The position numbers and the translations under genes were made by a program. DNA of 39,877 nt from Myxococcota bacterium. Lineage in GTDB: Bacteria > Myxococcota > XYA12-FULL-58-9 > JALHOP01. The notes under the pieces were generated by a model that had not been told where the DNA came from, did no database searches, and saw nothing but the letters and a program-made list of their open reading frames with translations. The stretch covers positions 1-39,877 of the forward strand of contig JBGGMJ010000103.1 in assembly GCA_041288095.1 (NCBI GenBank), written 5' to 3'. This document shows positions 1-39,877 of the stretch, piece by piece. Every line of letters begins with the position of its first letter. Within the stretch, counting starts at the first letter, position 1.

Positions 1-1123
1 CCACCGAGATCGGCTTGAGCACGCCGTCGATGAACGTTTTGGCGCGGCTGCGCATCGCTGGCGGCAACGGCAAATAGAGGAGCTGCAAGGTACTGTCGTT
101 GACGGTGTAGCGAAGCGAGTTCTCGGCGCCCTTGGTGAAGACCACCATCGCGAGGGCCGGCAAGAGCGGCACGAGGCCGACGCCGATGGAGCCGGCCAGC
201 AACGTCGTGGGGAGGATGGCGAGCGCCACCAGCAAGCCGCCGCGCTCGAGGATGCGTGACACGAAGAAGAGCTGTACGACGCCGGCGAAGACACCGGTCC
301 AGGCGTAGAAGCCACCGAGGTAAGCGCTGCGCGCGTCCTTCGAGGTGATGCTGTCGCCGACGATGGCCTGGAACTGGTAGTCCACGATTGTGGACACGAG
401 ATAGGTGACCACGACGACCATGGCGAGTAGCCGGACGTGCTGCGACGACAGCAAGCGCTGTTGCAGCACCGGCGCGTTGCTCTTCTTGCGACCGCGCGCG
501 GCCTCGAGCTCGCGCGACGCATCGCGCCCGAGCATGGTCACCATCGCGAACGCGATCAGGAAACAGCCGCAGATCAAGAACAGAAGGTTCTCGGTGCCCA
601 GCTGCTTCGCGACCCAATTGACCGCCACGCCAATGACCACGTTCGCCAGGACGCCGCCGGCGCCGATGACCGCGAAGAGGCGCTTGGCCTCGCGCGCGTG
701 GAAAAGCTCGCCCGCGAGCTGCCAGAACTGGATGACGGCGAAGGTGCCGTAGATCTCGACCCAGAAGTAGAAGCCCCAGGCCGCGACCGAATGGTTCACG
801 GAAAGGGCGAAGCGGAAGGCGATGGTCACGACGGTGAGCAGGGCGAGCGTGACCGCGTTCGTTCGATCACGGCGCAGGATACGCTCGACACGCTGATAGA
901 CGGTGACCGCGAGCGAGACCGTTATGGCGGTGCCGATGTAGGCGAACGGAAGGAGCTGCTTGAACTCGGGGATCTCGAGGAAGAAGACGGTGCGCGCGAC
1001 GCGGCCGACGATGAAGGCGCCGATGGCGGCGAAAAGATAGACGAATGCGAGGCCGGTCCGACGCGCTTCGTTCGGCCTCACCTTGAAGATGTCGAGGATT
1101 AGGGCAGCGACCTGGGCGCGCAT
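1..1123 (-). CDS. NTP/NDP translocase-like (TLC/Npt-type, MFS-like) membrane protein, N-terminal part; runs off the left edge
   Basis: Not in the ORF track; read manually. ATG at 1123 with AGGA upstream gives MRAQVAALILDIFKVRPNEARRTGLAFVYLFAAIGAFIVGRVARTVFFL..., many hydrophobic helices, and the family-like motifs FWQLAGELF...AKRLFAVIGAGG and IVDYQF. Confidence 0.75.
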   Translation of the reverse strand, partial: MRAQVAALILDIFKVRPNEARRTGLAFVYLFAAIGAFIVGRVARTVFFLEIPEFKQLLPFAYIGTAITVSLAVTVYQRVERILRRDRTNAVTLALLTVVTIAFRFALSVNHSVAAWGFYFWVEIYGTFAVIQFWQLAGELFHAREAKRLFAVIGAGGVLANVVIGVAVNWVAKQLGTENLLFLICGCFLIAFAMVTMLGRDASRELEAARGRKKSNAPVLQQRLLSSQHVRLLAMVVVVTYLVSTIVDYQFQAIVGDSITSKDARSAYLGGFYAWTGVFAGVVQLFFVSRILERGGLLVALAILPTTLLAGSIGVGLVPLLPALAMVVFTKGAENSLRYTVNDSTLQLLYLPLPPAMRSRAKTFIDGVLKPISV

Positions 1124-1134
1124 CGTCTGTCCTA

Positions 1135-2385
1135 CTAGCAGGTCGCGCCGGCTACGGCGAGCGCCGCACGCTGCCCACTTTCGAGAGCTCCGTGCACGGT
1201 CCCGGAGTGCTCGGGATGCGTTGCTTCCCCCGCGAAAAATATCGTTTTTTGGACATCGCGGGTGAGCGTCGTCGGAGCCTTCGCGTGACCCACCTTTACG
1301 TAGGCGTAGGCGCCGCCGGAGCAAGGGTCGCCTTGCCAGTCATGGCAGGCACTCACGGTGAGGTGGCGCTCCAGATCGGCGCGCGAGCGTCCGCCGATCT
1401 TCGCCAGAGAAGACAGTGCTTCGCGCACGGCGTGGTGCGCATCGAGGTCATCGACGCGCGAGCCTCCAGCCCAGGCGGTGAGGCGCAGCGGGTCGGCTGG
1501 GTCGGTCCAGAACGTAGGCCAGCGCTCGTCCGGCGCGAACATCATGCCGAAGGGCTTGGCCGGGTCGGCAAACGGAAAGCTCTCCCAGACCGGCTCGGAG
1601 AAGCGCAGCACGACCTTGAGGACGGGGCCCATGACGAACGCGCGCAGGGCTTCTTCGATTGGGCGAGGAAGAGCCGGCTCGAAGGGAAGCTCGACGAGCA
1701 GAGGCGGCGGCATCGTGAGGATGATGCGGCGCCCTTCGAAGGCCTTGTCGCCGTCGACCTGGACGCGCACGTCGTCGCGCTTCCATGCGATGCCGCTGAC
1801 GCGATGCCGCAGCTTGATGCTGCCCTCGGGGATGTCCCGGGCGAGGGCATTGACGACGCTGTCGTAGCCGGCGACGACATGCTCGATGTGATCTTGTTGG
1901 ATGCGCTCACCGGCCTCTTCCTGCGCGGCGATCCACTTGGCGCTCACATCCTTCGCGCGCGCGGCGTAGAAGCCCTCGACGTAGCCGAGCGCCACGCGTC
2001 GAGCCTCCGCCGGCAGGGTCTTCGTGTGGGCGGTGATGCTCGCATCGCGCTTCGGTGCCGCGCCGAGTCTCTCGGTCGCGGTTTCCCAGGAGGCGTCGGC
2101 CTCGACCTGGCGGCCGGCGCGGACGGTGATGCGGGGACGGTTCAGCGGCAGTGTGCGAAGGCCGCGAGCGCGCAGGAGACGCCACAACGCCGGATCGAGT
2201 CCGTGCACGAACTCGGGTCCCAGCTCGAGCGGGGTTGGCCACGCGGGATCGTGCCGGGTGCACACACGTCCGCCAATACGGTCACGCGCCTCGAGGACGA
2301 GAACGTCGATGCCGCGCTTTGCAAGCTCGGACGCGGCCGTGAGCCCCGCGACCCCGGCGCCGACGATGATGACCTCGGCCGACAT
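1135..2385 (-). CDS. Flavin-containing amine oxidase family FAD-dependent oxidoreductase
   Basis: N-terminal [13 protein letters not shown] (GxGxxG), [10 protein letters not shown], and C-terminal FFAGEAT...[14 protein letters not shown]. Confidence 0.9.
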
Positions 2386-2436
2386 CTGGCTCGAAGCGTT
2401 GCCAGAACGCCGAACGAAACGCTATGCCCGTGGGCG

Positions 2437-3213
2437 ATGTTCATCGACTCGCACTGCCACCTGGAGCGCCACACCTTCGGCGATCAACTCGACGCCGTCA
2501 TCGAGCGTGCCTTCGCGGCCGAGCTGTCGCACATGGTGGCCGTCGGCGCCTCGCGTGTCGCCGAGGGAGCGAGCGAGGCGATCGCCCTGGCGGAGCGTCT
2601 CCCGAAGATCTACGCCACGGCGGGCATCCATCCCCACGACGCAGCCAAGGCAACGGACGCCGACGTGTCCGCGATCGCGGCCGCCGCGCGCCATGTCAAG
2701 GTCGTGAGCGTCGGTGAGATCGGTCTCGATTACTACTACGACTTCGCGCCCAAGGACGTGCAGGGGAGCGTCTTCGCGCGTCAGATCGCCATCGCCCACG
2801 ACGTCGACAAGCCGATCATGCTGCATGTGCGCGACGCTCACGAAGACGCCTGGAAGATCCTCGACGAGGCCGGCGTTCCCAAGGCCGGCGGCATCGTTCA
2901 CTGCTTCACCGCGGGCCCGCGCGAGGCCGACGAGTACTTGAAGCGTGGCATGCACCTTTCGATCCCCGGTGTCGTCACCTTCCCCAAGAGTGTCGAGCTG
3001 CAAGAGGCGGTGAAGATGATTCCGCTCGAGCGGATGCTCGTCGAGACCGACACGCCTTACCTCGCGCCGGTGCCGTTTCGCGGCAAGCGTAACGAGCCCG
3101 CCTACGTCGTGCACACGGCATCCAAGATCGCCGAGCTCCGTGGCAGCACCCAGCAAGCCATCGGTGAGGCAACACGTCGGAATGCACTCGCGATTTTCCG
3201 CATCGTTGCGTAG
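2437..3213 (+). CDS. tatD: TatD family metal-dependent nuclease/hydrolase
   Basis: MFIDSHCHL, GIHPH, VGEIGLDY, LHVR, VHCFT, LVETDTPYLAP, RNEP. True start placed at ATG 2437, not the ORF-track start 1192. Confidence 0.93.
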   Translation: MFIDSHCHLERHTFGDQLDAVIERAFAAELSHMVAVGASRVAEGASEAIALAERLPKIYATAGIHPHDAAKATDADVSAIAAAARHVKVVSVGEIGLDYYYDFAPKDVQGSVFARQIAIAHDVDKPIMLHVRDAHEDAWKILDEAGVPKAGGIVHCFTAGPREADEYLKRGMHLSIPGVVTFPKSVELQEAVKMIPLERMLVETDTPYLAPVPFRGKRNEPAYVVHTASKIAELRGSTQQAIGEATRRNALAIFRIVA

Positions 3214-3322
3214 TCGCATGGCTACGTATGGCAAGACGTCCTGGGGACCTGGCTCCACAGGACGACGCGGCCGCGCCCAATGAAATCGCTGACTTTGCCC
3301 GCGTCAGCGCATGTGGGCGATT

Positions 3323-3338
3323 CGGCACGATGTGTGCT
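3323..3338 (+). promoter_or_regulatory. Putative sigma54 -24/-12 promoter of the 3353-6581 operon
   Basis: CGGCACGATGTGTGCT = GG-N10-GC, close to consensus TGGCACGnnnnTTGC, 14 nt before the ATG. Confidence 0.55.
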
Positions 3339-3352
3339 TCTCGAGAGGGACC

Positions 3353-3904
3353 ATGCGCCGCGCTGCCCTCTTCATCACCGCCCTCACCGCCGCCTGCCAC
3401 GGCGCCATCGGTGACGCTCCGGACTCGCCGCTCGTGCCCGAGAGCGAGCGGGATCCCTCGCTCGACATCAACGTGCCGGCCTACACGCAGCCGGCGGTGC
3501 AGGTGCGCCTGTTGCCGTTCAGCATCCGCCTCGCGAAGGTCTCGGCGGTCGTGGGTAAGCCGACCACCGACGCCATGTTCGGCGAGCTCCTGCGGCGCCG
3601 CTATCAGCTCGGTGACTACGATTTCGCCAACGGGATCGTCGCCGACAACCAGTGGTCGGCCTCGCGCATGAGCAACTGGGTGGATAGCTTGAAGCCGGTG
3701 TGCGCTTCAGCGGACATTTCGCAGCGGTACCCCGATCTCGCGGGCCGAGATCTCGACGCGTTTTACAAAGCGGCCACCGGCCGCACGCTCACCCAGGACG
3801 AGCTCGCTGTTTTCGGTGAGGCTCTCGCGGGGCTCACCGGCGAGGAGCGTGACACGACGACCTGTCTCGCCGTGTTCGCGTCGCTGGAGTTCGTCGCCCA
3901 ATGA
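3353..3904 (+). CDS. Lipoprotein resembling the N-terminal (DUF1587/DUF1595-like) half of DUF1592-type proteins
   Basis: GAGGGA RBS; MRRAALFITALTAAC lipobox; GRTLTQDEL...AVFASLEFV matches RRPLTEDEL...ALLVSPEFL in 26828-28399; ATGA overlap with the next gene. Confidence 0.7.
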   Translation: MRRAALFITALTAACHGAIGDAPDSPLVPESERDPSLDINVPAYTQPAVQVRLLPFSIRLAKVSAVVGKPTTDAMFGELLRRRYQLGDYDFANGIVADNQWSASRMSNWVDSLKPVCASADISQRYPDLAGRDLDAFYKAATGRTLTQDELAVFGEALAGLTGEERDTTTCLAVFASLEFVAQ

Positions 3905-5049
3905 AGCGCCTCATCCTCGGCATAGCGCTCCTCACCGCCTGTCAGGAGATGGAGAAGCTCCCACCGATGGAGGGGCCGGTGCCCGCCCCGAAGCAGCCCC
4001 CACAGGTCTTCCAGCTCACCGCGCCCGAGGCAACAACGTATCTCACGCGCCTCGCGCCCATGCTCGCCGGACGCGTGCTGAACGACGAAGAGACGGGCCG
4101 CATCGCCCAGGAGCCGACGACCGCCGTTCGGGCCATCGTCGATGCTTGGACCAAGGCGCCGTACTTCAAGCGCGCGGCGCGAGATCTGATCTCGCAGAAG
4201 CTGCTGGTGAGCGGCGAGAGCGGCGGCATCGACTTCGACCTTCCGGGCAACCTCGCGGAGTACATCGTCGCCAACAACTTGCCGTACGCGGCCCTCCTCA
4301 CGGCCGACTACTGCGTCGACGGCACCGGCAACAAGCGCGCTTGCGACACCGGCGCGCCGTTCGCCGCGGGCGTGCTCGGAACCCGCGCCTATCTCGCGAG
4401 CCGCGCCGGCCGCTTCAACCTGACCCGCAGCAGCACCATGATGCTCGCCTTCGCGTGCAGCCGTTATCCGATGGACGTCGAGATGCAGCCGCGCGTCGAG
4501 CGCGAGCAGCTCATCAACATGTTCCAGGCTGAGTCGCTCGCCGAGCAAACCGAGCAACGCGCTACGTCTGGGTTCGGTAACGGCGAGCAGTGCTACACCT
4601 GCCACGGGCAGTTCGCGGCGCACGCCCAGGTCTTCGTGCGCTTCGACGAGACCGGTGCCTACCAGGCCAATGCCTCCGGCCTGCAAGACACCGGATCCGG
4701 CGCCGAGCTCGGCAGGTCCGTCGACGGCCTCTACGCCTCGCACTTCCACGACGCTGGCCAGGCCGCGAGCGAGCGCTCGCAGATGATGGGCACGGACGTC
4801 GCGAATCTCGCGGACGCCGCCAAGGTGTTGGCGCAGAGCTCTCAGTTCTTGGCCTGCGGCGCCCGTAATCTCGTCGAGTATGTTTTAGCGGTCGACGGCA
4901 GCACCCGGGTCGACGAGAATACCTTGTACGCCATCGCGGATGCCGCGCGCGCGGTCGCCGCGGAGCCGACCCTCGCGACCATCGCCGTCGAGACATTCTC
5001 GAGCTCGCGCATCGTTCGCTCCATCGTTCCCAAGGAGGCGACACCATGA
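3901..5049 (+). CDS. Monoheme c-type cytochrome lipoprotein (DUF1592/DUF1588/DUF1585-like half)
   Basis: MKRLILGIALLTAC lipobox; one CYTCH heme motif; C-terminal KVLAQSSQFLACGARNLVEYVL is DUF1585-like; ATGA overlaps on both sides. Confidence 0.72.
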   Translation: MKRLILGIALLTACQEMEKLPPMEGPVPAPKQPPQVFQLTAPEATTYLTRLAPMLAGRVLNDEETGRIAQEPTTAVRAIVDAWTKAPYFKRAARDLISQKLLVSGESGGIDFDLPGNLAEYIVANNLPYAALLTADYCVDGTGNKRACDTGAPFAAGVLGTRAYLASRAGRFNLTRSSTMMLAFACSRYPMDVEMQPRVEREQLINMFQAESLAEQTEQRATSGFGNGEQCYTCHGQFAAHAQVFVRFDETGAYQANASGLQDTGSGAELGRSVDGLYASHFHDAGQAASERSQMMGTDVANLADAAKVLAQSSQFLACGARNLVEYVLAVDGSTRVDENTLYAIADAARAVAAEPTLATIAVETFSSSRIVRSIVPKEATP

Positions 5050-6581
5050 ACTTCCACGAGCTGAAGGGCCTGAGCAGGCTCGACCGCCGGCGCCTACTCA
5101 AGATCCTCGGCGCCACGGCCGCGTTGCCGGTGGCGACCCGTCTTGCCGCGAGCGACATCCTGATGGGCAAGGCGCACGCGCAGTCCGCGCAGGAGCCGAT
5201 GTACTTCATCGAGATCAACCTGCGGGATCAGTGGGATCACGGTCACGTTTTCGTGGCGCCGTCGCTGGCGCGCAACGTCAACCTGCGGCGCGGCGCGACC
5301 GGCCTCATGGCCGCCATCTACGCCTCGCAAGCGGAGATGAAGCAGGTCTCCGGCACCGAGGTTTTTCTCACCAACGACTCGCTGCCGCTCGAGCCGCATG
5401 TCGACACCATCGCCATGATCGATTGTTGCGAGGTCGGGGCCGGCGCCATTCACGGCCACGAAGCGGCAAACCCGCTGCGCTCGCCGGGCCGTACCTATCA
5501 ATCGAACAAGCCCGGCTACCTGCCGATGTTCAACAACGAGCGCGGCTCGAATCATCCCCAGGGTTGCGAGGCCTATTACTCGGCCACGCCCACGGTGGCC
5601 GCGTTGCACAGCCACTACTCCAAGGTCGTCGACCAGAACACCAAGGTCGGCATCGCCTTCAAGGGCGTCGGGCGCACGCTGCACACCGTCTACCACTACG
5701 GCGCGGGTCTGCCGAACGGCGAAGTCGATCGACTCCGCAGCCGCGAAGAGCTCTTCGATCACTTCCCGGACACCGTCGAGGACTTGAACATCCTCCCCAA
5801 GCCGGAGGACGCGCGCGCCCTCACCAATATCTTGCGGCGCATCGACCCGACGTTTCTCGCCAAACGCAAGATCGCCGATAGCGGCGGGGTGCAGCACCAG
5901 GCCAACGTCGACGAAGCGCAGCGCCTGCTCTACACCAGCGCGCCCCGCGTCATCAGCCTGCCGCTCACCGCGGAGGAGACCGCCTACTGGAGCGCCGACG
6001 TTCCCAACCAAGTCACCGAGTCACCACGAGCACAGATCTGGGAGCAAATTGCATGGGCCTTCAAGCTGGTGTCGAACGACCTCTGCCGCACGGTCGCTAT
6101 CGAGTTCGATTACATCGACGTGCACGATCAACGGCAAGAATCGCAGGTCCGCACCCAGGCGAAGCAGATCTCGCTCCCGCTCGCGCGCCTGATCACCAAG
6201 CTGAAGGAAGCGGGGATCTACGACCGCACCGTCATAGCGGTTTATACCGCCGACGGCAGCCGCGCTCCCTCCGCCAACTCAAGCGGCGATCAGGGCAAGA
6301 ACACCATCATCCTCGCGGGTGGCATGGTACGCGGGGGCTACTACGGCGATATCTCGGTCGCCGCTAACGAGGGCGACGGTCACGTCTACGGCTATCACAT
6401 GCCCGATCTGACGACCGGCGTGCGGGTCGGGACACCCGCCGTCGGCTTCGACAACGGCGGTCGCGCTCCGGCGAGCGCCGTATGGCGTACGGTGACGCGA
6501 GCGCTCAAGATCCCGGATAGCTACTTGCAATTCCCGGACGTCAAAGACGCGCGACCCTTGCCGTTCATGCTGAGGGCATGA
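5046..6581 (+). CDS. Tat-exported DUF1501-like protein
   Basis: LDRRRLLK...AHA twin-arginine leader; FIEINLRDQWD, IDVHD, LKEAGIYDRTVIAV and IILAGGMVRGGYYG follow the DUF1501 motif layout; AAGGAGG RBS. Confidence 0.72.
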   Translation: MNFHELKGLSRLDRRRLLKILGATAALPVATRLAASDILMGKAHAQSAQEPMYFIEINLRDQWDHGHVFVAPSLARNVNLRRGATGLMAAIYASQAEMKQVSGTEVFLTNDSLPLEPHVDTIAMIDCCEVGAGAIHGHEAANPLRSPGRTYQSNKPGYLPMFNNERGSNHPQGCEAYYSATPTVAALHSHYSKVVDQNTKVGIAFKGVGRTLHTVYHYGAGLPNGEVDRLRSREELFDHFPDTVEDLNILPKPEDARALTNILRRIDPTFLAKRKIADSGGVQHQANVDEAQRLLYTSAPRVISLPLTAEETAYWSADVPNQVTESPRAQIWEQIAWAFKLVSNDLCRTVAIEFDYIDVHDQRQESQVRTQAKQISLPLARLITKLKEAGIYDRTVIAVYTADGSRAPSANSSGDQGKNTIILAGGMVRGGYYGDISVAANEGDGHVYGYHMPDLTTGVRVGTPAVGFDNGGRAPASAVWRTVTRALKIPDSYLQFPDVKDARPLPFMLRA

Positions 6582-6623
6582 CCGGGAACGGTGGTCTTCT
6601 TCGCGGCGCCCTAGTCCGCTCCG

Positions 6624-6653
6624 TTGACAACTCGCGATCCAGATTGCTAGGAG
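6624..6653 (+). promoter_or_regulatory. Putative sigma70 promoter of the rimP-nusA-infB operon
   Basis: Perfect TTGACA at 6624-6629, 18-nt spacer, extended -10-like TGcTAGGAG (the -10 is weak). Confidence 0.5.
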
Positions 6654-6707
6654 GCGCGTGACATTTGGTTGCTGTCCCTAGGCCTTCCACGGCCGGATAG
6701 CTCGGCT

Positions 6708-6740
6708 AGATGGGCTCTTAGGGGGCCCATTTGCGTTTTT
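6708..6740 (+). terminator. rimP-leader hairpin with U-rich tail (attenuator-type terminator)
   Basis: AGATGGGCTC-ttagg-GGGCCCATTT stem followed by GCGTTTTT, 10 nt before the rimP ATG. A GC-rich terminator at this position upstream of rimP is widespread in bacteria. Confidence 0.7.
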
Positions 6741-6750
6741 AGGGGTTACG

Positions 6751-7242
6751 ATGAGCGACAGTCTCGTGCAAGCGATCGAACGGGCGATTTTGCCTGTCCT
6801 TGCGCGCGATGGCTACGAGCTCGTCCTCACCGAGTACTCCTCGAAGGCCAAGGTCCTCAGGCTGTACATCGACAAAGAGGCGGGCGCGGAAGTGAACGCC
6901 GATGCCCCTAGCGGTATCTCGCTCGAGGATTGTCAGCGGGTGTCGCGGCTGGTCAGTGACGTCATGGACGCCGAAGGGATCTCCGACGGCATCGATGGGC
7001 GCTTCACGCTCGAAGTTTCGTCACCCGGTCTCGATCGACCGCTGGTGAAGCCGAAAGATTTCCAACGCTTCGTGGGTCGGCAAGTGCAGCTTTCGACCCG
7101 CGAGATGCTCGAGGGGCGCCGCAAGTTTTCTGGGGCGCTCACCGCGGCGGACGAAGGCGCGATCAAGCTCGATGTCGACGGTAAGCCATGGACCATTGCT
7201 TACGACGTCATCGAACGGGCGCGGCTCGTTCCCGAGTTCTGA
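6751..7242 (+). CDS. rimP: Ribosome maturation factor RimP
   Basis: LRLYIDK, ISLEDCQRVSR, FTLEVSSPGLDRPL, FQRFVG; directly upstream of nusA. Confidence 0.96.
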   Translation: MSDSLVQAIERAILPVLARDGYELVLTEYSSKAKVLRLYIDKEAGAEVNADAPSGISLEDCQRVSRLVSDVMDAEGISDGIDGRFTLEVSSPGLDRPLVKPKDFQRFVGRQVQLSTREMLEGRRKFSGALTAADEGAIKLDVDGKPWTIAYDVIERARLVPEF

Positions 7243-7302
7243 AAAAAGAAAGCGTCCGCACCAAAAAAAGCGGCACGCAGCAAACACAAAGGAAGAAGTG
7301 AC

Positions 7303-9033
<1,731 letters not shown>

Positions 9034-9101
9034 GGAACAAGTCGGATGTGCGCCGGGCGGGCTCGATTCGCGAGCCCGTTCGGCAACCTCCGTTCGAGTC
9101 G

Positions 9102-9848
9102 ATGAAGAAAAACGACAGATCCCATGGCCGCCGCGATGAACGCGCGAGCGGCAAAGACGGCGGGCGTGCCGCCAGTCCGGCTGGCTTTGCGCATCGCGGG
9201 CAGCGCCCCGATCCGCTAGCGGCCAAGCGCGCCGAGCAGAAGGCCGCGATCGAGCACGAGCCGCAGCGCACCTGCATCATCACCAAGAAACAGCTCCCAC
9301 CAGCCGAGCTCTTGCGTCTCGCATGGGCTGAGGGCCAGCTCATCCCCGGTCCCAAGGGCGGGGGCCGCGGCGCCTATATCAAGGTCGCCCGCGAGGTCTT
9401 CGCGCAGCTCGACGCCAAGGTCCTGAGTCGCGCCTTCCGCGAACAGGTACGGGACTTCGACCGCGCGCAATTTCTGAACGATCTCCACAAGATGGCCGAG
9501 CGCCGAGTCCTCGAGGCGGTTGGCCTCGCGCGCCGCACCGGCATCTTGGTGACGGGCACTGACAACGTGCCCGCGAATGCACATGATGGCGTGCTGCTTC
9601 TTGCTGACGACTTGGCGGCACGGTCGAGCGGAAAGTTTGGCGCGCCCCCTTTCGTCAGCGGCGCAGCACTCGGGCAGGCCGCGGGCATGGGATATGTCGG
9701 CGCGGCGCTGATTCCAGGGAAAACGCATCACATCACGAACGAGGCTGCCTATTGGCTCGCAGTATGGTACGAGTCCGACCCCCGAGGGCCGGGCCGTTCG
9801 CGCGAACAGACAGGCACAGAGGGGCAGAACGAGGCATCGCATGAGTAA
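9102..9848 (+). CDS. ylxR: YlxR (DUF448) - L7Ae/YlxQ-like fusion RNA-binding protein
   Basis: PQRTCIITK...ELLRL and GRGAYI (YlxR), then VGLARRTG...LLADD...LGQAAG (L7Ae-like); lies between nusA and infB. Start uncertain (9048 or 9102). Confidence 0.8.
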   Translation: MKKNDRSHGRRDERASGKDGGRAASPAGFAHRGQRPDPLAAKRAEQKAAIEHEPQRTCIITKKQLPPAELLRLAWAEGQLIPGPKGGGRGAYIKVAREVFAQLDAKVLSRAFREQVRDFDRAQFLNDLHKMAERRVLEAVGLARRTGILVTGTDNVPANAHDGVLLLADDLAARSSGKFGAPPFVSGAALGQAAGMGYVGAALIPGKTHHITNEAAYWLAVWYESDPRGPGRSREQTGTEGQNEASHE

Positions 9849-12800
9849 GAAGCGGGTTCATGAGTTGGCAAAAGAGTTTGGGTTGGAGAACCGCGAGGCC
9901 GTTCTGTTGCTTCAGCAAGGTGGCGTCGACGTGAAGACCCACTCGAGCTCGGTCTACGAGGACGAAGCCCGCGCCGTCTTGATCAAGGCCAAGGGTAAGC
10001 CGGCTCCGGCCGCCGCCCCCGCCGCTCCGGCTCCTGGCGCCGCCGCCCCGGCCGCTGCTCCCGCTGGCGCCGCCGCTGGTCCGAAGCGCGTCGGTATGAT
10101 GATCGTCAAGAAGAAGGCCTCCGACGAGGTCGGCGCTCCGGCCGAAGCGCAGCACGCCGCGTCCGCGGAAGTGGACGAGCCGAGCGCACCCCAAGCCGCT
10201 CCCGCCGAGGAGCGTCAAGTCGAGCACGAGCTCGCTCCGCAAGTGGAAGCGCGCGAAGAAGCAGTCGACGACGGCGAGCCGCGTCCGGCCCGCGTTCCCG
10301 AACAACGCCCTGCGGCGCCTCCGCCGCAGAGTCAGTCGCGCGACGCCGCTCCGCGCCCGGCTTACAATCAGCCGTCGCGTACCGGCGGCAGCCGGCCCGC
10401 GGCTTATCACCGCGATCCCTCGCAGGACCGCGGTCGCCAGTCGGCCGATCAACAAGACGCGGGTGAGCCGACCGACGTGCCGCCTGGCGATGATGTGGCC
10501 GCTACAGCGGACCCGACCCAGACTGGCATGCCAACGGTGGCGCACCGCCCCGGCGCCGCACAAGTCGTGCGCATGATCGATCGCGACAAGCTCCTCGAAC
10601 GCATTCCCTCGCGCCGCTTGGGCGGTGGCCAAGGTGGCCCGCGCCAAGGCGGCTACGGTCCCCGTCCGGGTGGGCCCGGCGGTCCTTCGGGCCCCGGCGG
10701 CCAGCGTCCCGGTCCCGGTGCTCCCCGCTTCGGCGGAGTCACCGAGCTTCGCGTCGTCACCGATCCGTTCGGTCGCGGTCGTGAGATGGTCGACGTCAAC
10801 CGCCGTCCGCCGATGGGCGGTCCTGGCGGCGCTCCCGGCGCGCGTCCCGGCGGCTTTGGTCCCCCACGCGGTCCCGGCGGCGGTGGCCCCGGTCAGAACA
10901 AGGGTCGTCCCCCGAGCAAGCGCCAGATGGTCGAGATGCGCGAGCGCGCCATGCATCCGGCGCGTCTCAAGAAGAAGAAGACGACCAGCCGCACCGGTAA
11001 GCAGACCGTCGTGACCCAGCCGCGCGCCTCGAAGCGCGTGGTGAAGATGGGCAAGAACATCACCGTCGCGGAGCTCGCCTCCGAGTTGGGCGTCAAAGCC
11101 GCCGAGGTTATCGGCAAGCTGATGAAGCTCGGCGTGATGGTGACGCAGAATCAGTCGATCGACTTCGACACCGCGACGCTGATGGCGACCGAGTACGAGT
11201 ACACGGTCACCTCGGATGCCTTCGACGAGACGAAGATGCTCGACGTCGGCAAGCCGGAAGAGGCCGAGGAGACGGAAAACCTGAAGCCGCGTCCGCCGGT
11301 CGTGACCGTCATGGGCCACGTCGACCACGGTAAGACGTCGCTGCTCGACGCGATCCGCAAGGCAAAGGTCGCCGACGGCGAAGCGGGTGGCATCACCCAG
11401 CACATCGGCGCCTATCAGGTGGCGGTGCCGGGCAAGGGTCTGGTCACCTTCCTCGACACGCCGGGCCACGCGGCCTTTACCCAGATGCGCGCGCGCGGCG
11501 CTCAGATCACCGACCTCGTCGTGCTGGTCGTCGCGGCGGACGACGGCGTGATGCCGCAGACCGAAGAGGCCATCAAGCACGCGCAGGCCGCGGAAGTACC
11601 GATCATCGTGGCGGTCAACAAGATCGACAAGCCCGAGGCGCAGCCCGACCGCGTCATGCAGGAGCTCTCGAAGTTCAGCCTGCTCTCCGAGGCCTGGGGC
11701 GGTGAGACGCTCTTCGTGAACACCTCGGCGACCAAGGGCACCGGCATCCCCGAGCTGCTCGAGGCGATTCTGTTGCAGGCTGAAGTGCTCGAGCTCAAGG
11801 CGAATGCCGACCGTCCAGCCATCGGCTCGGTGGTCGAGGCTCAGCTCGACAAGGGTCGCGGCCCCGTTGCCACGCTCCTCATCGAGACCGGTACGCTGCG
11901 CACGGGCGACGCCATCGTCGTCGGCGAATGCTCAGGCCGCGTGCGCGCCATGCTCAACGACGAAGGCAAGTCGATCAAGGAAGCCGGCCCGTCGACGCCG
12001 GTCGAGATCATCGGTCTCGACGGCGTGCCTGATGCCGGCGACCAGCTCAACGTGGTCGAGAACGCCGATGCGGCGCGCGAGATCGCGGAGAATCGCAAGG
12101 CCGCGCGCAAGCAAGACGAGCAGGTCGTGGATCGCAAGATGTCGCTGGACGACATCATGAAGCGCATGGCCGGCCAGGAGTCGCTCGAGCTCAAGATCGT
12201 GCTCAAGGCCGACGTTCAAGGCTCCGCTGAAGCGGTCAAAGACGCCTTGAACAAGCTCACCACCCCCGAAGTGAAGGTCAACGTGATCTACTCGGGCGTT
12301 GGCGGCATCTCGGAGTCGGACATCACGCTGGCGGGCGCTTCGACGGGTATCGTCGTCGGCTTCGGAGTACGCCCCGACGCCAAGGCGCGCACCGTCGCCG
12401 AGCGCGAAGGTGTCGAGATTCGCACCTACGCCATCATCTACGAGATGCTCGACGACGTGCGGAAGGCCATGGAAGGCCTCCTTACGCCGGAGTCGCGCGA
12501 GAAGATCGTCGGCCGCTGCGAAGTGCGCGAGATCTTCCGTGTGTCGAAGATCGGCACCATCGCTGGTTGCCGCGTCGTCGATGGCAAGGCGCAACGCTCG
12601 GCGCGCATCCGCGTGCTGCGCGACAGCGTCCAGGTCTTCGATGGCAAGGTCTCGTCGCTGCGTAGCTTCAAGAACGACGTTCGCGAAGTGGACGCTGGAG
12701 CGGAGTGCGGTGTCAGCCTCGAGGGTTACCAGGACGTGAAGCCCGGTGATGTGCTCGAGTTCTACACCGTGGAAGAGGTGGCTCGCCGCCTCGACACCTC

Positions 12801-12858
12801 GCCGGCCGGTGGCGGTCGCCGCGGACCCGCGGCTACCGAAAATCGGCCGCAGGCCTAA
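9841..12858 (+). CDS. infB: Translation initiation factor IF-2
   Basis: [11 protein letters not shown]-terminus, [29 protein letters not shown], and C-terminal beta-barrel domains; long Ala/Pro/Gly-rich linker. Confidence 0.98.
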
Positions 12859-12871
12859 GGCTCGAATGGTT

Positions 12872-12915
12872 CCGCGCGAGCACGCCGGCTGTTAGCAGTC
12901 GACGTGGTCGCGCGG
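12872..12915. terminator. Long imperfect inverted repeat after infB, possible bidirectional terminator
   Basis: CCGCGCGAgCACGcCGGCTG-ttag-CAGTCGaCGTGgTCGCGCGG; 20-bp stem with two mismatches, between the infB stop and a convergent ORF stop (12934). No U-tract. Confidence 0.55.
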
Positions 12916-12933
12916 TCGCGTAGACGAGCTCGT

Positions 12934-13296
12934 TCAGATGCTCGGCCCGTGGCGGTGCTGCATATCGTTTCGCGCCGGCGGTTCGGCGCGGGGCGCACCT
13001 TCTCCCGGTCCGTTGCGATGGGTGCGCTCGTTGCTCCCCGTGCCGCCAGGGTTCTGACGACGCAGGCGCACACCGTCTTCGTCGCGCTCCATGCGCGGCA
13101 GGAAAGGCGTCGCGGGTCGTCCTTCCAAACGGTTCGGCTCGCGCTGCGAGCGTTGCTCCACCCGATCCTGAGCCTCGCCGCCGTTGTTGGACAGCGGTGG
13201 TTCCCCCGTTCCGAGCGCCGGAGGCTCGCCCGCCGGCGGATCAAGCTCGCGGACGTTCGGGCTGAGTGAGTTGGGTCGCTGAGTGATGCCTTCCAT
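12934..13296 (-). CDS. Small, probably disordered orphan protein (120 aa, P/G/R/E-rich)
   Basis: GAGGAG RBS before ATG 13296 (MEGITQRPNSLSP...); low complexity, no signal peptide. Confidence 0.55.
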   Translation of the reverse strand: MEGITQRPNSLSPNVRELDPPAGEPPALGTGEPPLSNNGGEAQDRVEQRSQREPNRLEGRPATPFLPRMERDEDGVRLRRQNPGGTGSNERTHRNGPGEGAPRAEPPARNDMQHRHGPSI

Positions 13297-13362
13297 TTCT
13301 GACTCCTCATGTCGAGCATGTGCTCGGCAAAACATTGATCGGGGCTTGCTTCGTCGTCCGCT

Positions 13363-13623
13363 TTAGAGGGCGCCGCGGATATTGACGCCGCCGCCGGCGC
13401 CGGGGGTTTGCAGTTGCGGGCGAGACGGCACGCGGTCCTGCGGAGGCTCGGGCCGCACCTGCATGGGCTCGACGCGGTCACTCGACCCTGGATTGCGCGG
13501 CTCGCGTTGGTCCGGGCGCGGTCCCCGCGGGCCGGTAGGCTCGGAGCTTTGCGGGCGCGTCTGCGTTGGCGCCGAATCGGTCGGATGGGTTGACGGGCGG
13601 GTCGTGATGGCTAGGCCGGACAT
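13363..13623 (-). CDS. Small, probably disordered orphan protein (86 aa, P/S/T/R-rich)
   Basis: AGGAG RBS 5 nt before the ATG (MSGLAITTRPST...); in tandem with 12934-13296. Confidence 0.55.
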   Translation of the reverse strand: MSGLAITTRPSTHPTDSAPTQTRPQSSEPTGPRGPRPDQREPRNPGSSDRVEPMQVRPEPPQDRVPSRPQLQTPGAGGGVNIRGAL

Positions 13624-13803
13624 GATGGCTCCTGGTGATTCGGCGCATTGCCGCGCCTGCCAGGAGTGGATTGCAGTAGGTGTGCCGCCCCCACGCGAGC
13701 CGGAGCGCCCGCTAGCGCGCCGCGGACGCGGCCAAGAGCCCCCAAAACCCGACGGTTTGGGGAGGAGGGGGGAGCCAACTTTTTCCCACCCTCTTGCGGG
13801 CGG

Positions 13804-15114
13804 CTACCCCGAGCGGCCGAGCAAGCCGTGTTTGCGCAGCACGCGCTTGAAGTGATTGCGGTCCATCCCCGAGTTGCGCGCCGCCTTGGCTAGATTCCCC
13901 TCGGCGGCCGCGAGCTGCGCCATGGCGTACTCGCGCTCGAACGCGTTGATGACGCGGCGCTTGCTCTCGACGAGCGCGGACTTGGTGTCGATCTCGAGCG
14001 TCGGTTTCGCCTCGCCGCCTTTCTGCACCCGTTCGGGCACGCGGCCGACCTCGAGGACGCTGATGATGGCGTTGCGGAGCTCGCGCACGTTGCCTGGCCA
14101 ATCGTAGCCACTGGTGAAGAGCTCGAGCGTATCGGCGGAGAGCGTCAGATCGCGGCCGAGCTTGGTGAGGACGTGTGCGACCAGCGCCGGAATGTCTTCG
14201 CGACGCTCGCGCAGCGGCGGAATGAACACGGAGACGACACCCAAGCGGAAGAGCAGGTCTTCACGGAAGCGCTTCCGCGCCACGAGCCCTTCGAGGTCTT
14301 GATGCGTCGCCGAGATGATGCGGACGTCGACGCGGTTTTCGAGGTTCGAGCCGACGGCGCGCAGCTTCTTCTCGTCGATGACGCGCAGGAGCTTCGGCTG
14401 CGACTCGAGCGGCAGCTCGCCGATTTCGTCGAGAAACACGGTGCCGGCGTCGGCGCGCACGAACACGCCGGCGCGATCACCGGCGGCGCTGGTAAATGCG
14501 CCGCGCACGTGGCCGAAGAGCTCGGACTCGATGAGCTGCTTCGCGGCCGCGCCGCAGTCGAAGACCTCGAAGGGCTTACCGGCGCGGCGTGAATGGTCGT
14601 GGATGGCCCGCGCCACCATGGTCTTGCCGACCCCGGTTTCGCCCAAAAGCAGGACCGGCGAATCCACCGGCTCGAGCTGCTCGAGGACGTGGAAAAGGTG
14701 GCGCATGACCGGGGTCGCCCCGACGACATCGCCATAGCGGTCACGCTTACTGGTGGTGATGCCGGCGAGCTCGGGCGTCGCGAGCTGTATCTTCGAACGA
14801 CCGAGCGACAAGGTGGCGCCGAGCTCGACCACGACCTCGCTGCAGCGAACACCCAGGTAGAAGGTGCCGTTGCGGCTCCCGAGGTCGGTGACCTTGATGC
14901 CGCTATCCCCAAGCGTGATGCGGCAATGGCGGCGCGAGATGGCGGTGTCGTTGAGCCGCAACATGCACCCCGGCTCGGTGCCGATGTCGCACTCTCCGCG
15001 TGCCAGCAACACTTCGCGGCCGCCGTCGACACCGTCGATGACGCGGATGCGGACGCTTTCGACACGTTGGCCGCGCGCGGGTAGGCCGTCGGTGCGCGGT
15101 CGCGTATCGCTCAC
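13804..15114 (-). CDS. FHA-domain sigma54-dependent enhancer-binding protein (FHA-AAA+-Fis HTH)
   Basis: FHA motifs IGT...ISRRHC...DLGSRNGT; GETGVGKT, ELFGHVRGAFTSA, FLDEIGEL, FREDLLFRL, WPGNVRELRN; C-terminal GNLAKAARNSG HTH. Confidence 0.93.
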   Translation of the reverse strand: MSDTRPRTDGLPARGQRVESVRIRVIDGVDGGREVLLARGECDIGTEPGCMLRLNDTAISRRHCRITLGDSGIKVTDLGSRNGTFYLGVRCSEVVVELGATLSLGRSKIQLATPELAGITTSKRDRYGDVVGATPVMRHLFHVLEQLEPVDSPVLLLGETGVGKTMVARAIHDHSRRAGKPFEVFDCGAAAKQLIESELFGHVRGAFTSAAGDRAGVFVRADAGTVFLDEIGELPLESQPKLLRVIDEKKLRAVGSNLENRVDVRIISATHQDLEGLVARKRFREDLLFRLGVVSVFIPPLRERREDIPALVAHVLTKLGRDLTLSADTLELFTSGYDWPGNVRELRNAIISVLEVGRVPERVQKGGEAKPTLEIDTKSALVESKRRVINAFEREYAMAQLAAAEGNLAKAARNSGMDRNHFKRVLRKHGLLGRSG

Positions 15115-15121
15115 GTATCGC

Positions 15122-15484
15122 TCACGGTGGGTCCAGCGAAACGCGTGCTCGACTGACCTCGTCGCGCCGCCACGGATGCGTGACCGCGAGGGCGCACACC
15201 CGCGTTTCAGCCGCGAAGCACTCGATCTCGTGCACCAGCGGCGAGGGTGTGCCCTCGGTCGGGGTCAACAAGAGCACGATGGGATAGGCGTGCGACGCCG
15301 ACACGTCGACCACCACCTCGAGCCGTGCCTCGGCTTCGCCGATACCGTGCGAGCGGACCGCGATGCTGTCGAGGCCGCCGGGCAGCGGCAGTCTCTCGGA
15401 GGTGAGCTCGAGTAGGATCTGCGGCTCTTCGCCGCCGCAAGCCGTGCAACCCAGGAGCAGGGCGATAGCGACTCGCGCTACCAT
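15122..15484 (-). CDS. Small lipoprotein, beta-rich
   Basis: MVARVAIALLLGCTACGG lipobox; start overlaps the end of the upstream gene. Confidence 0.65.
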   Translation of the reverse strand: MVARVAIALLLGCTACGGEEPQILLELTSERLPLPGGLDSIAVRSHGIGEAEARLEVVVDVSASHAYPIVLLLTPTEGTPSPLVHEIECFAAETRVCALAVTHPWRRDEVSRARVSLDPP

Positions 15485-16080
15485 GGCCCAGCGCTCCCGC
15501 CGGTGGCTGTCTCTACACGGAAAGGTCCGTAGTCGTGATCGGGCAGACCGTCGCCGCTCGACGCCACCACGACGACGACCACCACCGTCGCGACGACGGC
15601 CGCGGTTGCCGCCCAAAACCATGGACGTGACCAGAACCCCGGCCGTTGGTCGGTTTGTACCGTCGTAGTCGCCGCGGGCTGCGCGATGTCGACGCGATCT
15701 TCGACCGGCGGAGCCGCGAGACGTGGGTCGGGGACAGGTGGCGAATGGACCGCGCGCGCAAGCTCGAGTGGCCCCCGCAGCTTGGGCGATACGCTGGGGG
15801 CTAGCTCGTAGCTCGGGTTGCGCTCGAGGATGGCCAGATAGGCGTCGCGCGCCTCGAGCTCGCGGCCCTCGATGGTATGGACGAAAGCGCGAAGCTCGTA
15901 GGCGCGAATGGTCTCGGCCGGGCTCAGCGACTCGCCGAGCGCGCGCTCCACCAGCGGCAAGACCCGCGCGTAGTCGAGCTCGGCGTACGCCAAAGCGGCC
16001 TGGTCGAGTGTCGAGCTCGCGGCGCGCGCCCCACCTGGATGTAGGCCGAACGCCAACACGAGGGCTGCTACGGGTCTCAT
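15478..16080 (-). CDS. Exported TPR-like protein with C-terminal membrane anchor (myxobacterial type)
   Basis: Signal peptide ending ARA, TPR-like helices (AYAELDYARVL...EARDAYLAILERNP), Pro-rich linker, WSRPWFW followed by a hydrophobic helix; GAAGGAAG RBS before ATG 16080. Confidence 0.75.
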   Translation of the reverse strand: MRPVAALVLAFGLHPGGARAASSTLDQAALAYAELDYARVLPLVERALGESLSPAETIRAYELRAFVHTIEGRELEARDAYLAILERNPSYELAPSVSPKLRGPLELARAVHSPPVPDPRLAAPPVEDRVDIAQPAATTTVQTDQRPGFWSRPWFWAATAAVVATVVVVVVVASSGDGLPDHDYGPFRVETATGGSAGPW

Positions 16081-16114
16081 CAGGCGCTTCCTTCGAACAA
16101 TCCGTGGTTTATGC

Positions 16115-16130
16115 AGCAAGTCGAATGCCA
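16115..16130 (-). promoter_or_regulatory. Putative sigma54 -24/-12 promoter for the TPR-lipoprotein-EBP operon
   Basis: Minus strand TGGCATTCGACTTGCT (GG-N10-GC, near consensus), about 35 nt upstream of ATG 16080. Confidence 0.7.
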
Positions 16131-16183
16131 GACGGCCGAGAGCCCCGCCTCTGCTAGCATGTGTAAGTATAGCAGGAGTCCTG

Positions 16184-17716
16184 TTGACGTCTCTGGGGCG
16201 CTACACCGTCATTTCGCGCCTCGCCGTTGGCGGCATGGCCGAGGTGTTTGCCGCCACCATGGCGGGCGCCGAAGGCTTCGTGAAACCCGTCGTCGTCAAG
16301 CGGCTGCTGCCTCACCTCTGCGCCAAGCCGGAGATCGTGCGCCTCTTTCTCAATGAAGCCCGCCTGGCCGCCCAGTTCAGCCATCCGAACCTCGCGCAGG
16401 TCTATGAGCTCTTCGAAGCAGGCGGCAGCTATTGCATCGCCATGGAGCAGCTCGACGGCATCGACCTGTATGAGCTCCAGCGGCGCTTGCCGGCGCCACG
16501 TCTGCCCGCTCGAGCGGTCGGTGAGATCATCGCCGGGGTTGCCGCCGGCCTGCACGTCGCGCATTCGACCCGCGACGCCTCGGGCAAACCCGTGGGCATC
16601 ATCCATCGCGACGTCTCGCCGACGAACGTCGTGGTGACGCGCAGTGGTGTCGTGAAGCTCGTCGACTTCGGCGTCGCCAAGCTGCTCGATTCGCAGGCGC
16701 CTACCCAGCGTCGCGGCAAGCCGCGCTATATGTCTCCGGAGCAGATCAGCGGCACCACCCTCGACGGCCGCAGCGACCTCTTTGCGCTCGGCGCCGTCGC
16801 CTACGAGCTGTTGACCGCGTCGCCGTGTTTCGATGGCGAGACCGTCATGGACGTCGCCCACGCGATCAACAACGCGGCGTTCACCCGCATCGGCGCCATC
16901 GCCCCGGGCGTCGATGCCCAGCTCGCCGGCCTCGTCGAGCGCATGTTGGCTCCAGAGCGCGATGTTCGCCCCGCCAACGCCGACGACGTGCGTCGCGAAG
17001 CGCGTGAAATCGTCAGCCGCCTGGGCGGGCCGGGTTACGCGCTGCTCGACGACATCGACGTCGCCATCTTTGGCTTCGACGGCGAGATCACGCACAAGAC
17101 CGCGATGACTGCTCGCTTCCTGGTCACCGAGGCGACCGAGATCGCCGCGCCGCCGGTCACCGAAGATCTCATACCGCTCCAGTCGCGGGAACAGCCGGTC
17201 GCACGCTCGAACCCACGCTTCTCCCCGCGCCTCATGGCGATATCGGTCATTGGCGCGGTGGTTGCATTAGCGACGGGCATGATTTGGCAGCATGCTCCCC
17301 GCGATGTCAGGGCCGAGACGGCGCCACCGGCCGCCGTCGCTCGCGCCGAGGCCCCGTCTGTCGCTATAGCGGACATGCCGGACGCATCGCCGCCTCCTGT
17401 CACGACCCCGCTCGTGCCCGAGCCGCAACGACGGCCCGTCAAGGCTCGCGTGCGTCCGCTCCAGCGTACAGCGCCCCCGCGCGAGGAGCCGGCGCGCGGC
17501 AGTGGCTCCTTGATCGTCAATAGCGAGCCTTGGTCAGATGTCTATCTCGATGGTGTCCGCGTCGGCATCACGCCCCTGGCGCTGCACGACGTCACCGCCG
17601 GGCCACACGACCTGCAGCTACGCAACGACGCGGCGGATTTTCGCGTACGCCGCGACGTCCACGTTCGCGCCGGCGAGACCACCAAGGCGTTCGAGCGCGC
17701 GGCACCCGACAGATGA
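16184..17716 (+). CDS. Hanks-type Ser/Thr protein kinase with TM helix and C-terminal PEGA-like domain
   Basis: LAVGGMAEV, VVKRL, HRDVSPTN, DFGVAK, YMSPEQ, DLFALG; TM LMAISVIGAVVALATGMIW; PEGA-like LIVNSEPWSDVYLDG...GITPL; TTG start with AGGAG RBS. Confidence 0.93.
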   Translation: MTSLGRYTVISRLAVGGMAEVFAATMAGAEGFVKPVVVKRLLPHLCAKPEIVRLFLNEARLAAQFSHPNLAQVYELFEAGGSYCIAMEQLDGIDLYELQRRLPAPRLPARAVGEIIAGVAAGLHVAHSTRDASGKPVGIIHRDVSPTNVVVTRSGVVKLVDFGVAKLLDSQAPTQRRGKPRYMSPEQISGTTLDGRSDLFALGAVAYELLTASPCFDGETVMDVAHAINNAAFTRIGAIAPGVDAQLAGLVERMLAPERDVRPANADDVRREAREIVSRLGGPGYALLDDIDVAIFGFDGEITHKTAMTARFLVTEATEIAAPPVTEDLIPLQSREQPVARSNPRFSPRLMAISVIGAVVALATGMIWQHAPRDVRAETAPPAAVARAEAPSVAIADMPDASPPPVTTPLVPEPQRRPVKARVRPLQRTAPPREEPARGSGSLIVNSEPWSDVYLDGVRVGITPLALHDVTAGPHDLQLRNDAADFRVRRDVHVRAGETTKAFERAAPDR

Positions 17717-19461
17717 GGTGCGCGTTTGCTCTAGCGGTCACGCTCTGCGCCGGTTGCGATGCCATCGTCGACGTCGCGCCCCAAATCGACTATGTGCCGT
17801 TCGGAGACGGTGATGTCGACTTCGCCGCCGACCACGACGCAAGCGACGGGGACGGCGGTGATGGACAGGGCGACCAGGACCGCGATGATGGTCCGCGGAC
17901 GAGCTTCGTCGAAGCAGTGACGCAGGCCGCGCCCGTGGCCTGGTATCGGTTCGGCCGCGAGGATCTCGGTAGCACCGTCGCCCGCGACGCAACCACCGGA
18001 GGCCATCCCGGGAGCTACGTCGGCGAGTCGCGGCCCGGCGCGTTCGGCGCGTTGGCTCACGATGCCGACACAGCGGCGACGACCGCCAGCGAGGTCGACG
18101 GTCCGATCAACATTCCCAACGTGGGCGTCTTCACGGCGGCGGGCGCCACCTTCACCGTGAGCCTCTGGGTCAACCTGCACCACACCGTCTACTTCGACAC
18201 CGTAGCGGGCCTGTTCGCCGTCGGTAGCGACGAGGTCGGACCGAGCCCCGCCGCGGCCTTTCGCATGCTCGTGGGCGCCGATCAGAAGGTGCACGTCCAG
18301 CTCGCGGGCGTCGACGTCTTCGTCGGCGCTACGGCGCTCGCCCCCGGCCGTTGGACGTTGGTCTCGGTGACCCGCGCTGTCGGTGGCGCGCTCAAGCTCT
18401 ACGTGGATGAAGCGCTGGACGGTGAGAGTCTCATGTCCACGATGGCGGTCTCGGACGCGACGGCGTACCTCGGCGGGGGACGTTACCCGGGCTCGGCTCA
18501 CTTCGATGAGCTCATGATCTTCAACCGCGAGCTCGGGGCCGCCGAGATCTCGAGCTTCGTCCGAGCGGGCCGTGACGGTACGCAGGAACCAGCATCGTGC
18601 GGCCAGACGGAGAGCCCGGGCGACGTGTTCCTCGAGGCCCAGACCATCGCGAACCATCGCTTCACCAGCTCGGTCGTCATCCGCGCGTCCAACCTGCAGC
18701 TACGCAACGTCCTCATCGAAGCGACCGGCGACGGTGTGTTCATCGACGGCGCCGACGACGTGGTCCTCGAGGACGTCGCCATCGTCGTTACGACGAGCAG
18801 CGACCAGCCGATTGGCGTGCGCTTGCGGAATTCGCACCGAGCGCGCCTTACCCGCGTCCGCGTCATCGGCGCCCCGCGCGGAGTGGTCGTCGAGAATTCG
18901 GACGACCTCGTCGCCCGTTTCGTCGTGGTGCGCGAGGCCATGACCAGGGGGGCCACGTACCCAACCGTCCACGTGGACAGCGCGTCCAGCGGCGCCCAGC
19001 TCGAGGACTTCGAGGTGGTCGACTTCGGCGCCACCCATACGGCCCCGGTCAGCATGGCGATCGAGAATCCCGATATCTTCGCGACCCGCGGCTTGCTCGC
19101 GGGTAACAACGCACTCGACAGCATCGGCGTTCGTGTCGCGACCGCCGGCGCGTCCAGCGAAACCGCGCTCACCGACATCGACGTCACCGATCACAACTAC
19201 GCGTGTCTCCAGGTGGCGAGCTGCGGGGATTTACTGGTGGCCGGTCTGCGCTGTCGCGACACCCGCTGCAATGGCGAAGTGCCGTCGGACATTGGGTACG
19301 CTATAACGGTCGATGCCGGGGTTGCAGGCGTCATCTGGGAATCGATCTACGACGACCTCTGCGGTCCCGCGCTCGGCGGCACGGGTAGCATCAGCACCGA
19401 GCTCGACTCCGCGGGGTTTCAAGCGCGGCAGCGACTGAACGCCAGGTTCTGCTGGGAGTAG
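17713..19461 (+). CDS. Large lipoprotein: acidic linker + LamG/concanavalin-like domain + parallel beta-helix domain
   Basis: MRCAFALAVTLCAGC lipobox (ATGA overlap with the kinase); PVAWYRF...FTVSLWV...WTLVSVT...LKLYVD...FDELMIFNREL (LamG); then beta-helix-like repeats (GVFIDGADDVVLEDVAI, GVRLRNSHRARLTRVRV, GVVVENSDDLV). Confidence 0.75.
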   Translation: MRCAFALAVTLCAGCDAIVDVAPQIDYVPFGDGDVDFAADHDASDGDGGDGQGDQDRDDGPRTSFVEAVTQAAPVAWYRFGREDLGSTVARDATTGGHPGSYVGESRPGAFGALAHDADTAATTASEVDGPINIPNVGVFTAAGATFTVSLWVNLHHTVYFDTVAGLFAVGSDEVGPSPAAAFRMLVGADQKVHVQLAGVDVFVGATALAPGRWTLVSVTRAVGGALKLYVDEALDGESLMSTMAVSDATAYLGGGRYPGSAHFDELMIFNRELGAAEISSFVRAGRDGTQEPASCGQTESPGDVFLEAQTIANHRFTSSVVIRASNLQLRNVLIEATGDGVFIDGADDVVLEDVAIVVTTSSDQPIGVRLRNSHRARLTRVRVIGAPRGVVVENSDDLVARFVVVREAMTRGATYPTVHVDSASSGAQLEDFEVVDFGATHTAPVSMAIENPDIFATRGLLAGNNALDSIGVRVATAGASSETALTDIDVTDHNYACLQVASCGDLLVAGLRCRDTRCNGEVPSDIGYAITVDAGVAGVIWESIYDDLCGPALGGTGSISTELDSAGFQARQRLNARFCWE

Positions 19462-19462
19462 C

Positions 19463-20902
19463 TCAGCTCTCCGCTTTGGCGTCCAGCTCCGCGCGCTTGG
19501 CGCGTGCCTTGTCCTCACCCTCCGAGATCGCCTCGTCGAAGAGCTCTTCGGAGTTGGCAAGCCGGCGGCGGCGACGCGCGTCCTGATACTCGAAGGCGAG
19601 GAAGGCTTTCGCGTGCTCCCCGAGACGACGCGTCGTGCTCGGTTGCAGGTTCGCGAAGAGGCAATTACCGACGGCCTGCGCGAGGTACGGCTCTTCGAAG
19701 CGACGTGGGTCGTCGAGCGATTTCGGACCTAGCTCGGCGACGACACCAGCAACCCAACGATTGAGGGACTCATAGATCGCCTCGACGCTGCCCGCGCTCT
19801 TGCAGCGCTGCGCCAGGACGTCGGCGATCAAGGTCTTCAGGCTGTCGCGCATTTCGGGCGTTGCCAGAACCGCGTCGCGGATGGGGTAGACCTTCGAGCC
19901 CTTTTGGGTGTGCGTGCCGTTGAGGTAGCCGGCGTTGTCGAAGCGCAGCAGGTAGTGCTTCTGGTAGCCGACGAAACAAGGCTCGAGCTCGATGTACATG
20001 GCGTGCGTGAAGGTGTTCACGGGGACGAGCTGGTGTGTGAGCTCGCTGTTGCCGTCGGCGAGCGCGGCGTCGATCTTGCGCAGGATGACCTCGGCTTCGT
20101 TCTCGAGAGCAGCTCGCATGAGCGGACCGTCGGCCTTCTGCGTGATGACGTAGACCCGACGCTCGATGTGCAGCGCTTCGGTGGTGACGGCGATCTCGCG
20201 GGTCAGGGCCTCACACAAGTCGGCGTTATCTGCCCCGTGCGCCGCGACCATGCCGACGAGCGACCGGATGCGCATCTCGAGCGCCCACTCCGGGTTCCAG
20301 CCTTCGGCGCGGTAGATGCCTGGCACGTCGTCGGCGTCCTTCAAGTGCGCGCAATACAGGGAGAGTTGATCGGCCTTGTTGAGCATCCGCTCATTGCCGC
20401 CGCTGATCGAGAGAGCGACGCGATCGAGGTCCGCATCGGTCGCGCCCGCGATGATGGGCGCGATCTTCTCGCGCACCCAGGCGAGGCTCACGCGCTTGGG
20501 ATCGATCAGCGCTTCGCGCAGCTTCGGGGTGGTGAGGAAGGTTCGCGCGGTCTCCGGCTGACCCTTCTCGAGCGCGATGTGCACCGCTTGTAAGCCGGTC
20601 GTGGTTTGCACGTTGAGAGCCGCGCCCAGGCCCGCGTACACGGCCGCGAGCTGAGGCAAGCCGCGGCGCGCGGCATCGAGCACCGGTACGAGACCGGGAT
20701 TGCCGAGCGGGGTGGTGAAGATGCGTGCGCGTTCCTCCGCGCTCATCGGCGCGCCCAGCGCCTTGCACACTTCGACGACGTCCATCCCATGGAGGGCTTT
20801 CGGCACGTCGGGCTTGTCCGAGGAGGCCGCGTCGGTCTGGTGCGTGTCGACGAGTGACGCCGATGCGAGCTGAACACTCTGGCTGTCGCGCACCTGTGTC
20901 AT
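19463..20902 (-). CDS. Orphan protein with degenerate ankyrin repeats and a putative permuted papain-like His-Asn-Cys domain (effector-like)
   Basis: Ankyrin-like GLVPVLDAARRGLPQL...GAALNVQTTTGLQAVHIALEKGQPETARTFL; THAMYI, RFDNAG, AQAVGNC. Start placed at ATG 20902, downstream of the promoter motif. Confidence 0.6.
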   Translation of the reverse strand: MTQVRDSQSVQLASASLVDTHQTDAASSDKPDVPKALHGMDVVEVCKALGAPMSAEERARIFTTPLGNPGLVPVLDAARRGLPQLAAVYAGLGAALNVQTTTGLQAVHIALEKGQPETARTFLTTPKLREALIDPKRVSLAWVREKIAPIIAGATDADLDRVALSISGGNERMLNKADQLSLYCAHLKDADDVPGIYRAEGWNPEWALEMRIRSLVGMVAAHGADNADLCEALTREIAVTTEALHIERRVYVITQKADGPLMRAALENEAEVILRKIDAALADGNSELTHQLVPVNTFTHAMYIELEPCFVGYQKHYLLRFDNAGYLNGTHTQKGSKVYPIRDAVLATPEMRDSLKTLIADVLAQRCKSAGSVEAIYESLNRWVAGVVAELGPKSLDDPRRFEEPYLAQAVGNCLFANLQPSTTRRLGEHAKAFLAFEYQDARRRRRLANSEELFDEAISEGEDKARAKRAELDAKAES

Positions 20903-20936
20903 GCGATGCAACCTACCGTTGTCGCCGTCCTCATTC

Positions 20937-20964
20937 GTTATCGGCCGCGACAATCGCGAGTTGC
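20937..20964 (-). promoter_or_regulatory. Sigma28 (FliA)-like promoter upstream of the ankyrin/protease-like gene
   Basis: Minus strand GCAAC-N14-GCCGATAAC; the -10 is an exact GCCGATAA with canonical 15-nt spacing from the GCAA tetramer. Confidence 0.65.
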
Positions 20965-21006
20965 GACGGGGAGATCTGCCAGGCCGGCGAAAACGAGCCT
21001 GCGCAA

Positions 21007-21035
21007 GCAACATCCGACCCCGCCCAGCCGATACT
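21007..21035 (+). promoter_or_regulatory. Sigma28-like promoter upstream of the 79-aa orphan
   Basis: GCAAC-N15-GCCGATACT. Confidence 0.55.
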
Positions 21036-21084
21036 CAACTCTGATCCCGAAAATGGGGATATTGCCGCCGCCGAGGAGGGACCC

Positions 21085-21324
21085 ATGACGAGGGCCATAG
21101 CTGGTCTGCGCTTCGCGCCCGCCGAGCATATTCAGCCCGCCGAGGCATCGGCGAAGCAGCGTCTTCAGGCCGCGCAGACGGTCACCCAGATCAACCGCGA
21201 CGTATCGGTGCGTGCCACTGACCATTCGAACAAGGTCGCGCAGTGGACAGCCCGCAACGGCCGCGCCGCGATAGCAGCGCGCTCCACGCTCGCGGCCCTG
21301 ACGCAGCCGTCGAGCTACGTCTAG
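21085..21324 (+). CDS. Small orphan protein (79 aa, Ala-rich, predicted helical)
   Basis: Strong GAGGAGG RBS before ATG 21085 (MTRAIAGLRFAPAEHIQP...). Confidence 0.6.
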   Translation: MTRAIAGLRFAPAEHIQPAEASAKQRLQAAQTVTQINRDVSVRATDHSNKVAQWTARNGRAAIAARSTLAALTQPSSYV

Positions 21325-21351
21325 GCAGACGGCAGCGCCGTTCGGAATGAC

Positions 21352-21379
21352 GCAACCCGATCGCCCCGCGGTCGATACT
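21352..21379 (+). promoter_or_regulatory. Sigma28-like promoter upstream of the tandem-domain lipoprotein
   Basis: GCAAC-N14-GTCGATACT. Confidence 0.55.
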
Positions 21380-21411
21380 GAACGCGTCAACCGAATAGGT
21401 AGAGGTTTTGC

Positions 21412-22680
21412 GTGCGCATCCTTCCTGGACTCCCGAATCTCGACGCTCAGCAGGTGCGTAAAGTCGCGACCCGCGCCCTGACCGCTGGAGCGGTCGGCCT
21501 CGCCGCTGTCGGCCTCTCCGGCTGCAAGAACGAAGACCCGCTGCCCCAGAGCCGAGCCGGAACGGGTAGCTACTCGACCGATTCGATCCGGCTGCCCGTC
21601 GACCCCGGCACGCACCTCATCCTGCTGGAAGTCGACCGTCCGGTCGCGCCGACCATCGTGCAATACGCCGGCGGGCAGGGCCCGGGCATCGGCCGCGACG
21701 ACGCCCTCGTCGACGGCAATCGGATGAACCAGTCGAAAAAGTTCAACCTCACGGGCCGCATCGCGAACTACACCATCCTCGGTCGCGACGCCGTCTTGAG
21801 CCAGAACATCGCAGCCATCGGCGCGCACATCGCGGTGGAGGCGACCGATCGCAAGACGACCATGCTCGGGCCGGGGCACGTCGTCGCTCTCAAGTGCCAG
21901 GCGAACCTCGAGGTGACCTCGACGCTGCGCCAGCAAGAGGTCCTCACCACCGAGAAGCTCGAGGAGCGTAAGATCCTCGAGTTCGACTACTGCGAGATGG
22001 CGATCCCGAAGACCAACGCGACGGAAACTGACTTCAGGAACCTGATCGCCGCGGCACAGCAAACGCCAGTGGACCTCGCGAAGTACGAAAACAAAGGCAT
22101 GTTCGCGGGCTACGCGTTCCCACTGCCGAAGAGTCGCGAGGGTGCGCCAAGCTACGAGGGCTCATCGACGACCCAACGCTTGCCCGCCGACAACTCGACG
22201 CATCTGCTCTGGCTCGAGGTTGGCTCGGCGCCGGTGGTCGACGTCAAGTCGAACCGCTACTCCAACACGACGGGCACCACCTTCGGCATCAGCGGTGCCT
22301 ATACGTATGGCAGCGTCAGCACTTATTCGAGCGGCGGTGACAAGCCGAAGACGATGATCGTCGGCCGAGTCTTGGGCTACGAGACCGTCGGCGGTGTGCA
22401 GGAGCTGGTGGTGCGCCACACTTCGGTGGGAGAGCAGATCGTCATCGAAGCAACCGATCGCAAGACCTCGGCGCTCATGGCTGGCGATCGCATTCTGCTG
22501 CGCTGCAACGGCGATACCTCAGTACTTTCCGCGGTGCGCGACAACGAGACGCTGACGCCCGAGAAGCTGCAACAGCGCCGGATCGGCGAGCTCGACAACT
22601 GCGAGGTTGCAACACCGACGATCAGCGCCACCCAGGGCGACTTCGATGCCGCCGCCGGCCGCGCGCCCAACCGCTCGTAG
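21412..22680 (+). CDS. Lipoprotein with two tandem copies of an unknown ~150-aa beta domain
   Basis: AVGLAAVGLSGC lipobox after an unusually long N-region; internal duplication (next feature); GTG start with GAGG upstream. Confidence 0.75.
   Translation: MRILPGLPNLDAQQVRKVATRALTAGAVGLAAVGLSGCKNEDPLPQSRAGTGSYSTDSIRLPVDPGTHLILLEVDRPVAPTIVQYAGGQGPGIGRDDALVDGNRMNQSKKFNLTGRIANYTILGRDAVLSQNIAAIGAHIAVEATDRKTTMLGPGHVVALKCQANLEVTSTLRQQEVLTTEKLEERKILEFDYCEMAIPKTNATETDFRNLIAAAQQTPVDLAKYENKGMFAGYAFPLPKSREGAPSYEGSSTTQRLPADNSTHLLWLEVGSAPVVDVKSNRYSNTTGTTFGISGAYTYGSVSTYSSGGDKPKTMIVGRVLGYETVGGVQELVVRHTSVGEQIVIEATDRKTSALMAGDRILLRCNGDTSVLSAVRDNETLTPEKLQQRRIGELDNCEVATPTISATQGDFDAAAGRAPNRS
21589..22644 (+). repeat. 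Intragenic domain duplication (21589-22035 and 22177-22644)
   Basis: RLPVDPGTHLILLEV / RLPADNSTHLLWLEV; IAVEATDRKT / IVIEATDRKT; LKC / LRC; EVLTTEKL / ETLTPEKL; EFDYCEMA / ELDNCEVA; ATETDF / ATQGDF. Confidence 0.9.
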
Positions 22681-22725
22681 CGCGCACGCTTGCTTCTCGC
22701 GGTGACCATCGCTACGCCTAGCGCG

Positions 22726-23013
22726 ATGGTCGTCGGAGTCATGGAGCTCGCGCTCGCGCTGTACGACAACGAGTCGCTCAAGGACAAACGCTCGGTCGTG
22801 AAGCGGGTGATCGGGCGCGTGCGCCAGACGTTCAACGTCTCGGCGGCCGAAGTGGACGATCTCGACTTCAGTGATCGTGCGACCATCGGCATCGTCGCCG
22901 TCGGCAATGACCGGCGCTACATCATGGGCATGCTCGACAAGATCGAGGGGTTCGTCGATCGGATGGCGATCGCTGACATCCTCGACGCGACCAAGACGCT
23001 CGAGAACTACTGA
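22726..23013 (+). CDS. ylxP: DUF503 (YlxP-like) protein
   Basis: MVVGVMEL...SLKDKRSVVK...FNVSAAEVDDLD...IGIVAVGN matches the DUF503 signature. Confidence 0.9.
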   Translation: MVVGVMELALALYDNESLKDKRSVVKRVIGRVRQTFNVSAAEVDDLDFSDRATIGIVAVGNDRRYIMGMLDKIEGFVDRMAIADILDATKTLENY

Positions 23014-23014
23014 C

Positions 23015-26578
<3,564 letters not shown>

Positions 26579-26794
26579 GGAATTCTTACTGCCCTTCGCA
26601 TTGCTCGCGTGCGTCGCGAACGCCGTATGTGGCCTACTGGCGGAAGAGACGTGGCGGCTCGCCGTCTTTCTGACCCCGTGACAGCTCAGAAGACTAACCA
26701 GCGCGTGGTTTTGCCTCCCCAAACTGACGGCCCGTCACCTCACCAGGGAGCGCGGGCGCCGCCTTCATGTCGTTGATCGCACTACGTTTTTGCC

Positions 26795-26810
26795 TGGCGC
26801 GAATGTTGCG
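26795..26810 (+). promoter_or_regulatory. Putative sigma54 -24/-12 promoter of the DUF1592-DUF1552 operon
   Basis: TGGCGCGAATGTTGCG (GG-N10-GC, near consensus), 17 nt before ATG 26828. Confidence 0.7.
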
Positions 26811-26827
26811 AACCCTGGCGCTCCCGT

Positions 26828-28399
26828 ATGCGTCACGCCTGGCTCATGAGTGCAGTGGTCCTTCTCGCGACCAGCTGTGTCGGCACCATCGACGACACGC
26901 TGCCGCTCATTCCGCAGCAGTGCCGCTCGACCGCGAGTCTCTTGCCGCGGCTCGGCGTCCGCCGGCTGACGCGGGTCGAGTACCGCAATAGCGTACACGA
27001 CGTACTTGACGTCGAGCCTCCGGAGCTCACGGCGCTGCCGGAAGACGGCGAGCTTGCATCGTTCACGACGACCATCGGACAGACTCTCAACGCGTCGGCG
27101 GTCGCCAAGTATCTCGATGCCGCCGAGGCCGTGGCGGCGCGCGTGATGGCTCGAGGACTTCCCGACGGTTGCGGTAGCGACGAGAGCTCCTGCGTGCGCG
27201 GCTTCATCGTCCGCACAGGGGAGCGCTTGGCCAGGCGGCCGCTCACCGAAGACGAGCTGAACGGCTACGTCGCTCGTTTCGACGATGTGCGCCGGGATGA
27301 CGACCTCGCGACGAGCCTCGGCGTGGTCCTTACCGCGTTACTCGTGAGCCCCGAGTTCTTGTTCGTTTCGCGCACCAATACCGGCGCCGGTGGTCCCGGG
27401 TACGCTATCGCGGCGCACCTCGCTCATGGCTTGTGGCGTACTAATCCCGACGTCGAGCTCATGCGCGCCGCGGCCGCGGGTGAGCTCGCGACCAACGAAG
27501 GCATAGCGAGGCAAGTCGACCGGCTCGCCGCCGATCCTCGCGCCACTTCGACGCTGCGCGCCTTCATCGAGCAATGGCTCGGGGTGTCCGCCATCGCCAA
27601 GATCAACGTGCAACAGACGCAGCCGGACGTCACTCCTGAGGTCGTGTCCGCCCTTGCCCAGGAGACCATGGCGTTCATCGAGGACGCGGTGGTCACGCAC
27701 CGCGACTATCGCAAGCTGTTCGTGTCCGACCGCGTGTTCCGCAATCGCGTGCTGTCGCAATATTATGGTGACGGGCTCGCGGGCGGCGAAGCGCTGCAAG
27801 CCTTCGCGGTCACGCCGTCGCAGCAGTCGTTCGGCTTGCTCTCGCAAGCGGGCGTCCTCATGGCGGCTTCGAAGAACGAAGAGACGAGCATCATCTATCG
27901 GGGCAAGTTCGTGCGCGCGCGTCTATTGTGCGGCGAGCTCGCTCTACCCCCGGAGGGTCTGCTCACCGGGTTGCCCAGCAGCAATCCCTTCAAGACGAGT
28001 CGCGAGCGCATCGAGAATCACACCGCCGGCTCGACTTGCCAGGGCTGCCACTCGCAGATGAATCCGATCGGCTACGCTTTGCTGCACTTCGACGGCAGTG
28101 GACGGTGGCAGGACACGGAACACGGCGAGCCGATCGACAGCGGCGCGACTGTCGACGGCCTTGGCACCATCGACGGCGCCTATGGTTTGTCGCAGGCGTT
28201 ATTCGACAGCGGCGAAGCATCGCAGTGCGTGGCGACCACGCTGGTCACGATGGCGCGCGCCGAGCGCTTGCGGGGTGACGATGGTTGCCTCGCCGCGGCC
28301 TTCGGCGAGCACTTCGCGACCGCCGGCTACGACATGGCGACACTGATGGCCGCCGTGGTGCGCGAGCAGGCGTACGCCATCCGAGGGAGCGCCCCATGA
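26828..28399 (+). CDS. DUF1592-type multidomain monoheme lipoprotein (DUF1587/1595/1592/1588/1585)
   Basis: Lipobox LLATSC; VRRLTRVEYRNSV, RRPLTEDE, LLVSPEFLF, GLLSQAG, RGKFVRARLLC, RERIENH...CQGCHSQMNPIG...FDGSGRW. Confidence 0.88.
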   Translation: MRHAWLMSAVVLLATSCVGTIDDTLPLIPQQCRSTASLLPRLGVRRLTRVEYRNSVHDVLDVEPPELTALPEDGELASFTTTIGQTLNASAVAKYLDAAEAVAARVMARGLPDGCGSDESSCVRGFIVRTGERLARRPLTEDELNGYVARFDDVRRDDDLATSLGVVLTALLVSPEFLFVSRTNTGAGGPGYAIAAHLAHGLWRTNPDVELMRAAAAGELATNEGIARQVDRLAADPRATSTLRAFIEQWLGVSAIAKINVQQTQPDVTPEVVSALAQETMAFIEDAVVTHRDYRKLFVSDRVFRNRVLSQYYGDGLAGGEALQAFAVTPSQQSFGLLSQAGVLMAASKNEETSIIYRGKFVRARLLCGELALPPEGLLTGLPSSNPFKTSRERIENHTAGSTCQGCHSQMNPIGYALLHFDGSGRWQDTEHGEPIDSGATVDGLGTIDGAYGLSQALFDSGEASQCVATTLVTMARAERLRGDDGCLAAAFGEHFATAGYDMATLMAAVVREQAYAIRGSAP

Positions 28400-29826
28400 A
28401 GCCTATTTCCCGCCGCGCGGTCCTACGAGGCGCGCTCGGCGGAGTGCTGGCGCTGCCGTTGCTCGAGGCGATGATGCCCCGCCGGGCGAGCGCCGCCGAG
28501 GCCGCCATTCCGCGAAGGTTCCTCGTGTGGAGCCAGCCGAACGGCACGGTGCTCGATAACTGGCGGCCAATCTCAGGCGTCAGCGAGCGCGACTTTTCAC
28601 TATCGCGGATCTTGGCGCCGTTCGAACGGCACAAGGCGGACATGCTCGTCGTCCAGAACCTCGAACAGAAGAGCTCGTACGGACATCACTACATTTCCGG
28701 GCTCACCGGCCGGCCCGCCAACGACTACGTCTATCCCAACCTCAAGGCCCAAGGGATCTCGCTCGACCAGTACATGGCGAACGCCTGGCGCGACCAAACG
28801 CCCATCCCATCGCTCGAGCTCGGTGTCACCATCGACGGCGGCCGCGACACCACGGCGTGCGTGTCGTGGGCCGGCGTCGAGCGCCCAATGCCGCCCGAGA
28901 GCAATCCTTTCGCCGTTTACGCCCGGCTCTTCGGAAACGGCGTACCCGCGCAAGACGACCCGCTCGCGGCCCGGCGGATCGCCCGACGTGCCTCGGTCAT
29001 CGACAGCGTCAAGGATCAAGTGGCGCGTCTGAACGCCAAGCTCGGGACCGACGACCGCGCCGTGCTCGACAACTACCTGGAGTCCGTGCGCGCCATCGAG
29101 CGCGAGCTGGGTGAGCTGCGGGAGCGTCAGAACGCTTGTGCGGCACCGGACATCGGCGCTGACCCAAGCACGCCAGGCCAGGAGCCGTGGTGGATGAAGA
29201 ACGACAACGCGCCAGCGGTCATGCGCCTCCAGAGCCGCCTCGCGGCCGCCGCCTTCGCCTGCGATTTGACCCGCATCGTCACCCTGACCATCTGGCCCTC
29301 GGGCGGCGGCTTTCGCTTCTACGGGTTCCTCGACGGCGTCTCGGGCAGCACCGACCTGCACGGTCACTCGCACAACGTCGAGGTCGGGAACCGTGAGCCT
29401 TTGACGCGCATCGATATCTGGCACGCGCAGCAGCTCGCGCTATTGCTCGACGACTTCAAAAGCTACCTCATGCCCGACGGCAAGACGTTGCTCCATCATG
29501 CGCTGGTCATGTCCAACAACGAGTACGGCCCGAACGGCAGCGTCGACTACCTGCCGATCCATCCGGTGCTCGGCGAGCGCGCGGCGTTGTCCCACTACAC
29601 CCGCATGATGCCCTACGTGTTCTTCGGCCAGGCAGGCGGAGAGCTCGACACCGGTCGCAACCTCGAATGCGCGCTGCCCAGTGATGACGTGTTCAGTCTC
29701 GCGGACGGCCTGGGGCAGCACCACAACCGATTGCTCGTATCGATCCTGAACGTCTTCGGATTTCCCGATACGACCTTCGGCGACCCCAGCTTCGACCAAG
29801 GGGCCCTCGATGGCTTTTACATCTAG
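28396..29826 (+). CDS. Tat-exported DUF1552 family protein
   Basis: MKPISRRAVLRG...LALPLLEAM, PNG, ISLDQ, SLELG, PESNP..VY.RLF, SVID.V, YLESVRAIE, AFACDLTRI, G.AGG; ATGA-coupled to the DUF1592 gene. Confidence 0.9.
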   Translation: MKPISRRAVLRGALGGVLALPLLEAMMPRRASAAEAAIPRRFLVWSQPNGTVLDNWRPISGVSERDFSLSRILAPFERHKADMLVVQNLEQKSSYGHHYISGLTGRPANDYVYPNLKAQGISLDQYMANAWRDQTPIPSLELGVTIDGGRDTTACVSWAGVERPMPPESNPFAVYARLFGNGVPAQDDPLAARRIARRASVIDSVKDQVARLNAKLGTDDRAVLDNYLESVRAIERELGELRERQNACAAPDIGADPSTPGQEPWWMKNDNAPAVMRLQSRLAAAAFACDLTRIVTLTIWPSGGGFRFYGFLDGVSGSTDLHGHSHNVEVGNREPLTRIDIWHAQQLALLLDDFKSYLMPDGKTLLHHALVMSNNEYGPNGSVDYLPIHPVLGERAALSHYTRMMPYVFFGQAGGELDTGRNLECALPSDDVFSLADGLGQHHNRLLVSILNVFGFPDTTFGDPSFDQGALDGFYI

Positions 29827-29857
29827 TGGCGGCCGCCTTAATATGAGGGCAACCGTC

Positions 29858-30142
29858 ATGACCGAGAACCTCGCACGCGTCACCTTGTGGATCACCGGCC
29901 AGGTCCAGGGCGTCTTCTACCGCGCCTCCGCCCTCGAAAAGGCCCAGAGCCTGAGTCTCTCGGGCTTCGTGAAGAATTTGTCCGACGGTAGTGTCGAGAT
30001 CGTTGCCGAGGGGCCACGTTACGCGCTCGAGCAGTTCGTCGATTGGGCCAAGCAGGGCCCGCCAGCCGCCGAAGTCGAAAATGTCAGCGCGCGGTGGGGC
30101 ACTTACCTCGAAGAGTTTCGCACCTTCATGATTGTCCGCTAG
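29858..30142 (+). CDS. acyP: Acylphosphatase
   Basis: GQVQGVFYR, GFVKNLSDGSVE, GPPAAEV; GAGGG RBS before ATG 29858. Confidence 0.95.
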   Translation: MTENLARVTLWITGQVQGVFYRASALEKAQSLSLSGFVKNLSDGSVEIVAEGPRYALEQFVDWAKQGPPAAEVENVSARWGTYLEEFRTFMIVR

Positions 30143-30506
30143 GGCGGACGTCGGCGTGATCGAGGCCGCTGGAGATGACGGGCAGCTGTGTGTACCGAGT
30201 GGCGGCTCGCCGCCGGAGGCCATCGTCGCGTTCGTCGGCCTGCCGTAAAGAAAGCTTGCCCTGCAGCTCGCGCAACCGCTCGTCGTAGGCTTGCTGCGCC
30301 GCGGTGTTCACCTTGCCGTCGGGGCCCGGGCGCGGCATCTCCAGGGCTTCCATCTCGGCCAGTAGGCCGGCCAGCGTCGCCAACGTGCGCTCGAGGTTTT
30401 GCGCCGCCATCTGCATCGCGTCGTTGGCGGCGTTCTCCATGCCCAGCGGTCTTTCTGGAGCGCTCGCCGCTGGCGTACCGGTACCGGTGTTGAAGATGCG
30501 GATCAT
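30126..30506 (-). CDS. Orphan helical protein (126 aa) with PGPDGKV motif; paralog of 25556-26578
   Basis: Ungapped similarity to the N-terminus of 25556-26578; 3' end overlaps acyP by 17 nt. Confidence 0.7.
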   Translation of the reverse strand: MIRIFNTGTGTPAASAPERPLGMENAANDAMQMAAQNLERTLATLAGLLAEMEALEMPRPGPDGKVNTAAQQAYDERLRELQGKLSLRQADERDDGLRRRAATRYTQLPVISSGLDHADVRPSGQS

Positions 30507-30586
30507 CCCAGAAGTACCGCCGTACGGGCGCCCGCGGTTGCCGTAGCCAGTGACGGACGGACATGTGGGTCTGCTGGGAGGACCCG

Positions 30587-31264
30587 TCAGGCCTCCACGC
30601 GCCCGAAATCAGGGGTCGGGGTCCAGACGGCGCCGTCTTCCGAGGTCGCGACGCCACGCAGGATGAGGTCGGTGGTTTCGCGCATGACCCGATTGAGCTG
30701 GTCGACCGTGCGATCGGGGTTCACCACCCAGGCCATGCAGGCGTAGTCGAGGGCGCCGAAGACCAGGTGCTTGACGATGTCGGCGTCGAGCTCGGGCCGG
30801 AAGTGGCCCTGCCGCTGGCCCATCTCGAACGTCTCGCCCCAGGTCTCGAGGTAGGTGCGCACTGCTTTCTGAGCATGCGTTTTCACGAAGGCGCTGCCGC
30901 GACGTAGCTCGACGGTGAGGAAGCGGGTGAGGGCTGGGTTCTCGTAGGCGAGGCGCACATGGAAGCGCACCATGTGGTGTACGCGGTCACGGGCGTCCGC
31001 TATGTCGGACAGGCTCTTCTTCATGAGCTCGTTGATGAACGCTACTTTGGTTTCGAGCAGCGACACCACCAGATCATCTTTGTTCTTGAAGTAGAGATAG
31101 ATGGTGCCGTCGGCTACGCCCGCGACTCGCGCGATCTCGGTGACCTTGGCTTCGTGAAAGCCCTTGTCCGCGAACACTTCGAGAGCAGCATCGAGAATGC
31201 GCTGATACTTCTCTTCCTGCTGCCTACGACCTTGCTCTGTGTCGGAGTATTTCGGCCGCGCCAT
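30587..31264 (-). CDS. TetR/AcrR family regulator, FadR(YsiA)-like
   Basis: KYQRILDAALEVFADKGFH...IARVAGVADGTIYLYFKNKDDL closely resembles the Bacillus FadR/YsiA HTH; start at ATG 31264. Confidence 0.9.
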   Translation of the reverse strand: MARPKYSDTEQGRRQQEEKYQRILDAALEVFADKGFHEAKVTEIARVAGVADGTIYLYFKNKDDLVVSLLETKVAFINELMKKSLSDIADARDRVHHMVRFHVRLAYENPALTRFLTVELRRGSAFVKTHAQKAVRTYLETWGETFEMGQRQGHFRPELDADIVKHLVFGALDYACMAWVVNPDRTVDQLNRVMRETTDLILRGVATSEDGAVWTPTPDFGRVEA

Positions 31265-31284
31265 TACTATTTCACCCACGCCGC

Positions 31285-31300
31285 GTCCGCCTAGGCGGAC
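31285..31300. promoter_or_regulatory. Perfect 16-bp palindrome upstream of the TetR gene (candidate operator or RNA hairpin)
   Basis: GTCCGCCTAGGCGGAC is its own reverse complement; lies 20 nt upstream of the ATG and downstream of a minus-strand TTGACT-N17-CGTAAT (31343-31315). Confidence 0.5.
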
Positions 31301-31429
31301 CACCACGAGTTGTAATTACGCGCTAGAAGACGACCCGAGTCAACTATGAGATACGACGGAATTGGCTTCGTGGATCTTCACCGCCACGTTTTCGCGGACA
31401 CTACGCGCGTGTGCCGAAACGGTACATCG

Positions 31430-32056
31430 TCAGGTGACAGCCCACATCACCGACAACATCAGGATCCAGACGACGTCTAGAAAGTGCCAGTACTGCGCGC
31501 AGTAGCGCACGCCGCGGTGGCTCAAGCTCGAGTAGGTGCCGCGATAGGCGTTGCGCACACAAATGCCGAGCGGCACGAAGCCGCCCACGACGTGCAACGC
31601 GTGCACGCCCGTAAGCATGTAAAAGGTGAAGGCGTAGAGACTCTTGGAATTCGGTGCGAGGTCGCGATGCACCAGTGCGAGCCAGTTGAGCGTCTGGCCG
31701 GCGAGGAAGCCGAGCGCCAGCACGAAGGCGGCGACGAGCCAAAGTCGCAGCGTGTCGACGTTGTTCTTGCGAATCCCGCTTACAGCGCGGTGTAACGCGA
31801 CGCTCGCCGTGAGGATGAAGAGCGTGCTCGCGAGCAGCCCTAAAGGCAACCCGGGCTGCTCCGCGGTCCGCCACGTGTCGTTGTTGAAGCGGACGATGAG
31901 GTAGCCCGCCATGGTGCCGGCGAAGAGCACGCCGAGCGAGATCAGGAAGATGATCATCCCGAGCTGACCGGTGGAAACCTGCGGCAAGTCGCCGGAGCCG
32001 GGCTTGTCGGCGCCGCCTTCGACGACGTGGAAGCGGTCGCGGCCGGTGCCCGCCAT
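31430..32056 (-). CDS. Heme-copper oxidase subunit III-like protein (second copy)
   Basis: LGMIIFLISLGVLF, FYMLTGVHALHVVGG, YWHFLDVVW. Confidence 0.88.
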   Translation of the reverse strand: MAGTGRDRFHVVEGGADKPGSGDLPQVSTGQLGMIIFLISLGVLFAGTMAGYLIVRFNNDTWRTAEQPGLPLGLLASTLFILTASVALHRAVSGIRKNNVDTLRLWLVAAFVLALGFLAGQTLNWLALVHRDLAPNSKSLYAFTFYMLTGVHALHVVGGFVPLGICVRNAYRGTYSSLSHRGVRYCAQYWHFLDVVWILMLSVMWAVT

Positions 32057-32078
32057 GCGTCAACCCCTTGGCGAAGCG

Positions 32079-32453
32079 CTACTGGGCCTGCGCCTCGACG
32101 CGGCTCTGGATCGCTTGCTGATACTGCGCCGTGTCCAACATCGCGAAGCTCACGAACAAGAGCACGAAGAGCAACGAGCCCATGAAGATCATAAGGTTGA
32201 ACTTCCGGTCGTAGAGCAAGTGCATGAAGAACAGGCAGACCGCCGAGGCCTTCACGGTCGCGATGATCATCGCGATGACCAGGTTGGTGTAGGCGCCGAA
32301 GTTGAACATCGGCTGCGTCGCGGTGACGACCGTGACGACCGTCAAGACGATGAGCAGTCCCCAAACCAGGAGGAGGGTCTTCGCCGATATGACGTGCGAG
32401 ACGTGGTCTCCGTGACCATGACCGTGTTCGGCCGAGTGTGTCGTCGTGCTCAT
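32079..32453 (-). CDS. Cytochrome c oxidase subunit IV family protein
   Basis: LLIVLTVVTV, IATVKASAVCLFFMHLLYD; His-rich N-terminus. Confidence 0.88.
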   Translation of the reverse strand: MSTTTHSAEHGHGHGDHVSHVISAKTLLLVWGLLIVLTVVTVVTATQPMFNFGAYTNLVIAMIIATVKASAVCLFFMHLLYDRKFNLMIFMGSLLFVLLFVSFAMLDTAQYQQAIQSRVEAQAQ

Positions 32454-32466
32454 CGGAAAGACCTCG

Positions 32467-33321
32467 TTAGCGAATCAAGTAGAGGAGCGGGAACAAGTAG
32501 ATCCAGACCAAGTCGACCAAGTGCCAGTAGAGGGCCGCGAAATCGATCGCCGCGTACTGCTTCGGACCGAACTCGCCCTTGAGTGCCCGCCATAGCAGCC
32601 AGATGTACACGATGATGCCCGCGATGACGTGCAAGCCGTGCAGGCCGGTCATCGCGAAGTAGATGCTGAAAAAGATGGAGGTGTTGCGCGGCGTGGTGAC
32701 CTTGGCATCGCCGGCGGCCTCGTGAGTGACGGCTGGGCTCGCCGCGTGCTTCTCGGGCTGCGCCGTGGCGCCGTGGTCACCAGGACTACCGGTGTTGTCG
32801 ACCTGCGCGGTCGACCCCGCGGCTTCACTGTGCGGGGCTCCGTGACCGGTTTCCTCACCGTGTCCACCAGGCGCGTGCTTGGGGTTGAACTTCTCACCCC
32901 AGAGCAACCCTTCGTGGAACTTGTGCTGATACTCGACGTACTTGATGCCCAAGAAGCCGAACGCGCAGGCGATGGTGACGACGATGCAGCCGATCATCAG
33001 CTTGCGCTGGCCGAGCTGAGCGGCGCGCACCGACCAAGCGGCCGTGAGCGACGAGCAGATCAGCACCACGGTGTTGACGGCGCCGAGCGTCACGTCGAGG
33101 TAGCGGTGTGCGAACTCGAAGATCTCGGGGTGGTTGCTGCGGTAGACCGCGTAAGCGCAGAACAGTCCGCTAAAGAAGAGGATTTCCTGCACCAGGAACA
33201 GCCAGATACCGAGCTTGCCGGAATCGAACTGTTGCTGCGGCGAATCGAAGTGATGCGCCAAGTGCGGGTCGTGCCCGTGCCCGTGGTCGCCTTGATGGTC
33301 GTGTGCGGCTGCTGTCGACAT
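32467..33321 (-). CDS. ctaE: Cytochrome c oxidase subunit III
   Basis: KLGIWLFLVQEILFFSGLF, NTVVLICSSLT, YFAMTGLHGLHV, LYWHLVDLVWIYLFPLLYL. Confidence 0.92.
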   Translation of the reverse strand: MSTAAAHDHQGDHGHGHDPHLAHHFDSPQQQFDSGKLGIWLFLVQEILFFSGLFCAYAVYRSNHPEIFEFAHRYLDVTLGAVNTVVLICSSLTAAWSVRAAQLGQRKLMIGCIVVTIACAFGFLGIKYVEYQHKFHEGLLWGEKFNPKHAPGGHGEETGHGAPHSEAAGSTAQVDNTGSPGDHGATAQPEKHAASPAVTHEAAGDAKVTTPRNTSIFFSIYFAMTGLHGLHVIAGIIVYIWLLWRALKGEFGPKQYAAIDFAALYWHLVDLVWIYLFPLLYLIR

Positions 33322-33329
33322 CGTTTTCG

Positions 33330-34991
33330 TTAGCTCCTGCGCGCGACGTAGCCGTCGGTCTTCTCGTCGTAGGTGAGATGCGCGAAGTCGTAGGGATCGC
33401 GCGCGGTCGGCATGACCGCGAAGTTATCGTGCGGTGGCGGCGAGGCGCACTCCCATTCGAGCGTGGCGCCACCCCACGGATTGGCCGCTGACTTGCGACC
33501 GCGGAAGGCCGCAATGGCGAGGTTCACGAACGCAAGCACGATCCCGAAGCCGAGCAGATACGCGCCGAGAGTAGAAGCGACGTGGAATGCCTGGAACTCG
33601 GGCAGGTAGGTGAAGTAGCGCCGCGGCATGCCGCGGGTGCCCATGACGAACTGCGGGAAGAAGGTGACGTTGAAGCCGAGCGTCACCAGCACCGCGCCGA
33701 CCTTGCCCCAGAATTCGTTGTACATGCGGCCGAACATCTTCGGCCACCAGTGGTAGAGGCCACCGAACAAGGCGAGCAGCGTGCCGCCGACCATGACGTA
33801 GTGGAAGTGCGCGACGACGAAGTACGTGTCGTGCAGGTGGATGTCGACCGCCATAGCGGCCAGGAACAGACCGGTGAGACCACCGATGACGAAGAGGACG
33901 ATGAAGCCGAACGCGTACCACATGGGCGTCGTCAGCTGCAGCGAGCTCTTGTACATGGTCGCGAGCCAGTTGAAAATCTTGATCGCCGACGGAATCGCGA
34001 TGGTGAAGGTGATCGCCGAGAAGATGACCGAGGCGAGCGCCGACTGACCGCTGGTGAAGAGGTGGTGCCCCCAGACCAAGAAGCCCAAGAGCGCGATGGC
34101 GAGCGACGAGAAAGCGATGAAGCGATAGCCGAAGACATGCTTGCGGCTATGGACGCCGACGATCTCCGAGATGATGCCGAAGCCTGGCAAGATCATGATG
34201 TAGACGGCGGGGTGAGAGTAGAACCAGAAGAAGTGCTGGAAGAGCACGGGGTCGCCGCCGAGCGACGGGTCGAAGATGCCGACGTGCAGGGTGCGCTCGA
34301 CGGTTAGCAGCAAGACCGTGATAGCGAGCACCGGCGTCGCCAAGACCTGAATGATAGCGGTCGAGTAGATCGCCCAGAGAAACAGCGGCATGCGGAACCA
34401 GGTCATGCCCTCGGCGCGCAGCTTGTGAATCGTGACGATGAAGTTCATGCCCGTGAAGATCGAGCTGAAGCCGAGAATGAACACGCCCATCGTCGCCCAG
34501 ACGACGCCGTTCGCGGGAGTGGTGACGCTGTACGGGGTGTAGAAGGTCCAGCCGGTGTCGATGCTGCCGTGCACCATGGCCGTCACGAAGAAGATGGCGC
34601 CGAAGACCCACAGGTAATAGCTCGCGAGGTTCAGCTTCGGAAACGCGACGTCCTTCGCGCCCAGCATGATCGGCAGCACGAAGTTGCCCAGCGCTCCCGG
34701 AATCGCCGGGATGATGAACAAGAAGACCATGATCGCGCCGTGCAGCGTGAACATGCGGTTGTAGGTGTCGTGGTCCATGATGCCGGGACCAGGCGTGAGC
34801 AGCTCCGTCCGCAATAGCAGGGCGAAGACGCCGCCGAGCATGAGCGCGCCGACCGTCGAGCACAGGTACATGATGCCGATGCGCTTGTGGTCGAGCGTCA
34901 GCGCCCACGACTTAAAGCCGTGCGCGTGCGTGAGGTAGTTGTCCTCGGCGTGGGAAGGGGCGCCGTGGCCCACGGTGTCGAGACTGCTCAT
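33330..34991 (-). CDS. ctaD: Cytochrome c oxidase subunit I (A2 type)
   Basis: [48 protein letters not shown]. Confidence 0.97.
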
Positions 34992-35001
34992 GAAACGATC
35001 C

Positions 35002-35979
35002 TCACTTCAGCGTCTTGAAGTATTCGATGATGGCGGTGATGTCGCGATCCTTCAGCTTGCCCTGGAACGTCGGCATCACGGGGCCGAAGCCGGCCACGAC
35101 CTGCGCCTGCGGCTGCAAGATCGAAGTGCGGACGTAGTTCTCGTCGACGGTAACCGAAGAGCCATCGCTAAGCTTCTCGCTACGACCCCAGATGCCCTTC
35201 CATGACGGGCCGGTCGAGGTGCTGCCGTCCACGGTGTGGCATTGCAAGCAGCCGCGTTGCTTGACGAGGAGCTCGCCGGCTTCGACGGGGCTCATGCGCT
35301 CGTGGATGTTGCCGGCTTGGGCGAGCCAACTGCTGAACTCGGCTTCCGTGTGGACGACGACCTTCGAGAGCATTTCGCTGTGCTTGGTGCCGCAGTACTC
35401 GGTGCAGAAGATGACGAACTCACCGGTCTCGGTCGCCTCGAACCACTCTTCGGTGTAGCGGCCGGGCACCACGTCTTGCTTGGTGCGGAATGCCGGGATG
35501 AAGAGGGAGTGGATGACGTCTTCGCTGCTCATCACCAGGCGCACCGGGCGATGCACCGGCACGTGCAGCGTGTCGCTCACGGTTCCGTCGGGGTAGGTAA
35601 ACGCCCAGGCCCACTTAACTCCGGTGACGTTGACGACGTAGCTGTCGTCGGGCGGCGTATGCGTGTCCATGTAGCCGGTGAGGCCGAAGTAGAAGATGAA
35701 GACGCAGAGGATGGCGGGGACGACGGTCCAGGTGACCTCGAGCGCCGTGTTGTGTCCCGCCTCGGCCGCTGGAGCGGTCTTCGCCGAGCGAAACTTGATC
35801 ATGAACCAAGCGCCGGCGGCGAGGATGAGCACCGTGAAGAAGACGCTGATCCAGTAGATGAAGTAGTAGATCCAATCGATCTCGGCCGCGACCGTCGACG
35901 CTTGCGGCGGGAACCAATAGGTAGCTTCGCTCCCCGCCGTGACGAGCTGCGAGAGTAAGCTTGCGACCAACGTATTCAT
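35002..35979 (-). CDS. coxB: Cytochrome c oxidase subunit II with fused C-terminal cytochrome c (caa3 type)
   Basis: LEVTWT, DVIHSLF, CuA motif [12 protein letters not shown], then CLQCH...MP. Confidence 0.95.
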
Positions 35980-36848
35980 TGCCTGACCTCGTGCGGAACC
36001 TTGATACCAGGGGAAGCGTCGGCCGCGCCCCTCTTAGATCTTTTGCGGCGTTCTCTCAACCACAACGCACCCAAGAACGCGGCGAAAAACAGGACGAATC
36101 CGGCGCCGCCGATCCTCATGACGTTGTTGGCGACCATGACGTAGCTACCGGCGGTGGCGTCGTAGTGGAAGCAGTAGAGGATGACCTTGTCGAGCGTCGA
36201 ACCGCTCTTGCCGGAGGTAGCCTCGACGAGCGACAGGCGCAGCGTCTCGGGGCTGTGCTGTAGGCCGTACATGTAGCGGGAGACGACGCCCGCAGGGGTA
36301 AGGAGCATCATCGCCGCGACGTGCAGGTACTCCTTGCGCGTTTCGCTGTAGGCGTAGCCGAAACCGACGCTGTTCGCTAAAGCGTGCACGTTGTCGTCAC
36401 TGCCCACGAGGAAGTGCCAGCCCGCGGCGGCGCTCTCACGGCCGTAGTCTTTGACATAGCGCGCCTTGGTGGCCGCGGCGCGATCCGGCTTCTCGTTGGG
36501 GTCGAGGCTCACGGTGAGGATCTCGAACTCGTCGCCGACGCTCCAGCGCATCTCGCGCAGGGTCTTCACGAACTGATTGAGCTGCAGACTGCAGAGCATC
36601 GGGCAGTCCGAGTAGTTCATGGTGAGGATGACCGGCTTACCGCTCTTGAAGTAATCGCCGAGGGTCACCGACTTGCCTTCGGAGTCCGTGAACGCAAGGC
36701 CGGTGAGCACGTTGGCGCCGAGCTTCTCGGTGATCTCGACGCCCTGCAGCTCCTTGGGGAGCGGCTCGGCTCGGCCTGGGCGCTCTTCAGCCTGGGAGGG
36801 CGGAGCGCCAAGAGCTGCGGCGAACGCCATCACGGCCAAGGAGATCAT
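35976..36848 (-). CDS. SCO1/SenC family protein
   Basis: Signal peptide, CPMLC, distal His (EYLHVA), LYCFHYD, C-terminal TM; typical of ACIII-cox clusters. Confidence 0.9.
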   Translation of the reverse strand: MISLAVMAFAAALGAPPSQAEERPGRAEPLPKELQGVEITEKLGANVLTGLAFTDSEGKSVTLGDYFKSGKPVILTMNYSDCPMLCSLQLNQFVKTLREMRWSVGDEFEILTVSLDPNEKPDRAAATKARYVKDYGRESAAAGWHFLVGSDDNVHALANSVGFGYAYSETRKEYLHVAAMMLLTPAGVVSRYMYGLQHSPETLRLSLVEATSGKSGSTLDKVILYCFHYDATAGSYVMVANNVMRIGGAGFVLFFAAFLGALWLRERRKRSKRGAADASPGIKVPHEVRQ

Positions 36849-37279
36849 GGGGTGGGTACGCGACGCGCTTTCTCTTGCTTGGGGCCGTCCGAGGTCGCGT
36901 TGGGGCTAGGCAGCATGCGGCGCTCGAGGCCGCCCTGGCCGCTATCGACGGCGTCGGAATGCGACGGGGCGCTGTCGAGCTTGTGCGAGCTCGCGAGCTC
37001 CTGCGTGACCTTCGCCATGGCGATGTCGATCGGCAAGTGCACGGTGCGGGCCTTCTCGTCGCTCCAACGGTAGCCGCCGCCGAGCTTCTCGTGTTGCTCC
37101 TCTTGGTACTTCACGAGGGTGCGCGGCTTGCTGTCGATGAGCTTGATCTGCGTCTGCTCGTCCTCGAGCTGCATGAAGGCGACGCGAGTCAGAGTGATGA
37201 AGACGTAGACGGCGACGACCGAGCACACACCGATGACGGTGATTCGTGGAACGTCGACATCATCATTCATTGCCGCCAT
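36845..37279 (-). CDS. actG: Alternative complex III ActG-like small subunit
   Basis: One N-terminal TM; YRWSD...VHLPIDIAM motif; lies between actF and sco. Confidence 0.65.
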   Translation of the reverse strand: MAAMNDDVDVPRITVIGVCSVVAVYVFITLTRVAFMQLEDEQTQIKLIDSKPRTLVKYQEEQHEKLGGGYRWSDEKARTVHLPIDIAMAKVTQELASSHKLDSAPSHSDAVDSGQGGLERRMLPSPNATSDGPKQEKARRVPTP

Positions 37280-37288
37280 GAAAAACCT

Positions 37289-38524
37289 CTAGATGTTCTC
37301 GAACGAGAGCGCTTCGGTGACGCGCGGATCCTTGAGCGGGACGAGCGAGCGGCGGCTACCCAGGAAGCCGACCACCGCGAGGAAGATGCCGACCATGCCG
37401 ACCCACGAGAGGACTTCCATCGGGCCGAACGGGATGCCGTGAGCGTCGTGTCCGCCGACCGTGGGCAACACATACCAGGCGATGTCGACGTAGTGCATGA
37501 CCAGCAGCCACACAGCGAAGAACGCAAGCCCCTTGCGGTTACGCTTCACGTGCCGCGATAGCAGACCAGCCATCGGGAACGCCCAGTGGCCGAGCAAGAG
37601 GAACCACGAGAACCAATACCAGGGCCCCTGGAAGCGGTGCAGGTAGAACTCGGTCTCTTCGGGGATGTTCGCGTACCAGATGAGCATGAACTGCGAGAAG
37701 CAGATGTAGCTCCAGAAGAAGGTGAAGCCGAAGAGGAGCTTGCCGAGGTCGTGGTAATGCTCGGTGTTGAGCACCTGGGTCATGCGACCGCTCTTCTGCA
37801 ACGCCATCGCGAACAAGATGAGGAAGGAGAGCGACGAGGTGCAGGCGCCGGCGAAGAAGTAGACGCCGATCATCGTAGAGAACCAGGTCGGCGCGAGGGA
37901 CATGATGAAGTCGATGCTCGCGAAGGTCAGCGTCAAGGCGAAGAGCAGCGTTGCGGGGCCCGACACGATCTCCATGCGGCGCGTGAGCTTCGGGTCACCG
38001 GAGGAGTCCTGCTTGGTCGAGCTCGACAAGAAGTACCATGACAGCAGCGCCCAGATGGCGAAGTAGACAACGCAGCGGACCAGGAAGAAGTTCAGATTGA
38101 GGTACGGCGCTTTGTGCTCGAGCAGGTGGCTTTGGCTGACCACCTCATGATCGGTCCACGGGTATAGCGAGTGGTTGCCCATGGCGACGGAGACGATGAT
38201 CGGCAGGGCGAGGACCGCGAGCACTGGTAGGACGCCCGCGCCAAGCTCCGCGAGCCGGCGCACCGTGACACTCCAGCCCGAGCGGAACAGGTACTGGATG
38301 CCGACGAAGAAGAGGCAACCGAGCGCGATGGTGAGGACGAAGTAGAACGCCAGGAGATAGGCGTGCAGGAAGCGTCCGAGGTGATCGTCCGCCGCGACGC
38401 CCATGGCCGCCGCACCGCCTAAAGCAAGGAGACCGACGATGCCGCCGATGATGGTGAGCTTGGTGCCCGCGGCACCAAACGAGTAGTTGTCTTTCGGGAG
38501 CTCGACGAGAGTTGGACCACTCAT
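37289..38524 (-). CDS. actF: Alternative complex III membrane subunit ActF
   Basis: About 10 TMs; GWSVTVRR, LYPW, KAPYLN, WFST, HYHDLGKLLF, SQFMLIWYANIPEE. Confidence 0.9.
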   Translation of the reverse strand: MSGPTLVELPKDNYSFGAAGTKLTIIGGIVGLLALGGAAAMGVAADDHLGRFLHAYLLAFYFVLTIALGCLFFVGIQYLFRSGWSVTVRRLAELGAGVLPVLAVLALPIIVSVAMGNHSLYPWTDHEVVSQSHLLEHKAPYLNLNFFLVRCVVYFAIWALLSWYFLSSSTKQDSSGDPKLTRRMEIVSGPATLLFALTLTFASIDFIMSLAPTWFSTMIGVYFFAGACTSSLSFLILFAMALQKSGRMTQVLNTEHYHDLGKLLFGFTFFWSYICFSQFMLIWYANIPEETEFYLHRFQGPWYWFSWFLLLGHWAFPMAGLLSRHVKRNRKGLAFFAVWLLVMHYVDIAWYVLPTVGGHDAHGIPFGPMEVLSWVGMVGIFLAVVGFLGSRRSLVPLKDPRVTEALSFENI

Positions 38525-38532
38525 GTTCGTTA

Positions 38533-39774
38533 TTACCTCAAAGCCCCACGTTGATTGGCGGGCACGTCGTCGACGCTCGCCGCGTCAGACCGCTGTAGCG
38601 CACGGATGTAGAGAGTGATGGCCCAGCGATCCATCTCGGGGATCTGCGAGGCGTAGCCCGGCATGTTGCGGATGCCGTTCGAGATGACGTTGTAGAAGTG
38701 GCCGACGGGCTCCTTGGCCAGACGTGGCTCGTGCAGCGACGTCGGCGCCACCCAGGTGCCCTCCGAGAGCTCCTCGGCCCTACGTGCCACCATGCCGTCG
38801 CCGTAACCTGCCTGGCCGTGGCAGGGTGCGCAGTAGATGTTGAAGCGCTCTTGGCCGCGCGCCATCGCCGCCGCGGTGACTTGAAACTGCGGCGGGAAGT
38901 CGGTCACGAACTTGTCGTTGGTGCCGGCCTGGACGCCGCGCGACAGGTGATCGTCGAGCGCCAGGTCGTCTTGCGCGACGGTGCCCGCGATCGGTGGACG
39001 CATGGTGCGGCCGTCGGCGAAGAAGTCAGTGCGCCGCTGGGTCTTGTACTTCTCCTGGTAGTCCATATTGCTGACCAGGTTCAGCGGAGCGTCCGGGCTC
39101 TTGGTGTAGCGGGCCTGCGCGATGCGCGCCATCGGCACGAACGACAGGAACGTGGCGATCAGCAGGCCATAGATGATCGGCCGCGGCAGCGCGGCGTTGA
39201 CCTTGCGGTCGTCATCGACGCTCTCTAGCGCCGTCGGGTGCGTCCGCTCGAGCAGACTCTTGGTCTTCTGTTCGTCGAAGAGCTTGTCGTCCGACTCGAT
39301 CGAGATGAAGAACTTGTCGTCGGTTGCCTTGGCGAAGCGCTTCTTCTTGAAGAGCGGGTGATAGAGGTCGGGCAGGCTGTTGAGCACCAAGCAGCCGCCG
39401 AAGGCGGTGAGCGCCGACAGCAAGATGGTGGTCTCGAAGGCAACCGGGACGAACGCCGGCACGCTCCACAACGGCTTACCCGAGACGATCCACGGGTAGT
39501 CGAAGCCGTTGAGCCCGATCTCCATGAGGAGGCCGAGCACCATACCGGTGAGGCCGGCCCCGAGGACGAGCCAGGGCAAGATGGTCGCGCGGATGCCCAT
39601 CGCCGGATCGATGCCGTGCACCGGGAAGGGTGAGTAGGCGTCCCACTTCTTGTATCCGGCATCGCGGACGGCCTTGCAGGCTTCGACGAGCGCCTGCGGG
39701 GTCGCATACTCCGCGAGGTAAGAGAACACCTTCTGTTCGCCGGCGGTGACTTCGGGAGTCTTACGGTGTGCCAT
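38533..39774 (-). CDS. Alternative complex III ActD-ActE fusion (DUF3341 + monoheme cytochrome c)
   Basis: DAYSPFPVHG, SGKP, FETTIL, ATDDKFF (ActD), then MDYQEK, FADG..MRPP..GTV, GQERFNIYCAPCHG, MPGY..QI...DRWAI (ActE), all in one frame. Confidence 0.9.
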   Translation of the reverse strand: MAHRKTPEVTAGEQKVFSYLAEYATPQALVEACKAVRDAGYKKWDAYSPFPVHGIDPAMGIRATILPWLVLGAGLTGMVLGLLMEIGLNGFDYPWIVSGKPLWSVPAFVPVAFETTILLSALTAFGGCLVLNSLPDLYHPLFKKKRFAKATDDKFFISIESDDKLFDEQKTKSLLERTHPTALESVDDDRKVNAALPRPIIYGLLIATFLSFVPMARIAQARYTKSPDAPLNLVSNMDYQEKYKTQRRTDFFADGRTMRPPIAGTVAQDDLALDDHLSRGVQAGTNDKFVTDFPPQFQVTAAAMARGQERFNIYCAPCHGQAGYGDGMVARRAEELSEGTWVAPTSLHEPRLAKEPVGHFYNVISNGIRNMPGYASQIPEMDRWAITLYIRALQRSDAASVDDVPANQRGALR

Positions 39775-39776
39775 GA

Positions 39777-39877
39777 TTAGTGGGCCCCAACGTGCGCGTG
39801 CTTCTTGGCGTCGTGCGGCTCATGCCCGTGTGCTTGCGGCATGACGGTCTTCATTTCCGCCATCGCGATGATCGGCA
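39777..39877 (-). CDS. actC: C-terminal tail of alternative complex III ActC (NrfD family), partial
   Basis: Manual translation ...PIIAMAEMKTVMPQAHGHEPHDAKKHAHVGAH*; the P-x-I-A-M-x-E-x-K ending is typical of ActC and it precedes actD. Confidence 0.7.
   Translation of the reverse strand, partial: PIIAMAEMKTVMPQAHGHEPHDAKKHAHVGAH

What the first reader, a model, noticed from the sequence alone, without database searches (positions are those of the whole stretch)
19463..20902. Ankyrin repeats fused to a circularly permuted papain-like His-Asn-Cys domain
Seen (numbering from ATG 20902): low-complexity N-terminus with no Sec signal, about two degenerate ankyrin repeats, then THAMYI (His300), RFDNAG (Asn323) and AQAVGNC (Gln409, Cys414). 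Established: in papain-fold enzymes a Gln shortly before the catalytic Cys forms the oxyanion hole, and His and Asn sit on neighbouring strands about 15-25 residues apart. As I recall, the Legionella effector LegA15/AnkD has ankyrins followed by a His-Asn-Cys-ordered protease-like domain. Inference: a secreted protease, deamidase or transglutaminase-like effector in an apparently myxobacteria-like genome.
Basis: partly seen in the sequence, partly recalled or inferred. Interest (0 to 1): 0.75.

Follow-up and report, generated by a model that had tools for sequence, protein, structure and literature searches.

The report
Legionella-type protease effector in a myxobacterium
This gene encodes an ankyrin-repeat protein with a conserved His-Asn-Cys site, predicted to fold like the Legionella effectors AnkH and LegA15, behind a conserved promoter-like signal found at over a hundred places in the genome, so it is likely one of the unidentified enzymes that a probably predatory, myxobacterium-like microbe would export through its type III secretion system into other cells.

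Summary
The 479-aa ORF has His300, Asn323, Gln409 and Cys414 as stated. They are kept in all aligned relatives that cover them, down to about 20% identity. Predicted models match LegA15/AnkD (Z 16.7) and AnkH (Z 15.4), then clan CE proteases such as XopD. "Circularly permuted papain" therefore means the known clan CE fold. The protein lacks the His-aromatic deubiquitinase gatekeeper (0 of 26 rows) and LegA15's GTPase lysine (0 of 26), so neither activity is favoured.

New context: a sigma-28-like promoter, GCAA-N15-GCCGATAA, lies 35 nt upstream. It precedes the gene in 8 of 10 strong-hit genomes and occurs 125 times in this genome, versus 6-11 at wrong spacings. It usually precedes proteins with polar, signal-less N-termini. 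The genome encodes a non-flagellar type III system with its own FliA-like sigma and has lost its flagellar genes.

Best reading: a type III-exported cysteine protease-like effector. Activity, export and target are all untested. Verdict: a new variant of a known kind, outside its known Dot/Icm range.

The parts
19463..20902 (-). Gene for a 479-aa ankyrin + AnkH/LegA15-like cysteine-protease-like protein (P0001)
   Evidence: dN/dS 0.13 versus the G001 ortholog
20961..20964 (-). -35-like box GCAA of a sigma-28-type promoter (15-nt spacer)
   Evidence: kept in orthologs while the spacer varies
20938..20945 (-). -10-like box GCCGATAA, 35 nt before the ATG
20798..20902 (-). Residues 1-35: polar, disordered, fastest-changing N-terminus; candidate type III export signal (inferred)
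   Evidence: pLDDT <50 for residues 1-28; dN 0.42 versus 0.12 in the catalytic domain
20528..20797 (-). Residues 36-125: two to three degenerate ankyrin repeats
19553..20347 (-). Residues 186-450: cysteine-protease-like domain of clan CE topology
   Evidence: VIA Z 16.7 (rmsd 3.6, 236 aligned) to 7ew8 and Z 15.4 (rmsd 3.9, 231 aligned) to 6mca; hhalign to the AnkH family
20297..20305 (-). EGW motif (200-202), aligned to the conserved EGF of the AnkH family
20003..20005 (-). His300, predicted general base (AnkH H243, LegA15 H268); followed by Ala, not an aromatic residue
   Evidence: 26 of 26 rows; start of strand 301-311
19934..19936 (-). Asn323, predicted third triad residue (AnkH D258, LegA15 N290)
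   Evidence: 26 of 26 rows; end of strand 314-322
19910..19912 (-). His331, an extra family-specific conserved His of unknown role
   Evidence: 25 of 26 rows
19676..19678 (-). Gln409, predicted oxyanion-hole residue (LegA15 Q356)
   Evidence: 25 of 26 rows; invariant in 41 of 41 AnkH-like rows
19661..19663 (-). Cys414, predicted nucleophile at the N-terminus of helix 414-449 (AnkH C324, LegA15 C361)
   Evidence: 25 of 26 rows

Best explanation
The gene encodes an ankyrin-repeat protein with a conserved His300-Asn323-Cys414 site, predicted to form an AnkH/LegA15-type clan CE cysteine-protease domain, that is likely switched on by the sigma-28-like factor of the cell's non-flagellar type III secretion system, likely exported by that system, and would cut a peptide or isopeptide bond in a protein of a contacted cell. 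Shown: the ORF, the conserved residues, purifying selection, the promoter motif and its conservation, and the presence of the type III genes and loss of the flagellar ones. Predicted: the fold and the triad. Inferred chemistry: Cys414 attacks a carbonyl, His300 oriented by Asn323 acts as base, Gln409 stabilises the oxyanion, and the acyl-enzyme is hydrolysed. The substrate is probably not a ubiquitin-like Gly-Gly end. Inferred delivery: the disordered N-terminus is the export signal and the ankyrins bind the substrate or an activator. I put the target at about 60:40 for a eukaryotic microbe over a bacterial prey cell.
For: Fold: LegA15 and AnkH stand far above all other chains (Z 16.7 and 15.4 versus 6.2 next), and ranks 3-8 are all clan CE proteases. 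Foldseek agrees.

Residue mapping: hhalign of the family against 41 AnkH-like sequences gives probability 83.8, E 7.9e-6, with the EGW/EGF, P..HA and Q..GNC..AN motifs collinear. With the Cys region removed (it was used to select that set) the score is 27.3, against a maximum of 21.8 in 40 block shuffles. The triad positions on strands and helix match those described for AnkH (PMC6712400 passages). dN/dS is 0.10 in the domain.

Promoter: present before the gene in 8 of 10 strong-hit genomes, in different gene neighbourhoods and at about 22% protein identity. 125 genome-wide sites versus 6-11 per wrong spacing pair. 15 of 125 lie in gene cores versus 45 of 68 controls. Downstream proteins have S/T/P/Q/N-rich N-termini (0.31 versus 0.24, p 5e-14) and rarely a hydrophobic leader (9 of 105 versus 732 of 2318).

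Export route: SctV, SctR, SctS and SctQ pass NCBIfam cut-offs, with SctN/L/J/T-like genes, a SycD-like chaperone and a FliA-like sigma in one cluster. A Tad CpaB gene is present. The flagellar genes of G001 are missing from the contiguous syntenic stretch of G000, and only one FlhA/SctV-type gate was found. All 14 of 101 genomes with 8 or more exact motif copies carry this sigma's ortholog; none of the 60 without it reaches 8. All 9 other strong-hit genomes have SctV over the cut-off.
Against: No activity, export or expression was observed. AnkH showed no protease activity in vitro (PMC6712400), and LegA15 was reported as a GTPase in which the His matters little (PMC9757750), so the fold does not prove proteolysis. 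Triad distances were not measured. Foldseek TM-scores to LegA15 and AnkH are only 0.45-0.50, and the hhalign probability drops to 14 without the Cys region.

The regulon is not purely effector-like: 9 of 105 members have hydrophobic leaders, and it includes homoserine dehydrogenase, HlyD and an amine oxidase. The N-terminal comparison used a crude gene caller. Two of 10 strong-hit genomes lack the promoter. 31 of 60 genomes without the sigma ortholog still have 1-6 motif copies, and kin are not independent. A second FliA-like sigma exists in G000. No ubiquitin-system domain was found among 57 regulon proteins, so nothing there points to a eukaryotic target. Needle and translocon genes were not searched for; in Myxococcus the type III system lacks them (PMC12075869).
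Confidence: 0.5

Rival explanations
1. Same promoter and export, but the acyl-enzyme is resolved by transfer or deamidation instead of hydrolysis, as in YopJ-like acetyltransferases or Gln/Asn deamidases and transglutaminases.
For: Clan CE includes acetyltransferases that use the same triad (PMC7391069 passages). AvrA (Z 4.6) and HopZ1a (Z 3.9) appear among the matches. AnkH needs its triad in cells yet showed no proteolysis in vitro. The extra conserved His331 is unexplained.
Against: The YopJ-family matches score below XopD and the SENP-like proteases. The Atlas link to Acetyltransf_14 is only 0.76, a lead at best. No CoA- or IP6-binding residues were identified or tested.
Confidence: 0.2
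2. The protein is not exported. The sigma-28-like factor is a general life-stage regulator, as FliA is in the Bdellovibrio attack phase, and the enzyme works in its own cytoplasm.
For: In Bdellovibrio a FliA-type motif precedes 92 of 140 attack-phase promoters, far beyond flagella (PMC3627812 passages). The regulon here holds some housekeeping-like and Sec-exported proteins. There is no adjacent chaperone gene.
Against: The disordered, variable N-terminus. Three signal-less subtilases, a serpin and many orphan proteins share the promoter. Related sites lie inside the type III cluster. The characterised structural relatives AnkH and LegA15 act in host cells. The gene is patchy, 13 of 401 genomes, which is unlike housekeeping genes.
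Confidence: 0.15
3. It is a canonical deubiquitinase or ubiquitin-like (SUMO/NEDD8) isopeptidase aimed at eukaryotic cells.
For: XopD, OtDUB, SENP7, NopD, NEDP1 and RickCE follow AnkH in the fold search. Giant-virus DUF3638 proteins, two of them labelled 'ubiquitinyl hydrolase 1', share the fold.
Against: The His-[F/Y/W] gatekeeper typical of Gly-Gly-cleaving enzymes (PMC7391069) is absent in 26 of 26 family rows and 41 of 41 AnkH-like rows. The Z-scores to these enzymes are only 5-6. The viral labels are database names, and none of the six DUF3638 papers listed has a title or abstract about its activity (listing only).
Confidence: 0.08
4. It is an atypical GTPase like LegA15, with Cys414 activating water.
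For: LegA15 is the top structural match, shares the Q-x4-C spacing and an Asn as third residue, and was reported to hydrolyse GTP via C361 and K367 (PMC9757750 sections 10-11). The R291-equivalent position is Arg in 9 of 26 rows.
Against: The K367-equivalent position (Q420) is Lys or Arg in 0 of 26 rows, and R291 is Ala324 here. His300 is invariant although H268A barely affected LegA15.
Confidence: 0.07

Closest known systems
Legionella LegA15/AnkD (lpg2456; PDB 7ew8, 7kj6, 7xql)
   Same: N-terminal ankyrins followed by the same fold (Z 16.7); His-Asn-Cys order, Q-x4-C spacing, similar length (471 versus 479 aa)
   Different: About 11% identity; K367 and R291 of the reported GTPase site are not kept; a Dot/Icm substrate, whereas this gene sits with a type III system
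Legionella AnkH/LegA3 (PDB 6mca) and its family in Legionellales and Coxiellales
   Same: Ankyrins plus a cysteine-protease-like domain (Z 15.4); collinear EGF/EGW, P..HA, [DN]xG and Q..GNC..AN motifs; Ala after the catalytic His
   Different: About 14% identity; the AnkH profile scores P0001 only 3 bits; Asn instead of the usual Asp; 2-3 degenerate repeats instead of 4; extra conserved His331; the published range is Dot/Icm-bearing intracellular bacteria (PMC6712400)
MEROPS clan CE proteases (XopD, Ulp1/SENP, NEDP1, OtDUB, RickCE, YopJ family)
   Same: His-Asp/Asn-Gln-Cys order on a circularly permuted papain core
   Different: Z only 4-6; no aromatic gatekeeper; a larger helical domain
Giant-virus DUF3638 proteins (Hyperionvirus, Hokovirus, Fadolivirus, Harvfovirus)
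   Same: Fold match to the catalytic domain (E 2.6e-4 to 1e-2, TM 0.38-0.54 by query)
   Different: Mostly >1000-aa proteins; triad correspondence not checked
Myxococcus xanthus needleless T3SS* plus Kil (Tad) predation system
   Same: Non-flagellar export apparatus and a Tad gene in the same genome; effectors proposed but not named in the passages read (PMC12075869)
   Different: Orthology to mxan_2434-2464 and lack of a needle were not tested; no link of that system to a sigma-28 regulon was found in the searches made
FliA (sigma-28) attack-phase regulon of Bdellovibrio bacteriovorus
   Same: A CCGATA -10 box in front of a large, non-flagellar gene set (PMC3627812)
   Different: -35 box is GCAA rather than TTAAG; the sigma lies in a type III cluster of a genome without flagellar genes

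Membership tests
AnkH/LegA15-like cysteine-protease-like superfamily | [quoted passage not shown] | tested here: met
AnkH/LegA15-like cysteine-protease-like superfamily | His, Asp/Asn, Cys in conserved patterns like rGHa, D/NRg, GNCSWANV | tested here: met
   THA, DNAG, GNCLFANL, aligned collinearly
AnkH/LegA15-like cysteine-protease-like superfamily | Triad residues clustered in space | tested here: inconclusive
AnkH orthologous family (strict) | Significant sequence match to the AnkH profile | tested here: not met
   AnkH profile: P0001 3.2 bits, best family member 8.3 bits; family profile: best AnkH-like sequence 20.3 bits. A sister family, not an ortholog.
AnkH orthologous family (strict) | Host genome with Dot/Icm | tested here: inconclusive
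   DotI/IcmL not found in G000, but the control rang nowhere and the genome is 90% complete
LegA15-type GTPase | Lys/Arg at the K367 position | tested here: not met
   0 of 26 rows; mapping
LegA15-type GTPase | GTP binding and hydrolysis | not testable with these tools
   needs biochemistry
Clan CE fold | His-Asp/Asn/Glu-Cys order, circularly permuted papain core | tested here: met
   definition from PMC6712400 and PMC7391069 passages
Canonical DUB/Ulp (Gly-Gly-cleaving) | Aromatic residue after the catalytic His | tested here: not met
   A20/S4/T1/Q1 in 26 rows; PMC7391069
YopJ-family acetyltransferase | Acetyltransf_14 match, CoA/IP6 sites | tested here: inconclusive
   No Pfam hit; Z 4.6 and 3.9; Atlas 0.76; sites not examined
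Type III-secreted effector | Non-flagellar T3SS in the genome | tested here: met
Type III-secreted effector | Disordered polar N-terminus without Sec signal | tested here: met
   (heuristic only)
Type III-secreted effector | T3SS-dependent export | not testable with these tools
   needs a secretion assay
Sigma-28 (FliA/WhiG)-type promoter | Bipartite motif with a GCCGATAA-like -10, fixed spacer, upstream of genes | tested here: met
Sigma-28 (FliA/WhiG)-type promoter | Read by the T3SS-linked sigma | tested here: inconclusive
   Co-occurrence and linkage favour it; a second FliA-like sigma exists; no transcript data

The most novel reading that the evidence does not exclude
Uncultured Myxococcota-like predators use a sigma-28-like factor encoded in their non-flagellar type III cluster to switch on an arsenal of more than 100 exported proteins, recognisable by the GCAA-N15/16-CCGATA promoter. 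This AnkH-like enzyme is one of them and acts in eukaryotic microbes. The AnkH/LegA15 chemistry would then predate or have escaped the Dot/Icm pathogens, and the promoter would be a genome-wide key to the missing effectors of the myxobacterial type III system.
Probability: 0.3. Interest if true: 0.85.

Novelty: new variant of a known kind. Interest (0 to 1): 0.62.

Why it matters
AnkH is the core effector of Legionella, and its catalytic reaction is still unknown. A distant, purifying-selected sister family in free-living bacteria shows which residues matter: the triad and Gln are kept, the GTPase lysine and DUB gatekeeper are not. It also offers a non-pathogen protein on which to find the reaction. 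Separately, the effectors of the myxobacterial type III system are proposed but unnamed in the papers read. A conserved promoter that marks this gene and about 120 other sites gives a concrete, testable candidate list.

Tried and rejected
- Pfam and NCBIfam give nothing for P0001. PDB sequence searches with the catalytic domain or its profile find nothing significant.
- No paralog was found in G000.
- The search for related loci in genome contigs found no confirmed relative.
- The full-length profile search was swamped by ankyrin proteins; the longer-protein search gave only P0020.
- P0018 is an unrelated repeat sequence and was dropped before alignment A2.
- G146, G037 and G181 are weak hits and are not counted among the 10 strong ones. 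G146 and G037 carry related H/N/Q-C motifs.
- ESM Atlas gave unnamed clusters at 0.90-0.96 and only sub-0.9 leads to Toxin_15 and YopJ; its structure search was uninformative. ShET2/EspL-type membership was rejected because their order is Cys-His-Asp (PMC11475232 table).
- No RNA holder was listed, which is no evidence either way.
- T6SS VipB was not found in the 90% complete genome. The Dot/Icm search was uninformative.
- Flagellar export was considered because five relatives have flagellin. It was rejected for G000 because the flagellar blocks are absent between contiguous flanks, and G001's fliC and flgM upstream regions show T(A/C)AA-N15-G(G/T)CGATGA instead (read by eye).
- The 516-aa start at 21013 was rejected.
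- No complex prediction and no tree were run: there is no candidate partner, and identity to AnkH is about 14%.
- Literature searches with no paper joining AnkH-like proteins or a FliA regulon to myxobacteria: (open-access library only; listings). Supplements were not read. Supplementary figures S8-S9 of PMC9757750 bear on the LegA15 His and Asn mutants.

Full report
Observation. Close orthologs are 78-99% identical. An exhaustive search with residues 190-479 found 17 representatives at E<=0.001; one repeat artefact (P0018) was dropped. In the 19-row alignment, with identity down to 20%, H300, Y303, N323 and G325 are invariant and Q409, C414, N418 and H331 nearly so. The protein's other five Cys and four of its His are not conserved. 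Adding seven genome hits gives H300 and N323 in 26 of 26 rows, and Q409 and C414 in 25 of 26, the exception being a fragment (rows are related). dN/dS against the G001 ortholog is 0.10 for residues 186-450 and 0.24 for the first 35. Ankyrins are degenerate: no Pfam hit for P0001, weak PDB matches, Ank_2 in 10 of 16 scanned hits, and three helix pairs in the model. Several relatives add a second ankyrin block after the catalytic domain.

Fold. Models of the whole protein (pLDDT 85.7) and of residues 183-479 (84.8) match LegA15/AnkD and AnkH first. For the domain model, 7ew8 scores Z 16.7 (rmsd 3.6, 236 aligned) and 6mca Z 15.4 (rmsd 3.9, 231 aligned). XopD 6.2, OtDUB, SENP7, NopD, NEDP1 and RickCE follow at 5.1-5.3. 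Foldseek ranks the same two proteins first, with TM 0.45-0.50. His300 starts a strand, Asn323 ends the next, and Cys414 starts a long helix, as described for AnkH H243/D258/C324 (PMC6712400, passages and section 12). I could not measure triad distances. Giant-virus DUF3638 proteins share the fold.

Relation to AnkH. A pattern from the published AnkH motif fetched 80 loci, of which 68 gave AnkH-like ORFs; 41 were aligned, and their profile finds 6mca at E 3e-110 and LegA15 at 8e-8. Profile-profile comparison with the window's family gives probability 83.8, E 7.9e-6, with EGW/EGF, P..HA and Q..GNC..AN in register. Because the AnkH set was chosen by the Cys motif, I removed that region: the score was 27.3 against 11.1-21.8 for 40 block shuffles, at probability 14. 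Single-profile scores are negligible (P0001 3.2 bits). This is a sister family in the same superfamily, not an AnkH ortholog. The published AnkH range is Dot/Icm-bearing intracellular bacteria; a search for AnkH, homolog and Myxococc found no paper.

Which reaction. LegA15 was reported as a GTPase needing K367, with H268A nearly silent (PMC9757750, passages and sections 10-11). The equivalent of K367 is Q420 and is never Lys or Arg in 26 rows; R291 corresponds to A324. His is invariant here, which favours triad chemistry. Gly-Gly-cleaving DUBs and Ulps carry an aromatic residue after the His; none of 26 family rows and none of 41 AnkH-like rows do. What remains is hydrolysis of another peptide or amide bond, or acyl transfer/deamidation; sequence cannot separate these (PMC7391069; PMC10983931, passages). 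AnkH needs its triad in cells but showed no protease activity in vitro (review PMC11475232, passages). The Chung et al. 2021 LegA15 structure paper was seen only as a reference entry.

Surroundings. In all four genomes of the genus the gene lies antisense between infB and a DUF503 gene; in G000 further genes are inserted on both sides. The G003 copy is only 36% identical while its neighbours are 80-94%. The G002 copy is in two pieces, with a 10-nt gap near codon 82. The family is patchy: 13 of 401 phylum genomes, 10 of them strong hits, and there is no paralog in G000. The lineage is probably Myxococcota; this is inferred from gene content and the NCBI label of one distant relative.

Promoter. 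GCAA-N15-GCCGATAA lies at 20964-20938, 35 nt before the ATG. That GCCGATAA is the sigma-28 -10 consensus is recalled knowledge; PMC3627812 (passages) gives TTAAG-N16-CCGATA for Bdellovibrio FliA. The two boxes are kept, with a free spacer, in G001, G002, G003, G117, G114, G095 and G079, but not in G020 or G010: 8 of 10 with G000. Genome-wide, GCAA-N15/16-NCCGATAN occurs 125 times against 6-11 for each of six wrong spacing pairs. 15 of 125 sites lie in gene cores against 45 of 68 controls. 117 of 125 have a coding-like ORF within 200 nt; their N-termini are richer in S/T/P/Q/N (0.305 versus 0.242) and rarely hydrophobic (9 of 105 versus 732 of 2318), using a crude gene caller. Of the 57 other members of 240 aa or more, 37 have no Pfam hit; the 20 with hits include seven proteases, five other hydrolases, a serpin and some metabolic or envelope proteins, and no ubiquitin-system domain. 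Two earlier AI notes on this genome saw the same motif; I had found it before looking.

Export route and sigma. G000 has one FlhA/SctV-type gene, scored as SctV, and a cluster with SctR, SctS and SctQ over their cut-offs, plus SctT/N/L/J-like genes, a SycD-like chaperone and a FliA-like sigma. It also has a Tad CpaB gene. Flagellin was not found. Five relatives do have it, and G001 has a full flagellar gene set, but in G000 the flanks of both flagellar blocks are contiguous on one contig without N, so the loss is real. Related promoter sites lie inside the type III cluster. In five other genomes the exact motif lies 150-220 nt past the end of the orthologous sigma gene (G047, G054, G071, G075, G095; coordinates). 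All 14 of 101 genomes with eight or more exact copies have that sigma; none of the 60 without it exceeds six, though 31 of them have at least one. A second FliA-like sigma in G000 has close orthologs in only six of those genomes and none in G095 or G079. Its recognition helix resembles flagellar FliA, whereas that of the cluster sigma is divergent, which fits a changed -35 box (inference). In Myxococcus a needleless type III system works with the Tad-like Kil pilus to lyse prey, through effectors that the passages read propose but do not name (PMC12075869).

Verdict. Shown: gene, conserved site, selection, promoter motif, secretion genes. Predicted: fold and triad. Inferred: sigma, export, proteolysis, target. 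Best explanation 0.5; transfer or deamidation 0.2; cytoplasmic role 0.15; canonical DUB 0.08; GTPase 0.07. The architecture is known, but the family, its host range and its tie to a type III-linked regulon were not found in the searches made (open-access library only). Novelty: new variant of a known kind. Interest 0.62.

Noticed in passing
G000 genome-wide; e.g. window 20964-20938 (-) and 21007-21034 (+): A sigma-28-like regulon of about 125 GCAA-N15/16-CCGATA sites, mostly before orphan or hydrolase genes with polar, signal-less N-termini; the exact motif occurs in 68 of 101 phylum genomes.
   Followed up: partly
window 21085-21324 (+): A 79-aa ORF with its own promoter of the same type, divergent from the finding; 70% identical in G001, no Pfam hit.
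   Followed up: partly
window 21412-22680 (+): A 422-aa unknown protein with a lipobox-like LSGC and an internal repeat of about 170 aa; absent from the three relatives' syntenic loci.
   Followed up: no
window 13804-19461: FHA-sigma54 activator, Ser/Thr kinase-PEGA and LamG genes inserted between infB and the finding in G000 only.
   Followed up: no
L024:890-2341 (G003): The ortholog in the same slot is only 36% identical while its neighbours are 80-94%: rapid divergence or in-place replacement.
   Followed up: partly
L023:10468-11888 (G002): The ortholog is split into 90- and 388-aa ORFs by a 10-nt gap near codon 82; decay or an assembly error.
   Followed up: partly
G000:C79 versus L209-L211 (G001): Two flagellar gene blocks present in G001 are cleanly missing in G000; recent loss of flagella within one genus.
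   Followed up: yes
L030:11343-16788 and L031:1701-3602 (G000:C92): Large unknown genes (779, 673 and 634 aa; one with DUF4781) inserted inside the type III operon; candidate substrates.
   Followed up: no
L050 (G000:C134:41731-43230): A serpin-domain protein with a Ser/Gly-rich, signal-less N-terminus behind the same promoter.
   Followed up: no
L017, L018 (G146, G037): Small-genome relatives (1.7-2.0 Mb) carry a related H...NSG.G...Q..G.C domain, in G037 within a 3623-aa open frame.
   Followed up: partly
window 9841-23013: The rimP-nusA-ylxR-infB-DUF503 operon is interrupted after infB in this genus; rbfA is not seen next to it in the window.
   Followed up: no

Follow-up and report, generated by a model that had tools for sequence, protein, structure and literature searches.

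An attack-phase FliA regulon covering many non-flagellar genes is reported for Bdellovibrio bacteriovorus (PMC3627812). The Myxococcus xanthus T3SS*, encoded by MXAN_2434-2464, is described as needle-less (PMC10433427, PMC12075869, PMC3459982); it is required for prey lysis, and reviews call its effectors unknown (PMC10433427, PMC12075869). Export of non-flagellar proteins by the flagellum is reported for Campylobacter Cia and Yersinia YplA (PMC2764114), and Legionella LegA15 is described as a GTPase, using the Cys of its His-Asn-Cys domain (PMC9757750). The -10 element of sigma28 promoters is given as C-G-A-T-A-A (bioRxiv 2020.01.02.893370). In the literature covered on myxobacterial FliA or T3SS* regulation, which included few subscription papers, none was found describing the sigma factor, promoter or effector list considered below.

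The DNA analysed, here called the window, is a stretch of 39,877 nt from a Myxococcota genome (G000). An initial annotation had proposed that three adjacent genes within it, described as orphans, each carry their own sigma28-like promoter whose -35 box is GCAA(C), a weaker copy preceding a fourth gene. Genes and proposed sites are listed below; scores are in bits, from a matrix derived from this genome.

19463..20902, minus strand: 479-aa candidate T3SS* substrate, with ankyrin repeats and a His-Asn-Cys domain
20937..20964, minus strand: predicted promoter site 1, GCAAC-N14-GCCGATAAC, 24.0 bits, 35 nt upstream of the 479-aa gene
21007..21035, plus strand: predicted promoter site 2, GCAAC-N15-GCCGATACT, 25.5 bits, 50 nt upstream of the 79-aa gene
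21085..21324, plus strand: 79-aa protein, no signal peptide
21352..21379, plus strand: predicted promoter site 3, GCAAC-N14-GTCGATACT, 24.2 bits, 33 nt upstream of the 422-aa gene
21412..22680, plus strand: 422-aa predicted lipoprotein, with a hydrophobic stretch and lipobox (Cys38) and two tandem domains of about 190 aa
30513..30541, minus strand: proposed site 4, ahead of a 126-aa gene, 7.1 bits, not supported

A direct check of the window sequence found all four proposed strings in place. Sites 1-3 were retained, serving the starts at 20902 (minus), 21085 (plus) and 21412 (plus) from a distance of 33-50 nt. Site 4 was rejected, because its score is at background level, its CGA box lacks the near-invariant A, and the homologue of the 126-aa gene in sister genome G002 (17/29 identical, E 1e-9) has no site of at least 10 bits. 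As a separate observation, the 126-aa gene shows a weak likeness (E 0.002) to a chaperone-linked gene on contig C181. Site 1 is found in two sister genomes, G001 (25.1 bits, with a diverged spacer) and G002 (21.7 bits), and an inverted paralogue in G003 has its own site at 24.7 bits. Site 2 is present in G001 as GCACC-N15-GCCGATACT (18.6 bits); site 3 and its gene are absent from the corresponding position in G001-G003.

The initial annotation had called for a scan of the motif against shuffled DNA, which was performed on the whole genome. About 250-280 GCAAC-N14/15-xxCGATA sites were counted, nearly all intergenic and directly ahead of starts. The exact form GCAAC-Nn-G[CT]CGATA is concentrated at two spacings, with 59 occurrences for n=14 and 22 for n=15, and was counted 0-3 times at each of the other nine spacings between n=10 and n=20. 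GCAAC-N16/17-CGATA lies in the 170-nt upstream regions of 145/4871 genes, and in none of 3983 mid-gene stretches; after dinucleotide shuffling it was found 0-2 times in each of 10 shuffles. A chance origin of the motif is excluded genome-wide. The regulon is larger than the three or four genes initially proposed: among the 5064 genes called, about 225-260 are first genes behind a site.

In the site matrix, the C, G and A of the -10 box are 99% conserved, the following T 87% and the last A 92%, and the matrix matches the (GC)CGATAA element of the sigma28 (FliA/WhiG) promoter class. The -35 types of that class, TAAA(G) and TTAAG, are not matched: GCAAC is the dominant word, found at N14 from 76/326 intergenic -10 boxes, and TAAAG is not among the top 14 words. 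A second, TAAAG-type regulon was also considered for this genome and rejected, no enrichment being seen at N14/15 (5 and 7 intergenic occurrences, versus 1-5 elsewhere).

A search for fliA and type III genes, likewise suggested initially, found both a FliA-like sigma gene and parts of a type III system, SctV/N/L/J/Q/R/S/T/U with LcrH-type chaperones, in a T3SS* cluster spread over several contigs. SctV scores 850.8 bits (cut-off 692) and the FlhA model 694.6, below its cut-off of 772, which indicates the SctV type. SctR, S and Q also exceed their cut-offs; SctN, J, T, U and L give matches that fall short of theirs, as do the chaperones, and the SctI match is weak (E 0.008). Three secretin genes were found, on C29, C40 and C197 only, and none on the T3SS contigs of this fragmented assembly. 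A search for CesT-type chaperones gave no match, and its control likewise matched nowhere. Needle proteins were not matched in the Pfam/NCBIfam search; a profile built from 13 proteins, site-led or from the cluster, matched, through the C-termini of small cluster proteins, the 43-aa chain 7Y6C_F of a T3SS needle complex (E 6e-5).

The system resembles the M. xanthus T3SS*, as described in papers, in its SctJ/I/Q/RSTUV/N/L core, its several LcrH-like chaperones, the lack of a secretin in the cluster and the restriction to Myxococcota. It differs in that the clusters studied here hold a sigma factor, a putative promoter and needle-chain-like small proteins, whereas the available parts of PMC10433427, PMC12075869 and PMC3459982 name no regulator. 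The sigma gene is the following.

C92:35188-36072, in the T3SS* cluster: FliA-like sigma gene, with FliA and WhiG as best solved relatives

Its product scores 164 bits against TIGR02479, below the 189.6 cut-off, this being still its best NCBIfam match; in the PDB, 7 sequences match at E<=1e-15, each of them a FliA, a WhiG or a sigma factor, and the strongest reaches E 3.8e-27. The residues of region 2.4-3.0 are kept (RIRG, D, R, W..R) and region 4.2 is changed, the recognition helix reading SKSW[TA]SR in the T3SS*-linked sigma versus [ED]SR[VIA][CS]Q in the flagellar type. The word S[KR]SW is common to 46/71 distinct FliA-like rows, all in one clade. No FlgM was found beside the T3SS*-linked sigma.

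The sigma's operon holds needle-like and rod-like genes and is preceded by a site. Fourteen T3SS* loci come from genomes that carry the T3SS*-linked sigma or in which a contig end interrupts its operon; in 13 of them the needle-like gene is preceded by a site, scoring 15.9-26.1 bits. In a family lacking this sigma, none of 4 loci has one. In G000 itself the sites at the sigma's operon score in the middle range (16.2 and 16.8 bits), with 14.3 bits ahead of the rod gene. Over 151 genomes the median site count is 11 in the 89 with the sigma versus 1 in the 62 without, a comparison whose p-value is overstated since the genomes are kin; the split is also seen inside families f17 and f12. An excess of at least 5 sites occurs in 11/62 sigma-less genomes, and contig ends or a divergent sigma account for five of these, but not for G031 and five f10 genomes; a divergent sigma sought in family f10 gave flagellar-type or weak matches only. 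The excess is below 3 in 13/89 sigma-bearing genomes, and one site of 19.1 bits lies ahead of flgH in G025. Taken from sequence comparison, the roughly 280 sites are, with high probability, promoters read by the T3SS*-linked FliA-family sigma.

The sites could instead be read by the flagellar FliA, or by a second FliA-FlgM pair on C127, the flagellum exporting the cargo. Such a pair is present in G000, and the three sister species possess, besides a flagellar cluster, a third FliA. Against this, T[AC]AAG-N14-GnCGATG is the signal used by flagellar genes in flagellated relatives, and the T[AC]AAG box also marks flgM promoters, one of them ahead of the flgM-like gene of G000; no GCAAC site was found at the starts of flagellin and flgM of the relatives. 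G004, G010 and G015, whose genomes are complete or nearly complete, lack flagellin and these sigmas and have no FliA-like gene other than the T3SS*-linked one; they contain 31, 15 and 35 exact sites. The flagellated genomes G024, G032 and G038, which have no T3SS* sigma, have none or almost none. In G000, which is 90% complete, no flagellin or flagellar rod gene was found. On these grounds a flagellar reader or route was rejected as highly improbable. Of the export route first suggested, the type III part is retained as a prediction, through the non-flagellar T3SS*, and the flagellar part is not.

ECF sigma factors have promoters with AAC at -35, CG at -10 and a gap of 16-17 nt, which resemble these sites. 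Three of the 38 other sigma-70-family genes of G000 are downstream of a same-strand site-led gene (C126:18145, C53:12200, C12:9165). The conserved site, however, precedes the operon of the FliA-like sigma itself throughout the phylum, site counts track that sigma, and the -10 box is the sigma28 C-G-A-T-A-A element (bioRxiv 2020.01.02.893370, available part); an ECF reader is given very little weight.

The T3SS*-linked sigma would descend from a flagellar FliA, with the extended -10 contact retained and the altered recognition helix making GCAAC, rather than T[AC]AAG, its -35 box. With this shift it could run beside the flagellar FliA. It would switch on its own operon and, as FliA does for flagellin, would drive a filament subunit together with late export cargo. 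The arrangement recalls the flagellar class 3 (sigma28/FlgM) regulon, where a sigma28-type promoter drives the filament subunit and late type III substrates with N-terminal signals; it differs in the non-flagellar machine, the other -35 box, the lack of FlgM beside the sigma and a far larger, mostly orphan cargo. With the Bdellovibrio FliA regulon, as far as the available part of its description goes, it shares a sigma28-family factor, non-flagellar genes (proteases, unknowns), a CCGATA -10 and similar spacing. There the flagellar FliA itself is used, with TTAAG-N16-CCGATA, whereas here a separate T3SS-cluster paralogue, with a changed helix and a GCAAC box, coexists with a flagellar FliA that has a box of its own.

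The genes behind the sites were compared with other genes; the initial proposal of non-flagellar cargo is supported. Pfam matches were found for 30/136 regulon genes (78% Pfam-less) versus 45/60 neighbours (p 3e-12), the Pfam-positive ones being mostly hydrolases. A hydrophobic N-terminus (signal or membrane segment) is present in 22/224 regulon genes versus 1499/4428, and in 1/30 of the Pfam-positive regulon genes. The regulon thermolysin, subtilases and S41 protease have low-complexity leaders in place of signal peptides; two S41 paralogues without a site do carry signals. In four Myxococcaceae-type genomes 2/37 downstream ORFs have a hydrophobic N-terminus; signal-less proteases and nucleases also lie behind sites there, and the ORFs include amidases, peptidoglycan-binding proteins, an endonuclease and an M91 peptidase. 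Site-led genes of G029 encode LysM-SLT and CHAP proteins. The site-led signal-less amidases, proteases and nucleases are candidate T3SS* prey-lysis effectors.

The same sigma might instead control a broad lifestyle switch, like the attack-phase FliA of Bdellovibrio (PMC3627812, available part), the T3SS* filament being co-expressed with products that stay inside or leave by lysis, vesicles or Sec, and type III cargo being a minority. The size of the regulon, its lipoproteins and its metabolic enzymes agree with such a switch, and some regulon genes do resemble ordinary cytoplasmic enzymes (desaturase, oxidoreductases, aminotransferase). Leader composition is also found in other orphans: the S/T/P/N/Q content is 33% in the regulon versus 24%, but ten Pfam-less, signal-less controls average 34%, so that it fails to separate the two. 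No common leader motif beyond composition was seen in the G000 cargo, the [DS]xF[ED] motif of the Myxococcaceae candidates being not enriched there (10/201). The switch is nevertheless considered unlikely: hydrolase families that usually bear signals are signal-less here, and the small Myxococcaceae-type regulons consist almost purely of signal-less lytic enzymes and orphans with a common leader motif. Type III export of most of the cargo is the favoured reading, and a probable one. Proteases, amidases, nucleases, lipases and many orphans would leave unfolded via T3SS*, by an N-terminal signal, and would act on prey or host cells; about one tenth of the regulon would be co-regulated and exported by Sec. 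The joint reading, that the sites are T3SS*-sigma promoters and most genes behind them encode predicted T3SS* substrates, is likewise judged likely.

A wider proposal, to which even chances are given, is that the flagellar switch for late genes was retained in the earliest-branching injectisome, a recoded FliA paralogue within T3SS* driving both a needle-like filament and the complete set of effectors, so that one motif enumerates the myxobacterial prey-lysis effectors. If true, a strict match would give about 10 effectors per Myxococcaceae genome, and there would be more than 200 in this uncultured genus, an arsenal of Legionella scale in which the AnkH/AnkD-like enzyme described below and serpins would hint at eukaryotic targets. 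Should sigma and promoter regulate T3SS*, cultured myxobacteria would have a short effector list, holding amidases, a lytic transglycosylase, CHAP, thermolysin, subtilases, an endonuclease and an M91 peptidase. In this uncultured genus, some 200 orphan genes would be marked as likely secreted. The flagellum-to-injectisome intermediate would have taken over the class 3 logic of the flagellum, combined with an orthogonal -35 code, and the "needle-less" label of T3SS* would be called into question.

The three window genes match their initial descriptions (an ankyrin protein with a protease-like domain, a small protein and a lipoprotein of tandem domains), except that the 479-aa protein, with 36 distant relatives, is not a strict orphan. 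It has a Ser/Thr/Gln-rich leader (46% S/T/P/N/Q) without signal peptide, and two ankyrin repeats at about aa 64-130 (ankyrin match E 6e-11); no match was found in Pfam. Its C-terminal domain carries His300-Asn323-Cys414: among 35 sequences of 22% mean identity, H300 and N323 are invariant, and Q409, G412, N413 and C414 are kept in at least 90%. In the Atlas its features score 0.97 to the AnkD/LegA15 cluster, with a structure TM <0.5. The structure model, built from 5 sequences, is of low confidence (pLDDT 44.6); it gave no Foldseek match at E<=0.001, and in VIA it ranked AnkH first (Z 7.8, rmsd 4.9, 179 aligned) and AnkD fifth (Z 7.3, rmsd 5.9, 208 aligned), both below Z 8 and the two longest alignments across the catalytic domain. 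A PDB sequence search with the C-terminal domain found nothing, and the 35-sequence profile gave ankyrin repeats only among the 60 matches listed. The protein is described as resembling Legionella AnkH/AnkD (LegA15; PDB 6MCA, 7EW8), where ankyrin repeats are likewise followed by His-Asn-Cys (H268-N290-C361 in LegA15; PMC9757750, available part); identity is 12%, and in Legionella these are type IV cargo. Since LegA15 uses the equivalent Cys as a GTPase, a protease activity of the 479-aa protein is putative at most. The enzyme would belong to the exported cargo.

The 422-aa product, with its predicted lipoprotein signal, would not be type III cargo and would exit by Sec, within the co-regulated tenth. 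No family match (Pfam, NCBIfam) or Atlas match was found for it, and among 7984 scored candidates its own record was the only match; its halves are 38% identical across 188 aa (E 3e-33). The 79-aa protein, without Pfam or NCBIfam match, has an S/T/P/N/Q content of 25%, and its open frame and sequence are preserved in G001.

All four bipartite motifs noted in the initial annotation as candidate sigma28-like promoters (GCAAC-N14/15-xxCGATA) are present at their positions in the window. Three of them score 24-25.5 bits with a two-box matrix, obtained by iterative training on sites close to gene starts, and precede the three orphan-like genes listed here; the fourth (30513-30541, minus strand) scores 7.1 bits and was rejected as a promoter site.

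20902-19463, minus strand: 479-aa gene, behind site 1 (20937-20964, minus strand)
21085-21324, plus strand: 79-aa gene, behind site 2 (21007-21035, plus strand)
21412-22680, plus strand: 422-aa gene, behind site 3 (21352-21379, plus strand)

Site 1 is conserved in the sister genomes G001, with a diverged spacer, and G002; site 2 is conserved in G001.

The proposed genome-wide scan was performed on the host genome, G000 (5.85 Mb, 66% G+C, 90% complete), by using 5064 genes predicted by our own codon-model caller. The exact string GCAAC-Nn-G[CT]CGATA occurs 59 times with n=14 and 22 times with n=15, and 0-3 times at each of nine other spacings; matrix matches above 18 bits are 195 (N14) and 87 (N15), compared with 2-14 for each of the 11 further spacings. 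Sites of at least 18 bits total 282, 260 of them intergenic and 223 within 120 nt of a start. Of 4871 genes, 145 have a matrix-free pattern upstream in sense and 48 in antisense orientation; the pattern is found in none of 3983 mid-gene stretches, and 0-2 times in each shuffle. Chance is excluded by these spacing, position and shuffle controls.

The sigma28-family and type III genes, whose presence had been proposed as a further check, were both found. Two FliA-like genes score 164-166 bits, below the TIGR02479 cut-off, and the closest homologues of the G000 sigma belong to Myxococcota or, in NCBI naming, to uncultured Bdellovibrionales. One of the two genes, on contig C127, has a FlgM-like gene behind it; the pair (C127:21759-22853, or L011:6760-7854) stands alone, distant from flagellar genes, with a TCAAG-type box before flgM. 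The other (C92:35188-36072) adjoins a cluster of the non-flagellar myxobacterial type III secretion system (T3SS*), with SctJ, L, N, Q, R, S, T and FliO/FliJ-like genes. Further contigs carry SctV (C31), SctU (C41) and LcrH/SycD-like chaperones (C41, C10 and C181). The ends of C41 and C10 carry an identical reading-frame sequence, and the two contigs probably join; four strong sites and two chaperones would therefore lie directly behind sctU. No secretin linked to T3SS* genes was found in G000; a passage of PMC12075869 proposes a Kil/Tad pilus as the outer-membrane route for T3SS* cargo. A search of the 90% complete genome for flagellin and rod genes found none; a gap in the assembly may be the reason, since all three sister species carry a flagellar cluster and a third, canonical FliA.

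Five lines of evidence point to the C92 sigma as the reader of the GCAAC sites. The protein is similar to solved FliA and WhiG along its length and retains their region 2.4-3.0, and its region 4.2 helix reads LSKSWTSRLH instead of VSESRVSQLH. The word S[KR]SW is common to 46 of 71 distinct FliA-like rows, which, with one truncated row, form a single clade (SH-like support 99, FastTree only). Set against what we take to be the corresponding sigma70 residues, 584 and 589, the E-to-K and Q-to-R changes would fit the -35 change from T..G to G..C.

The operon of the C92 sigma, with a site in front, is ordered as needle-like gene, TPR chaperone, small gene and sigma. The needle-like gene is preceded by a site of 15.9-26.1 bits in 13 of 14 loci (G000, G005, G023, G029, G037, G039, G040, G046, G050, G063, G141, G160 and G175), the one without being that of G016, and in none of four loci of family f10, where a T3SS*-linked sigma was not found. 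The SctI-like rod gene often has a second site upstream, and the long T3SS* locus of G029 holds six sites of at least 17.5 bits.

Co-occurrence was evaluated in 151 genomes of the phylum by counting GCAAC-N16/17-CGATAA. The median is 11 in the 89 genomes with the sigma versus 1 in the 62 without, and an excess of at least 5 over the reversed-pattern control is reached by 70 and 11 of them, respectively, related genomes not being independent in either comparison. In family f12, 4-62 were counted with the sigma and 2, 2 and 2 without; in family f21, where none of 12 genomes has it, the median is 0. Among the 11 sigma-less exceptions, the sigma is cut by a contig end in G005 and G175, the operon is cut before it in G016 and G160, and G023 carries a divergent SRSW sigma; for G031 and five f10 genomes no explanation was found, and some of the matches in f10 resemble coding sequence. 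In three flagellin-less genomes (G004, G010, G015), which have 31, 15 and 35 exact sites, the only FliA-like gene is the T3SS*-linked one. Against the C92 sigma as reader, three other sigma-70-family genes, of the 39 in G000, sit downstream of a site-led gene.

Flagellar genes carry a different box. T[AC]AAG-N14-GnCGATG lies upstream of fliC and flgM in G001 and G032 and of one flagellin each in G008 and G014, and TCAAG-N14-GCCGTT precedes the flgM-like gene of G000; boxes of this type were recognized, by eye, in 7 of 22 upstream regions, and none was seen at the G025 and G039 flagellins and tandem copies. A 19.1-bit GCAAC-type site before flgH in G025 also counts against the C92 sigma as reader, which is still the favoured candidate.

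Small site-led proteins share a C-terminal pattern with a profile match (E 6e-5) to the 43-aa chain 7Y6C_F of a T3SS needle-chaperone complex; the entry calls this chain a co-chaperone, and we take it to be the needle C-terminus. The 'needle-less' label of T3SS* may be wrong. Needle-like C-termini, in small or leader-extended proteins, are found in T3SS* loci of G000 (C92:37386-37943, C181:33054-33959, C10:81060-82268), and G029 has three tandem copies (L171:9897-10963). In four f10 genomes, without sigma and site, the match to the needle-like gene lies in two frames at a similar place (L228 of G022, L305 of G124, L306 of G098, L307 of G086), possibly through degeneration or recoding. Small genomes of family f16 (1.3-3.4 Mb; for example G094, G097, G100; L280, L281), possibly host-associated Myxococcota, retain both the T3SS*-linked sigma and a site upstream of the rod gene.

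In G000, 225 genes have a site of at least 18 bits within 130 nt. Pfam was scanned for the 136 that lie in the 60 densest loci, one frame of 4157 aa being left out, and 30 gave a match at E<=1e-6, versus 45 of 60 neighbours drawn at random among those without a site. The 30 include proteases (two S8, two S9, M4, M14, S41, C26), two serpins, a lipase, abhydrolases, two nucleases, oxidoreductases and a desaturase. The two serpin-domain genes (C134:41728-43230, C79:9168-11339) have strong sites upstream and no signal peptides; serpins, together with the ankyrin enzyme of the window, hint at eukaryotic targets.

A hydrophobic N-terminal stretch, a crude proxy for signal peptides, is found in 22 of 224 regulon genes versus 1499 of 4428 others; for a lipobox the counts are 4 and 387. 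S/T/P/N/Q make up 33% of residues 2-25 in the regulon, against 24% elsewhere (first-in-operon controls, 25%); since ten controls with neither Pfam match nor signal average 34%, leader composition alone proves little. The missing signals of the proteases are more telling: regulon thermolysins, subtilases and the S41 protease have long low-complexity leaders, whereas signals are present in two S41 paralogues that have no site. At C69:11926-19568 (L245), four thermolysin-family genes stand in tandem, none with a signal peptide, the first behind a 17.4-bit site.

In four complete genomes of Myxococcaceae type (G141, G157, G163, G176), 40 of 55 strict sites were examined, 20 of them hand-chosen with preference for CGATAA. 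A downstream ORF follows 37 of the 40, with a hydrophobic N-terminus in 2 of the 37. Pfam matches, in 11 of 29 scanned ORFs, are a thermolysin, two subtilases, two amidases, a peptidoglycan-binding protein, endonuclease I, an M28 and an RTX-M91 peptidase and two DUFs; further examples, from G029, are LysM-SLT and peptidoglycan-binding-CHAP proteins. This cargo fits the role in prey lysis ascribed to T3SS* in passages of PMC10433427 and PMC12075869. The word [DS]xF[ED] occurs in residues 15-75 of 18 of 35 such proteins, among which homologues recur, versus 95 of 2900 G000 controls, with no enrichment in the G000 regulon; it is a possible chaperone or export-gate signal (L250, L256, L261, L262, L273, L274, L285, L292, L298, L301 and others).

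The 479-aa protein of the window has two ankyrin repeats and relatives about 80% identical within the genus. For its C-terminal domain, 36 distant relatives were found; an alignment of 35 sequences shows H300, Y303, N323 and G325 without exception and Q409, G412, N413 and C414 in nearly all. The Atlas places it beside AnkD/LegA15 clusters (0.97). With a poor model (pLDDT 44.6), Foldseek gave no significant match, and VIA-align ranked Legionella AnkH first and AnkD fifth, both with longer alignments over residues 167-464 than any other match. The LegA15 set H268-N290-C361, first taken for a protease triad, was later shown to serve a GTPase, as a passage of PMC9757750 reports; for this reason, 'cysteine hydrolase of unknown substrate' is the fair label. 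The G002 homologue (L189:1503-2926) is split into 90-aa and 388-aa frames, with an intact site. The 79-aa gene is real. The 422-aa product is a predicted duplicated-domain lipoprotein, and would be exported via Sec.

Large non-flagellar sigma28 regulons, in Bdellovibrio, and T3SS* are already known; a literature search of incomplete coverage gave no paper linking T3SS* to a sigma of its own, a GCAAC-type promoter or a list of effectors. The motif, its position, its co-occurrence with the sigma and the missing signals are observations, from which promoter activity, the reader, export and targets are inferred. In the most likely course of events, a FliA paralogue moved along with the export apparatus as the myxobacterial T3SS, an early branch according to a passage of PMC3459982, arose from the flagellum. 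It would then have changed its -35 code, and its present targets would be its own operon, the subunits of rod and filament, and scattered late substrates. A gene would become new cargo through gain of a 28-nt promoter and a disordered leader, a step that fits the rapid gene gain and loss at the window island.

The three site-led genes lie inside this variable island, with infB on one side and a DUF503 gene on the other. In G001 and G002 the 479-aa gene comes directly after infB; the 79-aa gene is present in G001, and the 422-aa gene is at the corresponding position in none of the three sisters. The 10-kb island (12858-22690), which also carries an FHA-sigma54 activator, a PEGA-domain Ser/Thr kinase and a laminin-G protein, is missing from this place in both G001 and G002. 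Elsewhere in the window, the 126-aa gene at 30126-30506 resembles the start of a 340-aa G002 protein, and may be a truncated remnant.
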